Source of the DNA: an uncultured Bacteroidales bacterium | GTDB lineage: Bacteria > Bacteroidota > Bacteroidia > Bacteroidales > GCA-2748055 | NCBI GenBank assembly: GCA_963771005.1 | Contig: CAVYRO010000002.1 | Coordinates: 1,550,299-1,614,298, forward strand | DNA: 64,000 nt | Direction: 5' to 3' | Part shown: in pieces, positions 1 through 64,000 of the stretch | Layout: each line of letters starts with the position of its first letter | Position numbering within the stretch: position 1 is the first letter of the stretch | Made by a program: the position numbers and the translations under genes | Notes under the pieces: model-generated | What the model saw: the letters and a program-made list of their open reading frames with translations, nothing else | Databases searched by the model: none | What the model was told of the DNA's origin: nothing

Positions 1-2562
1 ACCCTTTCTTCGGATGTTTTGTTATCATACGACCGGTATATACGACCCGCCGGATACCAGATCGTTTTCGGAGAGGCAGAATTGGAAAATCATGCCCTTG
101 ATTGCGCCCTGTCTGTGGATGAAAAATGGCTGGTGGTCCAGGAGAGGTATAGTCTTGTATTTATAAATACCGCCACGAAAGAGGTTGCTTTCCGCTTTCC
201 TCTCAGCGATATTCCGGGATTGAAAAATGCGGAATTCACCTATTCGGGAGTAACCTGGCATAAGGAAGGTGAGGATATCACCGTATGGTGCAGTGCATCG
301 GGAGAAAACAACCGTTGTTTTCTTATTGAGACCACCTGGGACGGTGAAAAATGCAGGCTGAAAAAGTACTTTACCTACATGCCTGAACCACCCGCAGGAC
401 TAGCACTGCCCAATGAAATGCTGTTCAGGAAGGAACCGGATGGGGACCGGCTTTACCTGGTACTCAATGGGAATAACCAGCTACTTAAGCAGGATCCGGA
501 AACCGGAGATACAATATGGATCGCTCCCACCGGGGTCGCTCCGTATGGCATTACCATGGCAGCAGGCAGGTTGTATGTGACCAATTGGGGCGGCAGGGTC
601 CCCGGGAAAAACGAGAAAAATGTGGCGGGGGTGCCCTGGGGTCTTGCACGGGTCGACCCAAATACGGGTGCTGTAAGCGAAGGGAGCGTCTCCGTTTATG
701 ACCCGGACACCGGAAAGTTGCTCCGGGAGATCGTGACTGGTCTTCATCCAAACGAGATCATCTCGTCGTTCGACGGTAAGTATGTTTATCTTACAACATC
801 CAACAGTGATGAGGTTTGCGTCATCAATACCGGGACGGATACTATCACGGAGATTATACCGGTGCGCCTGCAGCGAGATATCAACAATTATTTCGGGGAT
901 TCTCCCAACGGGCTCGGACTCGCGCCAGGCGGTAAAGAATTATATGTGACCAATGGCATGGATAATGCAATTGCTGTGATCAGGCTCGGTAAATCCGCCG
1001 CGTCCCGGGGTCATGGCCGCAGAAGTGAAATCAGGGGATTCATTCCCACCGGGGCCTATCCTTCTTCGGTCGTATTTTCATCTGACCGGAAAATCTATGT
1101 GACCAATCTCGAAGGTGATGGAAAATACCTTCCCGTCCCCGCCGAAGTATCAGCAAATCTTGCATATAACAGTCATCATATGCTGACTTCCATTTCCATT
1201 ATCCCGACGCCCCGCAAGTCAGAGCTGAAGGAGCATACACGAACGGTGATCACGGTGAACCAGCTCTCAAGGATCGAACAGGCCGGGCTGCCACCCCGTC
1301 CGGATGCCAAACCGGTCCCCGTACCGGAAAGAACGGGTGAGCCCTCTGTTTTTAAACATGTACTCTATATTATAAAAGAAAACCGGACCTATGACCAGGT
1401 CCTCGGTGATATGCCGTCGGGTGACGGAGATTCCACACTCTGTGTTTTCGGGGAGAAGGTGACCCCGAATGCCCACAGCCTTTCCAAAAATTTCCTCCTG
1501 CTTGATTATTTTTCAGTCGCCGGTAAATGCTCGGCCGAGGGGCATCAATGGACGGATGCATCTATTGTAACGGATTACATTGAGAAAAATATGCGGGCCT
1601 GGTTCCGGAGTTATCCGCATGTCCAGACCGATGCGCTGGTTTATGCGCCTACGGGTTTCCTGTGGGACAATGCCGTAAAACACAATGTCAGTGTGAAGAT
1701 CTATGGTGAGGCGGCCATTCCCGAATTCGACAGGTCGCTAACCTGGAGCGATCTGTATGATAGGCATCTGAAAGGCCAGTCGTTCGAATTTACGAACAGA
1801 ACAACCATTGATCCGGTCCGGAAGATACTCAGCACGACCTTCCCTTCGTATGACAGCCACAGGATCCCGGATCAGCTTCGGGCAGACATTTTCATCCGCG
1901 AACTGGAAGAATATGAAAAAATGGAAGGTGACTCCCTTCCCCAACTCATGGTGATGGCTCTTCCTAATGATCACACTGCCGGGACTCAGCCGGGCCTCCC
2001 CACCCCAAGAGCAGCGGTTGCGGATAATGATCTGGCCCTGGGGCGCATCATCGAAGCATTGAGTCACAGCCGCTTTTGGAAAGAAACCGTCGTCTTGGTG
2101 ACGGAAGATGATTCTCAGAACGGATGGGATCATCTTTCCCCCTACAGGACGGTCGGCATCGTCGCAAGTCCGTATTCCGTCATGAATAAGACAGTCCATA
2201 CCATGTACAATCAGCAAGGGATGGTTCGAACCATTGAACTTATCCTGGGGCTGCCGCCTATGAATATTGAAGATGCCATTGCATCTCCGCTTTATGACTG
2301 TTTTCTTGACACCCCTTCGGATGCCACTTACACTGCCGTCCCTAACCAAATCCCTCTCGATGAGTTGAACCCCCCGCTTTCTGCGCTCAGGGGTCCTTCC
2401 CTTCATTTTGCCAGGCAGAGCCTTTTGCCCGAATTCGAGCATATCGATGGGGGCAACGATGACTTGCTGAACCGTATTCTCTGGTATTCACTGAAGGGAA
2501 ATGCACCGTATCCGGTGAAATATGCGGGTGACGGGAAGGAAGTTGCGGATGGCGATGAATGA
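1..2562 (+). CDS. beta-propeller (YVTN/YncE-like) fused to phosphoesterase-family (phospholipase C/acid phosphatase type) domain; 5' end probably outside the window
   Basis: Frame 1 is open from base 1 to the stop at 2562, and the first possible start (TTG at 19) has no signal peptide. Propeller-blade motifs are RLYVTNWGG, YVYLTTSNSDEVCVINT, ELYVTNGMDNAIAVI and KIYVTNLEGDG. C-terminal phosphoesterase motifs are HVLYIIKENRTYDQVLGD, ALPNDHTAG and VLVTEDDSQNGWDH. Confidence 0.7.
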   Translation, partial: TLSSDVLLSYDRYIRPAGYQIVFGEAELENHALDCALSVDEKWLVVQERYSLVFINTATKEVAFRFPLSDIPGLKNAEFTYSGVTWHKEGEDITVWCSASGENNRCFLIETTWDGEKCRLKKYFTYMPEPPAGLALPNEMLFRKEPDGDRLYLVLNGNNQLLKQDPETGDTIWIAPTGVAPYGITMAAGRLYVTNWGGRVPGKNEKNVAGVPWGLARVDPNTGAVSEGSVSVYDPDTGKLLREIVTGLHPNEIISSFDGKYVYLTTSNSDEVCVINTGTDTITEIIPVRLQRDINNYFGDSPNGLGLAPGGKELYVTNGMDNAIAVIRLGKSAASRGHGRRSEIRGFIPTGAYPSSVVFSSDRKIYVTNLEGDGKYLPVPAEVSANLAYNSHHMLTSISIIPTPRKSELKEHTRTVITVNQLSRIEQAGLPPRPDAKPVPVPERTGEPSVFKHVLYIIKENRTYDQVLGDMPSGDGDSTLCVFGEKVTPNAHSLSKNFLLLDYFSVAGKCSAEGHQWTDASIVTDYIEKNMRAWFRSYPHVQTDALVYAPTGFLWDNAVKHNVSVKIYGEAAIPEFDRSLTWSDLYDRHLKGQSFEFTNRTTIDPVRKILSTTFPSYDSHRIPDQLRADIFIRELEEYEKMEGDSLPQLMVMALPNDHTAGTQPGLPTPRAAVADNDLALGRIIEALSHSRFWKETVVLVTEDDSQNGWDHLSPYRTVGIVASPYSVMNKTVHTMYNQQGMVRTIELILGLPPMNIEDAIASPLYDCFLDTPSDATYTAVPNQIPLDELNPPLSALRGPSLHFARQSLLPEFEHIDGGNDDLLNRILWYSLKGNAPYPVKYAGDGKEVADGDE

Positions 2563-2670
2563 ATGAAGGCCGCACCCTCAAAGTACAACCAGACCGGGTT
2601 AAGTCCGGAAATATGAGGATGTTCAAAGAGGAAAGCGGCAGAATTCCCTTGTATAAAAAATTACCTGTTG

Positions 2671-3450
2671 CTATTTCTTCTTTTTAGCAGCGGCCAGCTT
2701 ATCCTTATGATATGCCTTTGCAGCGACGGCAGCTCCGATAATGCCGGCTTCGTTCAATAATTCGGCAGGTACGACCTTCGCCCTGGTTTTGAGAAAGCTG
2801 AAGAACAGATCGTCCTTTTTGCTGGCTCCTCCGCCTATGATGATCAGGTCCGGCCAGGTGAGATCCTCAAGCCTTCGCAGATATTCGCCAAAACGCTGTC
2901 CCCAGTCCTCCCAGCTCAGATCGTCGCTTTTGCGGGCCGCATCGGAAGCATATCTTTCGGCATCGTCTCCGTGAAGAATGATGTGTCCGAGCTCAAGGTT
3001 CGGCATCAGCCTTCCTCCTGTGAACATGACCGTCCCAAGCCCGGTTCCAACGGTAATCAGGGCAACAACCCCTTTAAATCCGGCACCCGCACCGAATTTC
3101 ATTTCCCCGTAACCGGCTGCATCCGCATCATTAAATACCCGTACCGGACAACCCGTAACCTCAGAAAACAAGGCATCAATATCCTTGTTGATCCATGACG
3201 GGTCGATATTCGCAGCAGTACGCGCGATGCCGTTCTGCACCACGCCCGGGTATCCGACTCCGATAGGACCTTCCCAATGAAAATGTTTGACGATCTTCTT
3301 TATGACCCGGGCCACCGATTCGGGTGTAGCCGGAAGTGGGGTGGGGATCCTGTAACGTTTCGTTTTCAGGCTACCCTTCTTTGTGTTGACAATCGCTCCT
3401 TTTATACCTGAACCTCCGATATCAATTCCCAGGACCTTTTTGTACTTCAT
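2671..3450 (-). CDS. ppgK: ROK-family (polyphosphate/ATP) glucokinase
   Basis: [21 protein letters not shown] is an N-terminal ATP-binding loop. GVGYPGVV and [10 protein letters not shown] are ROK-like motifs. The ATG at 3450 is preferred over the upstream alternative start at 3495. Confidence 0.7.
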
Positions 3451-3532
3451 CGTTCGTAAGGTTAATTTATCGATAGAGATGATAAAAATATTCAATTAAT
3501 TTAAATTAATCACCCAAAACCTGCGTTTAATT

Positions 3533-3780
3533 CGGTTGTTTGAAATGGTTTGAGATGGTTTGATATGGTTTCAGGGAGTTTAACCACAGATTACACAGAT
3601 TATCACAGAAAAAGCTGTTCCAGATTGTTTGAAATGGTTTGAGGTTGTTTGAAATGGTTTCAGGTGGTTTCAGGTGGTTTCAACTCCATTCAACAAATCA
3701 ACAAGTCAACAAATCAACAAATCAACAAATTCTTCCGTGTTCCTCTTCCTCTTCACCAAATCACCAAATCACCAAATTTG
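3533..3780. repeat. composite microsatellite block (10-bp GTTTGARATG units, CACAGATTA units, 8-bp TCAACAAA units, 8-bp CACCAAAT units); inverted copy of 49938-50171
   Basis: The tandem units were read directly. The reverse complement of 3533-3610 matches 50038-50100 (ctgtgataatctgtgtaatctgtggttaaac..cctgaaacca). The reverse complement of 3730-3780 matches 49938-50000 (tttggtga...gaagaggaagaggaacac). Confidence 0.8.
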
Positions 3781-3911
3781 AAATACTTCAGCGTGGTACG
3801 GTCGGGATTCTTTCATTTGGTGGATCCACTGGGGGCCGAATCTGTTTTTTGAAAAATATATATTAACGGGCATGCAAGGAATTATCAAAAATATTTCTAA
3901 ATTAGTTTTCT

Positions 3912-4364
3912 GTGTATCTGTTAGATAAATTTAATCCTTATGACAATTCTATTCTGATGAATGAAGATTATTTTGGGAAATACGAATGGAAAGGTAAAAC
4001 TATCCTGATCGTCGAGGATGATCTTTCAAGTTCTTTTTTTCTGAAGGAAATACTCCACGATACTGAAGCCGATCTGCTCTTTGCATCAGACGGCAGGCAG
4101 GCGATAGAAACAGTAGAAGCCAATCCCGCTATCGATATAGTCCTGATGGATATTCAGCTTCCTGTATTAAACGGCTATGATGCCACGAGGGAAATAAAGA
4201 AAAAACATCCTTTTCTGCCCGTAATCGCACAAACAGCCTATGCTTTTAAATCTGACAGGGAGAAATGCATGGCGGCAGGCTGTTCCGATTACATAGCAAA
4301 ACCCATCCAAGCCGGAGATTTACTCAATAAGATAAATGCCATTCTTTTTCCCGAAAAAGGATGA
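3912..4364 (+). CDS. stand-alone response-regulator receiver (CheY-like) protein
   Basis: KTILIVEDD, DIVLMDIQLPVLNG and YIAKP are receiver-domain hallmarks. The start is uncertain: GTG at 3912 or ATG at 3957. Confidence 0.8.
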   Translation: MYLLDKFNPYDNSILMNEDYFGKYEWKGKTILIVEDDLSSSFFLKEILHDTEADLLFASDGRQAIETVEANPAIDIVLMDIQLPVLNGYDATREIKKKHPFLPVIAQTAYAFKSDREKCMAAGCSDYIAKPIQAGDLLNKINAILFPEKG

Positions 4365-4399
4365 AACCGACCTTCTTCCTCATTAATTCACCCTATCAT

Positions 4400-6826
4400 C
4401 TATTCCTGTTCTCCCGCCTTTCCCGGAGGTATAAATTTCATGGTGAACTCTCTGTGTTCTTTCACCCCGCTATCCGAAAAATAATCTGTTTTGTATCCGT
4501 AAGCCAGGTATTTTTCCGTCTGGCTGCAATAGAAGGGACTAGCTGGTATCCCGGAGATCCCGGTCGGAAGAATGACCTGCGATCTGTCCCAGTCGCCCGC
4601 CACAAAAATATGCCGGTGCGATGAGCCAAAATCGGCTCTGAAGAGATCGGTTTTCGGATAGGAATACGGGCTGACAGTATGATAGCTTCCTCCCACAGGG
4701 AATGGACCCTTGTTCAGGCCGAAGATCCCGCTTAACAATTTCACTTTTCCCAGCGGGTGTTTAAGTGTAAGGGTATGCACCTCTCCCCATTCCCATTCCT
4801 GCATATCCTTTCCCAGTCGTTTCTGCAGTTTATATACGGTGCTGTCGATGGCAGTGATGGCTACATCACAAGCTGTTTCGGTCTTTCCGGGTGTACTAAC
4901 ATTGTCGAACCAGACTGACCGGCCAGTATGTCTTATTTTGTCGATAAGGTATTCAGCCAGGAGATCCTGATCCAAAAGGCTTTTATACAGTTCGTCACCC
5001 AGTTCATCATAAAACATGGCGTGCAGGAATTCAACATAAAACTGTTCAAATATTGTCGATGCCACGCTGGCTGTTCCCATGTCGTAGTCCCAGGTCCGAA
5101 GGATATGCATAGCTCTCTGGACTTCTTCAGGCTGACTACCGATACGGGCTGTCATCACCGAATCAAAGAATGGCACCAGTTTCCCTGCCCAAATTGAATT
5201 CTGGTTTGACTGTATATCCTTGAAATCCCTTACAGTGAGTTTTTCTTTTGAAGACAGGCCTTCAACAATACGTTCAAAGCGGTTGGGGAGGTCAAACCAG
5301 CGACTGATGTAATAGGGATAATCATCACCCACAGTCCTGTTGTTAGCCGAGGCCAGATAGCCCGATTCCGGGTTGTAACTGTAGGGCAGCCTCTCAAAGG
5401 GAACGATACCCTTCCAGTCATATTCTGTGGTATCACCCGGAACGATGAATATTCCCTTTCCGGATCGAACCGGAATTCCGGCAGCCGTTTGCAGGCCGAT
5501 ATTCCCTTCCCGGTCGGCATAAACGATATTCTGGCTGATCGCGATGAAGGAGGAAGCCGCCTTTCTGAAATCCTGCCAGTTCTTCATCCTGTTGAAGCCG
5601 TAGACAGATTCGATCTCATTGCTGTATTCATTCCCGATCCATCTCATAGAGATAACCTTGTCATCTATCCCCTTAAATTTTGAAATGACAGGCCCCCTGT
5701 GTGTGAACAGGTTGTATACGATGACGGAATCCCCGCCACTGACACGGATCACTTCTTTCTCAACCCTGAAATCTTTCCATTCACCATTGAGCCTGTATTT
5801 TGTAGTATCATCAGGGTTCACGGTTTCGAGATAAAAATCCATATCATCAAGCATCACATTGGTCATTCCCCAGGCCACATCTTCATTGTGACCGCAAATG
5901 ACAAAGGGTGCACCAGGCAACACCACACCTGCCACATCAACCTTTCCGGGTACTTTTTGCTGCATCTGGTACCAGATACCCGGTGCATTCAGCTCCAGGT
6001 GCATATCATTTGCCATGAGGGCATGGCCGTTAGCACTTCTCCCGGCTGAAACGGCCCAGTTATTAGAGCCAAGAAACACTCCCAGGCCCAAATCCCTGAT
6101 CTTCCTGTCGGCCGCTTCCAGTCCGGATATTGCTTCCAGGCCGTGTTTTTCCATGAATTGCGGAAAGATCACGGACTGCTGCATGGAAAGGTCTGGTACC
6201 AGCTCCGCAAAATGTGCATTATCCACACCCTGCCCTATTTTGTAAAGGTTGATCTCGGCACTCCATGCCATCGTCAGTCCCCAGGCCATATACCCTATGA
6301 GATTGGCGGAATGCTGGGGCTCCCATTTATCCGGCTTGTAACCCAGGATTGTGAATTCAGGCGGCAGGCTGCCGGAGTGATCGTCAATATACTGGTTAAT
6401 GCCTTCGGAAAAGGCTTGCAGACAGGCAAGAACCTCCTCATTCGTTGAGTCAAGAACCATAGCGGATTTCTGGCTGAAGTGAAGAGATCTGAACAGCTGA
6501 TCAACATTTACCAGGCTGGGACCAAACAACTCGGAAAGCCGGCCTTGCGTGAGTCTCCGCAGCAGATCCATCTGCCACAGACGGTCCTCTGCCATCAGGT
6601 ACCCTACAGTGCGGTAAAGATCATCCTCATTTTCTGCAAAAACATGGGGCATGGCAGTACTGTCCCGGAATACGGTCACTTCCCCGGAAAGACCGCCGAG
6701 CGTTATATTTTTATTATAATCCGGAAGCGCCCGGTGTGAGATCCTTTTCACAAGGATTATCCCGGCAATCGACGAGATGCCGGTAAGGATCGCAAGAGTG
6801 AGAAAAATTAATTTTACAGCTCTCAT
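4400..6826 (-). CDS. penicillin acylase family (Ntn-hydrolase, peptidase S45) protein
   Basis: 808 aa with a signal/anchor. GSNNWAVSAGRSANGHALMANDMHL contains the Ser-Asn-x-Trp nucleophile region typical of penicillin/AHL acylases. Confidence 0.8.
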   Translation of the reverse strand: MRAVKLIFLTLAILTGISSIAGIILVKRISHRALPDYNKNITLGGLSGEVTVFRDSTAMPHVFAENEDDLYRTVGYLMAEDRLWQMDLLRRLTQGRLSELFGPSLVNVDQLFRSLHFSQKSAMVLDSTNEEVLACLQAFSEGINQYIDDHSGSLPPEFTILGYKPDKWEPQHSANLIGYMAWGLTMAWSAEINLYKIGQGVDNAHFAELVPDLSMQQSVIFPQFMEKHGLEAISGLEAADRKIRDLGLGVFLGSNNWAVSAGRSANGHALMANDMHLELNAPGIWYQMQQKVPGKVDVAGVVLPGAPFVICGHNEDVAWGMTNVMLDDMDFYLETVNPDDTTKYRLNGEWKDFRVEKEVIRVSGGDSVIVYNLFTHRGPVISKFKGIDDKVISMRWIGNEYSNEIESVYGFNRMKNWQDFRKAASSFIAISQNIVYADREGNIGLQTAAGIPVRSGKGIFIVPGDTTEYDWKGIVPFERLPYSYNPESGYLASANNRTVGDDYPYYISRWFDLPNRFERIVEGLSSKEKLTVRDFKDIQSNQNSIWAGKLVPFFDSVMTARIGSQPEEVQRAMHILRTWDYDMGTASVASTIFEQFYVEFLHAMFYDELGDELYKSLLDQDLLAEYLIDKIRHTGRSVWFDNVSTPGKTETACDVAITAIDSTVYKLQKRLGKDMQEWEWGEVHTLTLKHPLGKVKLLSGIFGLNKGPFPVGGSYHTVSPYSYPKTDLFRADFGSSHRHIFVAGDWDRSQVILPTGISGIPASPFYCSQTEKYLAYGYKTDYFSDSGVKEHREFTMKFIPPGKAGEQE

Positions 6827-6836
6827 GGCATGAAAG

Positions 6837-7889
6837 TTATTTGGACAAAAGAATTTTCATAATAACCGGCTGATGATCTGATTCGGCAAAACCCCGGCTA
6901 AGTGTCCGGATATATTTCAGCTTTACATTGGGTGACAACAGGTAAAAATCGATCACGGTTGTGGGTGTTTCCCCCAATTTGTATGGTACAGCCACCCTCC
7001 GGTTGGAGGGTCTCGAAGGATCGTACGCCCAGATCCAGTCCTTGGGCAGAAAATCTTCCGGGATCAGCGAAAGGTCGCTGTCATCAAAAACATCTTTTTT
7101 AAAATCGGGCGAAAAACCGGGAGGCGACTGGTTCCAGTCCCCTCCGACAATGATATAATTTCCTTTCCGGTATTCATCCAGCAGAAAAAGCCGGAGATAT
7201 TTCATTTGCATTTTCCTCAATGAACCATCATCATAAGCGGAATTATGGGTGTTTATGACCAGGAGTTCCTTGTCATCTTTCATCCTGTAACGGTTTACAA
7301 GAAAACACCTGTCGAGCATGAAAAGATTCTTGGGCCATGCGTAATTGCCAGGGAAGCTCCATCTCACGGAAGACCCGGGTCTGAACCTGCTCAATATCTG
7401 GATACCTGAATTGACCTTCCCCATCGGATTGCTGAAAGGGACAGGAACGAAAAATACACTGTAATTCTTACCGTAAAATGACCAGTATCCCCTTACCGAA
7501 TTCCGGATGCTGTCATATTCATTAATATGATAACTTCTTTTGGAATTCCGGTCCACTTCCTGGAGAAGAATAAACTCAACAGTATCGTTGCTTTCGAGGA
7601 GGGAAAGCACTTCCGCAAGGCTCTTCTTCACATGGCTCTCCGGGGGCCTGACATGACTGCCGCCGTCATAAAAAAAATCCATGGTCGAATCCAGCCCGCA
7701 ATACCCGACATTCCAGGTCATAAGATCTATTTCCTGCCATTCCGGGACCATTTCCGGCTCTTCGGATGCATAGACTTCCGTTTTTTCGGGAGGTGTAAAG
7801 TTGCTGAGGGTGGCGGCAATGATCAATGCCGTAAAAAGAAGAGCAATTGCAATGACCACGTAAAGCAGGATCCTTACTATTTTTTTCAT
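6837..7889 (-). CDS. endonuclease/exonuclease/phosphatase (EEP) family protein, membrane-anchored
   Basis: It has an N-terminal TM helix. LMTWNVGY, LLQEVD, INTHNSAYD, GGDWNQ and SDHQPV are EEP catalytic motifs. Confidence 0.65.
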   Translation of the reverse strand: MKKIVRILLYVVIAIALLFTALIIAATLSNFTPPEKTEVYASEEPEMVPEWQEIDLMTWNVGYCGLDSTMDFFYDGGSHVRPPESHVKKSLAEVLSLLESNDTVEFILLQEVDRNSKRSYHINEYDSIRNSVRGYWSFYGKNYSVFFVPVPFSNPMGKVNSGIQILSRFRPGSSVRWSFPGNYAWPKNLFMLDRCFLVNRYRMKDDKELLVINTHNSAYDDGSLRKMQMKYLRLFLLDEYRKGNYIIVGGDWNQSPPGFSPDFKKDVFDDSDLSLIPEDFLPKDWIWAYDPSRPSNRRVAVPYKLGETPTTVIDFYLLSPNVKLKYIRTLSRGFAESDHQPVIMKILLSK

Positions 7890-7928
7890 GGGGTTCAGGC
7901 AGGTTAAGGTTATTTTGCATATAGCATG

Positions 7929-8633
7929 TCAGGCGGAATCTCCGTTTATGTCCTGGCGGAGACAGCCTGCCGCAATCAGGTATTGTGCGGCAACATATGT
8001 GACCATTATAAAGATCCGCGCAAAATCAATTTTTTCATAAAAATGGGTGATGGCGATCATGGTATCGGAAAAGACAAACACCAATGCACCGATGGCAACA
8101 AGCATATAACTCACCCCATTCACTTTACCATACCGGTTAAGCGCCGCCGTGAGCATGGTAAGGATGGCAATGCCGTAAATGATTACCGGAACCCTGAAAT
8201 TTCCCAGCCGGTTATATATCAACCAGATAATAAGAAATCCATAAGCTGCAACCAGGAATAACTGGTATATTCTTCTGCGGAATATTGTATTCTTTCCCTT
8301 TGGCAGGGTGAATGCGACTGTATAGAGAACCTGGGTGAGGAAATAGGCACCTATCCCCAGCAGGAACCAGCTTTCATTATCCAGGAACGGGGGTTCTTCC
8401 ATATTGGAGAACTGAAGGAGCAGATCACCCAACCATGAAAAAAACAATCCCGCTAATATAAGTTTCTGAAGAAGACCCGGATCTCCTAGGATCTTCGACC
8501 GGAAATACCACATCAGCGAAGGAATGATCAGCGCCTTTGCTATGAGGGCCGGAAGAAAGGAGTTGAATTGTTCGAGGATGATGAAGAGAATGCCAATGGA
8601 GAAATACCAGAGGGAAAAGGTGGACTGTTTCAT
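7929..8633 (-). CDS. YhhN-family (lysoplasmalogenase-like) membrane protein
   Basis: 234 aa and polytopic. LAGLFFSWLGDLLL and FVFSDTMIAI resemble YhhN/TMEM86 motifs. Confidence 0.6.
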   Translation of the reverse strand: MKQSTFSLWYFSIGILFIILEQFNSFLPALIAKALIIPSLMWYFRSKILGDPGLLQKLILAGLFFSWLGDLLLQFSNMEEPPFLDNESWFLLGIGAYFLTQVLYTVAFTLPKGKNTIFRRRIYQLFLVAAYGFLIIWLIYNRLGNFRVPVIIYGIAILTMLTAALNRYGKVNGVSYMLVAIGALVFVFSDTMIAITHFYEKIDFARIFIMVTYVAAQYLIAAGCLRQDINGDSA

Positions 8634-8959
8634 TCCGGGAGTAGTTTATAGCCTTGCCTGTTCAATTCGGTAATTATGTTGTCGAGGCAGTTTTTTATCC
8701 AATGGGCTTACCTGTTAAAAAATCGATGAAAAAAGCCGCGAAACAGCAACTATCTCCGATCAAACGTTTAAAATTAACACTTTTTTTCACTATAAGGCAA
8801 TAATTGAAGAAAATACAAGATCAGAAAAATATTCTTATATTGCTTTCATAAAAAGGGATATATGTTCCTGAAGCCTGTAGATCATTTTTTCAATTCCTGA
8901 GGAAACCCATTGAAGGTCAGTTGCCATAAATGGCGGACTTCCCAATAAAACTCTAGTAA

Positions 8960-10294
8960 ATGAAAAGCATCCTATCTCCTCTTCTATTCCTGGCTTTTCT
9001 GAGTTCCCCATCACTCCACGCACAGGATAATGAAAAAAATACATCAAGGACTAAAACAGGCTGGACCTTCGGTGCCGTCCCAGCCATTGCGTACGATTCG
9101 GATATCGGTTTCAGGTACGGAGGCCTTGTAAATTTTTACGATTACGGAAACGGTTCAATTTATCCTAAATACAGGCATTCTCTCTATCTCGAATGGTCCC
9201 GGACGACCAAAGGCAGCGGGACCAATCAGTTCACGTATGATTCGGAATACCTGATTCCCGGAGTCCGGACATCGGCGGAGGTCAGCTACCTGACAGAGCA
9301 GGCATTGGATTTTTACGGCTTTAACGGGTACAATGCCTACTACAATTCAGCTTTTGAGAACGATACCGATCCGCTGTACAAGTCCAGGATGTTCTACCGG
9401 ATGGACCGGAAACTGCTGAGAATAAAGTCCGATTTCATGGGCAGGATAGGTGATACCCATTTAAACTGGCTTGCTGGCTTTGCCCATTATGGGATAAAAG
9501 CGGATTCTGTTGATATTGAAAAGCTGAATAAGGGCAAATCAGCTGAGGAAAGGCTTCCTTACGTAAGTGGTGGACTTTTTGAAGATTATGTGAAATGGGG
9601 GCTCATCCCCGCAGAACAGGCCGATGGGGGAAACACAGAACTTCTTAAGCTGGGACTTGTGTACGATACCCGCGACAATGAACCCAATCCGATGAAAGGG
9701 TTATGGACGGAGGTCCAGTTTCTCTTTGCCCCGCGATTCCTGGGGAATGGGGACCTGAATTATTCGCGGATCGCCATAACCCACCGGCAGTACTTCACCA
9801 TTCTTCCCGAAGTCATGAACTTTGCCTACCGTCTGTCTTACCAGGCCAGGCTGGGCGGCGATATGCCTTATTATATGCTTCCTTTCGTTTTCAACAGCCC
9901 CCCGGGCCTTACCCGGGACGGTCTCGGGGGAGGAAAGACCGTCAGAGGCGTGCTCCGGAACCGGGTCGTGGGGGAGGATTTTTTCTACGGTAACCTTGAG
10001 CTTCGTTACAAGGTGATCCGGACCGTCGTATTGAATCAGAACATCTATATTGCCCTTGCAGGTTTCCTGGATGGAGGATTGGTCACAGGGAAGTATAAAC
10101 TTCCCTTTACCGATAACCCGGAAGCACGGGCATGGCTGTCACACGGAGAGGAGGAAAAAATGCACCTGGGATACGGGGCCGGATTGCATATCGCCCTCAA
10201 TGAGAATTTTATCGTCACAGCCGATTACGGAATGGCCGCCGATCCCAGGGATGGCGACCATGGATTGTATATCGTCCTGAATTTTTTATTCTGA
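8960..10294 (+). CDS. outer-membrane beta-barrel protein (Omp85/surface-antigen-like)
   Basis: It has a signal peptide (SLHAQ), alternating beta-strand pattern, a terminal aromatic (NFLF) and YDTRDNEPNPMKG, a motif typical of Omp85 barrels. Confidence 0.5.
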   Translation: MKSILSPLLFLAFLSSPSLHAQDNEKNTSRTKTGWTFGAVPAIAYDSDIGFRYGGLVNFYDYGNGSIYPKYRHSLYLEWSRTTKGSGTNQFTYDSEYLIPGVRTSAEVSYLTEQALDFYGFNGYNAYYNSAFENDTDPLYKSRMFYRMDRKLLRIKSDFMGRIGDTHLNWLAGFAHYGIKADSVDIEKLNKGKSAEERLPYVSGGLFEDYVKWGLIPAEQADGGNTELLKLGLVYDTRDNEPNPMKGLWTEVQFLFAPRFLGNGDLNYSRIAITHRQYFTILPEVMNFAYRLSYQARLGGDMPYYMLPFVFNSPPGLTRDGLGGGKTVRGVLRNRVVGEDFFYGNLELRYKVIRTVVLNQNIYIALAGFLDGGLVTGKYKLPFTDNPEARAWLSHGEEEKMHLGYGAGLHIALNENFIVTADYGMAADPRDGDHGLYIVLNFLF

Positions 10295-10347
10295 CCCGCA
10301 TGGCATTTGAAAGACAGCTGTTGAATTGACCCATACCCGTAATACGT

Positions 10348-11028
10348 ATGATAAAGAATACATTAATAATTTTTTTATGTCTGCAAACCCTTGCCGGTTT
10401 TCCCCAGGAGATCGTAAACCCTGATTTTACCTTTAAGTCCCATCCCACCCTTAAGATCATGAAGATCATCAGGAACGAAAAGGGAACCTACCTCTTAATG
10501 CGTATCACAAGCCAGAAACCTGAGGCGACCTTTTGTGTAGATCCGAATACGGTTATCCTGCTGGCAGACAACACAAAATTGCCTCTGGAGGAAACTGTGA
10601 ACATACCCCGTTGCCCTGAAGAACATACCTTTCACAAACCCGGCGAGGCGCTCCCCTTCGTTCTGAGGTTTCCTTCCCTTCCCGGAGGAACACTGTCCGT
10701 CGATGTTGTTGAAAATTGCGAACACGACTGTCTCTCGATCATTGGGCTTATCACCGACCCCGACTTAAATACCGTACTTCACACCGCTCATAATGCATGG
10801 GCAACAGGTGATCCCGAAAAGGCATTGCAATCCTATCAGGCTGTTCTGCAGAAAATAAAAGGGAAAAATCTCTCCCTGGAAACAGGTCTCTATTCCTATA
10901 TCATCCAAATATGGAATGAAGGGGGAAACAATTCCATGGTAAAAGAATGGATCCGGAAGTTGAAATCTGAGAAGCCACCCTATTACGAAAAACTCGTCGC
11001 CGATCTGGAGAAGGCGGGCATGAAATAG
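10348..11028 (+). CDS. secreted hypothetical protein with helical (TPR-like) C-terminus
   Basis: A signal peptide is present. I recognise no family. Confidence 0.35.
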   Translation: MIKNTLIIFLCLQTLAGFPQEIVNPDFTFKSHPTLKIMKIIRNEKGTYLLMRITSQKPEATFCVDPNTVILLADNTKLPLEETVNIPRCPEEHTFHKPGEALPFVLRFPSLPGGTLSVDVVENCEHDCLSIIGLITDPDLNTVLHTAHNAWATGDPEKALQSYQAVLQKIKGKNLSLETGLYSYIIQIWNEGGNNSMVKEWIRKLKSEKPPYYEKLVADLEKAGMK

Positions 11029-11057
11029 GAAAATTTTTCGTTCGAAATCACCCGTAA

Positions 11058-11133
11058 TGACAGGTCGCGACCTGTTATCCAACGTAGACAGGTCGCAACG
11101 TAAATTCGCCGGGTAACAGGTCGCGACCTGTCA
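11058..11133. repeat. REP-like palindromes (ACAGGTCGCGACCTGT), two full and one partial copy between convergent genes
   Basis: tgacaggtcgcgacctgtta, gacaggtcgcaacg and taacaggtcgcgacctgtca. The same palindrome recurs at 15071-15086 and 40431-40462. Confidence 0.8.
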
Positions 11134-11167
11134 GTACGGAGGGGGATCGAACGAAAAAATGATCCCT

Positions 11168-12778
11168 TTAAAAATTCAAATCCACGCCTACGCCGATAAA
11201 TATATTGTTTTTATAATATGTTTCCCGGGTCTGGTAGGTCGTTCCTCCAAATTCATGGGGCACCTTTTTTTCTCCATTCCTGTAAAAAGTATAACCCACT
11301 CCCAGGTTGATCCCAATCATATCATTGAGTGTATATTTAGCCCCTATGCCTGTAGTACTTGAGGAAAGGCTGTAGTTAAGATCGCTTTGGTAATTCGTAT
11401 TCACACCGGTATGTGCCAGCAGGTATCCTGCACTTACAAGGAGTTTCTGCGAGAGGCTGTATTCCAGTCCCCCTGCGAGTTCGTAATAGTTGTGATCGAT
11501 CACCTTTTCGTTAGCCACAATTTCTCCATCCATGGTTTTACCATAATTGGCCTTGAGGTCGAAATAATAATGTCCCCCAAGGGTTGCACGTAGTTTCTCA
11601 GACACTTTATAACTTAATCCGGCAGATAGCATGGCGGGCATGTCACTCCTCGTTTTCTGACCATCGGGAAACATGGTCACCTTTGTTCCTTCTGCGGTAA
11701 ACCCGGTTGTGAAATCCTTTGCCGTATTATTTGTCAATTCTATTTTAGTTGCAAACTCATATTTGATCCCGATATTCAGCCTGTCATTGGGCGAAATATC
11801 CACCCCGATTACCGGTGTGATACCCGTTCCGGTTTGCTCAACATCGGCCTCCTGGTCGCCAAGTAACTGTGCTTTGGCTGTGTATGTGGCCACAACCTGA
11901 TTAAAAGCTCCCTCTGCCTGAGCAATGGTGAATCCTGCCGGATTGACACCGAACTGCTGAAGTCCTGCCGTGAGGGCATCCCTTTGTTCCGCGGAAAGAT
12001 AACCAAAGCTGACTGCCTGATCAAAGGTAAGGCCGCCTCCGCCCGCAGTGACCAGCTGGCCTAACTGACCGGCAGGTACTGCAGCCAGGTTGGCTAATCC
12101 CTGCAAAACAGCGTCCGCCCTTGTCCATGTACCGCCCCCCATAAAATTGTTCACCTCAATATTTTTCAGATAACCGGAATAGGTATTCCTGGCTGTCACA
12201 TATCGGGCACCGCCAAAAACTGATATCATGTCGTTGATCTTGAATGATATACCCGCCTGGTACCCAAAGAAAACCGAAGTTCCTTCGAAATAAGTATCGA
12301 GCCGGTACCCGCTGACACCGGTTGATGCCAGTGAAGGTACCAGGTCAGACGGGCTCATCTCAAAAGAAGGAAGACCTTTATCAAATGTAGCGCCGCCGCC
12401 ACCGCCTATGGGATTGAATCCGAATGAGAAAGCCAGCCTGTCCATCTTATAAACAGCGTAAATCCCCGGGAACAGGGGAGCTGAAACTTTTCCCCGGTAC
12501 ATGGATTGATTCAATCCGTAAGCATCACCGGGTCCTGCATAATAATTTTCCACCTCTTTTTTCTGGGAGATGTATTGGTTTGAAACAGAGATGTGGAAAC
12601 CGTTGCTTAATTTCATCACACCGGCCGGATTGAAATATACAGCCTCGATGCCCGTTGAGGCATCCTGTGAAGGCATCCTGACCCAGGAAGCACTCTGGTT
12701 GGTGTTCGTCAGCAGCCCTCCTGCAAACATGGTGCTGCAGAAACCTACAGATAGTGCAAGAATTAGTAGTTTTTTCAT
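11168..12778 (-). CDS. outer-membrane transport protein (FadL/OmpP1/TodX-like)
   Basis: The signal peptide MKKLLILALSVGFCSTMFAGG starts at 12778. The protein is a Gly-rich beta-barrel ending in a C-terminal aromatic (DLNF). Confidence 0.55.
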   Translation of the reverse strand: MKKLLILALSVGFCSTMFAGGLLTNTNQSASWVRMPSQDASTGIEAVYFNPAGVMKLSNGFHISVSNQYISQKKEVENYYAGPGDAYGLNQSMYRGKVSAPLFPGIYAVYKMDRLAFSFGFNPIGGGGGATFDKGLPSFEMSPSDLVPSLASTGVSGYRLDTYFEGTSVFFGYQAGISFKINDMISVFGGARYVTARNTYSGYLKNIEVNNFMGGGTWTRADAVLQGLANLAAVPAGQLGQLVTAGGGGLTFDQAVSFGYLSAEQRDALTAGLQQFGVNPAGFTIAQAEGAFNQVVATYTAKAQLLGDQEADVEQTGTGITPVIGVDISPNDRLNIGIKYEFATKIELTNNTAKDFTTGFTAEGTKVTMFPDGQKTRSDMPAMLSAGLSYKVSEKLRATLGGHYYFDLKANYGKTMDGEIVANEKVIDHNYYELAGGLEYSLSQKLLVSAGYLLAHTGVNTNYQSDLNYSLSSSTTGIGAKYTLNDMIGINLGVGYTFYRNGEKKVPHEFGGTTYQTRETYYKNNIFIGVGVDLNF

Positions 12779-12897
12779 AGGTAATTGTTTTTTGGTATAT
12801 AAAGCTAATATAGAGGGATTCATAGAAATGACAAAAACTATTTTGTGAATGGCGACCTTTTTGATTTATTTGCAATGCAAACGAAAGTCCCTGAAAC

Positions 12898-13791
12898 ATG
12901 ATCAAATTGATAATACCTCTCTTCCTGATCTTCACATTCTCTGCATGCAGGCCCCGGCCTGATTTCGATCCTGCGGTTTATAAGAAAGATATGGAAGAAT
13001 GGAAGGCCAATCGCCTGCAAAGACTGAAAAGTCCCGAAGGATGGCTTAATCTGGCCGGGTTGTACTGGCTCCGTGAAGGGGTGAACACCCTGGGTTCCGA
13101 CTCTGCCATGGATATTGTATTTCCGCAGGGCGCACCCGCTGCCGCCGGCAAGATCATCTTGAAGGGGGATAATCTTTTCTATGTACCCTCGCGGGGAATT
13201 CCGGTGACGATCAATGATAAGCAGGCCGGGGATTCTGTGAAGCTCAGAACGGACGCCTCGGACAAACCGACAATCATGAAGGCGGGTTCATTTGCCTGGT
13301 TCATCATTCAGCGGGGGGACCGTTACGGGATCCGGCTACGGAATTACAAAAATGTGCGGATCACAGAACTTACGCAGATCCCCTCGTTTCCCGTATCTCC
13401 GGAATGGAGAATTCCAGCAGAATATGTTCGCTTTAAGAGGGATAGTATTTTTGAGGTTCCGACTATGATCGGCGGAACCGAAAAATACAAATGCCCGGGT
13501 AAGCTGGTGTTCACCATAGGATCTGTTAAAACGGAACTCTTTCCTTTCAGTGAGGGGAATGAATTTTTTATCATTTTCGGTGACCGTACCAGCGGCAGGG
13601 AGACCTACCCGGCCGGACGTTTTCTTTATACTCCGAAACCCGGAAGGCATGATCATGTTATCCTTGATTTTAACAAGGCATACAATCCTCCGTGTGCCTT
13701 CAGTCCCTATGCCACCTGTCCACTCCCCCCGCCGCAGAACCGGTTAAAAGTGGCTATAATGGCAGGTGAAAAAAATGTGCACACGGAGTGA
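12898..13791 (+). CDS. DUF1684 domain protein (lipoprotein)
   Basis: LDFNKAYNPPCAFSPYATCPLPPPQNRLKVAIMAGEK is the signature C-terminus of DUF1684. A lipobox-like FSAC is present. Confidence 0.7.
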   Translation: MIKLIIPLFLIFTFSACRPRPDFDPAVYKKDMEEWKANRLQRLKSPEGWLNLAGLYWLREGVNTLGSDSAMDIVFPQGAPAAAGKIILKGDNLFYVPSRGIPVTINDKQAGDSVKLRTDASDKPTIMKAGSFAWFIIQRGDRYGIRLRNYKNVRITELTQIPSFPVSPEWRIPAEYVRFKRDSIFEVPTMIGGTEKYKCPGKLVFTIGSVKTELFPFSEGNEFFIIFGDRTSGRETYPAGRFLYTPKPGRHDHVILDFNKAYNPPCAFSPYATCPLPPPQNRLKVAIMAGEKNVHTE

Positions 13792-13794
13792 AGA

Positions 13795-13950
13795 ATTTGG
13801 TGATTTGGTGATTTGGTGATTTGGTGAGGGAGAAGAATTCTCAGAATGGATTGATTGATTGATTTGGTGATTTGGTGATTTGGTGATTTGGTGATTGAGA
13901 AGAACTCTCAGAATAGATTGAATGGTTGGTTGATTTGTTGATTGAGAATA
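13795..13950. repeat. microsatellite block (ATTTGGTG x n, GATT x n), same family as 3533-3780
   Basis: tttggtgatttggtgatttggtgatttggtga occurs twice, each followed by ..agaa(t/c)tctcagaat(g/a)gattga. Confidence 0.75.
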
Positions 13951-14669
13951 TTGTACCGAAATTGTTCAATGTGAGCCGCAGACTTGCTATTGGTGACGTT
14001 CATGGGTGTTACCTCACCCTGAAGAACCTGCTCGAGAAAAGGATCAGGATCTCGTATGGTGATGATATTTACCTTTTGGGAGATTATATCGACCGCGGAC
14101 CGCGCGCAAGGCAGGTCATCGAGTACATCATTCAGCTGAAACGGCAGGGTTTCAGGATCTTTCCCCTGATGGGCAATCATGAAGATATGATGCTCAAAAC
14201 GATCTCAGATGAAAATTACCTTTATTTATGGCATAAAAACGGGGCCCTGGAAACCCTTAAAACTTTCGATGTGCCGGCGGATATACTTTACGATTATGAA
14301 GCACTGGCTTATATCCCGGAAAATATAATCCGTTTTGTCTCGGGGCTGCCGCTGTTTTACAGCCTGGATGATTACATCCTCGTCCATGCAGGTCTGAATT
14401 TCAGTAATAATGATCCTTTTACCGATAAGGAATCGATGCTATGGATCCGTGATATGCATTACGCGGGTGAAAAAGCTGAACATAAAACCATTATTCACGG
14501 ACATACGCCCATGCCGTATGTGAGTATTCAAAATTCCCTGCGGAAAAAAAATGAAAGGGTCCTCAATCTGGATGCCGGTTGTGTCTACACAGAATTGCCG
14601 GGATATGGTAAACTACTGGGCATGGATCTCGGTACACGTGAACTCTTTATGCAGGAAAATATCGACTAA
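13926..14669 (+). CDS. metallophosphoesterase (PPP-family Ser/Thr phosphatase / ApaH-like)
   Basis: GDVHG, GDYIDRG, GNHE and HGH motifs. The true start may be the GTG at 13971 (MSRRLAIGDVHG). Confidence 0.75.
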   Translation: MVDLLIENIVPKLFNVSRRLAIGDVHGCYLTLKNLLEKRIRISYGDDIYLLGDYIDRGPRARQVIEYIIQLKRQGFRIFPLMGNHEDMMLKTISDENYLYLWHKNGALETLKTFDVPADILYDYEALAYIPENIIRFVSGLPLFYSLDDYILVHAGLNFSNNDPFTDKESMLWIRDMHYAGEKAEHKTIIHGHTPMPYVSIQNSLRKKNERVLNLDAGCVYTELPGYGKLLGMDLGTRELFMQENID

Positions 14670-14754
14670 AGACCCCAAAAAATCACTTCCTTCAGCGGGA
14701 GGATTTATTTATCAACACTCACACGGTGAAGAAAATGTTAATAAAAATAATTAG

Positions 14755-14929
14755 CCCTATGCTGTAAGCATCACCGATCTCAGTGGCCGTGTGATTGAAA
14801 CGCTCAACAGCGCAGGCAGTGGTTATCCCCGTCAGGATCAGTACAGACCATCCTGCCAACGGGGTTTATTTCCTTCGCATTGAAACCGGTGATGGGATCA
14901 TAAACCGGAAATTCGTGATCAGGAAATAA
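14755..14929 (+). pseudogene. orphan remnant of a T9SS C-terminal sorting domain (frameshifted, no upstream protein)
   Basis: ITDLSGRVIETLNSAGSG lies in one frame. VIPVRISTDHPANGVYFLRIETGDGIINRKFVIRK* lies in the next frame. Together they give a typical Por/T9SS tail (..GVYFLRI....K.VI.K). A stop codon sits immediately upstream at 14752-14754. Confidence 0.55.
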
Positions 14930-14934
14930 TGTAT

Positions 14935-15060
14935 GGGGAATGACCATCATTGCAGGGGAATGACCATCTGGCAGGGGATTGACCATCGTGGCGGGGGAAT
15001 GACCATCGTGGCGGGGGAATGACAATCATTGCAGGGGATTGACAATCATTGCAGGGGATT
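14935..15060. repeat. tandem repeat, about 6 copies of a 20-bp unit (GGGGAATGACCATCATTGCA)
   Basis: The units were read directly and are slightly degenerate. There are no unique spacers. Confidence 0.85.
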
Positions 15061-15070
15061 GTGCGAATTA

Positions 15071-15086
15071 ACAGGTCGCGACCTGT
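15071..15086. repeat. ACAGGTCGCGACCTGT palindrome at a convergent gene junction (possible bidirectional terminator)
   Basis: A perfect 16-nt palindrome, 21 nt from the stop of the SDR gene. Confidence 0.6.
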
Positions 15087-15106
15087 CACTGCGGGTCTGT
15101 GAAATT

Positions 15107-16033
15107 CTATTTGATCTGGAATTCGATACCGGTTAATTTTTCACTTTCTTTCCAGAGGCGTGCAGCCACGCCCATATCGCCCCTGACCGGATCGATCTCT
15201 TCTCCAGCGGGATATCCGCGCATGCTGCCCATACCCGAAGGGCCGTAGTACCGGCCGGTTCTCACCTCATTGGCTGTTGCAGCATAAAGCAAAGGCAGGG
15301 ACCCATCCTCGGCAGACTGCGCAAACCACTCACTAACATGTTTTTGGATCCAGCCTTGTACTTTTTTGCCTTCCATTTCAGGACCTGCTTCCTGCAGATG
15401 CGTGGCTGCCCATCCCGGATGAGCCGCCACCGAAAGAATCCGTTTGCTGGCCAGCCTGATCCTCTTGTCCAGTTCCAGCATAAACAGCAGGTTCGCCAAC
15501 TTGCTTTGTGCATAAGCCTCCCGTTTGGAATAAATTTTCTCCCGGTTTAGATCATCAAAATTTATCTCTCCTTTTTTATGAAGCAAGCTTGATACAGTTA
15601 CTATCCTTGAGCCCGGTTTCTTCGCTATAAGATCGAAGAGCAGCGCCGTTAAAACAAAGTGACCCAGGTGATTTACACCGAAATGCAATTCAAATCCCTG
15701 GGCGGTGCGTTGTTCGGGCAGATGCATCACACCGGCATTGTTAATGAGAACGTCGATCTTCGTAAAGAATTTGTGTACCTCAGTCGAAAAATTCCGGATG
15801 GATTCAATGTCTGCGAGATTGAGCTGTACCAGTGCGAGCCTGGCATGGGGGAGGTCTCTGCGTATGCGGTCCGCCGCTTCATTTGCCTTCGTCATATTGC
15901 GGCAGGCCATAATCACTTCAGCATGATTTTTCGCGAGATGATAGGTTGTCCAGTACCCGATACCGCTGTTTGCCCCGGTAACAACGATAACTTTCCCGGC
16001 CTGTCCGGGAATATTTTCAAATGACCATTTCAT
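15107..16033 (-). CDS. short-chain dehydrogenase/reductase (SDR) family oxidoreductase
   Basis: VTGANSGIG is the Rossmann motif. NNAG and the YAQSK catalytic Tyr-x3-Lys are present. Confidence 0.85.
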   Translation of the reverse strand: MKWSFENIPGQAGKVIVVTGANSGIGYWTTYHLAKNHAEVIMACRNMTKANEAADRIRRDLPHARLALVQLNLADIESIRNFSTEVHKFFTKIDVLINNAGVMHLPEQRTAQGFELHFGVNHLGHFVLTALLFDLIAKKPGSRIVTVSSLLHKKGEINFDDLNREKIYSKREAYAQSKLANLLFMLELDKRIRLASKRILSVAAHPGWAATHLQEAGPEMEGKKVQGWIQKHVSEWFAQSAEDGSLPLLYAATANEVRTGRYYGPSGMGSMRGYPAGEEIDPVRGDMGVAARLWKESEKLTGIEFQIK

Positions 16034-16063
16034 GGTAAATCTTTTGAATCAAACAGCGGAAAA

Positions 16064-18193
16064 TCAGGATTGTTTGATCAGATGTGATACACTTACAGGA
16101 AGAGAAAAGAAAAAACTGGTTCCTTTGCCGGGGACGGAATGGAACCATATTTCGCCCTTGTTACGAAGAATGAATTCCCGGGAGAGAGTGATGCCCAGGC
16201 CGCTTCCCTTTTCATTTTTCGTGCCGGGCAATGAAACCAGAACGGAAGAGTTGAGTATCTTATCCTGGCAATCTTCCGGAATGCCCGTGCCCGTATCTGT
16301 GACCCTGATAACGACCACATCCTTATGCACTTCAGCATAGATACTTACAACACTGCTTTCAGGAGAATATTTAACTGCATTTGAGATGAGGTTTCGAAGG
16401 ACGCTTTCAATGGAATAGCTGTCACAGAAGGCATTCGTATTCCCGGGGATATGGTTTTCTATGATGATGCCTTTGGTCACTGCGTAATTATTTACCGGAT
16501 CGCATGCGGCAACTGAGATTTCGTAAAGATCATTATTTTGGAAATCCAGGTGAATATCATCCAGATTCAAACGGGACCATTCCAGCAGCTTCTCAATCAT
16601 TCCAAAACCTTCAAGCCCCGATTTTTTAATCCGGTCCGCATACAACGAGATTTTTTCAGGTGGCGAATTTCTTCCCTCCGTCAGCAGGGATGAGAATCCT
16701 ACAATGGCGTTCAACGGATTTTTAAGGTCATGTGCCACGATGGAGAACAGCCGGTTCTTTGTGGCATTTGCCTCGGCAAGCTCACTATTCTTGTTTTGCA
16801 CCAGCAATTTTGCGAGGTAAACTTTGCGGTAAAGGAAACTGATGAGCAGTAAGACAATTACGCCAAAACCGAGAACAACGAGAAGCAGGGTTTTCTGTAG
16901 CTGGTCCTTTTTAAATTTAAGTTCCAGTATCTGATGACTGCTGCGAAGGTGTGAGATCTCCGCTTCTTTCTTCTTGTTCCTGTATTTTGCCTCCATCTCG
17001 GTAATCCTTTCACGGGTTTTCTCATCATTGAGCGAATCATAGTATGCATGATATCTCTTGAAGTAAGCATACGCTTCCTTCCTGTCGCCCTTTAGCTCGC
17101 TGATATCAGCGCCCAGCTTGTTGAAAAGCATGAGGAGTTCCTTATTGTTCACCGATCGGGCCTCTTCCATACCGGTATTCATGTATATCCTTGCACTGTC
17201 GGTATTCCCCGTTTTCAGAAAAAGGCTGCCCATTTGAAGCATGATCATGGAACTCAGGTAAGGATTGTTCTCCTTTTTATTGAGATCATAGGCAATTTGA
17301 AAATATTTTTTCGCACTGCTTATATCTTCAAGTAACATCGCATCCTCACCCAGACTTTCCAGGATCTGTACCTGGTATCTGCTATTCCCGGTTTTCCGGG
17401 TCAGCCGGTATGCCCGGGTATCATACGTCAGAGCCCACCTGTAATTTCCGGATTTCCGGTTAATATCCCCAAGATTAACCAGGGATACAATGAGACTGGA
17501 AGTATCACCGAGGGAGGAGAAAAGTTTGCCGGATTTTTTGATATAACTCATTGCCGAATCATACCTTTCGAGTGAAATATACACAACGGCAATATTGTTA
17601 TATACATTGGCCATAAATGCCGAATCCCCGGATTTTTCAGAAAGTTCAAGACTACGGTGATTGAATTCCAGCGACTGGTCAAAATCACCTGACCTCAGGG
17701 ATATCCGGCCCAGTTTAAGCAAAGCATTGGCAATTCTGGCAGTGTCCTTCATGGTCACAGACCTGTCATAAAATTCCTGGTACCGGATTTCCGCCGAACT
17801 AAAATCACCCATGCCGAAATAAGCATCACCGAGTTCCACAAGATAAGTAAGCATCCGGCTGCCGGATATCTCGATTCCGGCAGAGTCGGCTATGTAACCC
17901 AATATTTCTGTCACCCGGGTATAATTTCCGGATTTAAGGTCTTTTGCGGAGAGTGAAAATGCCGAGGAAAGCAGGAGATCCTCATCTCCGTACAATTTGG
18001 CGAACTGGTAAAGCTCCAGTTCAGGATCTTCTTCGCCTTTAATTTCCGTAGCGGTCCCGCCGGCAGGAGGGGTATAACTGGCATTATGTACAGAAGCACC
18101 GGAAAGCGAATGCGAACTTGAGAACCCAAATGAAAAAGGCGCCTGCAACAGTAGAACGATTACAACTGCCAGGATTTCTATCCTTTTTTGCAT
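16064..18193 (-). CDS. TPR-repeat sensor histidine kinase
   Basis: The domain order is signal peptide, multiple TPR-like repeats, TM helix, HisKA (FSIVAHDLKNP) and HATPase_c (DTGTGIP, GSGLGI). Confidence 0.8.
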   Translation of the reverse strand: MQKRIEILAVVIVLLLQAPFSFGFSSSHSLSGASVHNASYTPPAGGTATEIKGEEDPELELYQFAKLYGDEDLLLSSAFSLSAKDLKSGNYTRVTEILGYIADSAGIEISGSRMLTYLVELGDAYFGMGDFSSAEIRYQEFYDRSVTMKDTARIANALLKLGRISLRSGDFDQSLEFNHRSLELSEKSGDSAFMANVYNNIAVVYISLERYDSAMSYIKKSGKLFSSLGDTSSLIVSLVNLGDINRKSGNYRWALTYDTRAYRLTRKTGNSRYQVQILESLGEDAMLLEDISSAKKYFQIAYDLNKKENNPYLSSMIMLQMGSLFLKTGNTDSARIYMNTGMEEARSVNNKELLMLFNKLGADISELKGDRKEAYAYFKRYHAYYDSLNDEKTRERITEMEAKYRNKKKEAEISHLRSSHQILELKFKKDQLQKTLLLVVLGFGVIVLLLISFLYRKVYLAKLLVQNKNSELAEANATKNRLFSIVAHDLKNPLNAIVGFSSLLTEGRNSPPEKISLYADRIKKSGLEGFGMIEKLLEWSRLNLDDIHLDFQNNDLYEISVAACDPVNNYAVTKGIIIENHIPGNTNAFCDSYSIESVLRNLISNAVKYSPESSVVSIYAEVHKDVVVIRVTDTGTGIPEDCQDKILNSSVLVSLPGTKNEKGSGLGITLSREFILRNKGEIWFHSVPGKGTSFFFSLPVSVSHLIKQS

Positions 18194-18308
18194 AAGATGG
18201 TATTAGAGCATAAGAATCAGGTTAATGTCATTAAATGCAAGGGAATGACATGTATTTGAAGTGAGAATCAAAACATTATACGAAACTCACCCCAGAAGGT
18301 TATACCCT

Positions 18309-18347
18309 GTAAAGACGTAAAAAGACGTTGTATACAACGTCTCCCTC
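18309..18347. repeat. REP-like palindrome family 2 (AGACGTTG-N-CAACGTCT)
   Basis: gtaaagacgtaaaaagacgttgtatacaacgtctccctc. It is related to the 31131-31250 array. Confidence 0.7.
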
Positions 18348-18399
18348 TCCTCCCCCCCAGCCCCCCCCAGCTACAGCCTTCATAGTACCCTTGCCTTTC

Positions 18400-18918
18400 T
18401 CATTCACCAAACCTCGCGGCTACCTCTTTAAGCGTATCACCGGTCAGACGGTTAATGAGCCATTCATTCATGATCCGGGCACCAAGAGATTTATAAAATT
18501 GAATAGATGGTTCATTCCAATCCAGCACAGCCCATTCCAAGCGTCCGCAATCCCTCTCTACAGCAAGCCGGGCCAGGTAAGTAAGCAACTTCTTGCCGAA
18601 GCCCCTTCCGCGGAATTCTTCCAGAACGAAAAGATCTTCCAGGTAGATGCCGGGCCTGGCAAGAAAAGTGGAAAAATTATGAAAAAAAAGTGCAAATCCG
18701 GCGGGTTGGTTCTCATAATAACCGATGACTACTTCGGCAACGGCTTCATCACTGAAAAGAAATCGTTCCAGGGCAGCTTCCGTGGCAACCACTTCATGCG
18801 AGAGTTTTTCATATTCCGCCAGTTTTTTGATCAAATGGAGTATCAGTGCCGTATCTTCCTTTTCACCCTTCTTTATTACGAATCCAGGTATGCTTGTTTT
18901 CTCCATGTCTTTCATCAT
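18400..18918 (-). CDS. GNAT-family N-acetyltransferase (diamine/spermidine acetyltransferase-like)
   Basis: VLEEFRGRGFGKKLL is the acetyl-CoA-binding motif A. The start was taken at MMKDMEK. Confidence 0.75.
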   Translation of the reverse strand: MMKDMEKTSIPGFVIKKGEKEDTALILHLIKKLAEYEKLSHEVVATEAALERFLFSDEAVAEVVIGYYENQPAGFALFFHNFSTFLARPGIYLEDLFVLEEFRGRGFGKKLLTYLARLAVERDCGRLEWAVLDWNEPSIQFYKSLGARIMNEWLINRLTGDTLKEVAARFGE

Positions 18919-19010
18919 ACAAAAATTTGAGTTTCTTCCGAAAGTAGTCAAAAAAATTTTATATTGAGAAAGGTTAATGTATTTTTACTTAACAACCTTC
19001 TCCTAGCAAA

Positions 19011-19769
19011 ATGAAAAAACTATTGCTGATGATACCGGTGATAGCCCTGACCCTGGTTTCGTGCGGCCGGAAAGAAAACCAGCCTTTGAGGGGGCTCCTC
19101 ATTACCGGGAATGACCATCCCGCCCATAAGTGGAAAGAAACCACCCCGGCAATTCGTGCCATCCTTGAAAAAGATTCACTCGCCGTTATTACCGTAAGTG
19201 AAGATCCGGGCATACTGAAAGATGTCTCCATAGACGATTACGATTTTATCGTTCTGAATTATTGCAATTGGGAGGATCCGGACGGCCTTTCCGAATACGC
19301 TAAAGCAGGCTTTGTTTCCTACCTCCGGGCTGGAGGAGGATTGATCGTTCTGCATTTTTCAAACGGAGCTTTTAACGCTTCCCTGCCGGGAGCCGGAGCT
19401 TCCGACTGGCCCGAATACCGGAATATCGTACGAAGGGTTTGGAATCATAACGGCTTAAGCGCACATGATCCCTTCGGACCCTTCCGGGTGGATATTACAA
19501 AGGAAAAACATTTTATTACCGTCGGGGCAGTGCCGTTTGATACAAAGGATGAACTATACTTTAACCAGGAAGGGGATATGAGTCTGAAACCACTGATAAC
19601 GGCCCGTTCAAAGATTACCGGTGCAGACGAGCCGCTGGCGTGGGCTTATATTTATGGAAAAGCACGGGTATTTCAGACGCTTCTCGGCCACGGCGCTGAA
19701 TCATATGAAGCTGAGGAATTCAGGGGCATTCTGCGTAATGCTGTGAAATGGGTGACAAAAAATGACTGA
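19011..19769 (+). CDS. ThuA-domain protein (lipoprotein)
   Basis: Lipobox LVSCG, and a class-I glutamine amidotransferase-like ThuA pattern (LLITG..HP.H, FQTLLGHG). Confidence 0.6.
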   Translation: MKKLLLMIPVIALTLVSCGRKENQPLRGLLITGNDHPAHKWKETTPAIRAILEKDSLAVITVSEDPGILKDVSIDDYDFIVLNYCNWEDPDGLSEYAKAGFVSYLRAGGGLIVLHFSNGAFNASLPGAGASDWPEYRNIVRRVWNHNGLSAHDPFGPFRVDITKEKHFITVGAVPFDTKDELYFNQEGDMSLKPLITARSKITGADEPLAWAYIYGKARVFQTLLGHGAESYEAEEFRGILRNAVKWVTKND

Positions 19770-19848
19770 GCGAAAGAGAGTATAATATGAACCTACATCC
19801 TTTATTTCAGAGGCCGGCATGGCCGGCGGATAATATTCTCATATCATA

Positions 19849-20979
19849 TCATATCATATCATACGCCGACATATATGCCGGTTTCCTGATGAATTCATCC
19901 CGGCTTTCATCGCTGAAGCCATAGAACCTGGCCCTGATCTCTGCATCTGTACGTGCCACCAGCCTGCCGAGAAGCCCTGAATTGACATTCCGGTCAAATG
20001 CCTTTAAGACGGGGCATTCGGTATCGAACCAGATCATGGCAACGTGGATCCGGTGAGTCGCGCAGGCTGTTTCCAACAAAGGCTCAAGAAACTTTTCCCC
20101 TCCTTCAGCATACCAGATCCCCTCAACTGCCAGGAAGCGGAAATGAGCCGGATTAAAAATAGTCTTTACGCCAGGGATCTTCGGCAGGATATTCAAAAGA
20201 AATTTTCCCGCTGCCCCTCCCCTTCCGGCAATCTTCCATGCATCGCTGTGAACCTGCAGCCCGGCGATCATCTTCCCGTTCTCCATATATATAAAGTAGT
20301 CGTTACCCATCAATATATTACCGGTATGAAATAATGTATGGCCCGAATAAAAATCAGCCAGGCGCCTTCTGATCTCACCGGACTGTGTGGGATCTGCCTT
20401 CGTAACCCGTGGATTGGCCTTTAACTTAAACCTGCTGAAAAGTACAGTTGTGAAATTACGGCAGCTCCGGAGACCCATATCGGAGCTGAAACGAAGGGAA
20501 CGGAAATTCGTTTTCTCGATGCAGGCATATAGAAGCGAAGGCTCTTTGTGCAGCCCGGCTTTTTTATCAAGCAGGGCCGGATTTTCAAAATAAGGCAGGG
20601 CCACGGATTTTAAGAAACCTGTACTCCGCGAAGCATCCTTATTCCCGGCCTCCGCGCTGTATTTTTTTGGCCGGAGAGGAGCCCGGATGGAAAAATAACG
20701 GACATACCATGATCTGAATTCACGTTCTCCCGCAAATGTTTTCCTGTCAGCCAGTCCGACTGACCCAAGCAGGTGTCCCGATTTTTTAAGGAGCATGAAA
20801 TATATATCACGGATATGTTCAATTTTTTTGCGGATGTTGGTATGCATGTATTGCATGCCGCCAGGAGTGCCGAGAATAGTATCCTGAAGATGATGATGAA
20901 GTTCTTCATCCAACTCCCTCACGATCTCGACATGAAGCCTGTGAAAATCAGCCAGCGGTGTCGCAGCTTTCTCTGTCAT
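19849..20979 (-). CDS. hypothetical protein
   Basis: A long clean ORF with an ATG at 20979. I recognise no motif. An (ATATC)n microsatellite lies at its 3' end (19838-19866). Confidence 0.35.
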   Translation of the reverse strand: MTEKAATPLADFHRLHVEIVRELDEELHHHLQDTILGTPGGMQYMHTNIRKKIEHIRDIYFMLLKKSGHLLGSVGLADRKTFAGEREFRSWYVRYFSIRAPLRPKKYSAEAGNKDASRSTGFLKSVALPYFENPALLDKKAGLHKEPSLLYACIEKTNFRSLRFSSDMGLRSCRNFTTVLFSRFKLKANPRVTKADPTQSGEIRRRLADFYSGHTLFHTGNILMGNDYFIYMENGKMIAGLQVHSDAWKIAGRGGAAGKFLLNILPKIPGVKTIFNPAHFRFLAVEGIWYAEGGEKFLEPLLETACATHRIHVAMIWFDTECPVLKAFDRNVNSGLLGRLVARTDAEIRARFYGFSDESRDEFIRKPAYMSAYDMI

Positions 20980-21074
20980 TTTTTTGAATTTGCTAAGCAA
21001 AGATAATGGGTTTGTCCGCTAATTTGAAAATTAGTATATGCACAACTTCAATTTCTTTCAGGCTACTGCACCGG

Positions 21075-23024
21075 TCAATATCCCTGTATCCTGAGTTTGA
21101 CGTTTTCAAGGCTGGCAGGTGAACCAACGAGAGTGACGATATCACCCAACCTCATTCTCGTATATCCATGGGAGATGATCATCTGGTCGCCCCGTGTCAC
21201 GGAAAGAATGATCACATCGGTGGGGAGCCGGAGATCGCGAAGTGTAAGGCCGTGAATATCGGGGTTGATGACTTCCACGTCGACGGTATCCTGGGTTTCG
21301 CCTTCTCCCATCAGGAGGGATACGGCAAGAGGCGAGCGTACGTAATGTTCAAGCAAAGAGACCATGGCTGTGGCGGGATCCATAACCTGCACACCTAATT
21401 CTCTGAATTTCTGATAATTACTTCGGTCTTGCAATCGTGCTATGATATTCCGGGTGCCGAAATGCTCATAGGCAAGTTCGCAAATCTCATAATTTTCTTC
21501 ATCCGACAGGAGGCAGACAATCGTATCGACATTCCATGCATTCAGTTCCCGCAGGGAATCAACATTGATCTCGTCATACTGGGTCACCCGGATTCCCTTC
21601 TCAACCTTAAAATTGTTTTCCACACTCTGGGAGGCAATGCTCACTCTCCAGTTGTGAACTTTTAGCTGCTTTGCCAGGGCGATAGACTGGCTTTCGAGTC
21701 CGAAGATCAGTATCCGCTGCCGGGATTCAGAAGAAGGATCGGCCTTCTCATGGGCTTCGCCGGCGATCTGAATGGCCCATTTAAAAAAGGGTGGCCCTAC
21801 AATCTGGTTTAGAACGATAACAGCTATGATCATGGTCGCAAATTCAGGGCCCCACCCGGGAAATTCGGTGGCAATGATAGTTGCCAGCCCCAGCCCCACC
21901 CCGGCCTGGGTTACATAAGGCATCCAGGCCAGCCTGTTCAGCCTGGCCGGATCACCTGCCAGGCCGCCTCCGACAAAACCGGCTACAATAAGCGACACAA
22001 TCCTTACGAAGAAAAGGATCAACGCCACAATCCATACCTTCGAGAGCACCCCTATTGCAAGCGAGGCACCCGTAAAAGTGAAGAAGATAACATATACATA
22101 AAGGCTCGTATTTTCAATAACTTTGATAAAATCGGGCCTGTACCTGGTGTAATTCGTAAGGATAAAACTGGCAATGATACAGGAAAGAAGAGGCTCGATA
22201 TATAATTCTTCCCCGATGATCCCGGCAGAGAGGTCCCGCAAGACAAAGGACACAAGAAAAACAGAGTAACCCGATGCCAGGACAAGAAAGCTTTTAAGAA
22301 CCATTTTTCCCGGGATGCTAAAGATCAGTTCCAGGATCTTCCAAAGGCCAAGACCCAGTAGGAGTGAAATGCCCAGCTCAGCGATAAGCAGGAGGATAAA
22401 TCCCGCTCCGGCTTCCTCCCCACGGATCAGGGAACCTGAAATGGTGAATACCACGGAAAAAAGGATGATGACGAGAAAATCCTTGAGAACGGTGACTCCA
22501 AGTGCTGTCTGCGTGTATGGTCCGTGAGCACGCATCTCATTGACGATAGCAATGGCTGAAGCTGGTGAGCGGGCAACAAAGATGGTGCCTGCGAACAGGG
22601 AAATTGCGGCGATATTCACCGCCGGAAGTCCTCTCATAAACGGAATGAGATCGGAAAGAAAATATACCGCTGCAAAGCCTGAAATGAAAGTTATTCCAAG
22701 CTGGGATATCGTCATCAATGTGATACTCCGGATCCTGCTCCTCAACTCTTTCATATATAGTTCCGCCCCAACGGCAAGCGCTATGAAGGCAAGTGATATA
22801 TCATTGATGAAACGAAGCCTGGGTATCGCTTCATGGTCGATCATACCGAGAACATCCGGCCCTGCCAAAATTCCAATGAGAAGCAAGCCCGTAATGAGTG
22901 GAAGCCGGATCTTCCGGAATAATTTGGCGATTTGTCCGGAAGCCACTGAAATCAGGGCAAAGGCAAAGAGATAGGCAATAAGCTTAAGGGCTTCGCCGTT
23001 TGCAATGAATTCTTTCATAATCAT
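21075..23024 (-). CDS. cation:proton antiporter (CPA2-like) with TrkA-N/TrkA-C (RCK) domains
   Basis: About 400 aa of polytopic membrane domain are followed by a Rossmann-like RILIFGLESQSIALAKQL and a C-terminal RCK_C segment (LRDLRLP..I..V.RG). Confidence 0.8.
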   Translation of the reverse strand: MIMKEFIANGEALKLIAYLFAFALISVASGQIAKLFRKIRLPLITGLLLIGILAGPDVLGMIDHEAIPRLRFINDISLAFIALAVGAELYMKELRSRIRSITLMTISQLGITFISGFAAVYFLSDLIPFMRGLPAVNIAAISLFAGTIFVARSPASAIAIVNEMRAHGPYTQTALGVTVLKDFLVIILFSVVFTISGSLIRGEEAGAGFILLLIAELGISLLLGLGLWKILELIFSIPGKMVLKSFLVLASGYSVFLVSFVLRDLSAGIIGEELYIEPLLSCIIASFILTNYTRYRPDFIKVIENTSLYVYVIFFTFTGASLAIGVLSKVWIVALILFFVRIVSLIVAGFVGGGLAGDPARLNRLAWMPYVTQAGVGLGLATIIATEFPGWGPEFATMIIAVIVLNQIVGPPFFKWAIQIAGEAHEKADPSSESRQRILIFGLESQSIALAKQLKVHNWRVSIASQSVENNFKVEKGIRVTQYDEINVDSLRELNAWNVDTIVCLLSDEENYEICELAYEHFGTRNIIARLQDRSNYQKFRELGVQVMDPATAMVSLLEHYVRSPLAVSLLMGEGETQDTVDVEVINPDIHGLTLRDLRLPTDVIILSVTRGDQMIISHGYTRMRLGDIVTLVGSPASLENVKLRIQGY

Positions 23025-23191
23025 AAATATGAATTCCGGATGTTCATTTCCGTAATATAAGCATTAATTTCATCTAATACCAAAACCCGCAACATCCCTT
23101 ATCCTAATGTTAAAGCTCTTACAGCTTTTGCTTCTGAAGTTTTATATAATTACCTTACGCCACCGGGTATATCGATTAAATTGAAGATAAG

Positions 23192-24397
23192 ATGAAAGGG
23201 ATAAAAAGTGTTTTCCTGGCATTGATCCCTGTCTGCCTTACAGCCGGGATAAGGGCGCAGGACAATCCTGCATTCAAAGAAATAAATATCGAGAAATCCT
23301 GCTCCCTTCACCCGGAAATCAGCGACATCGACCGGGACGGCATCAACGACATCGTACTGGTTACGGATTACGTCGATGACAAGGGAGATGACAGGGATAA
23401 CATTAAAAACCTGTGCTGGATCAAAAGTCCCGGCTTTGAAAAAATAAAGATTGCCTCCGTGGTTTACCGCTCTTGCGGAATGGCTGTGAGCGATATGGAT
23501 AATGATGGTTATCCCGATATCATCGGACTGGAAGATCTTGATGGTATCGATTCAAACGGGAACAGTACCCTCTTCATTTTTTACAACCCCGGAAGTAAAG
23601 GCCAGGAATGGAAAAGGAGTGATATCGGTAAAATCAGCTATGCCAAGGATATCAGTACCGGCGATCTGAACGGGGACGGTTTCCGGGATATCATAGCCAG
23701 GACCGACGACAGGAAAATCCATATCTATTCACGGGATCACGATGCATGGATGCATACACAAATCGAAGTCCCTCCTTTCGACGGCCTTGCCATCGGCGAT
23801 ATGGACCAGGACGGCGATGATGACCTTGTCATTAACGGTATGTGGCTGGAAAATGATGCCGGGAAATGGACTGCCCACGATTACGATAAAACCTGGTACA
23901 CCCAGAAAACCGGTGAAAAAGGACAGTGGAATGACAATAATACCCGGATAGCCGTAGGAGATATTGACGGAAACGGCAGGCCTGATATCGTCATCAGTGA
24001 GTCGGAGCAGTATGGCTATCCGCTCACCTGGTATGAGAATCCGGTTGATCCTGCAAACATGTCCGCCTGGAAAGGACACAAGATAAGTAATCTGGATCAT
24101 CTTCATTCTCTTCGTCTGGCTGATTTTAACAATGACGGGGAACTGGATATTATGACCGGAAGGCTGATCTTCGGCGGGGATAATGTGGAAGACCCGCATC
24201 CTGTACTCATTTATTACAATGAGAATAAAGGAAGCGGATGGCACCCGCAGGTGTTGAGTGAGGAGGGCTGCTATGGGGCGAATGCAGGTGATATCGACGG
24301 TGACGGTGATATCGATGTTGTTTTTCCCAGGAATTATGATCTCGGGCCGGTTTCCGTATACCTTAATCTGCTTAATGATAATATGAAAAAGAAGTAA
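23192..24397 (+). CDS. FG-GAP/VCBS repeat protein, secreted
   Basis: Repeated D-x-D-x-DG-x-x-D Ca-binding loops: DIDRDGINDIV, DMDNDGYPDII, DLNGDGFRDII, DMDQDGDDDLV, DIDGNGRPDIV, DFNNDGELDIM and DIDGDGDIDVV. Confidence 0.7.
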   Translation: MKGIKSVFLALIPVCLTAGIRAQDNPAFKEINIEKSCSLHPEISDIDRDGINDIVLVTDYVDDKGDDRDNIKNLCWIKSPGFEKIKIASVVYRSCGMAVSDMDNDGYPDIIGLEDLDGIDSNGNSTLFIFYNPGSKGQEWKRSDIGKISYAKDISTGDLNGDGFRDIIARTDDRKIHIYSRDHDAWMHTQIEVPPFDGLAIGDMDQDGDDDLVINGMWLENDAGKWTAHDYDKTWYTQKTGEKGQWNDNNTRIAVGDIDGNGRPDIVISESEQYGYPLTWYENPVDPANMSAWKGHKISNLDHLHSLRLADFNNDGELDIMTGRLIFGGDNVEDPHPVLIYYNENKGSGWHPQVLSEEGCYGANAGDIDGDGDIDVVFPRNYDLGPVSVYLNLLNDNMKKK

Positions 24398-24459
24398 TTC
24401 CCTACTGAACGGGGAGATCTTCCGGTAAGAATCGCAATATCAAATAAATTTAATGAGCT

Positions 24460-25914
24460 ATGAGTAAATTATATATGACCCTGTTTTCCTTCCTCCTCAT
24501 TTCGCTTTTATCTTGTAAGAAAGAGACTTCTCCACCCGCCCCGGTTCTACCTGTTCCCGATATGGATCAGCTGGCATGGCAGAAGATGGAAACCAATGCT
24601 TTCATACATTTTTCCATAAATACCTTCACGAATAAGGAATGGGGTTATGGCGATGAATCTCCGGAAGTTTTCGATCCTGTTGATCTCAATGCGGAACAGT
24701 GGATCACCACGCTTAAAGATGCAGGTTTCAAGGGAGTGATCCTGACCTGCAAACACCATGATGGTTTTTGTCTCTGGCCGACGGCCTATACGGATTTCTC
24801 AGTGAAGAACAGCCCCTGGAAGGACGGGAAGGGCAATGTGGTGAAGGAAGTGGCGGATGCCTGCCGGAAGTACGGGCTGAAGTTCGGCATATATCTCTCT
24901 CCCTGGGACAGGCACCAGGCAACATACGGTACACCGGCATATATTGAATATTACAGGAACCAACTGAAGGAGCTTTTTACCCGGTTTTCACCTATCTATG
25001 AAATGTGGTTCGACGGAGCGAACGGTGGGGACGGGTATTACGGTGGTGCCCGGGAAAAAAGAACAATCGATGGAAAAACATATTATCACTGGCCCGAGAC
25101 CCTCGAGATGATCACCAAACTCGACTCCGGTGTGCTTTTCTTCAGTGATGCCGGGCCTGATATCCGGTGGTGCGGAAATGAGAAGGGGTATGCCGGCACG
25201 ACCAACTGGAATACGATTTCCACGGACAGCCTTTATCCGGGGAAACCCGCCATCAATGATCTGTTAAATACCGGGTCGCCCGACGGAGATAAGTGGGTAC
25301 CTGCAGAAGTCGATGTGTCAATCCGGCCGGGATGGTTCTACCATCCCTCTGAAGACAGTCTCGTGAAAACACCTGAAGAACTATTCACTATTTATTTGAA
25401 TTCCGTCGGACACGGCTCCACTCTGCTTTTGAATGTGCCGCCGGATCCCTCCGGACGGATCCACCAGACGGATGTAGATGCCCTGTCGGGATGGAAAAAG
25501 CTTATGGATAAAACCTTTGCGACGGATCTTGCTTCGGGAATGCAGGTCGTAGCTTCTGAGATGAGAGGCGGGCCGAAGGAAGAAAGGTATGCGCCGAACA
25601 ATATAACCGACGGAAATTACGATACCTACTGGGCAACGGATGATGGCATCGATACCGGTCATTTTGATATCCATTTCCACCAGCCTCTTACAGTCAGATA
25701 TATCATCCTCCAGGAATATATTCCACTTGGTCAGCGGGTGAAAAGTTTTACTATCGAAGCATCCGCGGACGGGGAATGGAAAAAGATCGGGGAAGGTACA
25801 ACCATCGGGTACAAACGGATCATCAAAACTGATCCTGTAAATACAGATCAGTTAAGAGTTAATATCACCAGTAGCAAGGCATGCCCGGTGATCTCGAATA
25901 CTGAAGTGTATTGA
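24460..25914 (+). CDS. alpha-L-fucosidase (GH29) with C-terminal F5/8 type C (discoidin) domain
   Basis: FIHFSINTF, LTCKHHDGFCLWPT and WFDGANGG are GH29 motifs. The C-terminal roughly 130 aa have a discoidin-like pattern. Confidence 0.85.
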   Translation: MSKLYMTLFSFLLISLLSCKKETSPPAPVLPVPDMDQLAWQKMETNAFIHFSINTFTNKEWGYGDESPEVFDPVDLNAEQWITTLKDAGFKGVILTCKHHDGFCLWPTAYTDFSVKNSPWKDGKGNVVKEVADACRKYGLKFGIYLSPWDRHQATYGTPAYIEYYRNQLKELFTRFSPIYEMWFDGANGGDGYYGGAREKRTIDGKTYYHWPETLEMITKLDSGVLFFSDAGPDIRWCGNEKGYAGTTNWNTISTDSLYPGKPAINDLLNTGSPDGDKWVPAEVDVSIRPGWFYHPSEDSLVKTPEELFTIYLNSVGHGSTLLLNVPPDPSGRIHQTDVDALSGWKKLMDKTFATDLASGMQVVASEMRGGPKEERYAPNNITDGNYDTYWATDDGIDTGHFDIHFHQPLTVRYIILQEYIPLGQRVKSFTIEASADGEWKKIGEGTTIGYKRIIKTDPVNTDQLRVNITSSKACPVISNTEVY

Positions 25915-25925
25915 GGCTACGTGTT

Positions 25926-25958
25926 GTGAGAAAGAAAACTCGATGACCCTTCGGCTCC
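25926..25958. repeat. solo terminal fragment of the 250-bp hairpin element
   Basis: gaaagaaaactcgatgacccttcggctccg equals the reverse complement of the right end of the 48511-48760 element. Confidence 0.6.
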
Positions 25959-25961
25959 GGG

Positions 25962-27260
25962 TTATATCTGAACCGGTTTATGCATCTTAATATAACCGGG
26001 ATCGATAATTACCCCGAGTCCGGGTCCGGTTGGTACTTTGATCTTTCCATCCCGGTTTTGAAATGGTTCGCCCGAGCTTTCCAGGGGGATCGGAGTGCCA
26101 TTGGCATCCCGGGTCTCAAACATCTTAAACTCATGATATTCACCGGCATTAGTACAGGCAGAGGTAAGATGCAGCATATACAGGTATCCGAGGCCACCTC
26201 CCGACATATGCGGAACGATCTTTTTGCCTGTCGCGGCAGCCATCCGGGCTACCTTCATTGAGCGGATCATTCCGCCGAAATAGAACGTATCGGGCTGCAG
26301 GATCTCAAAGGCATTGTTGCCGGTCAGCCAGCGGAAGGCATGCATGCCGAATTCTTCTTCACCTCCGGCCATCGGGATCGTCAGTGCATCCGCGACCTGC
26401 TTCTGTTCTTCATACCAGTCCCAGGGCACCGGTTCTTCGTAAAAATAGTAGTTAAGTTCTTCCAGCAATTTTCCAATCCGGATGGCTTCCTTCGCAGAAT
26501 AAGTTCCATTGCCGTCGATCATAAGTACCATGGCATCGCCGAAACTCTTCCTCGCCATCCGGATCAGTTTTTCTGTCCTGCCGGGAGCGTTCTCATTGTT
26601 TCTGCCGAGATTGTCACCGCTGCCGCCCCTTAGTTTTACTGCCCTGGCCCCGGTTTCCGCAATATCCTTAGCAAGAAGTTCGAGCGATTGCTCCGGTTCA
26701 AGCGTGCGCTGTTCATTTATTTGCGTACCGAGGTATACGCTGATCCACGGATGATGAATATCGCCTATCAGCTCACCCACCGGTTTACCGGCGATATTGC
26801 CCAGCATATCAAGTATGGCAAATTCTATATTGGCGATCTGCACACAGAGCGGAACGCCCTGGCTCTTTATATTCATCTCCACCGATTCAAAGATCAGCTT
26901 ATCCAGGTCACGTGCATCCTTACCGGCAAAAAGATGATGAAGACTGTTCCGAAACATGGGATATCCCTGTTTCGCAATAAAGGGATGGCCAACAGCAATG
27001 CCTTCCGCTCCTTCTTTTGAACGGACCCTGCAAATGAAATTATCACGGTCCCGCAGTAATTCCAGCTTGTCAATGATCACGGGCCCTGTGAAAATGTCCT
27101 TCCTTAAAACGGGAGCTTGCAGGATCTCATCAAGTTGGGAATAATCCGGTAGATCCGGAACGGTAGCTGCGGTATTGCTGCATGAGACGAGAGAAGATAC
27201 CGAAGCCATGCCGCCTGCGGCCACGGTATTTTTTATAAAATTCCGGCGGGAGGTTTTCAT
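25962..27260 (-). CDS. enolase-superfamily enzyme (mandelate racemase/muconate lactonizing enzyme family) with Tat signal
   Basis: MKTSRRNFIKNTVAAGG is a twin-arginine leader. KLRGG, MIDGNG, EEP and GGEE match the metal-ligand pattern of the MR/MLE family. Confidence 0.75.
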   Translation of the reverse strand: MKTSRRNFIKNTVAAGGMASVSSLVSCSNTAATVPDLPDYSQLDEILQAPVLRKDIFTGPVIIDKLELLRDRDNFICRVRSKEGAEGIAVGHPFIAKQGYPMFRNSLHHLFAGKDARDLDKLIFESVEMNIKSQGVPLCVQIANIEFAILDMLGNIAGKPVGELIGDIHHPWISVYLGTQINEQRTLEPEQSLELLAKDIAETGARAVKLRGGSGDNLGRNNENAPGRTEKLIRMARKSFGDAMVLMIDGNGTYSAKEAIRIGKLLEELNYYFYEEPVPWDWYEEQKQVADALTIPMAGGEEEFGMHAFRWLTGNNAFEILQPDTFYFGGMIRSMKVARMAAATGKKIVPHMSGGGLGYLYMLHLTSACTNAGEYHEFKMFETRDANGTPIPLESSGEPFQNRDGKIKVPTGPGLGVIIDPGYIKMHKPVQI

Positions 27261-27451
27261 GGTCTTCCAGGATTAGATTTTGAAAAAAGGGTATGAGCAA
27301 GGTAATGAAAAATATGGCTTCGTAAAATAATTGATGAAAAAGCAGACCCGGCATGACCTGTTTAAAAGGCCGCAATATCCATAAAGCAGGATACCCCGGC
27401 AAGGCATGGCCAATGTTGATGAAACCCTGAACGTATTTCATATAGAAAATA

Positions 27452-27830
27452 CTATTGGGACGGATGTTCCCCTGAACCCCTCCCTTCCTTCTTCCGACCC
27501 ATTTTGTTCAGAACCAGACTCACTTCTTCCCTGGTGACAAGACAGCCGTACCTCACTTTTTCAAGAACAGGCATGATAACTTCAACGAACTTATCCATAT
27601 TTTCAGGTGTATCAGCAACCTCAACGATCATAGGAAGTTTTTCCGTGAGTTCCCAAAACTTGGAGGAATGGATCTCACTGCTCGAACCAAAACCCATGAC
27701 TCCCCTGACAACGGTAGCCCCTGCAATACCATATCGTTTTGCCATAAAAACAAGAACTTCATACAAGTGGGGAATACTTGAACTTATCGGTGGAACTGAT
27801 ATATATCCTGTAACCGGCTGAATGGTACAT
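27452..27830 (-). pseudogene. DUF190 (PII-like, fluoride-associated) protein, interrupted by one +1 frameshift near 27764
   Basis: [22 protein letters not shown] runs from the ATG at 27830. After one extra base it continues in another frame as YEVLVFMAKRYGIAGATVVRGVMGFG.... The joined length is about 125 aa. Confidence 0.65.
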
Positions 27831-27914
27831 CTGATTTCATAGTACTGAATATTTTATTTTCCGTGAATATCCTCGATGTGGCTATAGTTTCATTATTTAG
27901 TGAAATTAATGTAT

Positions 27915-28294
27915 TCAGATCACTTTTGACAGCAAAAGCCCAAGAAAAGTAAATACAAGTCCTGATCATAAGACTGGCACCAGTATACCTAAAAAAGAAA
28001 ACATACTGTCCGTCCCGTAATAGAGCGATATTCTCATAAGAAAATGTTGAAAACGTGGTAAACCCCCCACAAAATCCAGTGGTCAGAAACAACCGCCATG
28101 CAGGCGAAAGGTCAGAATATTTCATGAACAACCCATAAAACAGTCCGATCATAAAACATCCCGCAACATTTACCACGAAGGTCCCAAGGGAAAGGAGGAG
28201 CCGGCGACCAGACCTGGAAATATTTGGAAAGATAAAACCGGCCGACACTTCCGATGAATCCTCCTGTACCAACTGCAAGAATGACTTTAAGCAT
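27915..28294 (-). pseudogene. crcB: fluoride channel CrcB/Fluc, interrupted by two single-base frameshifts
   Basis: Three pieces lie in three frames. They are [77 protein letters not shown] and [16 protein letters not shown]. The shifts are near 28181-28197 and 27961-27970. The joined length is about 125 aa. Confidence 0.75.
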
Positions 28295-28321
28295 ATTCAG
28301 TATCAGATTAAATAACAAATT

Positions 28322-28376
28322 GTTTACAGGAGTCATCAGCCGTTACTGACGGTTAATGGCAGACCCCATTGCCGGT
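28322..28376 (-). promoter_or_regulatory. fluoride riboswitch (crcB RNA motif)
   Basis: The minus strand reads CCGGCAAUGGGGUCUGCCAUUAACCGUCAGUAACGGCUGAUGACUCCUGUAAAC. It has the P1 helix GGCA/UGCC, the P3 helix CCGU/ACGG, the conserved CUGAUG and a pseudoknot GGGGUC/GACUCC. It aligns position for position with the Thermotoga fluoride riboswitch as I recall it. It lies directly 5' of crcB. Confidence 0.8.
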
Positions 28377-28606
28377 TTGCAAAGATAGGAAAGATTTGGG
28401 AAATGGGGAGGTGAGGGGGGATTATGGATGGTTAGAGCCAAAACGAATTAGAGACGCATTTGAAAAAGTACCGATTTCAGGGAAATTGTTAAAGAATTTT
28501 TCAGGATTGTTCAGGCAAGACAGCATGGCCTGGAATTCGATAGAAGTCATAATTGTGTATAGCTTTAAAAGTCATATCTCTATAAGGCCATATATGCAAT
28601 TTTATT

Positions 28607-29821
28607 TCACAACCGGTTTCCAAACCGGTAGCCCATATTCCATTCAATATAATCTGAAATGTAATAATGATAGGCATGAAGATTTAGACCGGTGAAGAAA
28701 TTCTTAAAGATATGATACTTGATCCCGATACGCTGGTATGTCCATGGAGTAAGTCCCTCGTAGATTCTGACGATGGATATAAAATCCCGGTTGAAGAATA
28801 AGTGACAGCCTGTCGATGACCAACTCATACGATGGGAAAATACTGACTTCAAAACCCTCAGGAAAAGTAGCATCATGATCCTCAAGATTCCCGTTAAAAG
28901 ACTGATACTGGAATTAGCTGCTCCAAAATAATCGAACCCAATGCCAAAACCAATTTTCGACTTATAGCTGACCTGCCGGTTATAACCGAGTGAGATCCCG
29001 TAAACCGGATAATAAACCCCTTTAAACATGGCTGCTGAATCGGCTCCGGGACCATCGTATAAAACGTTCTTTGTGCCGGTAAAAATGGAGATCAGATATT
29101 CGTTCCCGGGCGTGTAAGGTGGGAGTGATGAACTACCTGGTGATATTGGTTGGTTAGCGAAGTCGTATCCCAGTTTAACACGGGGCCCGGCAATGTTAAT
29201 GCCATAATTAGGTTTCTTTAATGCCCCGTTCGAGAAATGGGTAAAGCTGCCTCCCATACCCAGCCAGAGTCCGTTGTGCAACCGATAATTCATCTCCAGG
29301 CCAAAATCAATGTAAACACTCTGCTCGGCTCCCAGGGCAATATTGTAGGTGTTTTGAGAAACTTCAAAGGACTCCCAGTTCATGGTAAAGCCAAATCCGA
29401 GGTTATAATCAAAACTGAGTCCGTTCCAGCGTTTAAAGGGAGCGGTAAAAAGACCGTAAACAGCAAAAGGCTTTCCAAGCTCTGGTGTTCCGGGAAAACG
29501 TACGACATATACTCCGGCTCCGAAAGAGGGATAATTATAAACCTTTTCCCAGGTTTTATCACCGTAAGTCTGTTTAAGCAAATGTACCGAGACTGCCCTG
29601 TAATCATCGATGGGATCGTTGACCAGATTTCTCCCTCTTACAAAATCATTGGTCTGTAATACGCGCCCCCATTGGTAGTATGAAAAGATGCGCGCATGGG
29701 TAAAATGCCGGGAGCTGTCGGCTGGTGATTGGTTATATGATCTGGCGTTCAGGTTTTGAAAACCGGACAGAATGGCTGATAAGAAAATAAGCAGAGAGAA
29801 ATTTCTGAATAGTATAGTCAT
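28607..29821 (-). CDS. outer-membrane acyloxyacyl hydrolase / lipid A deacylase (PagL)-like beta-barrel; possible compensating frameshift pair inside
   Basis: It has a signal peptide, FTHFSNGALKKPNYGIN, and the C-terminal ISDYIEWNMGYRF. See the finding for the 28741-28919 segment. Confidence 0.5.
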   Translation of the reverse strand: MTILFRNFSLLIFLSAILSGFQNLNARSYNQSPADSSRHFTHARIFSYYQWGRVLQTNDFVRGRNLVNDPIDDYRAVSVHLLKQTYGDKTWEKVYNYPSFGAGVYVVRFPGTPELGKPFAVYGLFTAPFKRWNGLSFDYNLGFGFTMNWESFEVSQNTYNIALGAEQSVYIDFGLEMNYRLHNGLWLGMGGSFTHFSNGALKKPNYGINIAGPRVKLGYDFANQPISPGSSSLPPYTPGNEYLISIFTGTKNVLYDGPGADSAAMFKGVYYPVYGISLGYNRQVSYKSKIGFGIGFDYFGAANSSISLLTGILRIMMLLFLRVLKSVFSHRMSWSSTGCHLFFNRDFISIVRIYEGLTPWTYQRIGIKYHIFKNFFTGLNLHAYHYYISDYIEWNMGYRFGNRL

Positions 29822-29954
29822 ACAACTATGTAAGCCCTGCCCGATCAGGATGAATTATCAGTTTAGAAAGTAACAAATTTACAATTCATTCCTGAATGGT
29901 ATTGCCGGGAAAATTTATTCATTAAATTATTTCTAATTATTGATGATAAGGTTA

Positions 29955-29986
29955 TCTGCACAACCCTTCGACTTCGCTCAGGGAAC
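29955..29986. repeat. solo terminal-repeat fragment of the hairpin element
   Basis: tctgcacaacccttcgacttcgctcagggaac matches the element terminus. It is followed by aatctgtg/aatccgtg-type microsatellite sequence to about 30060. Confidence 0.6.
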
Positions 29987-30094
29987 GCGGATGACAACGA
30001 TAGTACAGATAACCACGGATTTGAATCTGTGTGAATCCGCATAATCCGTGTTTGCGTTCTAATTTGAATTTAGTTTTGAGAGAAAACAAACCGA

Positions 30095-30958
30095 TTATCC
30101 ACGCACACTTGCCTCAGGATACCTCTTCTCAATATCCTTAAGCTGCTCATAACTTTCAATGCCGAGGGTGAAGGCATCGAGGAAATCATGCCCGGCCTGG
30201 AATTCAAGGCATTCGTCCTTTTTGTCGACAAGCCGTCCGGCGCCGTAAACCTTCATGCCGATGATGGCCTTGCCATTATCCTTCATTCTTTCCAGAACAG
30301 AGCGGACGGTCGCTACATCCGAATCCATATGTGCTGCACCCGGGTTGAACCTGGCAAGATCCACCTGCACCCAGGGTTCATCGGCAGCCGTTTTCAGGGC
30401 ACCGAGTGAATGGCATGAAATACCCTGGGCCCTGACGATTCCTTTTGCCCTGGCATCATCCAGTGCATCCATAGCGCCTTTCAGGTTCATATTCCAATCG
30501 GGATCGGTAATGGCATGAAGAAGGACGATATCCAGGTAATCAGTCCCAATCTCCTTCCTGAAACGATCGATGTCGGCATTCATTTCATCATAGGTTCTCG
30601 CATGCGATTTGGTAAGGATCACAACCTTGTCGCGAGGTACCATTTTAAGCGCTGCTTTCAGGTGGGGATGTGATCCGTACTGGTCCGCCGAATCCCAGAA
30701 ATTGATGCCCTGGTCATAAGCTGCATGCAGCATCTCCGACAGCCCTTTGATCCCGAGCCTGCGGGTCTGGTCCGAACTTCCTCCCGAACCATCTGTGCCT
30801 GTTCCCATGGCCATTCGTGACATTTCTATGCCCGTATTTCCCAGGGGGACAATATCGGAAACATACTTTTTCTTTGTGCCGGCGTACAGGTGGTACGGAA
30901 AGGAACTCAACAGGGCAGCTCCGGCCAGGCTGTATTTAAGAAAATGTCTTCTTTTCAT
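30095..30958 (-). CDS. aldo/keto reductase with Tat signal
   Basis: MKRRHFLKYSLAGAALL is a twin-arginine leader at 30958. AKR motifs are INFWDSADQYG and LTKSH. Confidence 0.8.
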   Translation of the reverse strand: MKRRHFLKYSLAGAALLSSFPYHLYAGTKKKYVSDIVPLGNTGIEMSRMAMGTGTDGSGGSSDQTRRLGIKGLSEMLHAAYDQGINFWDSADQYGSHPHLKAALKMVPRDKVVILTKSHARTYDEMNADIDRFRKEIGTDYLDIVLLHAITDPDWNMNLKGAMDALDDARAKGIVRAQGISCHSLGALKTAADEPWVQVDLARFNPGAAHMDSDVATVRSVLERMKDNGKAIIGMKVYGAGRLVDKKDECLEFQAGHDFLDAFTLGIESYEQLKDIEKRYPEASVRG

Positions 30959-31130
30959 GGCATTTGGTTTAAGTGTAGTGTAGTCTGGAAGTAACAAACA
31001 GGATCCCTCCTTTGTTAGACACAACTTATGTATTTAACAGATTTTAAACAACTTATAAGATCACTGCCCGCGACATACCCAGGACGTCCCGTAAATTTCC
31101 ATCTTTTTTTAATGGAATCCAAATGAAAAC

Positions 31131-31250
31131 GCATGCGACGTCTCCGCACGCGGTAAAGACGTTGCAATGCAACGTCTCTACATAAGGTAAAGACGTTGCA
31201 TGCAACGTCTCTACATACGGTAAAGACGTTGCATGCAACGTCTCTACATG
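31131..31250. repeat. tandem REP-like array, 3.5 copies of a 33-bp unit containing the palindrome GACGTTGCATGCAACGTC
   Basis: ggtaaagacgttgca(a)tgcaacgtctctaca occurs three times, plus a partial copy. The array overlaps the stop of the upstream minus-strand gene by a few bases and runs downstream of it. Confidence 0.85.
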
Positions 31251-31597
31251 GAACGTCCTAACTCATCCCCGAGGAACTTCTTTTGATCGGTATTCAGAGA
31301 CGATTTCATTTTCTGAAAGGTGGTATAAGCAGCAGTTTCCATGCTAACCCTTGCTGCCGAGCATGCCTCCAGCTGTTTTTTTATTTCGGCCGGAGAAGCA
31401 TCTTTATTCATCAGCGAACGCAGTTTAATCTGTGCTTTTGAAAGCTCAGCCTGGTAACCGGCCTGCTCCTTTTTAAAAGCCGCTTGCATATCAATGAGAT
31501 CCGACGCCTGGTCATCACTCAGCGAAAGCTCTTCGCGCATATCCGCCATCCGGTTGATCATCATCACGTACCGGTGCATGGGCATCATCCGGTCCAT
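31244..31597 (-). CDS. Spy/CpxP (LTXXQ)-family periplasmic chaperone / heavy-metal sensor-like domain (no signal peptide of its own)
   Basis: LSLSDDQASDLIDMQAAFKKEQ...LNTDQKKFL are LTXXQ-type helical repeats. This is probably the 3' part of one gene together with 31585-31884. Confidence 0.55.
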   Translation of the reverse strand: MDRMMPMHRYVMMINRMADMREELSLSDDQASDLIDMQAAFKKEQAGYQAELSKAQIKLRSLMNKDASPAEIKKQLEACSAARVSMETAAYTTFQKMKSSLNTDQKKFLGDELGRSM

Positions 31598-31884
31598 ACC
31601 GTGGCGGAATCCTTCATTCCTGCCATTCCTGTCATGTTCATGCCGTTGGAGATTAAATTTTTCCGGTTTTGTCCCATCATACCGGGAACACCATGCATCC
31701 CGGGTCTTCCTTTCATTTCAGCCATGCATGGGCAACCCGGCATCCCAGGACAGCTCATCATCTCACTGTTATCCATCATCGGGTGATGCCGGAGGGAATC
31801 CCGCATCATTCTTTGTTGCATCTGAGCGTTAACACCCTGGCCGGCAGCCAGGAACATGGCAAGCACTACCGTTGTAAGTTTCAT
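31585..31884 (-). CDS. secreted Met/His-rich protein (probable N-terminal part of the Spy/CpxP-like protein)
   Basis: Signal peptide MKLTTVVLAMFLAAGQGVNAQ, followed by an M/H/G/P-rich segment (HHPMMDNSEMMSCPGMPGCPCMAEMKGRPGMHGVPGMMG). Confidence 0.5.
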   Translation of the reverse strand: MKLTTVVLAMFLAAGQGVNAQMQQRMMRDSLRHHPMMDNSEMMSCPGMPGCPCMAEMKGRPGMHGVPGMMGQNRKNLISNGMNMTGMAGMKDSATVWTG

Positions 31885-32277
31885 TTTTTTACTCCTTTTT
31901 TGTTTTTTAGATCATAATTCCAAAGGATTGACGCTAAATGCGGGGGAAGGTTTAATAGGGGGCCGAAGATACGAGGGGACGACGATGGACAAAATGCTGA
32001 GTGAAGCCGGAACGGGGGGACTTCGTAAAGGCAAAAGTAAAAAGGCAAAAGTAAAAAGGCAAAAGTAAAAAGTGAAGAGGAGGAGGAGAAAGCTGATGGT
32101 TTTTTGACCTGAATCTGATCATAAATCCATTTTTTGGGTTAAAAAAGCATCAGAATCGGAAGATACCTCTTAAAAGTTATTTCCCAAATCCGAAATCCGT
32201 GTTGCGAATTCAACAATCCTTCAGCATCCGTCTAATCCGTGTCCATCCGTGTTCCTTCCCATCCTCAGCTCTCTTCA

Positions 32278-33198
32278 TTACTCGAACAGGATGGTACTGA
32301 AGTATCTTTCACCGGTATCCGGCAGCACAACAACGATAGTTTTACCAGCATTTTCCGGTTTTTCTGCCACGATAAGGGCTGCATGCATAGCCGCACCGCT
32401 GGAAATACCAACGAAAATACCCTCCTTCGTTGCAAGAGCCCTCGCAGTGGATATCGATTCCTCCTCATTTACCCGGATCACCTCGTCGTATGCTTTAGTA
32501 TTAAGCACATCGGGAATAAAACCTGCGCCGATGCCCTGGATCTTATGCGGCCCGGGATCACCACCCGAAAGAATTGGTGAGCCCGTAGGTTCAACTGCAT
32601 AGATCCTGATGCCGGGTTTCCTCTTTTTCAAAAGTTCAGATACACCGGTGATGGTACCACCCGTACCGATCCCGGCAACGAATATGTCCACTGCTCCATC
32701 TGTATCATTCCATATCTCCTCTGCCGTAGTCTCCTTGTGGATCCGGGGATTGGCCTCGTTCTTGAATTGCTGCGGTATAAAATGATCCCTATGCTGACCT
32801 GCCAGCTCGGTAGCTTTGGCTATGGACCCTTTCATTCCCTCGGAGGCGGGTGTAAGAACGATCTCGGCCCCGTACGCGGCCAGGATCTTGCGTCGCTCCA
32901 CACTCATGCTTTCGGGCATGGTCAGTATGAGCTTGTACCCTTTAGCAGCACTTACCATAGCCAGACCGATACCCGTATTGCCGCTTGTGGGTTCGATGAT
33001 CACCGTCCCGGGCTTGAGTTTTCCTGATTTTTCGGCCGCGACGATCATCGAGAGTGCGATCCTGTCTTTTACTGAGCCGGCCGGATTAAAGGATTCCAGT
33101 TTAGCAAGCACGGTTGCTGATCCGTTGCTGAGGTTGTTGATTTTTACAAGGGGTGTCCTCCCAATTGTTTCCGTAATATCCTTAAATATTTTTGACAT
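32278..33198 (-). CDS. cysK: cysteine synthase A (O-acetylserine sulfhydrylase)
   Basis: [11 protein letters not shown], the PLP-lysine motif [15 protein letters not shown] and [10 protein letters not shown]. Confidence 0.9.
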
Positions 33199-33242
33199 CT
33201 TTTTAAATTTTTATTTTCTATATAAATAATCTTTTCAGGAAT

Positions 33243-33273
33243 AAAAAAACCCCTCACGAAACGGTGAAGGGTT
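33243..33273 (-). terminator. Rho-independent terminator downstream of copA and the small Cys-rich ORF
   Basis: The minus strand reads cccttcaccgtttcgtgaggggttttttt, a GC stem followed by a T7 run. Confidence 0.6.
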
Positions 33274-33296
33274 GAATATATAAAATTCATTATTAA

Positions 33297-33386
33297 TCAG
33301 GATATTATATAATGATCACCCTTCCCGCCCGGAGAACAGTTACAGCAACACTTGCATTCCTTCGCTTTCCTTAAAAAAGTGATCAT
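33297..33386 (-). CDS. candidate 29-aa cysteine-rich micropeptide (MITFLRKAKECKCCCNCSPGGKGDHYIIS)
   Basis: It has an ATG and a stop, and lies between the copA stop (33515) and the terminator (33243-33273). Five Cys fall within seven residues. The only support is the ORF itself. Confidence 0.2.
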   Translation of the reverse strand: MITFLRKAKECKCCCNCSPGGKGDHYIIS

Positions 33387-33514
33387 GATAGTAAAACTAT
33401 TGTTCATAATTCAAAATATTCAAGAGTAATAACATATCAATCCTCTTTTAGTTTCCCTGGATGCAAAAAAAATAATTTAATTGCAACATTCCAGCGATGC
33501 AGTCCGTCTGACTC

Positions 33515-36419
33515 TTACTTTTTTCTCAGCCTCAGAGCATTCAGGATTACGGACACCGAACTGAAGCTCATTGCCGTGGCAGCGATAACCGGACTCAGCA
33601 AAAGTCCGAAAAACGGGTAAAGGATCCCTGCTGCAACAGGAACGCCGATGGAATTGTATATGAACGCGAAAAACAGGTTCTGCTTTATATTCTTCATCAC
33701 CTTAATGCTGAGATCTCTTGCCCGTACTATCCCGTTAAGATCTCCTTTAACGAGTGTGATCCCGGCGCTCTGCATGGCGATGTCGGACCCTGTTCCCATG
33801 GCAATGCCAATATTGGCCTGGGCAAGCGCCGGTGCATCATTGATCCCGTCTCCGGCCATGGCCACGATATGTCCCTGATCCTGCCATTCTTTAACCTTGT
33901 TGTATTTATCATCCGGCAGGCAGTCTGCTAGATACCCATCGAGGTTCAATTCAGTCGGCAACGGCTTTTGCAGTATACTCATTGTCACCGGTAAGCATAT
34001 AAACTTTCACGCCCATTTCCTGAAGCGCACTGATCGCCCCGGCTGAGGTCTTTTTGATGGTATCAGAAACGCTGACCATCCCTTCCACCCGTCTGCCGGC
34101 GACAAGAAACATCACCGTCTGGCCGGTCGATTGCCATTCTTCGGCAAGCTTTTCCTGGCTTTCGGAAAGAGAAGCCTTGAAATCATCGAGCAGGCGGAGA
34201 TTTCCAAGACCGATAGGCTCACCGTTGTACATGGCCTGCACGCCTTTGCCGGTAACTGATAAGAAATCCCGGACCTCGATAAGACCTGTTTTCTGTTCCT
34301 CTGCACCTTTTACGATGGCTTCCGCAACGGGATGATTGCTTTGCGCATCGATGGAAGCAGCGAGACGAAGAATGTCTTCATCCTGCAACTTCCCGAACGA
34401 TTTCCATGACTTCAATCGCGGTTTGCCTTCGGTAATCGTTCCGGTCTTATCGATGATCAGCAAATCCACCTTGTTCATCTCCTCGATGGTTCGGGCATCC
34501 TTCACCAGTATACCGGATTGTGCTCCCCGCCCTGTTCCTACCATTATCGACATAGGGGTAGCCAGTCCCAGTGCACAGGGACAGGCAATGATTAGTACAG
34601 ACACGGAATTGACAAACGCATAAACCAGGGCAGGCTCCGGCCCCCATATCGCCCATAGGGCAAAGGTTACTACAGCCACCGAAACCACGATTTGAACGAA
34701 ATATTTCGCCACCAGGTCGGCCAGTCTTTGGATAGGAGCCCTTGTCCGGCTGGCTTCATTCACCATTTCAATGATCCGTGCAAGCAGCGTATCACTGCCC
34801 ACTTTCCGGGCCTCCATTACGATGGAGGTATTCCCGTTGATGGTTCCCCCGGTTACGTCATCTCCTACCGATTTATCAGCCGGCACAGGCTCTCCTGTGA
34901 TCATACTTTCATCGACAGTAGCTTCACCCTCAAGGATCTTCCCGTCAACCGGGATCTTCTCACCGGGCCGGACTCTGAGACGGTCACCAACCACAACTTC
35001 TTCTAGAGGGATCTGTTCTTCATGGCCGTTACGAATGATCCGGGCCACCGGAGGTGCCAGGTTCAGAAGCGCCCGGATGGCTGAATTGGTTTTGCTGTGG
35101 GCTCGCAGCTCCATTACCTGGCCCATAAGAACCAGGGAAAGAATAACCGTCGACGCTTCAAAATACAAATGTACATTGCCGGCGGCATCCTTAAACTGCG
35201 CAGGAAACAAACCGGGAAAGATAAGGGCCAAAACGCTGAAAATAAATGCAGCACCTACACCGAGACTGATCAGGGTCCACATGTTTGGGGACCTTCTTCT
35301 GACAGAGCTGTAACCGCGTTTGAAAAACTGCCATCCCGAATAGAACACCACAGGGATGGACAAGAGAAATTCCAGCCAGCCCCATGCTCTTTCGGAAATA
35401 AAATTTTCGAGGTGAACTCCTTTGATCATACCAGACATAGCCACGAGAAAGACAGGTGCAGTAAAGATGAGAGCTACTTTGAATTTTCGCAGCATCTTTA
35501 TATAAGCCTTTTGTTCCTCATCGGTTTTCTGAACCTTTTCGGGAACCAGGTCCATACCGCATTTTGGGCAGGTACCGGGACCTTTTTGCCTGACCTCCGG
35601 ATGCATCGGACAGGTATAGATCAGGTTGCCGGCAGAACTCCTATTTTCCACTTTAAGGAGATCCATGCCGCATACCGGGCAGTCTCCCGGATGATCATAG
35701 GTTTTATCCCCTTCGCACCGCATCGGGCAATAATATTCTTCACCTGTCTGCCCGTTACCTGACTTTGCATGTTCTCCGTACCCCTGGCCATGCCCGTGAT
35801 GTTCCTGGTGATGAGAATGAGGATGTTCTTTATGACTATCCCGTTGCTCACCCTCCCTGACCAGGAACATGTTGCAAACCGGGCATCTCCCAGGTTCATC
35901 GTAGGTTTTGTCACCTTCACAATGCATAGGACAATAATACTTTTCACCGGAGTGTTCTATTTCCTTCTCTGGCTTTTCCACCTGATTGACATGCCCTTCC
36001 GTGTCAGCCGGATTATCCTCCGTTACTTTTACCAGGTGCATTCCACATACCGGACAATCACCGGGCTGGTCATAAATTTTGTCCCCTTCACAATGCATCG
36101 GGCAGATATACTCTCCGCCTGCTTGATGATCTTTCGTAAAGTCATGATTATCCTGCCGGGAAATGCTTTTCCCAATATGCTGTCCTTTGTGATCACCAGG
36201 ATCAAAACGGATGGAATAGCCGGTACGCTGAACGGCTGAAACCATACTTTTCCGGCTGACCTGATCCGGTTCATACCGGATCGAAGCGAGTTCACCGGTT
36301 AAGCTGACCGAAGCTTCCGCCACGCCTTCTATCGACAGAAGGGTTTCCTGTATTTTACGGGCGCAGGACTGACAACCCATGCCTTCCACAATGGCATTTT
36401 CAGAGATGTATTTTTTCAT
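33515..36419 (-). pseudogene. copA: copper-translocating P-type ATPase (P1B) with HMA plus four CPMH..PG.CP.CGM metal-binding repeats; one frameshift near 33963
   Basis: It has an N-terminal HMA domain ([11 protein letters not shown]) and four repeats (Y[IYT]CPM[HR](C/P)EGDK.YD.PG.CPVC[GN]M). P-type motifs are CPC ([12 protein letters not shown]), DKTGT and TGDN in the first ORF, and GDGINDAP in the second ORF. ..TAKAVAD* and [13 protein letters not shown].. join if one T is removed. Confidence 0.85.
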
Positions 36420-36513
36420 AATTCAATTTATGAACCAAAGATAGGGTGTAATTCCGCCTCCGGCTTTACAGAATCATTCCAAAGATGTTCGATTTTTACC
36501 GGAAAAAGGTAGC

Positions 36514-36858
36514 TTATTGATTCAGATATTCGAGGAGAGCAGTGGCATTGTTGTGGTTTTCATCCTTTGCAGCATATAGCAAAACGACCCTGCCGCGGGT
36601 AATCTCAAGTTCCCTGAGTTTACCTGTAAGTTCCGGTTTATCCTTAAGTTCCGAAAAATATCTTTTACGGAATGCATCCCATTTATGCGGATCATGTGCA
36701 AACCATTTGCGCAATTCCTCCGACGGGGCGATCTCTTTCATCCACTCGTCCAGCCCGGCAACCTTCTTTGAGATACCCCGGGGCCATATCCTGTCGACAA
36801 GGATCCGATAACTTCCCTTTTCAGGATGCGAGCTATATATTCTTTCTATGGTAAACAT
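36514..36858 (-). CDS. DUF488 domain protein
   Basis: RILVDRIWPRGISK...W.KEIAPS.ELRKWF.HDP.KW..F..RY is the DUF488 signature. Confidence 0.75.
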   Translation of the reverse strand: MFTIERIYSSHPEKGSYRILVDRIWPRGISKKVAGLDEWMKEIAPSEELRKWFAHDPHKWDAFRKRYFSELKDKPELTGKLRELEITRGRVVLLYAAKDENHNNATALLEYLNQ

Positions 36859-36948
36859 GCATTCTTCCCGTTAAATAAATAAATCTCATTCTGAAGTGGG
36901 GCTGTCCCAAAATTCGTTAACGGACTATTCGTGCTATCAAATTGTACG

Positions 36949-37194
36949 TAGTATCAGAAAGAACCCTTCGACTTCGCTCAGGGACCGGCGACTTCATTCA
37001 AGAGGGTGAACTTTTCGGATGGTGGTAAGGCAGGCCAAAGGCCCTTATGTATAAATCTGAAATTCAATGGTTTTCTTATGAAGGGCCTATTGCCTGCCTT
37101 ACCACCATCCGAAAAGTTCTTCGTTCATCGAATTGACCGGTCCCTGAGCGAAGTCGAAGGGTTGTCGGGTTTTCTTGCAAACACTAAGTATTAG
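36949..37194. mobile_element. MITE-like hairpin element, copy 1 (about 245 bp, long terminal inverted repeats plus an internal inverted repeat)
   Basis: The TIR cccttcgacttcgctcagggaccgg pairs with ccggtccctgagcgaagtcgaaggg. The internal IR cttttcggatggtggtaaggcaggc pairs with gcctgccttaccaccatccgaaaag. It is near-identical to 48511-48760. Confidence 0.65.
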
Positions 37195-37225
37195 TTTTTA
37201 TAACAAACTTTCGAGACAGCCTCTT

Positions 37226-39640
37226 TTATTTTGCTTCAGAATACATCTTCGTTCTGAATTTCACCTTACCGCCATAGGGATCATCCTTCAATGAATAAGT
37301 GTTCCCTTTTTTATCCAGGGTAAGCTGATGTAGTACATTGTCGGAAGGAAGGCAAACCAGACCGCCGGCATCCGGGGTCCCGCTGGAATATACCACCAGG
37401 TCGAGCGCAGACCAATCCATGTCCTGGGTGGATTGTGCGAGTTTGATCTCCGGGATAACGGTACCGTCTTTTATCAGGATGATTGCCTCGATCTCTCCGG
37501 GTTTCATAGAATGCCAGCCTCCTGAATAGGTTTTTCCCGACTGGAAATCGATCCATTTTCCTTCCGGGAGGTAAACATTCCGTTCCGTGGTCTTCTCGAA
37601 CATGGGCGCCACCAGGATCCCGGAACCAAACATGTATTCATTGTCGATCAGCCAGGCACCCGCGTCTCCGGGGAACTCAATGAAAAGAGCTCTGACCATG
37701 GGAAGTCCCTTCTCGGTACATTCTTTGGCCTGTGCATATATATAAGGCATCAGCTTGTATTTCATATTCGTAACGTTCCGGAAATAATCATTGAAATCCT
37801 GCCCGTACTCCCAGGGTTCTTTCGGGGGTGCACCGTGACAGCGGCTATGGGATGAAAGCATCCCGAAAGGCAGCCACCGCCGGTAAATATCTTCGGGTGT
37901 CCTGTTTACGAAGCCCCCGATATCATGGCTCCAGAAGGAGAAACCGCTCAGCCCGAAGGAAAGGCCTCCCCGGAGTTCAGCCTGCATGGCATCATCGGAG
38001 TTGGCTGCGTCGCCGCCCCAGTGCAGCGGGTAACGCTGGCTGCCCGCCCAGGCGCTGCGGGCCCATATGATGCTTTCTCCGTTCACTTCGCGGGTGATAT
38101 CCGCCACGGCTTTGTTGTACCGGAGTGGATAAAGATTATGCTCATAAAATCCGGTGCGTCCCGAAGCATAGATCCCGGTGGCGGGGGCGGCTTCTCCAAA
38201 ATCGACCTTGATAGCCCCGACGCCCATTTTCAGGAGGCTGCCGATCTTGTCCTGGTACCAGGCCACTGTATTGGGATTTGAAAAATCAAGTGTGGCATCT
38301 TCATACGGTGTATTTCCTTTGGCATCCTTGACATACAGCCCTTTTTCAATGATCTCATTGTAAAGGCTGTTTTTGGGTACGAAATAGGGAAGCTGCCACA
38401 GGCAGATATGGAATCCCTGTTTTTTCAGGTCGGCGATCATTTTTTCAGGATCGTCGAAACGGGATTTTGAAAATTTGTAATCACATCGCCAGTCAGTCTC
38501 GAACCAGCCGGTGTCAAAATGAAGGACATCGGAAGGAATTTTATTTTCCCGCAGTTTTGCAGCCACCTCCCGGCCTTCCTTCTCTGAAAAATAGGAAATC
38601 CGGCTCATCCAAAGGCCAAAAGACCACAACGGGGGCATGGAAGGCTTACCGGTAATATCGGTGTAAGCATCCAGTATATCGGCGGGTTTACCAAGGAATA
38701 TAAAAAGGTCCAGGTTATCATCACCAATCATGAGGGAACTCACGGCATTGAAATATTTTCCAAAATCGCAGGTGACAGGTGTTGACGTATGCATAAAGAT
38801 CCCGTAACCGCGGCTGCTCATGAAGAACGGAATGGGTTTGTACATGGCTTCGTTCTGAATTCCGTTGGCATCATCGGCCCAAAGGACTACTTTTTGTCCC
38901 CGTTTGTTGAGCTGGGTGAAGGACTCGCCGCAGCCGAAGATCTTTTCATCGGGCGAAAGGGTGAATACCGCACTGAAACTCCTTGAATAGTCGGAGGTAC
39001 GCCGTACGAAGGAAAACGGTAAAACGGGGGTGTAGGTCGAATTGCTGAAATCAACATGATTCACAGTCGATGTCAGTAATTTTCCATCCGTGTCATAAAT
39101 TTTTATTTTGAAAGGTGACGATTCGATCACTACCTTTCCATACTGACTTGTAAACTGGTATCCGCCGGCATTCTTTGTACCCTTCCACGAGGTCTTGTCG
39201 ACGGGCGCTTCTCCATTAACCAGCATCAGGGATTTTTGATCCTCTTTCATAAGGGATCCCGACTTTGCCCTTATCCGGATCGTCCTCGGGGATGAAAAAT
39301 CCAGTTTAAATTCAAGGGAAGGTGAAGCCGCATATTCATTCGATGGGAATTCATTGGCCGGTACCCGCTTCAGGGTACCCAGCGTATTGTCGAATGCAAG
39401 CCGGGTGAAAAACTCGTACCTGTGATAAACTAGGCTGCCAACCCCTGTTGCCGGGTCGAAGCCGGCCAGGCTGTCGGCCAGGTAATAGGTATTTGTGAAA
39501 TCATGAAAATCCCCGCTGATATCAATGGGTTCATTCATTAAATATTGCGGATGTCCGGGCTGATCCGGAATCTGGGCATTAAGCTTACATACCGGGCAAA
39601 TCAGTGCCACGGCAACAAGGATTGTCAAAGATCTTGTCAT
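37226..39640 (-). CDS. glycoside hydrolase family 31 (alpha-xylosidase/alpha-glucosidase-like)
   Basis: It has a signal peptide, KVDFGE around the nucleophile region, WGGD, and HSRCHG in the region of the GH31 acid/base motif. Confidence 0.85.
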   Translation of the reverse strand: MTRSLTILVAVALICPVCKLNAQIPDQPGHPQYLMNEPIDISGDFHDFTNTYYLADSLAGFDPATGVGSLVYHRYEFFTRLAFDNTLGTLKRVPANEFPSNEYAASPSLEFKLDFSSPRTIRIRAKSGSLMKEDQKSLMLVNGEAPVDKTSWKGTKNAGGYQFTSQYGKVVIESSPFKIKIYDTDGKLLTSTVNHVDFSNSTYTPVLPFSFVRRTSDYSRSFSAVFTLSPDEKIFGCGESFTQLNKRGQKVVLWADDANGIQNEAMYKPIPFFMSSRGYGIFMHTSTPVTCDFGKYFNAVSSLMIGDDNLDLFIFLGKPADILDAYTDITGKPSMPPLWSFGLWMSRISYFSEKEGREVAAKLRENKIPSDVLHFDTGWFETDWRCDYKFSKSRFDDPEKMIADLKKQGFHICLWQLPYFVPKNSLYNEIIEKGLYVKDAKGNTPYEDATLDFSNPNTVAWYQDKIGSLLKMGVGAIKVDFGEAAPATGIYASGRTGFYEHNLYPLRYNKAVADITREVNGESIIWARSAWAGSQRYPLHWGGDAANSDDAMQAELRGGLSFGLSGFSFWSHDIGGFVNRTPEDIYRRWLPFGMLSSHSRCHGAPPKEPWEYGQDFNDYFRNVTNMKYKLMPYIYAQAKECTEKGLPMVRALFIEFPGDAGAWLIDNEYMFGSGILVAPMFEKTTERNVYLPEGKWIDFQSGKTYSGGWHSMKPGEIEAIILIKDGTVIPEIKLAQSTQDMDWSALDLVVYSSGTPDAGGLVCLPSDNVLHQLTLDKKGNTYSLKDDPYGGKVKFRTKMYSEAK

Positions 39641-40013
39641 GGTTCGGATAATTAGTTTTAGATGCGTAGTTGGTTCCCTGGCTGGCTAATGTAGGAAGGT
39701 TTTTTCAAAAAACGAAACAGGATGAGATCAATTCCGGAAATCCGGATCCTGCTTTTTCTCTTCCCTGTGAGTAAACCGGCAGTAAAAAATAGTAAGTGTG
39801 TCCATCTTTCTTACTGTACAAAAAATCCGGTAAATTTTCAAAACAAAATTTATCCTGCCTTGTTTCCATAACACATCCGCAAAGGAAAAATCGTCTTGTT
39901 CTCCTGCCGCGGATCAGACCAACCCTGGCTCCTTCCCCATCATAAAAGCTTCAAAGTCCGCTTTTACGGGCAATTTTCAAATTTTATCATTAACTAAAAG
40001 AAAGGATTCAGTC

Positions 40014-40397
40014 ATGTTGGAAAAAAAGAAAGTTTTCGGTAGCTTTTCTGTTGACGATCTGCAGAGGGCGAAGACCTTTTATAACCAGACACTGGGCCTG
40101 GATGTAGAAGATCACATGAACGAAGGATGGTTGTACCTGAATACTTCAGGGGATAATCACATCATGGTTTATTCCAAACCCGATCATGCACCTGCAAAAT
40201 TCACAGTCCTTAATCTCCCTTGCGACAATATCGATACCACAGTCGATGAACTCCGGGGAAAAGGCATATCCTTCGAGCACTATGAAGGAGATATCAAGAC
40301 TGACGAAAGGGGTGTTCACCATTGGGACAACGGACCTGATATGGCCTGGTTCAAGGATCCTGCCGGGAATATCATCTCCGTCGGTACAGAAATGTAA
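40014..40397 (+). CDS. VOC (glyoxalase/bleomycin-resistance fold) family protein
   Basis: 127 aa. The F.V.D...A..FY...LG and F.DP.GN pattern is present. Confidence 0.7.
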   Translation: MLEKKKVFGSFSVDDLQRAKTFYNQTLGLDVEDHMNEGWLYLNTSGDNHIMVYSKPDHAPAKFTVLNLPCDNIDTTVDELRGKGISFEHYEGDIKTDERGVHHWDNGPDMAWFKDPAGNIISVGTEM

Positions 40398-40430
40398 TCC
40401 CGGACCCTTAAAGAATTCCTGATGGGCCGC

Positions 40431-40462
40431 CCTTATGGACAGGTCGCGACCTGTCCATAAGG
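40431..40462. repeat. perfect 32-nt palindrome containing ACAGGTCGCGACCTGT, at a convergent gene junction
   Basis: ccttatggacaggtcg|cgacctgtccataagg. Confidence 0.8.
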
Positions 40463-40488
40463 GACCCTTTGTTGACAATAGTACATCT

Positions 40489-40794
40489 TTATATTTCCAA
40501 CGATAATTTCAAATGTCCACCTAGTCCTTCGTTTATTATTCTCATCAACGTTGATAATCGAATATCACTTGCATTGTTTTCGATGCGCGAAATATAATTT
40601 TTTGTCGTACCAACTTTCTCCGCAAGTTGTTTTTGAGTCATGTGTTGTTTTTTTCTAGCTTCCTGAATCAGTACCCCGATTTTAAAAGCTTCAAATTCCT
40701 GCTCGTATTTCTTACGTGTTTGTGTCCCTGGATTGCCATATTTATTATCAAGATGGTCATCCCATGAAGTCAAATTGTTATTTAGTTTTTCCAT
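40489..40794 (-). CDS. higA: XRE-family HTH antitoxin (HigA-like)
   Basis: MTQKQLAEKVGTTKNYISRIENN is an HTH_3 motif. It overlaps the upstream toxin gene by 17 nt. Confidence 0.7.
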   Translation of the reverse strand: MEKLNNNLTSWDDHLDNKYGNPGTQTRKKYEQEFEAFKIGVLIQEARKKQHMTQKQLAEKVGTTKNYISRIENNASDIRLSTLMRIINEGLGGHLKLSLEI

Positions 40795-41125
40795 CGAAGT
40801 ATTCTTTTTTTAACCGTTCTGCCTTATCAATCTCTTTTTTAGGTGTCTTTTGTGTCTTTTTTTGAAAGCCACTCAGAAGAATTACGAGGTGTCCTTCGTC
40901 AAAGCAACAAAATACCCTGTAAATATTACTCCCAACCTGAGTCCTTATTTCCCAAATTCCATCCGTGTTGGTCAGATGATCAAAATAAATTTTTGGTACA
41001 ATCCTTAAGGAACGAACCAAACCAATGGTCCAATCAATTCTATCTTGAACCTTTTTTGGCTGTGCATAATAAAAGTCCCAAAAGTGATTTTTATAAACGC
41101 TAATCGTCCGTTTAAAATCCTCCAA
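40778..41125 (-). CDS. higB: RelE/ParE-superfamily toxin (HigB / Gp49-like)
   Basis: WEIRTQVGSNIYRVFCCFDEGHLVILLSGFQKKTQKTPKKEIDKAERL is typical of the Gp49/HigB family. The gene order is toxin first. Confidence 0.7.
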   Translation of the reverse strand: MEDFKRTISVYKNHFWDFYYAQPKKVQDRIDWTIGLVRSLRIVPKIYFDHLTNTDGIWEIRTQVGSNIYRVFCCFDEGHLVILLSGFQKKTQKTPKKEIDKAERLKKEYFDGKTK

Positions 41126-41257
41126 GTCCTGGTTAGTTACAAATTAAGTCATCAAAGTTACCTAATCAGACAACTGCATCCAAATCAATTTGATATTTTT
41201 TCAACTTTATGGTAGTCATTTTTGCCTTATTGCCAACGTGTGGACATAACCACCTAT

Positions 41258-42319
41258 CTACCGTCTGCCTGCTTCCCTCAACACAGCATTGAAATACATG
41301 GCAAATGACCGGTACAGGAAGTGGGTCCATTTTCCGAAGGGGACAATGATCAGTGCCCATTGGGCAAGGATAACCAGGTGTAGTATGTAAATCCAGGCAT
41401 GGTTGTTCAAAAGAGAAAAATCGATAAAAATCCTGACCACGACAGCCGATAGCCCCATCAACATCAGCCAGATCACGAAAAACCAGTCCGAAGGCCGGGA
41501 ATACCTGTTTACCTCCCTGTTTTTTCTTATCCTTGAAATGATAAAGTCCAAAGTGACCACGGAAACAATGATGCCTTCGGCATAACCCAATCTTATTATA
41601 AACCTGCTGCCCGTACCAAACCAATCCAGGGCCACGGTTGTAAAGAGCAGGGAAAGGTATCCGGCTACCAGCACCAGGTGTTTAAACCATCTGAAGGTGT
41701 TTTTTTCACAATCCAGGCTTCGTTTCTGCGTGAACATGTGCAGGAAAAGATCGCCTGCTCCTTTCAGGTAAGCTTTAAAAGGTATTTTAAATCCGGGTTT
41801 ACGCAACGTGAGATACCACATCCGGAAAAGATTGGGAAGAAGAACAAGTACAAATACTCCGGCTATTGCAAAAGCCTCGAATAGATGCCCATAGTGCAGG
41901 AGGCTTTCGATACGGAATTCCTGCAGGTAGCCAAAAAGCACCACCATGAATGCCACCAGGAGAAAGGCTGCAATCTGAAATGGTAATGAGCGGTACATCC
42001 AACCGGATAAACCCGTCCAATCGTACTTTGCGGTCAGCCATCTCCGGAGGGACATCATAAGTTCGCCCGGGTTGGCAGATTTCGGACATTGCTGGCTGCA
42101 TTCACCGCAATAATAGCAAAGCCAGGGCTTCAATGAGGAAGTGATTCCGTTCTCCAGGCCGAGTACACTGAAACGCACCATCTCTCGGGGAAACGAATCA
42201 TCCTCTGTGGACAAGGAGCAAACTGCAGTACAGTTACCGCAATTGTAACAGGCATTGAAATCGAATGCTCCGTATCTTCTCAGGTCTTTTGAAAAGCCAG
42301 GATTTATCTTCGTCATCAC
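41258..42319 (-). CDS. QmoC/HdrC-HdrE-like membrane subunit: two [4Fe-4S] motifs plus six TM helices with conserved His
   Basis: CYNCGNCTAVCS and CYYCGECSQQCP are CxxCxxCxxxC motifs. Six hydrophobic helices follow, containing His residues (HYGHLFEAF, FKHLVLV, ILHLVIL, WTHFLY). Confidence 0.6.
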   Translation of the reverse strand: MMTKINPGFSKDLRRYGAFDFNACYNCGNCTAVCSLSTEDDSFPREMVRFSVLGLENGITSSLKPWLCYYCGECSQQCPKSANPGELMMSLRRWLTAKYDWTGLSGWMYRSLPFQIAAFLLVAFMVVLFGYLQEFRIESLLHYGHLFEAFAIAGVFVLVLLPNLFRMWYLTLRKPGFKIPFKAYLKGAGDLFLHMFTQKRSLDCEKNTFRWFKHLVLVAGYLSLLFTTVALDWFGTGSRFIIRLGYAEGIIVSVVTLDFIISRIRKNREVNRYSRPSDWFFVIWLMLMGLSAVVVRIFIDFSLLNNHAWIYILHLVILAQWALIIVPFGKWTHFLYRSFAMYFNAVLREAGRR

Positions 42320-42594
42320 GCTTTGATTTTGTAGTAAAAATATTCGTCATCATCATCAATTTCTGCTGGTTCGACAAAACCGTATTTAAGCAATGACATC
42401 AGGTAAAACATCACATCGTAAGCGGGCATATCCAGTTTTTCAGCCAGTTGCGGAATGGTCATCTCCCCTTCTTTCATGGCATTCATAATGGATTTTTTAA
42501 TCCGGGTAAAAGTCTTAAGATTCTCCTTTACCCCAGGTGACACCTCACGCTTTTCTCTCAGATATTTTGCTGTTTTTCCTTTTTCGGCTTCCAT
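42316..42594 (-). CDS. small winged-helix-like protein with acidic tail
   Basis: 92 aa. MTIPQLAEKLDMPAYDVMFYLMSLLKYGFV is wHTH-like. Its start and stop overlap the neighbouring genes. Confidence 0.35.
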   Translation of the reverse strand: MEAEKGKTAKYLREKREVSPGVKENLKTFTRIKKSIMNAMKEGEMTIPQLAEKLDMPAYDVMFYLMSLLKYGFVEPAEIDDDDEYFYYKIKA

Positions 42595-42651
42595 AATATT
42601 TTAATATAGTTGTTCAGGTTCTGCAGGCTGTCTTCATACTGCCGGCAACGC

Positions 42652-44584
42652 TCAGTTTTTTGCCATCATATCAATCATGTTTTCAATCTCAGGATTTGAA
42701 TATGACGCGAGATTAATGGCATCTTCGGGACAAACAGGGAGGCACATTCCACAGCCTTTACAAACGGATGTGTTGATCATTGCTATATTCTTACCTTCAT
42801 CCTTTAGCTTGGAAATCACACCAAACGGACAGGCACCTGTACAGGCATCGCACCATGTACATTTATCTCTATCCACTTTGGCAACCACAGGTTCCATTTC
42901 CAACTGCCCTTTGCTGATGTACGACCATGATTTGGCGGCTGCAGAGAGCGCCGAGTTAACAGATTCCATCACATTTTTGGGCCCCTGGCAGGTTCCGGCG
43001 ATAGTGATCCCGTCGATAACTGTCTCCACCGGGCGGAGTTTCATGTGTATCTCATTGAAAAATTTATCGCGGCCCCTGGGAATTTTAAAAACCGAACCCA
43101 CTGAATTACCGGATCTCGGTACCATGCCGGTAACCAAGACGACCAGGTCAGCCGTCACCTCTATCTCTTTATGTCCTGTGAGAATATCGTTAACCCTTAC
43201 GATGGTTTCATCCCCTTCCCTGCTAACACGCGGAAGGTGCGTCTTCGTACGACTGCAGGTAAATATCCCCATTCCGGGAAGATTCCGTGTACAGAACCTC
43301 CTGTTTACCGTATGTCCTTATTCCGCGGTTAAAATGATAATTCTGAATATCACCGAACTTCTTCCTGGCATGAATTGCGGCATGGATGGTGGATGTGCAG
43401 CAATACCTGGAACAGTACTTATTTTCACCTTCCGGCTGACGGCTTCCGACACAATATATATAGACTATATTTTTTATATTTTTTCCCTGCCATACCAGAT
43501 TCTTATCATTTAATGCCACGAGACGCTTAAATTCAGGCAGGGTAAGAACATTGCCGATCTGCCGGTATCCAAACTCCCCTTCTTCCGGAGTATAGGGATC
43601 ATAACCGGTGGCAACGAGTACCGAACCGACATTGAGATGCATGGTTTCTTCCTTTTGAGACAGGTCAATATTTTCACAAACCTTCTCACATTCAGCGCAG
43701 CGGGTGCAATTCTCAATGTCGATAACCGGCAGGTGAGGAGATTCGCCAGGGTAATTATAGTAAATGGCTTTACGGGTGGTTCTATTAAAATTGAAGCTGT
43801 CTTTGACCTCAACAGGGCATCGTTCAATGGCTTTTTGCAGATCATCAGGATCACAATTTTCTTTAATATACCTGGGCCTTATGCTGACGGTCAGGTCAAA
43901 ATTTCCGATACTGCCGGACGTATTGACTACTTCGGCATTTGTGAGTATCTTAACGTTTTCACGTTGACTAAGCGTTTGGTACAAACGGGTAGCGAGGCTT
44001 TTTCCAGACTCATCGGAGATGAACAATACGTCCCACTGTGCGATCCTTCCACCGGTGAATGGTTCCCGTTCTACCAGGTAAACCTGGCAATTCATATTTG
44101 ACAGTTCAATGGCGGCACGCATGCCTGCCACCCCTCCGCCGATGACGGCAACAGCTTTTTTGGATGGGATTATTATGGGTTCAAGGGATTCGGCCAGCCT
44201 GACCCGGGCGATTGCGGCTTTGACTGTTTTGATGGCCTTTTCGGTTGCTCCCTCCTTATTGTCTGAATGCGCCCACGACACCTGCTCACGAATATTGGCA
44301 TGCACATAATTATACTTGTTCAACCCCCCTCTTTCAGTCACTGCCCTGAATGTCAAAAGATGAAGTTTGGGAGAACAGGATGCGACGATAATCCCGTCAA
44401 GGCCCTTTGTCCTGATATCTTCAACCATCTCCTTCTGATTGGAGTCGGCACAGGCAAACATGGTTGTTTTCGCAAGTTCGATATCCTCTTCTGAAGCAAC
44501 CGCTTCGCGCACCTTCTCCACATCCACATAATCAGATATATTGCCACCGCAATGACAGATATATACGCCTATCTTCTTTTTCAT
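42652..44584 (-). pseudogene. HdrA/QmoB-like FAD and FeS flavoprotein with C-terminal 2x[4Fe-4S] ferredoxin domain; frameshift in a G4/C4 run at 43267-43270
   Basis: The N-terminus is IGVYICHCGGNISDYVD and the FAD loop is VAVIGGGVAGMRAAIEL. ..ESSRNG|DIYLQ..* is continued in the next frame as GIFTCSRTKTHLPRVSREGDETIVRVNDILTG..ADLVVLVTGMVP. The end carries CTWCDACTGACP and CKGCGMCLPVCP. Confidence 0.7.
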
Positions 44585-45882
44585 GATCTCCGTGTTAGAT
44601 AACTTATCGTTTCAGAGGAAGCAGCTCCTGCGGAAAGTATTGAATCGGGAATATCCATTGGTCCTGATGCGGTTCCTGCCACGAAGACGCCCTGTATGCT
44701 TGTTTTTGCAGGGCTTCCGAGGATGTCTTCCTGTTGTATGAAATGCCAGGGATCCATTTTCATCACCTGACCGGGGAACATGGCTGCGGGTTCCTTGTTT
44801 GCCAACACACCTACAGACAGGATGACCATGTCATGTTCGGCTTCCTGTACTTTACCCTTATTGATATCCTCGTATCTCAATACCAGGTTTCCGTTTACCT
44901 TCCCGGTGATCTTCCCGATTTTCCCTTTCACAAATTCGACACCCATCCCTTTGGCTTGTTCATAAAATTCTTCGAAACCTTTGCCAAAGGATCTGATATT
45001 TAAGTAATAAATGGTTACATCAGCCATGGGGAGGGCGCCCATGATAAGCTGAGCCTGCTTAATGGAGTACATGCAGCAGATCTGGGAGCATACGGGGTTG
45101 CCAATTGTATCATCCCTGGAACCCGTGCACAATACATAAGCAATATTGTCAGGCATTTTACCGTCTCCGGGCCTCAGGATGGTGTTAAACGGCCTTGTTG
45201 GTGCCAGTTGCCGTTCCATCTGCATGGATGTGATGACGTTTTTGTAAAGGCCAAAACCATACCGGGGCATAAGCAAGGGGTCGAATAATTTAAACCCGGT
45301 AGCAATGACAACCGATTTCACTTTGACAAGATATTCCTCCGTTTCCTGGGTGAAATCGATACATCCCGCGGGGCAGGCTTTTTCGCAGGCTCCGCATAGT
45401 GTGCAGTTATCAATGTCGATGGCGGCCACCCGCGGGCTGGCTATACTGAAAGGAATATATGCCGCTTTCCGGCCTGTGAGCCCAAACTGGTACTGATCGG
45501 ATACACTAACCGGACAGGCTTCTTCGCAAAGCTGACATCCTGTACAATCTTCAACGACAACATACCTTGGCTGCCTGATTACGCTTGCTTCAAAATCATT
45601 CTCCCCAAGTTTTGCGACCTGTCCGACCTGGCTTCCGGTGAAAATAGTGATAGCCGGGTGCCTTGACATTTCAGAAACTTTGGGTGTGGTGATGCAAGCT
45701 GCGCAGTCAAGCGTAGGAAAAACCTTGCTTAACAGTATCATTTTACCGCCAACAGACAATTCCTTCTCAACTATAAGCACAGTATACCCGTTATTGGCCA
45801 GGTTTAAAGCAGCCTCACCACCGGCAATGCCTCCGCCAACGACCAGAACATCGAAAGAAGCATTCTTTATCTGTCCCTGCAT
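44581..45882 (-). CDS. HdrA/QmoA-like FAD-dependent oxidoreductase with ferredoxin insert
   Basis: VLVVGGGIAGGEAAL, FPTLDCAACITTPK, CTGCQLCEEACP, CTLCGACEKACP and FVAGTASGP. Confidence 0.7.
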   Translation of the reverse strand: MQGQIKNASFDVLVVGGGIAGGEAALNLANNGYTVLIVEKELSVGGKMILLSKVFPTLDCAACITTPKVSEMSRHPAITIFTGSQVGQVAKLGENDFEASVIRQPRYVVVEDCTGCQLCEEACPVSVSDQYQFGLTGRKAAYIPFSIASPRVAAIDIDNCTLCGACEKACPAGCIDFTQETEEYLVKVKSVVIATGFKLFDPLLMPRYGFGLYKNVITSMQMERQLAPTRPFNTILRPGDGKMPDNIAYVLCTGSRDDTIGNPVCSQICCMYSIKQAQLIMGALPMADVTIYYLNIRSFGKGFEEFYEQAKGMGVEFVKGKIGKITGKVNGNLVLRYEDINKGKVQEAEHDMVILSVGVLANKEPAAMFPGQVMKMDPWHFIQQEDILGSPAKTSIQGVFVAGTASGPMDIPDSILSAGAASSETISYLTRRS

Positions 45883-45884
45883 AA

Positions 45885-46286
45885 TTATGTAATTGAATTA
45901 GTAACCAAATATTCATTAAACGATCTAACATGTCTTACAAACGCTTCGCTGCATACCGAACATAAAGCAGCCATCTTCAGCCGGGCGGGATCGAGGTTCT
46001 TTTCTTTCATCATCTCCTGGGTACGCCTGACAAGTTCCCCGGTCTTTGCCGTGCAGCTCTCGCCGTAGGGACAATCACTTCCGTCGGCGGCGATAAACAC
46101 TCCGTCGAAACCCTGCTCGTATGCATGCAGGATCCACCGGGGCTTCACTCCGCTTGAGCAGGGAACGGTAATCGTGTATACTGTCGGAGGATAATGCAAT
46201 TTGAGTAATCCCGCCATGTCGATGGCGGGATCAGAGATCTTCTCAGTGGAAAAGACAAGTATCCTGGCACTCTTTTTTGCTTCCAA
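45885..46286 (-). CDS. MvhD/FlpD-like (methyl-viologen-reducing hydrogenase delta subunit family) protein
   Basis: ILVFSTE......TVPCSSGVKPRWILHAYEQGFDGVFIAADGSDCPY is the hallmark MvhD pattern. Confidence 0.7.
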   Translation of the reverse strand: MEAKKSARILVFSTEKISDPAIDMAGLLKLHYPPTVYTITVPCSSGVKPRWILHAYEQGFDGVFIAADGSDCPYGESCTAKTGELVRRTQEMMKEKNLDPARLKMAALCSVCSEAFVRHVRSFNEYLVTNSIT

Positions 46287-46294
46287 AGTCCTGT

Positions 46295-46543
46295 TTATTT
46301 TTTCATCATAACCTTGAAATAGCCGCTCTCTTCAATCGTGCCAAGGTATTCGTAACCCTTCTTGTTGCACCATTTCGGGATATCCACTTTGGTACCTTCA
46401 TCGGCTGACAGGACCTCCATAATTTCTCCTGTATTGATTGTGCCGATAGCTTTCTTTGCTTCCAAAAGCGGTCCGGGACATGCTGTGCCCCTGGCGTCGA
46501 CACTTTTGGTAATGGTTAGATTTTTTAATTCTTCCGTTGTCAT
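46295..46543 (-). CDS. tusA: TusA/SirA-family sulfur carrier
   Basis: DARGTACPGPLLEAKKAI is the CPxP active-site motif. The protein is 82 aa. Confidence 0.8.
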   Translation of the reverse strand: MTTEELKNLTITKSVDARGTACPGPLLEAKKAIGTINTGEIMEVLSADEGTKVDIPKWCNKKGYEYLGTIEESGYFKVMMKK

Positions 46544-46586
46544 AACTTTAAATTTTTATGATTTGTACTTACTTTATGCGGGCCGG

Positions 46587-47165
46587 TCAAATAAATAACT
46601 GGGCTCTGCTTTCCCCGGCATCAATTACAAAAGTCGCGGCTCCGGCAAACCGCAGATGAGGATAATCGATCAGTTCCTCCTTTTTGAAGCCCATCAGGTT
46701 CATCGACATCTCACATACCGTGATCTCGATACCCAGCCCGGCGGCCTGTGTGAACATCTCGTCAAGGCAGAGCACACCTTGTTTTTTCATTAAGGATTTG
46801 ATCATAACCGGGCCCATTCCTGCCATGTTGAGCTTTGAAAGTTTCAACTTGTTCCTTCCGTTGGGCAGCATCATACCGAACATCTTCGACATAATATTTT
46901 TCCCTCCGGCTTTCTTAACCGGATCGCGCAATGCTGAAAGCGACCAGAAAGAAAAGAACAATTTAACTTCCGTATCCATAGCGGCTGCAGCCAGGGCGAT
47001 GATCATGGCGGCAAGGATCCTGTCCATATCGCCTGAAACGATTGCAATCGATAACTGATCTTTATTCCGGTTTTCCAGTCCGGCCATACGGCTTTTCAGT
47101 TGATCGACCTGTGCCTCCAACTGCTCTACCTGTTTTTCCAAAGCCAGTTCGAAAATATTTTCCAC
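46587..47165 (-). CDS. DsrE/DsrF/DrsH-like family protein with N-terminal coiled coil
   Basis: LSIAIVSGDMDRILAAMIIALAAAAMDTEVKLFFSFWSL...ITVCEMSMNLMG matches the DsrE2/DrsE_2-type pattern I recall. Confidence 0.6.
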   Translation of the reverse strand: MENIFELALEKQVEQLEAQVDQLKSRMAGLENRNKDQLSIAIVSGDMDRILAAMIIALAAAAMDTEVKLFFSFWSLSALRDPVKKAGGKNIMSKMFGMMLPNGRNKLKLSKLNMAGMGPVMIKSLMKKQGVLCLDEMFTQAAGLGIEITVCEMSMNLMGFKKEELIDYPHLRFAGAATFVIDAGESRAQLFI

Positions 47166-47214
47166 TTTGATTGAGGTTTTGAAGCCAGGGCAAATCGCCG
47201 GCTGGCTATAAATA

Positions 47215-47583
47215 CTAATAATTGACTACGTTGGTGGCGGACAGAACTTCTGTCACAACGGTACCGGCAGCAATAAGCTGGGAGCCTTCCACGAGCTGTT
47301 CATTCCCAATATTCCTTTCCTTAATACAGGGGGAACAAAGAAGCAGTTTGCCCCCAAGTTCCACATAGGTATTGAGTAACTCTTTCAATGGTAGAAGACC
47401 CTTGGCTTTCACGTTTTCTGCCTCACCTTTTTTTGCGATCAGTACGGCATCGGACTGAAGGATCATTACTACTTCAACATCCATTGACTGGGCAGCAGTT
47501 GCCAGCACGAAAGGAAGAGTGGCTTTTTCCGGGCTGTCAGGGCCCACTGTACTGATGATTACAATTTTTTCATTTGTTTCCAT
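47215..47583 (-). CDS. DsrE-family sulfur-relay protein
   Basis: 122 aa. IVIISTVGPDSPEKATLPFVLA...LLLCSPCIKERNI. Confidence 0.65.
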   Translation of the reverse strand: METNEKIVIISTVGPDSPEKATLPFVLATAAQSMDVEVVMILQSDAVLIAKKGEAENVKAKGLLPLKELLNTYVELGGKLLLCSPCIKERNIGNEQLVEGSQLIAAGTVVTEVLSATNVVNY

Positions 47584-47591
47584 AGCGGTTA

Positions 47592-47609
47592 TTGTTAAAT
47601 TTTTAACAA
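47592..47609. promoter_or_regulatory. palindromic operator candidate TTGTTAAA-TT-TTTAACAA, 9 nt upstream of the DsrE start
   Basis: Perfect 8-bp arms were read directly. Confidence 0.4.
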
Positions 47610-47668
47610 AGTTGAGGAAAAGGAATAAGAAGAGTTATGAAATCAATGCGACATTAATTGGTTACTTT

Positions 47669-47684
47669 TGTGATATATATCACA
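47669..47684. promoter_or_regulatory. perfect CRP/FNR-type box TGTGA-N6-TCACA in the divergent intergenic region
   Basis: tgtgatatatatcaca lies 14 nt upstream of the Crp/Fnr gene ATG and about 86-100 nt upstream of the DsrE operon start. Confidence 0.55.
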
Positions 47685-47697
47685 TAAAAATACGGGC

Positions 47698-48375
47698 ATG
47701 AATAATATATGTATCGATTGTGATTTCAAGTCGAAAGCAACAATTAATCTGGATGAGAATGAGAAGGAATTGTTATCCTGCAACCATGTTATGCTGAGTT
47801 TCCGGAAAGGAGAAACGGTGATCAGACAGGGGCATTTTTCATCCAATATTACCTATTTAAGAAAAGGATTGGCCAAGATCCACATGAAAGGTCCATATTA
47901 CGAACAGATCATAAAGATTGTCAAAGCACCACGATATCTTGGATTGCCTACCACTTTCGGCGACAAGGTCAACCAATATTCCGTAACCGTAATCGAGGAT
48001 GCAGAAATATGTTTTATCGATAATTCAACTTTCCGCGAATTATTGAGTAGCAATATTAATTTCACCCATGAGATCATTTTCAATCTTTGCCGTTACGAAC
48101 TTGATTCATTCCACAAGTGTGCCAACCGGACGCAGAAACAGACGCGCGGTAACATCGCGGATGTCCTGATTGATTTTGCCGATAATTTTTATAATTCGGA
48201 TGTATTTAATCTTCCTCTTAACAGGGACGAGATCGGCAACCTTGTCGACACCAGCCGGGAGAGTGTGAGCCGCGTGTTAACCGAGTTTAATATAGACGGC
48301 ATCATTCGTCTCACCGGTAAAAAAGTTGAGATCCTGAACAAAAGGTCCCTGCAATTGATAAGCGCCAACGGCTAG
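47698..48375 (+). CDS. Crp/Fnr-family transcriptional regulator with N-terminal Cys cluster
   Basis: A cNMP-binding-like beta-roll is followed by the C-terminal HTH (RDEIGNLVDTSRESVSRVLTEF). N-terminal Cys residues lie in CIDCDF...SC. Confidence 0.8.
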   Translation: MNNICIDCDFKSKATINLDENEKELLSCNHVMLSFRKGETVIRQGHFSSNITYLRKGLAKIHMKGPYYEQIIKIVKAPRYLGLPTTFGDKVNQYSVTVIEDAEICFIDNSTFRELLSSNINFTHEIIFNLCRYELDSFHKCANRTQKQTRGNIADVLIDFADNFYNSDVFNLPLNRDEIGNLVDTSRESVSRVLTEFNIDGIIRLTGKKVEILNKRSLQLISANG

Positions 48376-48390
48376 GCCGCATTTTTTCTT

Positions 48391-48415
48391 CCCTTCGACT
48401 GCGTTAAGGAACCGG
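48391..48415. repeat. degenerate solo terminal repeat of the hairpin element
   Basis: cccttcgactgcgttaaggaaccgg compared with cccttcgacttcgctcagggaccgg. Confidence 0.45.
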
Positions 48416-48510
48416 AATCCTCAAACCTGAAGCAAACTTATTTCTATCTGTGTTGATCTGTGTAAATCCATGGTGAAACTCTAACCGGATATCTTCCTCA
48501 CTTAATTAGT

Positions 48511-48760
48511 GTCTGCAAGAAAACTCGACAACCCTTCGACTTCGCTCAGGGACCGGCGACTTCATTCAAGAGGGTGAACTTTTCGGATGGTGGTAAGGCA
48601 GGCAAAAGGCCCCTATGTATAAATTTAAAATTCAGTGACTTGCGCAAGAAGGGCCTTTTGCCTGCCTTACCACCATCCGAAAAGTTCTTCGTTCATCGAA
48701 TTGACCGGTCCCTGAGCGGAGCCGAAGGGTCATCGAGTTTTCTTTCTGATACTAATTAAG
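48511..48760. mobile_element. MITE-like hairpin element, copy 2 (250 bp, about 55-bp TIRs)
   Basis: The left end is cttaattagtgtctgcaagaaaactcgacaacccttcgacttcgctcagggaccgg. The reverse complement of the right end is cttaattagtatcagaaagaaaactcgatgacccttcggctccgctcagggaccgg. The internal sequence is collinear with copy 1. Confidence 0.7.
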
Positions 48761-48832
48761 ACTTTTTTAACATCCTCCCCTCCGCTTTCCCCTTAACTTA
48801 CAGAGATATGTATTGTTTATGAATAAAAAAGT

Positions 48833-49315
48833 ATGCGGAAAATCCTTTTTACATTTCTTTTCCTTATCACTGGAAGTATTTTTCTTTCGGCCCAGGAGAT
48901 TGAAAGAATTGACGCCGCACAGCTTCAGAAACTGACTGAGGTCAAAGATAACAGGCTGCACGTCGTGAATTTCTGGGCCACCTGGTGCAGTCCTTGCGTA
49001 AAGGAAATTCCGGGATTTAAAAAAGCATCGGAAGCATACCCGGCCGACAAGGTTGATTTTCTTTTTGTCAGTCTGGATTTTCCTTCCACTGCCGAAAAGA
49101 ACCTGGTTCCTTTCATAAAGGATCATAATTTGAATTCACGCGTAGTGCTCATGACCGGTCAGAATGCAGATTCCTGGATCCGGATGATCGACAGGGACTG
49201 GCAGGGAGATATACCGGCTACTCTGATTTACCGCACCTCGGACGACCTAAGGGTTTTCCATGCCGGGGAACTCAACTATGATGAGCTGAAAAACATGATC
49301 AATAATCATTTATAA
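48833..49315 (+). CDS. TlpA-family thiol:disulfide oxidoreductase (thioredoxin fold)
   Basis: Signal peptide, then VVNFWATWCSPCVKEIP (the WCxxC motif). Confidence 0.8.
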   Translation: MRKILFTFLFLITGSIFLSAQEIERIDAAQLQKLTEVKDNRLHVVNFWATWCSPCVKEIPGFKKASEAYPADKVDFLFVSLDFPSTAEKNLVPFIKDHNLNSRVVLMTGQNADSWIRMIDRDWQGDIPATLIYRTSDDLRVFHAGELNYDELKNMINNHL

Positions 49316-49328
49316 AAACCACAATACC

Positions 49329-49925
49329 ATGAAAAAGTTACCGATTCTTATTATGCTGGCACTCATCGCAGTGTCACTGAATGCGCAGTATTCTGTTGGT
49401 GATAAGGTCCGCGATTTCAATCTCAAAGGCACCGACGGCAAAATGCATTCCATGAGTGAATTTAAGGACGCCAGGGGGTACATTATTACCTTCACCTGTA
49501 ACACATGTCCCTATGCAAAAAAATACGAAGACCGGATCATTTCCCTCAACAAGGATTTCGCCCCCATTGGATTCCCTGTTATTGCGATCAATTCCAATGA
49601 TGTAGCCCAGCAGCCCATGAATTCCATGAGCGAGATGAAGAAAAGGGCAAAGGACAAAGGTTATGAATTTCCGTACCTCCGCGATGACGACCAGTCTGTC
49701 GCGAAACAGTTCGGCGCTGTCCGCACCCCGGAGATCTATCTCGTCCTGAAAAAAGGAAATGATTTTTATGTAGCCTATACCGGAGCTATTGACGATAATG
49801 TCGATATGCCTGAGCAGGCAGACAAACATTTCGTTTCGCTGGCCATTCAGGATGTTGAGAAGGGAAAGAAGGTGGAAATTCCTGAGACCCGTGCTGTGGG
49901 ATGCTCGATTAAATGGAAGGAATAA
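49329..49925 (+). CDS. thioredoxin-fold (redoxin/AhpC-TSA-like) protein
   Basis: Signal peptide, then ITFTCNTCPYAKKYEDR (a CxxC motif) and VRTPEIYLV. Confidence 0.65.
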   Translation: MKKLPILIMLALIAVSLNAQYSVGDKVRDFNLKGTDGKMHSMSEFKDARGYIITFTCNTCPYAKKYEDRIISLNKDFAPIGFPVIAINSNDVAQQPMNSMSEMKKRAKDKGYEFPYLRDDDQSVAKQFGAVRTPEIYLVLKKGNDFYVAYTGAIDDNVDMPEQADKHFVSLAIQDVEKGKKVEIPETRAVGCSIKWKE

Positions 49926-49937
49926 GAGAATCGGAAG

Positions 49938-50171
49938 AATTTGGTGATATGGTGATATGGTGATATGGTGATTTGGTGAAGTGGAAGAGGAAGAGGAACA
50001 CAGATTTGACGGATTTGTGCGGATAATCACGGAGCTAATCTGTGATAATCTGTGTAATCTGTGGTTAAACTTCCTGAAACCACTTCAAACCATTTCAAAC
50101 CACTTCAAACCATCTCAAACTATCTCAAACCACTTCAAACCATTTCAAACCACTTCAAACCATCTCAAACC
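49938..50171. repeat. composite microsatellite block, inverted copy of 3533-3780
   Basis: (TGGTGATA/T)n, gaagaggaagaggaacac, aatctgtg units and (AAACCAYYTC)n, in the mirror order of the 3.5-kb copy. Confidence 0.8.
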
Positions 50172-50184
50172 TTCCCCCGAAAAA

Positions 50185-51408
50185 TTACCTGCTTGCAAGC
50201 TCCCCCTCCACAACCTCATCCGTAGCATTATGATCCCTGTAATCGAAATACAGGTTAAGGAATGCCGGCACACTCACTGAAGCAGCTTTGCAGGGAGAAT
50301 TGGTCAGAAAAACGATGCCTACGTTTTCATCCTGGCAGAGGGCAATCTCCGACTTGTACCCGTCCACATATCCTGCATGATAGGCGACATTGCGTCCCTT
50401 ATAGCCGATGATCCGCCAACCGATAGCGTACTGTTTGGAATCGACATGATCCCAGTAACGCAGGTATGTCCAGGGAAGGGGTGTCCTGATCTGTGGCATA
50501 AGTACCGAATCGAGAACATCATGAAAGGTAACTTTATCAAGAATGGCACAAAGGAAATGAGCCATATCAGAAATACTTGCATTTACGCCGGCAGCAGGAA
50601 GGCAATTATAGTACCTGTCATTCAGCGGAAGGGATTTGTATCCTCCTCCTGACAAGTAATGCGGATAGGCTTTATCCGGGTTGTCTCTGAAGGATATGAA
50701 ACCTGTGGAAGCATTGACCATACCGAAAGGCTGAAATACCTTTTCACTGATCAGGGTTCCAAAATCTTCGGAAGTTTCAATTGAGCTGATGGTATCGAAG
50801 AGGCTGAACATGACATTCTGGTAGCTGTAAATCTCGCCCGGAGGAGCTGACAGTGTAACCCGGGAGAGGCTGTCCATGATCACATTAAAAGGAATATGTT
50901 CCTCAACCAGGTTGTCATAGGCATGAGGAACAAGTCCGGAGGTATGGCTGAGAAGATTCCGTATGGTCAGATGATTTGTATTTACTGAATCTTTAAGTCT
51001 GAACCCGGGCAGGACATCCTTGACACCCTTATTCAGATCGAGGATTCCCTGGCTTGAGAGGATCCCGGCAAGTACTCCGGTCACAGTTTTTGAAACCGAA
51101 CCCAGTCTGAAAATCGTACTGGCGTCAACCGGATCATTTTCGCCTTCTTTTCTCACTCCGTAGCATCTGAGGAACGCGATCTGGCCCTTATAAATGACGG
51201 CAACGGCAGCACCTACCGTTCCGGAAAGCTCTATTTCGCGAGTTATCAGGCTGTCGTATTGCAAAAGCACAGGCCGGATCTCAGCCAGGATCTTTGCAGG
51301 CATCACCATATCCGCAACCTTCATTTCTTTGGAGTATGGCTGAAGTTTCAGCGCTACAGATGCCAATCCCGTGAATATCAACAGGAAAAAAAAGTATCTT
51401 CGTTTCAT
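50185..51408 (-). CDS. serine hydrolase (beta-lactamase/PBP4*-like, class C fold)
   Basis: FRLGSVSKTVTG is the SxxK motif and YSYQN is the YxN motif. The signal peptide starts at MKRRYFFFLL. Confidence 0.8.
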   Translation of the reverse strand: MKRRYFFFLLIFTGLASVALKLQPYSKEMKVADMVMPAKILAEIRPVLLQYDSLITREIELSGTVGAAVAVIYKGQIAFLRCYGVRKEGENDPVDASTIFRLGSVSKTVTGVLAGILSSQGILDLNKGVKDVLPGFRLKDSVNTNHLTIRNLLSHTSGLVPHAYDNLVEEHIPFNVIMDSLSRVTLSAPPGEIYSYQNVMFSLFDTISSIETSEDFGTLISEKVFQPFGMVNASTGFISFRDNPDKAYPHYLSGGGYKSLPLNDRYYNCLPAAGVNASISDMAHFLCAILDKVTFHDVLDSVLMPQIRTPLPWTYLRYWDHVDSKQYAIGWRIIGYKGRNVAYHAGYVDGYKSEIALCQDENVGIVFLTNSPCKAASVSVPAFLNLYFDYRDHNATDEVVEGELASR

Positions 51409-51583
51409 CAATCTTTCACCATTAATCTGTTTGAACAATGAAAACGGTCATTCATGTCCGTATTTCCTTGTTTTGTCACAAAAATAGAAATAAATGCAGA
51501 TAAATAACAGTTCTCACACTATTTACATCTTATTCATATTATAATTAAATACCATCGCAGAACCTGCCGGCATTTCATATCCG

Positions 51584-52570
51584 TCATTCATAAAAATCCT
51601 TTAATATGCCCTCCACAACCCGGTTTGTCCTTGAAGCTGCAATGGCGTCGGATGCGGATCTGCCCTTCCCCCTCAGCTCCTCTATGATGGATTCAATGAA
51701 GGGCTGCTGAATATTTTCCGGAAGGACATACGGATGCTCGCTCACTCCTGCCGGTGTACGAACTGTGACGGGCATATAACTGAAGCATGAAAGACAGATA
51801 GAACCCTCAGTCCCTTCGATCCGGATCAGGTCTGTGCTTCCTGGCCCGCTAACCGTGAAACACCATTGGCCGGAACCCACAATGCCATTCTCAAATTCAA
51901 ACAAGGCGGAAACATAATCTTCTGCAGGATAACGTCCTGCAAGATTACGGACCAATGCCCTTGTTTGTTTCACCGGACCGAACCAAAAATCGAGGATATC
52001 CCATTGATGAGGCGACATATCGGCAAAATAACCACCGCCCCCGATTTCCGGTATGAGATGCCACGACCGGCTTGTTTCGCTGAAATCATTCTCCCGCGGG
52101 GGAAGGAAAAGTTGTACCGATACGAACTTTACTTCCCCGATCACCTTTTTATCCAGGAGCTCCTTTACCAGCATGAACTGCGGAAGTTTTCTCCGGTAAA
52201 AAGCCACGAAGAGCGGTTGACCCGTTTCCTCTGAAACACGGATCATATCCAGGCACTGGGTATAATTCAGGGCCATCGGCTTTTCACAATAAACGGGCTT
52301 GCCTGCTTTGAGTGCACGTATGGTAAATTCAGCATGCGAATCGGGAGGTGTGGCCACATAGACGGCATTCACGCCAGGGTCGTTAATAAGGGCATCTGCA
52401 TCCGTGTACGAAACAGGTACGCCGTGCCTCCGGGCATAATCCTCCGCCTTACCCCGGTCACGCCGCATAACAGCCGCCAGACGTGAACCGGCTATTTTCT
52501 GAAATGCAGGTCCGCTTTTTACCTCGGTCACGTCACCGCAACCTATTATTCCCCAGGAAATGGTTTTCAT
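51584..52570 (-). CDS. Gfo/Idh/MocA-family oxidoreductase
   Basis: ISWGIIGCGDV is the Rossmann motif, and PVYCEKP is the EKP motif. Confidence 0.85.
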   Translation of the reverse strand: MKTISWGIIGCGDVTEVKSGPAFQKIAGSRLAAVMRRDRGKAEDYARRHGVPVSYTDADALINDPGVNAVYVATPPDSHAEFTIRALKAGKPVYCEKPMALNYTQCLDMIRVSEETGQPLFVAFYRRKLPQFMLVKELLDKKVIGEVKFVSVQLFLPPRENDFSETSRSWHLIPEIGGGGYFADMSPHQWDILDFWFGPVKQTRALVRNLAGRYPAEDYVSALFEFENGIVGSGQWCFTVSGPGSTDLIRIEGTEGSICLSCFSYMPVTVRTPAGVSEHPYVLPENIQQPFIESIIEELRGKGRSASDAIAASRTNRVVEGILKDFYE

Positions 52571-52687
52571 GTGTAATTATATTTTTGGTTAACAAAATAT
52601 TCGATGCGAAGTTTCACAAGCGGTACTTTCAAGAGGTTTACATCGACCGGTTCAACGTCCGAAGCAGATCCGCTCCAGTGCAATTAC

Positions 52688-52924
52688 CTGGTGGCTGAAA
52701 AATTACAACCTGAGGCAGGTGCAGTATAAGGCGATGACCGTTTTTTGAGACTGATGCATGCAGTAGTTACCGCCTACGAAAGCGATGAAGAAGACTATAC
52801 TCTTCCGGGTGCTCCCCTGGATGTGGAAAATTATAAGACCAGGATACGCAAAGCCCGGGAAAGGGTAAAAGCCGGTTATTATACTATACAGGAGGATCTG
52901 GAAAAGGAGATGGAGCAATGGTAA
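52688..52924 (+). pseudogene. decayed antitoxin gene (paralog of 58646-58909) with an in-frame TAA at 52727
   Basis: ..AEKLQPEAGAV*GDDRFLRLMHAVVTAYESDEEDYTLPG...AGYYTIQEDLEKEMEQW aligns in register with ..ALKKELHSYIEKADERFLKMVHALAKSYEDEEDIVGY...SGNYITQEDLEKEIKNW. Confidence 0.45.
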
Positions 52925-53240
52925 AGAAAAATTACAAGGTCATCTGGGAAGATGACGCCAAAGCTTCATTACGCAGGATCTACAATTATATTAAAAAGAA
53001 AGAATCTGTTGATCAGGCGATAAAAGTACGAATGAAATACGCGATCTGGCCAAAAGTCTTGGATTTATGCCCCACAAATATATCAAAGATCCTTTCTTAA
53101 AAGATGAGCTTGGGGATATCCGTTTTAAAGTGATCTGGAGTTACAAAATCGTTTATGAAATCACATCTGATGCCGTCATTATCCTTGATATTTTCCACAC
53201 CAGTCGAGATCCAGGTAACCTGAAGCAAATAAAAAAATAA
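52918..53240 (+). pseudogene. RelE/ParE-family toxin, frameshifted near 53041 (paralog of 58903-59220)
   Basis: MVKKNYKVIWEDDAKASLRRIYNYIKKKESVDQAIKV is followed, in the next frame, by NEIRDLAKSLGFMPHKYIKDPFLKDELGDIRFKVIWSYKIVYEITSDAVIILDIFHTSRDP. It shares the same ATGGTAA overlap with the antitoxin as the intact copy. Confidence 0.6.
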
Positions 53241-53341
53241 GTCCAGTAACACTCCCCTCCTCCAACCCTGCTGCAGTAGTTTTTTGTCATGCCTTTGGCA
53301 GTTGCCTGTTTGCGCCGCCCGGCAGCCGGGACCCCGAATCA

Positions 53342-56300
53342 TTGAACGAACAGATTCAGTATTTTGAAATGGGTCGTTTAAGGCAGGTGGTTCGTGTTAA
53401 GGGCAGCCCTACAGGTGATGATATGATCATGCCGGTGGAATATGATGTATTTGGAAGACAAAGCAAAAACTATTTACCTGTTTCGTATACCTATATTAAC
53501 CCGGGAAGTTATCTGAATAATTATACTGCCGCTCTGGATAACCTTTACAATGGAGGATTCAATATACCGGATGCGGAGGGTTACTACTATAGTGAAACTC
53601 AGTTTGACGGATCTCCCCTGAACCGGGTTGTCGCCCAGTCATCCCCCGGGGCCTCCTGGTCAATGTCAACGGGACACACCGTCGAATATTCGTATTCCAC
53701 GAACCAGGCAAGCACGATCCGTTTATGGTCCATGGACGGGAGTACGGCTACTAGTAACGGATGTTACACCGAAGGTGAATTATACGTAAACACGGTTACC
53801 GACGAGAATGGGAACCCGTCCCGGGTCTATATTGATAAAAAAGGAAGATTGATCGCTAAAGATGACACTCTCTCTGTCAACTATAGAACCTATTACGTCT
53901 ACGACTATTACGGAAGCCTGCGTTATATATTCCCCCCAAAAATGGCAAAGGATTTTGGTACCAGCGGGACCCTCCAATATACTCCTTCCACAACGCTGGT
54001 GGTTGGACTGGCTTTCTACTATCAGTACGACGATATGGGACGGGTTGTAATCGCCCAGGAACCTGGAGCCGGACAGAAATACCTGGTTTATGACCACAGG
54101 GACCGGCTTGTGGCCACTCAAAACGAAGAGGAGAGAAATGACTCAAAATGGTATTGCATAAAGTATGATGCATTGAACCGGCCGGTGATCGAGGGAACTA
54201 TAAATTCCAGTTATAGCCGTGAATCTTTACAGGCTACAGTCGATGCATATAATTTCAGTGAAGATTTTGAGACACTGAATCCTTCACAGGTTAATACATC
54301 GCCAGACTACGGCTACAATGATATTTCCTTTCCCATGGAAATAGAGCCATTAAAGATCTACTATTATGATGATTATTATGATTTTGGAACAAATTACAAT
54401 TACAAGACCAATGAGATGGCCGCTAGCGGCGATAAGTCGTACAAGCTAAAAAATGCGTTGACTGCCACCCGAACAAAAGTTCTTGACGGATCTCTTCCGG
54501 TAACCTGGCTGATCTCGGTTTCTTACTTTGATAATTATGGACGGTTGATTCAAAATATCTCCAACAATCACCTGGGGGGGTATGATATTGTCACCTCGGA
54601 ATACAAGAACACCATCAATAATAACATCACCAGGATCAAGCAGGAACATGGGATAAGCGGAACCACGGTGGATCATACCCTCATGTACCGCTACACGTAT
54701 GATCACACCGGGGGCCGGTTACTGGAATCCTATCTGACCTTTGACCAGGAGGATGAGATCATGCTCTCGGCCTTAAAATACAACAAACTGGGTCAGGTTG
54801 ACGAGAAATACCTGCATGGAGACCTGTCCACCAACAAGGCCATCCAGAAACTCGATTATATTTACAACATACGGGGTTGGCTGAAAAAGATCAATGATGC
54901 CTCGCTGAGCACTCCTGGAGATGTTTTTGGTATGGAACTGCTCTATGATGATTATATCTCAACGCTCGGTTCAAGTGGTGACAAGCAGTACAACGGGAAT
55001 ATTACCGCCATGAAATGGAACACCACTTTGCAAGGCGCCGGACTGGAAGGGTATGAATTCCGGTACGATGGTCTGAACCGGCTAACTTCGGCTAATTACG
55101 GTTACGGGACAAGTTTATCAAATTCCGGCAACCGGTACGGAGTATGGGGTATCACTTATGATGAAAACGGAAATATCCTTACCCTGAAACGAAACTCTGC
55201 AGGATCGCTTATGGATGATCTCACCTATCAGTACGACTCCAGCCTGCCAAACCGTCTTAAATCCGTTGAAGACGACGGGGATGTTAATACGGGATTCAAA
55301 AACCTTTACTCGTCGACAACGGAATATACTTACGACGAAAATGGAAGTATGATACGTGACTATAATAAAGTCAGTGGTTCATCCTATGCCTTGATCTCCT
55401 ATAACCATCACTTTAACCTTCCGGTAAGCGTAACGGTGGACACTAAAACGTTGAGTTATTCCTACGATGCCGGTGGCAAAAAACTAAGATTTAACAACGG
55501 GGATAGTCAGAATGTCGATTATATGAATAACTTTGTTTATGAAGATGGTTCTTTGTCATATATATTAACTTCTGAAGGCAGGATCGTCTATAACTCCGGC
55601 TCGCTCTCCTGGCAGTATTTTCTGAAAGATCACCTGGGCAATGTCAGGGTGGTAATCAATGAAAACCAGGATATCGTTCAGGTGACCGATTATTACCCCT
55701 TTGGTCTTTCCCGGCCGGTTATCGGTGATGGCACCCAGAAATACCTCTACAACGGGAAAGAAATTCAGGAATATGCCGATTGGTACGACTATGGTGCCAG
55801 GATGTATGACCCGGCGCTGGGGAGGTGGCATGTTGCAGATCCGTTGGCGATTAATAGACATAACCTTTCATCTTATAATTATTGTCGCAACAATCCAATT
55901 TTATTTATTGATCCTTTTGGGCTTTCAGACACCACTTATTCACAAGGAGATATAACTAAAAAAAATTATAATTTGCCTGGAGTCGTTCATAAATATGAAT
56001 ATGCATGGCTTAATCGATTTCATGGTGCTGGTGGTCAAGGAAATCCATTTGATGAGGAATTCTGGAGACATTTAGAAGAAGAATGGAGAAGAAATGGACA
56101 AAAAGCTGGTAAAAAAGCGGACAGGGAAAGAGAAGCTGCCATACTTATGCAGAACTGGCAAGATTATAAACACAATTATAATCAGCTTTGGGATATGATC
56201 AATCAAATTCAGAACAATACTGCAAATGTTGCCACAAACGGAGGGGGTGGATATACAATTGATATGCAAAGAATAGCCGAATCACCTGATGGAACTGTAA

Positions 56301-56695
56301 GTTCATTTACAGCATATGGCCCGACTCCTTTACAACCTGTTAGTGGTTATATATTAGAGCCTGGTGGGCCATCAACAACAACTAGAGGTCAAGACAAGAG
56401 AATTCCTGCTGGGACTTACAATGTAGACCCTCTTAGTAGCACAAGTCATCCTAATGTTTACAGAGTTTCAAATGGGCAAGTACCTGCTGACAGGTATATT
56501 TTAATACATACGGGAAATTATCCTTCAAATACTTTAGGTTGTCTTTTACCGGGAAGCTCGTACAGTATGGTAAATGGTAATTATGCAGTATGGAATAGTG
56601 GAACGACCCTTAATTCCTTGCGTTCTTTACTTGGTGGTAATAGTGCAACATTAAATATTTCTGACATTCCGATTTTTAATTTTAATAACTGGTAA
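53342..56695 (+). CDS. Rhs/YD-repeat toxin (DUF6443-type) lacking its normal N-terminus; C-terminal YkuD/L,D-transpeptidase-like (DUF5675-like) domain
   Basis: IQYFEMGRLRQV...PVEYDVFGRQSKNYLP is a DUF6443-type start motif. Many YD repeats follow (YxYDxxGRL/I). The RHS core end is YYPFGL...[22 protein letters not shown]...NNPILFIDPFGL at 55910-55924. The 256-aa CT contains IPAGTYNV...RYILIHTGNYPSNTLGCLLPG. An in-frame stop lies 21 codons upstream of the TTG at 53342. Confidence 0.85.
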   Translation: MNEQIQYFEMGRLRQVVRVKGSPTGDDMIMPVEYDVFGRQSKNYLPVSYTYINPGSYLNNYTAALDNLYNGGFNIPDAEGYYYSETQFDGSPLNRVVAQSSPGASWSMSTGHTVEYSYSTNQASTIRLWSMDGSTATSNGCYTEGELYVNTVTDENGNPSRVYIDKKGRLIAKDDTLSVNYRTYYVYDYYGSLRYIFPPKMAKDFGTSGTLQYTPSTTLVVGLAFYYQYDDMGRVVIAQEPGAGQKYLVYDHRDRLVATQNEEERNDSKWYCIKYDALNRPVIEGTINSSYSRESLQATVDAYNFSEDFETLNPSQVNTSPDYGYNDISFPMEIEPLKIYYYDDYYDFGTNYNYKTNEMAASGDKSYKLKNALTATRTKVLDGSLPVTWLISVSYFDNYGRLIQNISNNHLGGYDIVTSEYKNTINNNITRIKQEHGISGTTVDHTLMYRYTYDHTGGRLLESYLTFDQEDEIMLSALKYNKLGQVDEKYLHGDLSTNKAIQKLDYIYNIRGWLKKINDASLSTPGDVFGMELLYDDYISTLGSSGDKQYNGNITAMKWNTTLQGAGLEGYEFRYDGLNRLTSANYGYGTSLSNSGNRYGVWGITYDENGNILTLKRNSAGSLMDDLTYQYDSSLPNRLKSVEDDGDVNTGFKNLYSSTTEYTYDENGSMIRDYNKVSGSSYALISYNHHFNLPVSVTVDTKTLSYSYDAGGKKLRFNNGDSQNVDYMNNFVYEDGSLSYILTSEGRIVYNSGSLSWQYFLKDHLGNVRVVINENQDIVQVTDYYPFGLSRPVIGDGTQKYLYNGKEIQEYADWYDYGARMYDPALGRWHVADPLAINRHNLSSYNYCRNNPILFIDPFGLSDTTYSQGDITKKNYNLPGVVHKYEYAWLNRFHGAGGQGNPFDEEFWRHLEEEWRRNGQKAGKKADREREAAILMQNWQDYKHNYNQLWDMINQIQNNTANVATNGGGGYTIDMQRIAESPDGTVSSFTAYGPTPLQPVSGYILEPGGPSTTTRGQDKRIPAGTYNVDPLSSTSHPNVYRVSNGQVPADRYILIHTGNYPSNTLGCLLPGSSYSMVNGNYAVWNSGTTLNSLRSLLGGNSATLNISDIPIFNFNNW

Positions 56696-56706
56696 ACTGA
56701 ATTAAA

Positions 56707-57497
56707 ATGAAAAAAATATTATTTATAAGTTTAGTTTCAATATCATTTATACTAAACGGACAAAACTTATAGAAGAGAGTCTCTCAAAAGCAGATGGCGA
56801 AAAAGTTGAATTATCTGAGTTTAATAAAACAAATTACAATAAGGTTTGGATGAAAAATCAAGATGATGTTATAGGTTATATAGGAGATAATTATCAACGA
56901 ATATATATTCACTTAATATCTGTGATTAAAAATCAATTAGTAGATAATGAATACTTTGTATATGGGAAATCAAAGGTTAAAAGCAATGTATGTGATTTTC
57001 AAGGAAAGTTTACAATTACAGATGTGCGTGAATTTAACAAAACAGAGAGGGAAGCTTTATACAAAGAAGCATTAAAACATGGTGACCAAGAAGCTGCCAA
57101 TAAATTAGGGAAAGCACGAGGTTTTGTCTTAGCAGAATACTTTTTATTGGAAAATCCAGAACAAAAAGGGAGTGGCCTTTTTAAAGGAGTTGTAAAATCT
57201 TACTTCTATGTTGATGAAAAAGGCGAATTGTTTTTTGATGACCTAGATTTGGGTTCTAGTGATACTTATTGCAATAATCAATTTGTTGGTGTTTGGCAGA
57301 GTTATTATACTAGGGCGCAAAAACCATGTAATTGGGGGGCATATAGGATACCCAACTCAGGAGATTTAGATATTGGAGCCGGTGAGTTTTCTCCAAACAC
57401 GAAATACTTGGAGAAAGGATGGGATACTTATTATCTGGCATATAATAAATCGGAAAGTGAAGCCCGAAAAGAAGAAAAACTTGAATGGTGGAAATGA
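56707..57497 (+). pseudogene. candidate immunity protein for Rhs-CT1, exported (signal peptide), split by a 1-nt deletion in the A-run at 56761-56766
   Basis: MKKILFISLVSISFILNGQN* is followed in the -1 frame by KLIEESLSKADGEKVELSEFNKTNYNKVWMKNQDD.... It lies immediately downstream of the toxin stop. Confidence 0.45.
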
Positions 57498-57501
57498 TAC
57501 A

Positions 57502-57528
57502 GAAAAGCCCGAGCAATCGGGCTTTTTC
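57502..57528. terminator. bidirectional Rho-independent terminator
   Basis: gaaaagcccgagcaatcgggcttttt has a 6-bp GC stem flanked by an A-run and a T-run. It sits between convergent genes. Confidence 0.6.
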
Positions 57529-57529
57529 T

Positions 57530-57800
57530 TTATCTATTCTTCCATAACTCAGGGTCTCGGTTTGTATGCCATACGGCTGAAACAATTATGGTTTTATTTT
57601 TTTCGTCAATTGTAAAGTGAACCATAAATGGGAACAGGTTTAAAACAGCAGTTCTCACGCTGTTGTAACGGACATTTGAAGCTTTTGGGTTTAGCCTGAT
57701 AAAATGGACTTTTTCATGGACTTCTGCAGTAAATCTTTTACCAAGTCCTTTTTGTTGTTTGTTATACCACAGGGCAGCTTCCCGAATATCTTCTTTTACA
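57530..57800 (-). pseudogene. ParE/RelE-like toxin gene, 5' end displaced by the IS66 remnant; no cognate antitoxin
   Basis: ..TVKEDIREAALWYNKQQKGLGKRFTAEVHEKVHFIRLNPKASNVRYNSVRTAVLNLFPFMVHFTIDEKNKTIIVSAVWHTNRDP is a ParE pattern. Codons upstream of T41 are encoded by IS sequence. Confidence 0.5.
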
Positions 57801-57872
57801 GTAAGCCTTCGGCCATCTGCATCTTGATTTGATTTGTAATACCGTTTAGCTTTGCCCCCAAAGCATGAATTT

Positions 57873-58169
57873 ATGAAAAAGGAGCAAAGAGAACAACAGC
57901 GGGAGAAGATGTTTTCTCTCATTGAAAAATGGCAGCAAAGCGATCAACCCCAGAAAGACTTTTGCCAGGAACATGGAATTAAGCTTGCCACATTTTACTA
58001 TTGGCAGAAAAAACTCCGAAATCGTAACCATGAAAATCACTCGGGTTTTATACCCATGGAAATATCCTCGTCTGATTCCAGAATAGTCGAGATCCGATAC
58101 CCTAACGGAGTGATCGTTCAGTTGCCAGGACTTGACCTTAGACTCCTGAAGCAACTGGTCCATCTTTAA
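57873..58169 (+). CDS. IS66-family accessory protein TnpA (orf1)-like
   Basis: MKKEQREQQREKMFSLIEKWQQSDQPQKDFCQEHGIKLATFYYWQKKLR is typical of IS66 orf1. Confidence 0.6.
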   Translation: MKKEQREQQREKMFSLIEKWQQSDQPQKDFCQEHGIKLATFYYWQKKLRNRNHENHSGFIPMEISSSDSRIVEIRYPNGVIVQLPGLDLRLLKQLVHL

Positions 58170-58184
58170 ATGTAGCTTTTTCGT

Positions 58185-58457
58185 ATGTTTACCCTTACCT
58201 CATCCTACCGGTATTATTTTTATGCCTGTGCGACGGATATGCGAAAAGGCTTTGACGGATTATGTGGGCTGGTGCACCTAGAGCTGGGGCGCAGACCTGT
58301 AACCGGTGAAGTATTCGTCTTTGTAAACCGTCAGCGTGATAAGATCACCAATGTAGAGCCTTTTGCCTGGTTAAAAAAGGTTCTTACCCTGATCCCTGAT
58401 TACTCAATACAGAAACTGGAGGATCTGCTTCCGGGAAACCTCATTCTATCTGAATAG
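58185..58457 (+). pseudogene. IS66 TnpB (orf2) N-terminus fused to the C-terminal tail of the IS66 transposase (internal deletion)
   Basis: YRYYFYACATDMRKGFDGLCGLV...GEVFVFVNRQRDKI is TnpB-like. It is followed directly by TNVEPFAWLKKVLTLIPDYSIQKLEDLLPGN, a transposase C-terminus. Confidence 0.6.
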
Positions 58458-58645
58458 GAAATCTTATCTTTGGGGGGTGCAGTTGGCCGAAGGCTTACCG
58501 TAAAAATTGGGATGGTGAGCAACTCTCGCGCTATCTGTGCGCTGGAGATCCCCAAGGTTTTAGCCAGTTACTATTGCGTAATGAATAAGGATCATTCACT
58601 CAGTTGAACTAAAAGTGAATATTAATCGTTAAATTTACGGAAACA

Positions 58646-58909
58646 ATGTTACAGGAAATCATGAACACAGCAGCATTAAAAAAAGAGCTTCACAGCTATA
58701 TTGAGAAAGCGGATGAAAGGTTCCTGAAAATGGTTCATGCATTAGCTAAGAGTTATGAGGATGAAGAAGATATTGTTGGTTATGAAGCCGATGGTAGCCC
58801 AATAACAAAGGAAGCCCTTATAAAAGAAGCAAGAGAAGCTTCTGCACAAGTTAAGTCCGGGAATTACATCACCCAGGAAGACCTGGAAAAAGAGATAAAA
58901 AATTGGTAA
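58646..58909 (+). CDS. antitoxin of the RelE/ParE module (intact copy)
   Basis: 87 aa and acidic. It overlaps the toxin start (ATGGTAA-type overlap) and is a paralog of 52688-52924. Confidence 0.55.
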   Translation: MLQEIMNTAALKKELHSYIEKADERFLKMVHALAKSYEDEEDIVGYEADGSPITKEALIKEAREASAQVKSGNYITQEDLEKEIKNW

Positions 58910-59220
58910 GGAAAAAACTTCCCGTTCGATGGTCCCCAAAAGCTAAGCAGAGGCTTGATAATATCTACGACTATATTGCTAAAGACTCAGTAAGTGCGGC
59001 CAGATATGTTAAAAAGTCTCTGGTTCAATTAGGAGGAAGTCTGGGACACTTCCCGGAAAAATACTCCAGAGAAGAATACCTGGCTGATGAACCGAAAAAC
59101 TACCGGTCGGTATCCAAGTGGCGATACAAGATTATTTATGAGGTAACTGACGAGTATGTGAATATCATTACCCTCTTTAATACCAGTCAACATCCTTCCA
59201 AAATAAAAAGAGACAAATAA
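58903..59220 (+). CDS. RelE/ParE-family toxin (intact copy)
   Basis: WSPKAKQRLDNIYDYIAKDS...YRSVSKWRYKIIYEVTDEYVNIITLFNTSQHP is a ParE/RelE pattern. Confidence 0.7.
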   Translation: MVRKKLPVRWSPKAKQRLDNIYDYIAKDSVSAARYVKKSLVQLGGSLGHFPEKYSREEYLADEPKNYRSVSKWRYKIIYEVTDEYVNIITLFNTSQHPSKIKRDK

Positions 59221-59254
59221 ACAATCCCCAGGCCTCCCCACCTCCAACCCTTCT

Positions 59255-59331
59255 GCAGCAGTTTTTTGTCCTGCCTTTTGCAGTTGCCGATTGCGCCGCG
59301 CATGGCAAAAGGCACGCCAAAAAACTGCTGC
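59255..59331. other. long imperfect hairpin conserved after both TA modules (only the left arm is present at 53256-53318)
   Basis: gcagcagttttttg pairs with ccaaaaaactgctgc. Inside it, tgccttttgc pairs with gcaaaaggca. Confidence 0.55.
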
Positions 59332-59696
59332 CCCGGGCAACGGCACATAATGTGTCCGTATATGCAACCCTCCGCTAAAAATAAGCTCCTACTTCCAACC
59401 GATATTTTTTCTTTTAACTGAAAACCCTCCCTGTAACGATGGGGCTGCACATACGGGAACATTATGTACCATTGCCACACCCGCCCCCACGCACGCCGAC
59501 CCTGCGCAGGCGGCACATTGCCAGGCCCCGCAAGGCCATACCCGCAGGGACCTAGAGCCTGTCAAAGAGCCGCCTGCCGGCCGGAAGACCCGCAAGCAGC
59601 ACCGGCAAAAGCAAGCCATCGCGCTAATGCCCTCCCCGGATTGCTTTTACCGGAGCTGCCGCGGAGAAATTACCTTCGAACCTGGATTAATCGCTT

Positions 59697-59909
59697 CATT
59701 TTAACCACTTAGAGCAAAGGTAAAGCCACCGGCCATACCCGCGCAAGGTCAAGCCCGTTGGGTTTTGGAGAAAAAATTTTATGTCGGTTTAACCGGGGAT
59801 AATCCAGGAAACGAAGATCCCTGATGCTAACGAAACCTGTAAAAATTTTTTCACCAAAAACCTTGCCTGCCCCCGCTGGCTTTGGAGGTTGCCTAAGTGG
59901 TTAAAAATG
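59697..59909. promoter_or_regulatory. inverted-repeat-flanked 180-bp segment (candidate invertible promoter or closing helix of a structured RNA)
   Basis: The left IR is cattttaaccacttagagcaa (59697-59717). The right IR, reverse-complemented, is catttttaaccacttaggcaa (59889-59909). The core 12-mer is perfect. A TACCTTTG (TAnnTTTG) box lies on the minus strand at 59715-59722, just inside the left IR. Confidence 0.3.
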
Positions 59910-60046
59910 CAGTGTTCTGTTCAAATAATCCGGGAAAGGAACGGAAGTTTTTTCTTTTAATTGAGATAACTGAAAACGGAAAACTTTTTCAGCTAAAGAC
60001 TTCAATTAAAAGAAAAAATCGCTACTTTCGAGTAATAATAAACTTT

Positions 60047-61047
60047 ATGGGTTGCCTGAAACTTGCACGTAACGAAAAAAATGAACCTGTTTTGAGGTGC
60101 GTCTGGAAATCTTCCGGATGTTCAAAAATGGGCGTAAATTGGTATGATTACGGGGCCCGGATGTATGACCCGGCGCTGGGGAGGTGGCATGTCGCGGATC
60201 CATTGGCATTAAATGGTCATAGCCTGTCACCTTATAATTATTGCTTTAACAATCCGATCAATATGATTGATCTCTTGGACTGTGGCCTGGAGGTGGGAAT
60301 AACCGCCGTCATCCAACACTGGGATATAGGGGCTGTCATGGTGGCAAAAGTCGGCTTGGTGTCTTAGTTGATGGCGTTGGTGATTTTTTTAGTAAAGTGG
60401 GTAATACCATCAGTAGTAGTTTAGGTGGAGAAACGGATGGTGAATTTGGTTGGGGCAATATGGGATCTGAATTAATTGGTGGAGGATGGGCAGAACAACA
60501 ATTAGATCAAGCACTTTTATCAGCCCATTCGGAAGGGGAGAAAGAGGGTATAGCTGAAGATGCTCGAAGAACGGTTGAAACTCTAACTCGCAATGTGGGA
60601 GTTTATTATTATAAAAGGGATGAATTAAATAATCTGTTTCAGGGAATTGAAGATAATGCCAGTTCGGGAGGGGCTGGAGGAGACTTATCAAGTATGGGAG
60701 ATAATCCGCCAGACCACCCAGAATATAAAACGCCTAAAGGTGGAGATAGAAAAGTTAGAAATCCAAATGGAAAGGGGTCTGGTTGGATTGATAATAAAGG
60801 ACGAGTTTGGGTGCCAACTGACCACAAAGGAACACATGCTCCACATTGGGATAGGGAACTACCTGGCGGAGGGCACGAAAATGTATATCCATATATGAAT
60901 CCAGGTTTTAGTATTACTCCTGAGGATGTCTTAAGAGGATTAGTGATCGTAGGAGGTGCAGCAATAATTATTTTTGATATAGTAACGATACCCTCTGGGG
61001 AAGGTATGATTGGCGTTGAAATGATAAGAAGAGCTGTTGCTCCTTAA
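60047..61047 (+). pseudogene. orphan Rhs C-terminal cassette 2: core-end remnant plus toxin domain with G-W-x-D..W-x-P..H-x-P-H-W-D motif; 1-nt deletion near 60272
   Basis: MGCLKL...[45 protein letters not shown] is followed in the next frame by (P)LGLWPGGG...KGSGWIDNKGRVWVPTDHKGTHAPHWDRELPGGGHENVYP. A 30-nt run is identical to the main rhs gene (ggatgtatgacccggcgctggggaggtggcatgt). Confidence 0.6.
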
Positions 61048-61057
61048 ATTATGTGAT

Positions 61058-61633
61058 ATGATGAAATTTATAGAAAATTTTGAAGAATTGCTCCCCTATA
61101 ATAGGGAGCATTATATTGATTTTCTAGATGATGATTTTGATGCAGAGACAAAATGGTGTGCTGTTTCGCTTCAAATAAACAGTGAGAATGGAGAAACTAG
61201 TTTGTCCAAGTTTGTTGATGTTTTTGGATTGATTTTTAAGAATGTAGTATTAAAGCTTGACAACGGAGTTTCTTGGATTATAAACCATGATGATAAAGAC
61301 ATGAACTGGTTTCTTAATGACAAGGATAATTTAGAAGCTTTAAGAACCGTATTTAAAATAAATAATGTTCAAGATACTTTTAAGGGCTCGTTGATTCTTG
61401 AGAAAGAAAATCTATTAGAATTAGCACAGGATTTAATTTCATACCCATATGTTTTATCCTATAAGAATTTAGATATTTCACATAGTAAATTACAGTTTAT
61501 AATAAAAATAACCAGTCATTTGACTATTGATTTGTTGAGTACGGATAAAGAAGTTCTAAGAAAAATTGTTAAAGAAAACAGTTCTAGCAAAATCATAATA
61601 AAAGAATACAGAGGTACTTCACTTTGGACTTAG
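61058..61633 (+). CDS. candidate cytoplasmic immunity protein for cassette 2
   Basis: It begins 11 nt after the toxin stop, has no signal peptide and is acidic. A terminator follows it. Confidence 0.45.
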   Translation: MMKFIENFEELLPYNREHYIDFLDDDFDAETKWCAVSLQINSENGETSLSKFVDVFGLIFKNVVLKLDNGVSWIINHDDKDMNWFLNDKDNLEALRTVFKINNVQDTFKGSLILEKENLLELAQDLISYPYVLSYKNLDISHSKLQFIIKITSHLTIDLLSTDKEVLRKIVKENSSSKIIIKEYRGTSLWT

Positions 61634-61660
61634 ACTTAATTATTAAAGTGCGATATAACA

Positions 61661-61688
61661 GAAAAGCCCGATTGCTCGGGCTTTTTTT
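61661..61688. terminator. Rho-independent terminator (the same hairpin as 57502-57528 with the stem-loop flipped)
   Basis: gaaaagcccgattgctcgggcttttttt. Confidence 0.6.
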
Positions 61689-61694
61689 CATTCT

Positions 61695-61796
61695 TTAAAA
61701 TTTAGCTTTCCCATCCAATAAGTCTTTCATCCTTTTTTTAGTCAGCATAGAATTAATAATCTTAATCAGTGCATTTTTCTCATCTTCATCGAGTTG
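61695..61796 (-). pseudogene. 3' remnant of a minus-strand gene (..LDEDEKNALIKIINSMLTKKRMKDLLDGKAKF*), cut by cassette 3
   Basis: The reading frame is open only up to the breakpoint at about 61797. The tail resembles C-termini of XRE-type regulators. Confidence 0.3.
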
Positions 61797-62891
61797 GATA
61801 ATAAGGTCAGCGGCTCATCCTATGCTTCGATCTCCTATAATCCTCATTTTAACCTTCCGGTAAGCGTAACGGTGGATACCAAAACGTTGAGTTATTCCTA
61901 CGATGCCGGTGGGAAAAAGCTAAGATTTAACAACGGGGATAGTCAGAATGTCGATTATATTAATAACTTTGTTTATGAAGATGGTTCTTTGTCATATATA
62001 TTAACTTCTGAAGGCAGGATCGTCTATAACTCCGGATCGCTCTCCTGGCAATATTTTCTGAAAGACCACCTGGGCAATGTCAGGGTAGTAATCAATGAAA
62101 ACCAGGATATCGTTCAGGTGACGGATTATTATCCCTTTGGTCTTTCCCGGCCGGTTATCGGTGATGGCACCCAGAAATATCTTTATAACGGGAAGGAAGT
62201 GCAGGAGTATGCGGACTGGTATGATTATGGGAAGAGGTTTTATGATCCCAGTTTGGGCAGATGGCACGTGGTTGATCCGCTGAGTGAAAAATCCAGAAGA
62301 TGGTCGACTTACCAATATAGCTATAATAATCCTATTCGGTTTATTGATCCAGATGGTATGCTGCCTGGTGATCCAAATGATCCAATTACTTCATTATTTT
62401 ACTCAATTGTTGATTATTTTCATTTAAAACACGATCAAAATGAAGGAAATATTAGATCAGTTGGACAAACTGTCATGAATATGAAACCTACTGCAAACGA
62501 TTCAAAGGGAGAGGACATTGTTTCAATTAAAGTAGGAGGCAGTACAGGTAATAAAAATATCGTTCAAACAGGAGCTCAAGTAAAAGTTGCATTAAATGAG
62601 GATAAAGGTATAGTCACAACTGGTGAGATTCATGTTATTGCAGCAAGAACTTATGGAGCCTCTGCTGAAGCTTCGGTTTATGAGGAAAATGATGCTACAA
62701 CTCCTACCATTGAAACGGAAGTTGATGCTGGACCTACTACATCACCTTCCACACCTGAATTACCTGTTAAAGTTAATCCTAAAGCTCTTTTAAGAACTAT
62801 TAATGGAGCTATTGAAACTTTACAAAACTATTTTAATCAAAAAACAGATGAAATCACACATCCAGAGAAATATATTCAGAAAGAATGGTAA
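61794..62891 (+). CDS. orphan Rhs C-terminal cassette 3: about 380 nt near-identical to the main rhs core, plus a distinct CT toxin of unknown type
   Basis: 61800-62180 is near-identical to 55366-55745 (NKVSGSSYA.ISYN.HFNLPVSVTVDTKTLSYSYDAGGKKLRFNNGDSQNVDY...). The sequences then diverge: WYDYGKRFYDPSLGRWHVVDPL...NNPIRFIDPDGM plus 170 novel residues. Confidence 0.65.
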   Translation: MDNKVSGSSYASISYNPHFNLPVSVTVDTKTLSYSYDAGGKKLRFNNGDSQNVDYINNFVYEDGSLSYILTSEGRIVYNSGSLSWQYFLKDHLGNVRVVINENQDIVQVTDYYPFGLSRPVIGDGTQKYLYNGKEVQEYADWYDYGKRFYDPSLGRWHVVDPLSEKSRRWSTYQYSYNNPIRFIDPDGMLPGDPNDPITSLFYSIVDYFHLKHDQNEGNIRSVGQTVMNMKPTANDSKGEDIVSIKVGGSTGNKNIVQTGAQVKVALNEDKGIVTTGEIHVIAARTYGASAEASVYEENDATTPTIETEVDAGPTTSPSTPELPVKVNPKALLRTINGAIETLQNYFNQKTDEITHPEKYIQKEW

Positions 62892-62940
62892 TTACTTTTA
62901 TTACTTTATTCAAATAATATACTGGTATACCTTTGTTATA

Positions 62941-63393
62941 TTGGGAATTGTAATTATTTCTGATATAATAAGTTTTATTAACATGTTCAGTAAGAGTGAT
63001 TTTATTACATATTTATTTTTTCTCTTATTAATTTTAGCTGAAATCGTATTTATAATTGCAACAATTTGGCTAATTAATTATCAATTTTCCAAATATGCTT
63101 TCTATATAATATTAATTTTTTGGACTGCTCAAATCTTATTTTTTGGAATTAGGGGGAACGTATATAGTTTTACATCGGGAATTGAATTAGCTTTATATAT
63201 TAGATTTAATCCGCACTTTGATTTAGGTACTTTCTTTAATTTTTGGAGCAAAGAATTTAGAATTGAGCTTAATGCCAAAAGTCAGCGAGAATACTTTGGA
63301 ATAAATATTTTACCCTTAATACTGTCCATATCATTAGTATTTTTAAGAAAGAAATTAAAGAAGGAGTACTATTTACCTAATAAACAGCTTTAA
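62941..63393 (+). CDS. candidate polytopic membrane immunity protein for cassette 3
   Basis: It has four to five hydrophobic helices (ILGIVIISDIISFI, YLFFLLLILAEIVFIIATIWLI, AFYIILIFWTAQILFFGI, INILPLILSISLVFL). The start is uncertain: TTG at 62941, ATG at 62983, or the upstream ORF limit at 62803. Confidence 0.45.
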   Translation: MGIVIISDIISFINMFSKSDFITYLFFLLLILAEIVFIIATIWLINYQFSKYAFYIILIFWTAQILFFGIRGNVYSFTSGIELALYIRFNPHFDLGTFFNFWSKEFRIELNAKSQREYFGINILPLILSISLVFLRKKLKKEYYLPNKQL

Positions 63394-63398
63394 TTCAA

Positions 63399-64000
63399 TA
63401 TGCTTGAACTAGAGGCAAACTGGTACGATTACGGGAATAGATTCTACGATCCTGCTTTAGCCCGTTGGCATACACAAGATTTAATGGCTGAATTCTCTTA
63501 TGATCGACCACCATACAATTATGTTTCTAATAATCCAATTATTGCCTTCGATCCGGATGGGAACTTTGAAACTAAACTAGGAGCCTGGCTGTATAAAGTA
63601 TTTCACGGAGGTGTGGCAATTCGTCAAGATGAAGGAGGTGAATACTACGTTTACGAGCAAACTGAAAATGAAGAAGGCGCTGATATTACATTAAAGAAAA
63701 CATTTGACAGAAAAGGTAGAAGTGAAGGAAGAGATTTAAAACAAGAAGCTGCAGTAGAAGCCTATGAAACCCAATATAATTGGTCAATGGCTTTGGATGA
63801 GATGGGCGTCGAGTATTCATATACAAATGATCTAAGCGAAGCTAGGCAAAGTACAATTCAGGTAGCAGCTAATGTGTTATTACCAAATGCTTTAAAGACA
63901 ACAACGGCCGTTACAAATACAGCGAAAACTAGTATTAAAAGTGTAGACGATTTGCTCAGAGCTGCAGGGAAACTTGAAAAAGTAAGAGGTGCTGAGCAAG
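63399..64000 (+). CDS. orphan Rhs C-terminal cassette 4 (partial, runs off the window)
   Basis: MLELEANWYDYGNRFYDPALARWHTQDLMAEFSYDRPPYNYVSNNPIIAFDPDGN is followed by a novel CT. It is absent from the ORF track because no stop occurs before 64000. Confidence 0.6.

Follow-up and report, generated by a model that had tools for sequence, protein, structure and literature searches.

The window, that is, the whole 64-kb stretch of DNA that was analyzed, includes RHS toxin genes with putative immunity genes, toxin-antitoxin pairs, debris of mobile elements and a long non-coding leader that precedes an orphan RHS toxin-tip cassette. The features of this region are as follows:

52581-52733, plus strand: remnant of a XerC/D-like tyrosine recombinase, 52% identical to residues 239-290 of the recombinase of the related locus L006 (E = 6e-10)
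52745-53240: a second, decayed toxin-antitoxin pair
53252-53318, plus strand: half copy of hairpin A of the leader, 90% identical to 59234-59299
53342-56695: large RHS ORF (DUF6443 ... DUF5675)
56850-57497: putative immunity ORF that follows the large RHS ORF
57852-58457, plus strand: IS66 remnant, composed of an Orf1-like ORF and of an Orf2 N-terminus fused to an IS66 transposase C-terminal element
58646-58909, plus strand: antitoxin-like ORF
58903-59220, plus strand: ParE-family toxin, which with the antitoxin-like ORF lies immediately 5' of the leader
59221-60046, plus strand: non-coding leader of 826 nt, from the stop codon of the ParE-like toxin to the ATG of the orphan ORF
60047-60367, plus strand: orphan RHS core-end stub (MGCLKL...)
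60397-61047, plus strand: Ntox37 toxin part, in another frame
61037-61633, plus strand: putative immunity ORF

The first-pass annotation of this DNA correctly placed the start of the orphan cassette (its cassette 2) at the ATG at 60047. The orphan ORF is one of a family of short ORFs that share the opening MGCLKLAH.E.NEP.LRCVWKS...., beyond which they diverge. The same annotation saw no invertase gene in the window, which holds for intact genes but overlooks the tyrosine recombinase remnant of about 50 residues that lies ~7 kb from the hairpin described below; no recombinase was detected among the ten ORFs at 41-52 kb near the RHS genes. The site where relatives have their recombinase is occupied in the window by the IS66 remnant. 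The half copy of hairpin A comes after the decayed toxin-antitoxin pair and abuts the large RHS ORF.

The leader is modular and includes the following elements:

59253-59333: hairpin A
59404-59422: T-rich motif, copy 1
59506-59577 and 59596-59659: GC-rich hairpins
59697-59909: long hairpin (helix P1, internal loop and helix P2, followed by the inner helices)
59948-60018, plus strand: proximal hairpin TTTTTTCTTTTAATTGA / TCAATTAAAAGAAAAAA, with a perfect stem of 17 bp, 28 nt before the ATG

In the proximal hairpin, a T-rich strand (59948-59964) pairs with the A-rich stretch before the ATG (60002-60018), an arrangement that is nearly universal in the orphan cassette family. The T-rich strand is duplicated at 59404-59422, such that the two copies flank the block that holds the long hairpin. 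Toxin-antitoxin, toxin-tip and immunity genes are co-oriented, and a T-rich/A-rich hairpin recurs before the cassettes.

The long hairpin was first noticed as a pair of inverted repeats, CATTTTAACCACTTAGAGCAA at 59697-59717 and its partner at 59889-59909 (reverse complement CATTTTTAACCACTTAGGCAA), and both read as had been reported. The core described as a perfect 12-mer is indeed perfect but is 14 nt in length (59699-59712 with 59893-59906), with the reported single-base indel present on each side; counting the indels, the arms are 21 nt, and the spacing between the 14-nt cores is 180 nt. Nested within the repeats are further complementary stretches (59722-59732 with 59873-59883, and 59760-59780 with 59842-59862), and 59697-59909 is therefore one long imperfect hairpin of 213 nt. 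The repeats are the basal helix of this hairpin, which has a three-way junction. Its parts are:

59697-59717: left repeat arm, 5' strand of the basal helix P1 (core 59699-59712)
59889-59909: right repeat arm, 3' strand of P1 (core 59893-59906), invariant in five loci
59722-59732 with 59873-59883: helix P2, separated from P1 by an internal loop
59743-59749 with 59860-59866: helix P3
59753-59763: side hairpin GCCC-GTT-GGGT at the three-way junction
59763-59780 with 59842-59859: helix P4, A/T-rich
59781-59841: variable apex
59715-59722, minus strand: -7 box TACCTTTG, 21 nt from the hairpin base
59744-59748, minus strand: -33-like CCTTG, within the paired helix P3

The 213-nt hairpin folds with z-scores of -5.7 (plus-strand RNA), -4.8 (minus-strand RNA) and -6.3 (minus-strand DNA), the last with a fold of -48.9 kcal/mol. 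The first-pass annotation had offered, as an alternative to inversion, that the repeats form the closing helix of a structured RNA; the structure stands, while the folded molecule may be either RNA or single-stranded DNA. Inverted repeats of this type are abundant in the window for biological reasons, as perfect 14-nt inverted pairs with loops of 3-300 nt are expected at 0.13 per 64 kb by first-order Markov simulation vs. 76 real k-mer pairs. The 14-mer core itself has no second occurrence in the 64-kb window, and the exact repeat pair was found at one further locus, in one other genome, among 185,579 species representatives. Comparison of 59200-60200 to the Rfam 15 covariance models returned only chance matches to microRNA models, even with E up to 10, and nothing relevant was found in 12 related loci or across the window. 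Similarly, a blastn search with 59230-59930 gave no match in 72,556 plasmids or 50,697 phages.

Relatives of the locus were gathered from the contigs of orphan-family ORFs, one genome scan and one metagenome scan, which yielded ~30 loci. Close relatives retain the long hairpin to different extents:

L002 and L006: long hairpin complete, ~94-97% identical; homology of L006 begins at the left base (59696)
L003-L005: without 59771-59877, a deletion between 10-nt direct repeats
L007: right arm of the long hairpin only
L008 and L011: homology begins at the proximal hairpin (breakpoint 59948 in L008)

The right arm and the next 150 nt are invariant in five loci, and homology to L018 breaks ~12 nt past the hairpin. 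The long hairpin is missing from the recombinase-linked leaders of L022, L026, L027, L028 and L016 and is partly deleted in L003 and L007; thus, it is dispensable.

Homologs of the hairpin are present in five diverged lineages represented by 16 independent assemblies, including the window type; the others are L024, L009/L010/L018, L029/L030/L032 and L036-38. While these syntenic lineages have diverged to ~70% identity and the hairpin varies from 130 to 215 nt, all homologs share one fold: an outer helix, an internal loop, a short helix, a CAAGG/CCTTG helix, a side hairpin (GCCC-NNN-GGG), an A/T-rich helix and a variable apex. The side hairpin is on the left arm only, in every lineage that has P4. 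Orientation is identical in 16 of 16 assemblies, with the box and the side hairpin on the arm far from the cassette.

Covariation was examined in an alignment of five sequences from four lineages, in which the apex was replaced by GAAA and the L009 type was left out; apex-trimmed sequences were used as a full five-lineage MAFFT alignment misaligned the outer helices. Pairing holds in 89.7% of cells vs. 75.5% in shuffles, and compensatory changes are noted in 22 of 49 pairs vs. 9.4 expected, values reached by none of 500 shuffles in either case; partner-slid controls give 4-15 such pairs. The outer helix, composed of the repeats first noticed, is one of those that covary: no two lineages share its sequence, yet its pairing is kept. 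Wobble-pair counts show no strand preference, with 9 G-T (plus strand) vs. 6 A-C (minus strand); 5 of the 9 represent a single invariant G-T that closes the side hairpin in each of the five aligned sequences. Minus-strand folds are more stable, with z-scores that are similar on both strands.

In relatives, the leader spans 0.3-1.3 kb, with a XerC/D-like tyrosine recombinase on one side and a cassette of RHS toxin tip and immunity gene on the other. A homologous, co-oriented recombinase is 0.1-2.7 kb upstream in most loci with enough upstream DNA (L006, L009, L018, L022, L024, L026, L027, L029, L032 and L036-38), while L007 and the window have recombinase remnants only and no recombinase match was found in L003, L016 or L034. 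These recombinases score as XerC/D-like, below family cut-offs, and a recombinase-profile scan of viral contigs revealed no relative. In L006 and L036-38, the unit includes an HTH protein, a DnaG/Toprim primase, recombinases A and B, the leader, the toxin tip and the immunity gene, and is sometimes in tandem. The presence of a primase and two recombinases suggests no more than a mobile unit; neither a relaxase nor an oriT was evident in the related loci of 6-11 kb. Based on the recombinase remnant and the IS66 debris, the unit of the window is decayed, and its hairpin is thus probably a recent relic rather than an active switch.

Promoter boxes are carried on one arm of the hairpin. The consensus of sigma-ABfr promoters is TAnnTTTG at -7 and TTTG at -33 (PMC7366714). 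As the first-pass annotation reported, the minus strand reads TACCTTTG at 59722-59715, a match to the Bacteroidota TAnnTTTG, with CCTTG (reported as CTTG) 21 nt upstream at 59748-59744, and the box points away from the toxin cassette in the current orientation. While TAnnTTTG is not rare overall (34 per 64 kb on both strands, ~0.5 per kb), TACCTTTG is the sole TAnnTTTG on either strand between 59150 and 60100. The center of the box is in the conserved internal loop, where it faces GGAGG (59884-59888). At the equivalent structural position, TAnnTTTG is kept in four of five diverged lineages, with variation confined to the free 'nn': TACCTTTG in the window type, TATGTTTG in L024 and TATCTTTG in L029 and L036 (minus strand). 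The position reads TACCTTGG in L009 and L018. In all lineages, the -7 position straddles the internal loop and is 19-24 nt from the hairpin base, although the sequence of P1 differs. A TTG is located 19-22 nt upstream of the -7 box, within the CAAGG/CCTTG helix P3, in four lineages, and the minus-strand pattern CCTTG-N19-22-TAnnTTTG recurs among the homologs; at the -33 position of L029, only CTTTA at N19 was noted, as read by eye. Thus, the candidate promoter proposed in the first-pass annotation gains comparative support from a conserved box, a conserved position and an upstream TTG.

The hairpin is tentatively read here, as the first-ranked of several explanations, as an Frpo/ssi-like promoter of single-stranded DNA that is built on the Bacteroidota -33/-7 boxes, such that transcription of the cassette would be directed by the folded minus strand. 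Frpo is a stem-loop that rebuilds promoter boxes and drives the genes of the leading region from single-stranded DNA (PMC9849209), toxin-antitoxin genes included (PMC11541004). The Frpo/ssi elements of F and ColIb-P9, along with the RNA-polymerase-dependent single-strand origins of rolling-circle plasmids, are among the closest known systems. Shared by Frpo/ssi and the hairpin are a long imperfect stem-loop of a few hundred nt, one arm of which bears host promoter boxes, an A/T-rich helix near the apical end, downstream genes templated by the folded strand, toxin-antitoxin neighbors on mobile DNA, and boxes that in duplex form do not serve the downstream genes (PMC9849209, PMC11541004). By contrast, the boxes here are -33/-7 and not -35/-10, the cargo consists of an RHS toxin tip with its immunity gene in place of anti-defense genes, and sequence homology to known Frpo/ssi is absent, the one resemblance being that of the A/T-rich helix to F Frpo2.

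The geometry of the hairpin is consistent with this reading, and the data fit an element in which base pairing is itself under selection and one arm bears a promoter. On the folded minus strand, the boxes read from apex to base on the 3' arm, in what is a test at the level of sequence only. The parts map in promoter order: an A/T-rich helix comes first, followed by a -33 box that is in duplex, a -7 box that is unpaired in part and ~20 bp of downstream duplex. As the -7 box is 19-24 nt from the base and the A/T-rich helix is upstream of the -33 box, each arm spans roughly the -60 to +20 polymerase contacts. Plus-strand coding of the cassette and the immunity genes makes the folded minus strand their template. 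The F-plasmid Frpo2 region folds as a comparable long hairpin with an A/T-rich apex helix; the -35/-10 boxes of F Frpo2 were not located by a simple consensus scan, and the geometric argument thus rests on first principles and not on a worked control.

In the mechanism envisioned, the minus strand would become single-stranded, for example, when the mobile unit on which it lies is transferred or replicated. Once folded, the complement of the left arm (the A/T-rich helix, CCTTG, N21 and TACCTTTG) would serve as the non-template strand and the complement of the right arm as the template. RNA polymerase is predicted to recognize these boxes, start inside P1 and exit through the hairpin base, to generate a plus-sense RNA that would extend from ~59895 over a 150-nt untranslated region into the toxin-tip and immunity cassette. 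In the duplex form, the same boxes face away from the cassette, the direction initially recorded.

A number of findings count against the single-strand reading. The related loci of 6-11 kb show no relaxase or oriT, and plasmid and phage sequences show no similarity; the hairpin is dispensable; and a plus-strand TAnnTTTG adjoins the ATG in some lineages (L024, L029 and L032), while none is present in the window leader. The -33 element is weak, with CTTG instead of TTTG, an unpaired stretch separates P2 and P3, and G-T and A-C pairs show no strand preference. Quasi-palindromes can, in addition, hold their arms complementary through template switching, without selection.

Covarying stems with conserved loops are the usual signature of a functional RNA, and both covarying stems and conserved loop and junction sequences are found here. 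A structured leader RNA, whether or not accompanied by a fixed antisense promoter, is thus an explanation to be weighed, although it is rather unlikely. The hairpin would form in plus-strand RNA generated by read-through from either the toxin-antitoxin or the recombinase genes, which is plausible as all genes are co-oriented, and would control processing, stability or read-through of the cassette; the minus-strand boxes would be a coincidental loop motif or a leftward duplex promoter for an antisense or interference transcript. The closing pair of the side hairpin agrees with such an RNA, as its invariant plus-strand G-U would appear as A-C on the complementary strand, and further conserved hairpins are strung along the remainder of the leader (hairpin A, those rich in GC and the proximal one). 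However, the wobble pairs have no overall strand bias, the Rfam search found no match, and a leader RNA leaves unexplained a loop match to TAnnTTTG that varies only at its free positions, the TTG 19-22 nt upstream and a box that is always ~20 bp from the base. An accidental 8-nt loop match to the promoter consensus of the phylum is improbable.

The promoter boxes are left unexplained if the hairpin is instead a recombination site for the associated tyrosine recombinases, either a folded site like attI or attC or an integration site of the mobile unit. Such a site is improbable, even with the strong recombinase association and a leader that is mosaic, several of its breakpoints being at hairpin bases (59696 in L006, 59948 in L008 and ~12 nt after the hairpin in L018) and the T-rich motif being duplicated on either side of the hairpin block (59404-59422 and 59948-59964). 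Structure is kept more than sequence, as in attC, and integron-like intergenic repeats are described for rAID-1 arrays (Ross et al., bioRxiv 10.1101/471110). Against a recombination site, there is one hairpin per array and not one per cassette, and the base of the hairpin has no core sequence conserved across lineages. Moreover, L036 and L037 match without a difference as far as the WYDYG codons and differ beyond them, with the exchange point within these codons, ~700 nt downstream of the hairpin; thus, the cassettes are swapped by ordinary homologous recombination at the RHS core end and not at the hairpin. Membership in attC was rejected, as the element is single copy per array. While the hairpin and the attC sites of integrons share an imperfect fold in which structure is kept as sequence and length vary, as well as a tyrosine recombinase and promoterless cassettes, the element here is much longer (130-215 nt), carries promoter boxes and does not consistently present the R'/R'' consensus.

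The first-pass annotation favored an invertible promoter. In this model, a tyrosine recombinase acting in trans would flip 59718-59888 and so turn the promoter to the cassette. The Bacteroidales layout of such invertons is, in general, a recombinase upstream and co-oriented, then the promoter, then the operon (PMC8748976), and much here is in common with it: the 14-nt arms and ~180-bp spacing are in the normal range (inverted repeats flanking ~100-750 bp), a conserved -33/-7 promoter is near one repeat (CCTTG-N21-TACCTTTG, minus strand), and the relatives have a tyrosine recombinase, which may act as an invertase or as an integrase, directly upstream and co-oriented. The OFF state of invertons often dominates (PMC8748976). 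The recombinase family is large, and matches that share a multi-megabase contig suggest that a genome holds several copies, such that a copy acting in trans is possible. Inversion predicts two orientations, conserved repeats and an interior free of pairing. None of these holds and inversion is not supported: the orientation is 'OFF', with the box away from the cassette, in all 16 assemblies of the five lineages, and the interior is paired throughout by helices that covary within the repeats, neither of which an inverton requires. The repeat sequences differ between lineages even though the associated recombinases are 59-80% identical, whereas the repeats of known invertons resemble one another across classes (PMC8748976). 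The outer helix of three lineages is split into perfect runs of 5-9 bp, and the local recombinase is a degenerate remnant of 50 residues. A true invertible promoter is thus quite improbable. Even if the single-strand reading fails, an inverted repeat, a promoter box and a nearby recombinase are insufficient to call an inverton.

That the hairpin is a MITE-like or accidental palindrome without function is highly improbable: several lineages do without it and others have lost part of it, including through a deletion in L003 between 10-nt direct repeats that is typical of palindrome instability, but a MITE or Correia-like repeat is rejected on copy number (one in 64 kb and one further locus among the 185,579 genomes), no target-site duplication is seen at the hairpin ends, and the element is syntenic across lineages at ~70% identity with covariation.

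The layout of recombinase, leader and cassette resembles that of rAID-1 arrays or polyimmunity loci. Polyimmunity loci adjoin XerC/D recombinases (Zhang et al. 2012, PMC3482391), and rAID-1 arrays (bioRxiv 10.1101/471110) are defined by an XerD-like recombinase at the 5' end, with 44% or more identity to BF9343_RS08045, and at least two co-oriented downstream genes with conserved intergenic motifs. The latter, at least two co-oriented downstream genes with conserved intergenic motifs, are present here. Common to these systems are the 5' XerC/D-like tyrosine recombinase, the co-oriented short toxin-fragment or immunity genes and the intergenic motifs; the likeness is one of layout. By contrast, the units here often comprise two recombinases along with a primase, and an RHS core-end stub that starts at its own ATG (MGCLKL...) is retained in the cassettes.

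Recombinase-associated toxin/immunity arrays are abundant in Bacteroidales, and their formation and expression are stated to be unexplained (PMC12247911). A hairpin or promoter of the present kind is found neither in bioRxiv 10.1101/471110 nor in PMC12247911, both of which mention intergenic motifs, and the terms 'hairpin' and 'inverted repeat' do not occur in PMC12247911. Similarly, no Bacteroidota example of Frpo was found in PMC11541004 or PMC9849209, the former being without the string 'Bacteroid'. At the level of the family, a covarying, promoter-bearing hairpin in recombinase-linked RHS toxin-tip units appears to be undescribed. A broader claim, which is doubtful, is that the hairpin represents the first single-stranded-DNA promoter described for Bacteroidota, in which a one-strand sigma-ABfr -33/-7 hairpin of widespread units with a primase and two recombinases would switch on the RHS toxin-tip and immunity cargo at single-stranded entry or replication. 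If this were true, rAID-like arrays would gain a defined regulatory element, the Frpo principle would reach beyond sigma-70 promoters and beyond plasmids, and incoming elements may express their immunity and toxin cargo before second-strand synthesis. Positioned after the recombinase and before the first cassette, the conserved hairpin offers a concrete, structurally constrained target for mutation and assay.

The DNA between the recombinase and the leader includes small variable genes in some loci: a toxin-antitoxin-like pair, a Fic protein with a RelB-like ORF, or YhcG. An uncharacterized ORF of 180 aa is found at this position in L024. As in the window, a ParE-family toxin pair precedes the leader of L007, and a pair of two small ORFs in L018 is similar by arrangement.

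The units of the related loci, each consisting of an HTH gene, a primase, two tyrosine recombinases, a leader, an RHS toxin tip and an immunity gene, are arranged in tandem when the loci L036 and L037 are viewed as a whole. In L037, a unit of 8.1 kb is repeated, and in L036 the unit is followed by a further copy, of which a stretch of about 390 nt aligns at 66% identity. The start of the unit is also present in the window a second time, in decayed form, directly 5' of the large RHS ORF:

52581-53318: tyrosine-recombinase remnant, ParD/ParE-like pair (toxin frame broken) and half of leader hairpin A

The 'main' RHS ORF (53342-56695) that follows is probably 5'-truncated and not a complete toxin gene. 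Its start codon is a TTG located immediately 3' of the half hairpin A, and its match to the DUF6443 profile begins only at profile position 23. Orphan cassette 2 (60047-61047) is divided into two frames, the first encoding the end of an RHS core (60047-60367) and the second Ntox37 (60397-61047); in the orphan cassette 2 family, many members are likewise short ORFs, with 69-180 residues.

The non-coding leader of orphan cassette 2 includes a T-rich 17-19-mer in two copies (59404-59422 and 59948-59964), which flank a 540-bp block with the long hairpin, while an A-rich stretch just 5' of the ATG (60001-60019) is complementary to either copy. The duplication of the T-rich motif is also noted in the related loci L007, L009 and L018, and L036 has one copy within the hairpin apex. 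A 23-nt exact copy of the motif, in its L009 version, resides inside the primase ORF of L036 and L037 (2385-2407, locus coordinates) and is too long to have arisen by chance.

In the relatives, the right-arm loop of the long hairpin, which faces the -7 box, reads CTGGTGG in L024 (2363-2369), L009 (3196-3202) and L036 (6512-6518). This heptamer is the core of E. coli Chi; by contrast, the loop of the window has TGGAGG in its place. In L018, an 820-bp insertion (2105-2926) separates the long hairpin from the proximal hairpin and, as judged by eye, appears to include a small hydrophobic ORF at about 2640-2900. A hairpin fold of about 330 nt is also found in the Frpo2 region upstream of ssb on the F plasmid (NC_002483, 6165-6643), and the Frpo2 apex helix (AAAATTTTTTACC / GGTAAAAAATTTT) is similar to P4, the A/T-rich helix of the long hairpin in the window (AAAATTTTTTCACC / GGAGAAAAAATTTT).

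Other elements of the window include a riboswitch and several short repeat arrays:

28320-28382, minus strand: fluoride riboswitch (crcB motif), scoring 49.3 bits (gathering score 34)
50047-50186 and 3526-3700: tandem arrays with a 10-bp unit (AAACCAYTTC; inverse, GAAATGGTTT)
13786-13919, 49938-50004, 14935-15067 and 31133-31232: further short arrays

The two arrays of 10-bp units are opposite in orientation and are separated by 46 kb.

Follow-up and report, generated by a model that had tools for sequence, protein, structure and literature searches.

A probable orphan Rhs tip module carrying an unannotated toxin family and a membrane immunity candidate in a Bacteroidota polymorphic-toxin island

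The locus described here raises the question of where an isolated Rhs tip came from and what it is kept for. The tip, cassette 3, lies downstream of a larger rhs gene in a 64,000-nt stretch (hereafter the window) of a 1.9-Mb contig from an uncultured Bacteroidales bacterium (Table 1). The layout is ordinary for Rhs loci, and orphan tips with core homology, as well as their recombination with the main gene, are already established. In our reading, this Bacteroidota genome contains a polymorphic-toxin island in decay, and cassette 3 is probably an orphan Rhs tip module within it that is kept for immunity. What is useful is a defined toxin/immunity pair that is absent from current domain libraries. 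Cassette 3 can be parsed into 128 Rhs shell codons, the last 60 core codons up to IDPDGM, a 176-aa toxin and an overlapping immunity gene, which agrees with a preliminary description of the locus as an orphan Rhs cassette with a remnant of the core, a toxin domain at the C-terminus and a small ORF behind it.

Table 1. Features of cassette 3 and its surroundings (positions within the window).
Feature	Position	Strand	Basis or remark
"Main" rhs gene, 5'-truncated	53342..56695	+	Partial DUF6443, RHS repeats, Rhs_assc_core, DUF5675 C-terminal domain
Partner of the handle within the upstream rhs gene	55362..55745	+	Repeat search and ungapped comparison
Orphan cassette 2, short core stub and Ntox37 toxin	60125..61047	+	Repeat, 80% over 135 nt
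Bidirectional terminator-like hairpin	61660..61687	both	12-pair stem, AGAAAAGCCCG-ATTG-CTCGGGCTTTTTT
3' remnant of XRE-type HTH regulator gene, 33 codons and stop	61695..61796	-	Protein match
TTG opening the 365-codon ORF	61794..61796	+	Complement of a Gln codon of the HTH remnant
"Handle", 384 nt of Rhs core	61798..62181	+	Ungapped, same codon phase as 55362-55745
Divergent Rhs core end, YLYNGKE...WYDYGKRFYDP...IDPDGM	62182..62360	+	TIGR03696; aligns with the P0001 stub
CT3 toxin domain (predicted), 176 aa and stop	62361..62891	+	Family search, alignment, model
Immunity candidate, 181 aa, four transmembrane helices	62848..63393	+	Likely start ATG 62848; identical to database protein P0031
Orphan cassette 4: ATG, core stub (MLELEANWYDYGNRFYDP...DPDGN), further C-terminal domain	63400..64000	+	Runs past the window end

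The part of cassette 3 that ties it to the upstream gene is the handle. In an ungapped comparison at an offset of 6436 nt, 364 of its 384 nucleotides (94.8%) were identical to the main gene, and a repeat search of the window paired 55362-55661 with 61798-62097 at 94%. Identity 5' of 61798 was at chance level (20%, 23/112), and no Rhs-like sequence was found there in cassette 3. On the other side, positions 62182-62366 retained ~60% nucleotide identity to the main gene, and the homology stopped completely at the IDPDGM / IDPFGL motif. The block is thus real and in frame, and the core end and toxin beyond it are divergent, as had been described, with the repeats paired 2 nt off. The wording "nearly identical" was too strong for 94.8% identity and a dS of 0.24.

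The substitutions in the handle are informative. Synonymous changes accounted for 17 of the 20 mismatches, dN/dS was 0.043, and neutrality was rejected (P = 3.5e-9, binomial test). At the protein level, the handle agreed with the main gene in 125 of 128 residues (~98%), and the best listed outside matches in a word-index search reached ~50% over most of the query, or at most 69% over about half of it; on this evidence, the two belong to the same rhs lineage. Such essentially synonymous divergence shows that selection has acted on both cores as coding sequence, and the dS together with the strong purifying selection indicates that they diverged while both were parts of working genes. The two core copies are old and neither is a recent duplicate. 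There was also no sign of recent homogenisation at this dS. The longest exact-match runs were 74, 47, 41, 35, 32 and 29 nt; gene conversion was considered for the 74-nt run and set aside, as by a rough estimate such a run is not unusual with 20 mismatches that lie mostly at third codon positions. That the block is a mis-placed or duplicated repeat of the assembly, a possibility the preliminary description had itself raised against its reading, is vanishingly improbable. Nothing favours it except that a repeat exists, and against it stand the 20 differences, the unique flanks on both sides and a differing downstream sequence with its own homologues in other genomes; the substitution pattern rules out a collapsed or expanded repeat. 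More generally, synonymous-only divergence offers a cheap means of separating an old allele from a recent copy.

The left end of the handle abuts a different gene. The minus strand of 61698-61796 encodes QLDEDEKNALIKIINSMLTKKRMKDLLDGKAKF, followed by a stop, and matches residues 89-118 (30 residues) of a 119-aa XRE-type HTH regulator from Chondrinema litorale; the match is weak, with E 7e-5 against the window but E 7 in the plasmid database. The 5' part of the HTH gene is missing at the junction with the rhs core fragment, and no N-terminal HTH part was found in the 64-kb window. The remnant ends at 61796 and the handle begins at 61798, so the boundary does cut an unrelated minus-strand gene remnant, as had been noticed. 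Since the TTG that opens the ORF is the complement of an HTH Gln codon, it was created by the junction and is no obvious native start; the first in-frame ATG of the ORF is Met189. Judged from the sequence on its two sides, the left junction is illegitimate. The terminator-like hairpin sits between the cassette-2 immunity candidate (plus strand, ending at 61633) and the HTH remnant (minus strand), and an Rfam search of the region gave sub-threshold chance hits only.

On the right side of the handle, TIGR03696 (Rhs_assc_core) covered residues 112-189 of the ORF (E 6e-18, 65.1 bits against a cut-off of 32.5), and the core/toxin boundary read ...NNPIRFIDPDGM|LPGDP. The divergent core end is part of the exchangeable tip module: IDPDGM would be the self-cleavage motif, the last 60 core codons would travel with the toxin, and core and tip would form a mosaic with its joint close to the YLYNGKE motif. 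We also considered whether stubs begin at one fixed, site-specific boundary; this is ruled out by the varying lengths of the stubs in the CT3 family, which start at WYDYG, YLYNGKE, DYYPFG or further upstream.

CT3 itself comprises residues 190-365 of the ORF, which is intact. A HMMER search of 1.84 billion representatives returned 23 proteins, 22 of them convincing and one a weak match to a repeat protein. The family shares the motifs SKGxD, ALNEDKG, PVKVN and NPQKY, and the domain directly follows DPDG in three full-length DUF6443-Rhs proteins of Bacteroidales with RHS repeats and signal peptides (P0005, 1220 aa; P0007, 1770 aa; P0019, 1385 aa). CT3 matched no Pfam or NCBIfam family, Ntox models included, no such family was consistent across the 22 members, and a PDB profile search with the family found nothing; the toxin had indeed been described as carrying no recognisable motif. 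To judge from this distribution, CT3 is a genuine Rhs toxin family, rare (~22 clusters) and unannotated, with toxicity as its predicted function. The length given at first, 170 aa, has to be corrected to 176 aa after DPDGM, and the supposed Thr/Pro-rich tail is a variable loop inside the domain, followed by a conserved C-terminal helix.

Structure prediction with Foldseek, which the preliminary description had proposed for the toxin, did not place CT3 in a known fold. A two-sequence alignment gave an unusable structure (pLDDT 41); the AF2 model from 22 sequences was of moderate confidence (pLDDT 72.9, pTM 0.49), and its Foldseek matches in the PDB were at chance level only. Beta-barrel and gasdermin-pore entries were scattered among these (E >= 0.03, TM <= 0.34) and we did not count them as evidence. 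CT3 is acidic and rich in amphipathic beta strands, in a family that is acidic to neutral. The maximal 19-residue Kyte-Doolittle mean was 0.68 in CT3 and 1.33 in any of the 22 family members; by hydropathy, CT3 is no hydrophobic helical pore-former.

The ORF that follows overlaps the CT3 stop by 44 nt and lies in a region of 23-25% GC. It encodes four hydrophobic segments, helices 3 and 4 being connected by a conserved loop of 45 aa, and its termini are both K/R-rich and would both be cytoplasmic. A homologous four-helix membrane ORF with 27-49% identity overlaps the toxin 3' end in five of five loci (the window, L001, L003/L008, L006 and L007), of which two are full-length and three orphan. 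The ORF of the window matched no Pfam or NCBIfam family. This co-conservation with the toxin family makes the membrane ORF a strong immunity candidate, and the assignment is well supported. The polytopic membrane protein predicted earlier has held up, with the number of helices, first given as four to five, now set at four. Together, 22 toxin clusters and six immunity sequences (that of the window and five relatives) with clear motifs provide a resource that is ready for an expression test.

Because the cognate immunity protein is polytopic, and its best-conserved part is a loop that should face the periplasm, the likely site of CT3 action is the cytoplasmic membrane, or the periplasmic side of it. 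Pore formation, as first suggested, is only one option for this; neither a hydrophobic helical segment nor structural similarity to known pore formers was found in the family. A bolder proposal, which we regard as tentative and rather doubtful, is that the CT3 family represents an undescribed class of Rhs-delivered envelope toxins, acting as a beta-type pore or on a target at the periplasmic side, and that the four-helix protein blocks them through its loop. CT3 would then be a small acidic protein in which two helices clamp five long amphipathic beta strands, and blocking would go through the conserved GNxYxFTxG...WSQE loop. Bacteroidales may further retain tips of this kind, with ParE toxin-antitoxin modules between them, as stabilised immunity islands that do not depend on a working rhs.

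What cassette 3 can do at present also depends on the state of its neighbours. The DUF6443 match of the main gene starts with profile position 23 at residue 2, in-frame stop codons lie just 5' of the gene, and it aligns to full-length P0005 only from P0005 residue 180. The gene thus lacks ~180 aa, including the signal peptide and the N-terminal domain. No other Rhs N-terminus was found in the window (64 kb of a 1.9-Mb contig), nor does an intact full-length rhs lie upstream of cassette 3 within it. Owing to this truncation, replacement of CT1 would yield no exportable toxin at this locus; an orphan array should be taken for a switching system only once the N-terminus of its "main" rhs has been verified. 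Decay is evident nearby as well. A frameshift at ID|SLGLW leaves the Ntox37 toxin of cassette 2 out of frame, the first toxin-antitoxin (TA) module has a split ParE, and the IS66 element carries an internal deletion. TA modules and this IS66 remnant separate the cassettes. That the 365-codon ORF is intact among such neighbours could mean that it is used, and not merely young.

Regarding origin, we propose that the module was once the 3' end of a working rhs gene, and that an illegitimate deletion or insertion fused it to the interior of an HTH regulator gene that points away from it, with loss of all sequence 5' of core residue ~674 in the same event. Simple displacement of a former tip, as first suggested, leaves the left junction inside the HTH gene unexplained. 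In a variant that is less probable but deserves serious consideration, cassette 3 would be what is left of a second rhs gene, formerly complete and located downstream, divergent from the XRE-type HTH regulator; a single deletion would have begun within the HTH gene and reached core residue ~674, with no tip displaced from the upstream gene. The position of the junction and the two genes pointing apart fit this, as does a plasmid of Chondrinema litorale with the same divergent HTH/orphan-RHS pairing, although this is a single comparator locus with a short HTH match. A dS of 0.24 suits a paralogue or a distinct allele, and TA modules and an IS66 remnant between the cassettes are unlike a clean displacement array; yet cassettes 2 and 4 carry the short conserved-motif stubs expected from displacement, and foreign DNA inserted by illegitimate recombination would look alike.

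Regarding present use, RecA-type recombination between the 384-nt direct repeats could delete 6.4 kb and leave an in-frame rhs::CT3 fusion. We consider it unlikely that the handle is kept for functional toxin switching, in which CT1 would be swapped for CT3 on the main rhs to give a new weapon. The repeats are direct, in phase and 94.8% identical with exact runs of up to 74 nt, the CT3 ORF and its immunity gene are intact, and recombination of orphans with the main rhs has been shown experimentally in evolved Salmonella (PMC3967940). Against this, the fusion would not be deliverable from a recipient without signal peptide, DUF6443 start and N-terminal region, unless the genome holds an intact paralogue at another site; a simple deletion would also lose the CT1 immunity gene, and the handle has not been recently homogenised. 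Of the proposed substrate for CT1 replacement, the in-frame crossover therefore stands and the recipient does not. Scans of genome_contigs and metagenome_contigs for recombinants revealed no close relatives of the locus; the toxin family was represented there by two distant loci only (L007 and L008). For the exact 365-aa protein no contig is on record, and the CT1 immunity protein led only to a contig of 1.7 kb. Less probable still is independent expression from an internal promoter, with CT3 and its partner acting inside the producer as a toxin-antitoxin-like pair. The intact ORF and the gene overlap, which suggests translational coupling, would suit it, as would the ATG that neighbouring stubs have directly before WYDYG; one report (PMC7043789) describes an orphan rhs of Salmonella acting within its producer in this manner. 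But cassette 3 has no ATG before Met189 and the TTG is a by-product, no Bacteroidetes-type promoter stands out (two TAnnTTTG sites in ~2 kb, close to chance), and a loop likely to face the periplasm suits an incoming toxin better than a cytoplasmic one. A sigma-70 scan was not above shuffles, with a model that is unsuited to Bacteroidota. We therefore return to the orphan tip kept for immunity: the module would most likely persist for its immunity gene, protecting against neighbours that deploy a CT3-family toxin.

Orphan rhs-CT/rhsI modules have been described in Salmonella Typhimurium LT2 and in arrays of E. coli and Serratia (PMC3967940, PMC3150448, PMC10539506). As in these enterobacterial orphans, cassette 3 joins part of the core in frame, past DPxG, to a C-terminal toxin, has a cognate immunity gene directly 3' and lies downstream of a larger rhs in the same orientation, with a shared homology block usable for recombination. 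Unlike them, it belongs to a Bacteroidota genome with DUF6443-type Rhs and a Sec signal, and not to the PAAR/VgrG-linked T6SS type. The gene upstream of cassette 3 is 5'-truncated, the left junction of the cassette falls within an HTH gene, ParE toxin-antitoxin modules and what is left of an IS66 element lie between the cassettes, and the families of toxin and immunity protein are other ones than in the enterobacterial modules and have no annotation. Bacteroidetes polymorphic toxin cassettes are known from comparative genomics (Zhang et al. 2012, PMC3482391). The Rhs/YD shell, variable C-terminal toxin, adjacent immunity gene and standalone tip arrays are common to those and to our locus, whereas CT3 and its membrane partner match no current Pfam/NCBIfam model, Ntox included.

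Toxins with membrane immunity proteins include Tse5 of Pseudomonas aeruginosa, with Tsi5, and the pore-forming colicins, with immunity proteins of 3-4 helices. In these and in cassette 3, the gene directly behind that of the toxin codes for a polytopic inner-membrane protein, pointing to a target at the cytoplasmic membrane. Unlike the colicin A/E1/Ia and Tse5 types, the CT3 family has no hydrophobic helical hairpin or glycine-zipper segment; its members are acidic to neutral with long amphipathic beta strands, and have no sequence or fold match to a solved helical pore-former. Acquired interbacterial defence (orphan immunity) clusters also occur in Bacteroidales. Cassette 3 differs from them in its intact toxin ORF, and no recombinase or repeat scaffold was seen here; what it shares with them is immunity without a deliverable toxin, on an island with mobile-element debris.

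Both ORFs of cassette 3, an orphan Rhs tip module, were found as in the preliminary description, at 61794-62891 (365 codons) and 62803-63393. A repeat search of the window paired 55362-55661, within the main rhs gene, with 61798-62097, in the core of the cassette, as a direct repeat of 94% identity. Ungapped comparison widened it to 55362-55745 and 61798-62181, with 364 of 384 nt identical (94.8%) and the same codon phase in both copies; the homology block described earlier was thereby recovered, its coordinate pairing having been 2 nt off. Left of 61798, identity was at chance level (23/112), and on the right, in 62182-62366, it was down to 60%, ending at IDPDGM in the orphan and IDPFGL in the upstream gene. 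Synonymous changes accounted for 17 of the 20 differences (dS 0.24, dN 0.010, dN/dS 0.043; P = 3.5e-9, binomial test against neutrality), so that an assembly duplication or a recent copy was ruled out as the source of the block. Both cores were translated and under selection through a long divergence. Outside relatives of the shared core stretch were at most about 50-69% identical, versus ~98% (aa) for the main gene, in an index that is incomplete, since the window's own proteins were not among the matches.

Coordinates and context of features in the window and in comparison loci (L)
Feature	Sequence	Position	Strand	Context
Tandem array of AAACCAYTTC	window	50047-50186		10-nt unit, ~13 copies
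ParE-type module	window	52745-53240	+	before truncated main rhs; ParE split into two ORFs
Conserved ~75-nt stretch	window	about 53250-53320; about 59235-59300		follows both plus-strand toxin-antitoxin modules
CCTCCAACCCTnCTGCAGnAGTTTTTTGTC	window	53259-53288; 59241-59270		within ~75-nt stretch
Main rhs ORF	window	53342-56695		opens with TTG
CT1 immunity candidate	window	56850-57497		215 aa; follows DUF5675 domain
ParE	window	57530-57922	-	third ParE
IS66 remnant	window	57852-58457		between cassettes
ParE-type module	window	58646-59220	+	about 900 nt before cassette 2 stub
WYDYGAR stub starts	window	60125; 63400
WYDYGAR stub starts	L001	8007; 10001; 11583
Hairpin	window	61660-61687		between HTH remnant and preceding plus-strand gene
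HTH remnant	window	61698-61796	-	encodes QLDEDEKNALIKIINSMLTKKRMKDLLDGKAKF, then stop
Unstab_antitox/ParE pair	L001	9473-9981		ends 20 nt before stub of CT3 homologue
~1100-aa gene	L003	2572-5988		CBM_4_9 domain and one RHS repeat
~1100-aa gene	L006	403-3720
Immunity homologue overlapping toxin 3' end	window
Same	L001			orphan
Same	L003/L004/L008			full-length P0005, Bacteroidales bacterium UBA5206
Same	L006			full-length P0007
Same	L007			orphan, uncultured Bacteroidales MAG

The left junction of the cassette cuts a minus-strand remnant. Its product aligned with the C-terminal 30 residues (QLDEEDKNVVKKLIDAFITKKKLQQLTQYK) of a helix-turn-helix (HTH) regulator of 119 aa from a plasmid of Chondrinema litorale (Bacteroidota), and no counterpart of the N-terminal HTH domain was present in the window. 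We assign the remnant to the 3' end of an HTH regulator gene with moderate confidence, because the E value, 7e-5 against the window, was only 7 against the plasmid collection. On that plasmid, the intact HTH gene is divergent from an adjacent 317-aa "RHS repeat-associated core" gene, so that the two are placed relative to each other as in the window, and a VapC toxin-antitoxin pair lies beside the two. The TTG with which the 365-codon ORF opens is complementary to a Gln codon in the remnant and is thus a by-product of the junction; no in-frame ATG precedes Met189.

Judged from its sequence, the main rhs gene is broken. In-frame stop codons lie just upstream of its ORF, residue 2 already corresponds to position 23 of the DUF6443 profile, where the match begins, and residue 3 aligned (BLASTP) with residue 180 of the full-length protein P0005, in which DUF6443 starts at residue 157 behind a signal peptide. 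A full-text literature search returned no paper on DUF6443. Directly upstream of the gene is a ParE-type module with a split toxin and, beyond it, unrelated metabolic genes in the opposite orientation. With three full-length relatives as tblastn queries, no N-terminal Rhs segment was found in the 64-kb window, so all four Rhs-derived pieces (53.3-64 kb) are incomplete. In neighbouring cassette 2 (region 60255-60330), the frame of the Ntox37 toxin is off by one base right at the ID|SLGLW cleavage motif, reflecting a pseudogene or else an error in sequencing. The IS66 remnant carries an accessory HTH ORF and then a fusion ORF; because the latter joins the first half of TnpB to the transposase's C-terminal element, it indicates an internal deletion.

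Several side observations concern the same surroundings. ParE-type modules stand directly 5' of Rhs fragments in both the window and L001, and CCTCCAACCCTnCTGCAGnAGTTTTTTGTC occurs twice in the window versus zero expected, its second copy being followed by a segment of 55% GC (59300-59800) with no convincing ORF. The tandem array lies just outside the 3' end of a minus-strand beta-lactamase-family gene. The CT1 immunity candidate is identical in sequence on L009, a short contig of another sequencing run (ERR11594398), and clusters with 270-aa versions from other samples. Short orphan stubs start at WYDYGAR, several with ATG or TTG immediately in front, and other members of the CT3 family at YLYNGKE or DYYPFG; such starts would be consistent with conserved core motifs as sites of right-hand crossovers, or with stub plus toxin being translated independently.

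The Rhs-associated core domain (NCBIfam) covers residues 112-189 of the cassette 3 ORF, and the toxin domain, CT3, comprises the 176 aa that follow IDPDGM. CT3 had no match in Pfam or NCBIfam. A word-indexed search of 5.8 billion proteins gave a single relative, P0001 (40% identical over the toxin, 45% including the stub). Searched exhaustively with HMMER, 1.84 billion cluster representatives yielded 23 proteins that matched a profile built from two sequences, 22 convincingly; the last was a weak match to a repeat protein. P0005, P0007 and P0019 are full-length, with a signal peptide, N-terminal domain, DUF6443, RHS repeats and a CT3-type domain directly after DPDG; most others are short ORFs of stub plus toxin. 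In both full-length loci examined for it, a ~1100-aa gene lies 12-35 nt upstream of rhs, which suggests that DUF6443-type Rhs proteins are encoded in a conserved unit of two genes.

The 22-member alignment showed the motifs SKGxD, ALNEDKG, PVKVN..A..R...G..E...NY and NPQKY, and what had been read as a Thr/Pro-rich tail is the variable loop between motifs. There was no consistent Pfam match across the 22 members, and the family profile found nothing in the PDB. The AlphaFold2 model based on this alignment was moderate (pLDDT 72.9, pTM 0.49), predicting five long beta strands and, at each terminus, a long helix. The Foldseek comparison proposed in the preliminary description gave no significant match in the PDB. 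Strands kept a strict two-residue hydrophobic/polar alternation across the family, and in no member was any segment sufficiently hydrophobic to form a transmembrane helix.

The immunity candidate was confirmed as a membrane protein, with four hydrophobic segments and a homologue beside the toxin in every locus examined. Conservation with its homologues already starts before the CT3 stop codon; translation from the ATG at 62848 yields a protein of 181 aa, whose sequence is that of database entry P0031. Both ends are Lys/Arg-rich and, by the positive-inside rule, probably cytoplasmic, which would place the 45-residue loop joining helices 3 and 4 on the periplasmic side. Most invariant positions (FFG..GN.Y.F..G, W..E, N..S...Y.G.N..P) lie in this loop and its flanks. 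The homologues, 27-49% identical, overlap the toxin 3' end throughout, and such co-inheritance strongly supports a cognate pair, in which the membrane protein is presumably protective. The immunity family is as rare as the toxin family, with five clusters found, none having a name or domain. Since the immunity protein is polytopic and its conserved loop presumably periplasmic, we infer that CT3 acts on the envelope or membrane; it might form a beta-type pore, but no match supports one.

The sharp fall in identity, from 95% to 60%, near YLYNGKE shows cassette 3 to be a mosaic, in which a resident-lineage core would once have been joined there to a foreign tip module. As the divergence is almost all synonymous, the rhs gene carrying this tip would have remained functional over a long period. 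The present stump would then stem from an illegitimate event at 61796/61798, either a deletion reaching from the divergent HTH gene to within the core of a second rhs gene, or an insertion. Exact runs between the repeat copies reach 74 nt, sufficient for homologous recombination in RecA systems. Recombination between the repeats would delete 6,436 bp and give an in-frame fusion, placing CT3 on a gene incapable of export. In Salmonella, recombination via homology common to main and orphan rhs genes has been demonstrated (PMC3967940). On the most economical reading, cassette 3 has been retained for the sake of its immunity gene, or is just young.

Public data contain over a thousand short Rhs-core proteins with similarity to the shared core stretch, so such stumps appear common. 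Novelty lies solely in the toxin/immunity family, annotated in no library; in architecture, cassette 3 matches classical orphan rhs-CT/rhsI modules (PMC3150448, PMC3967940, PMC10539506) as well as the polymorphic-toxin cassettes of Bacteroidetes listed in PMC3482391.
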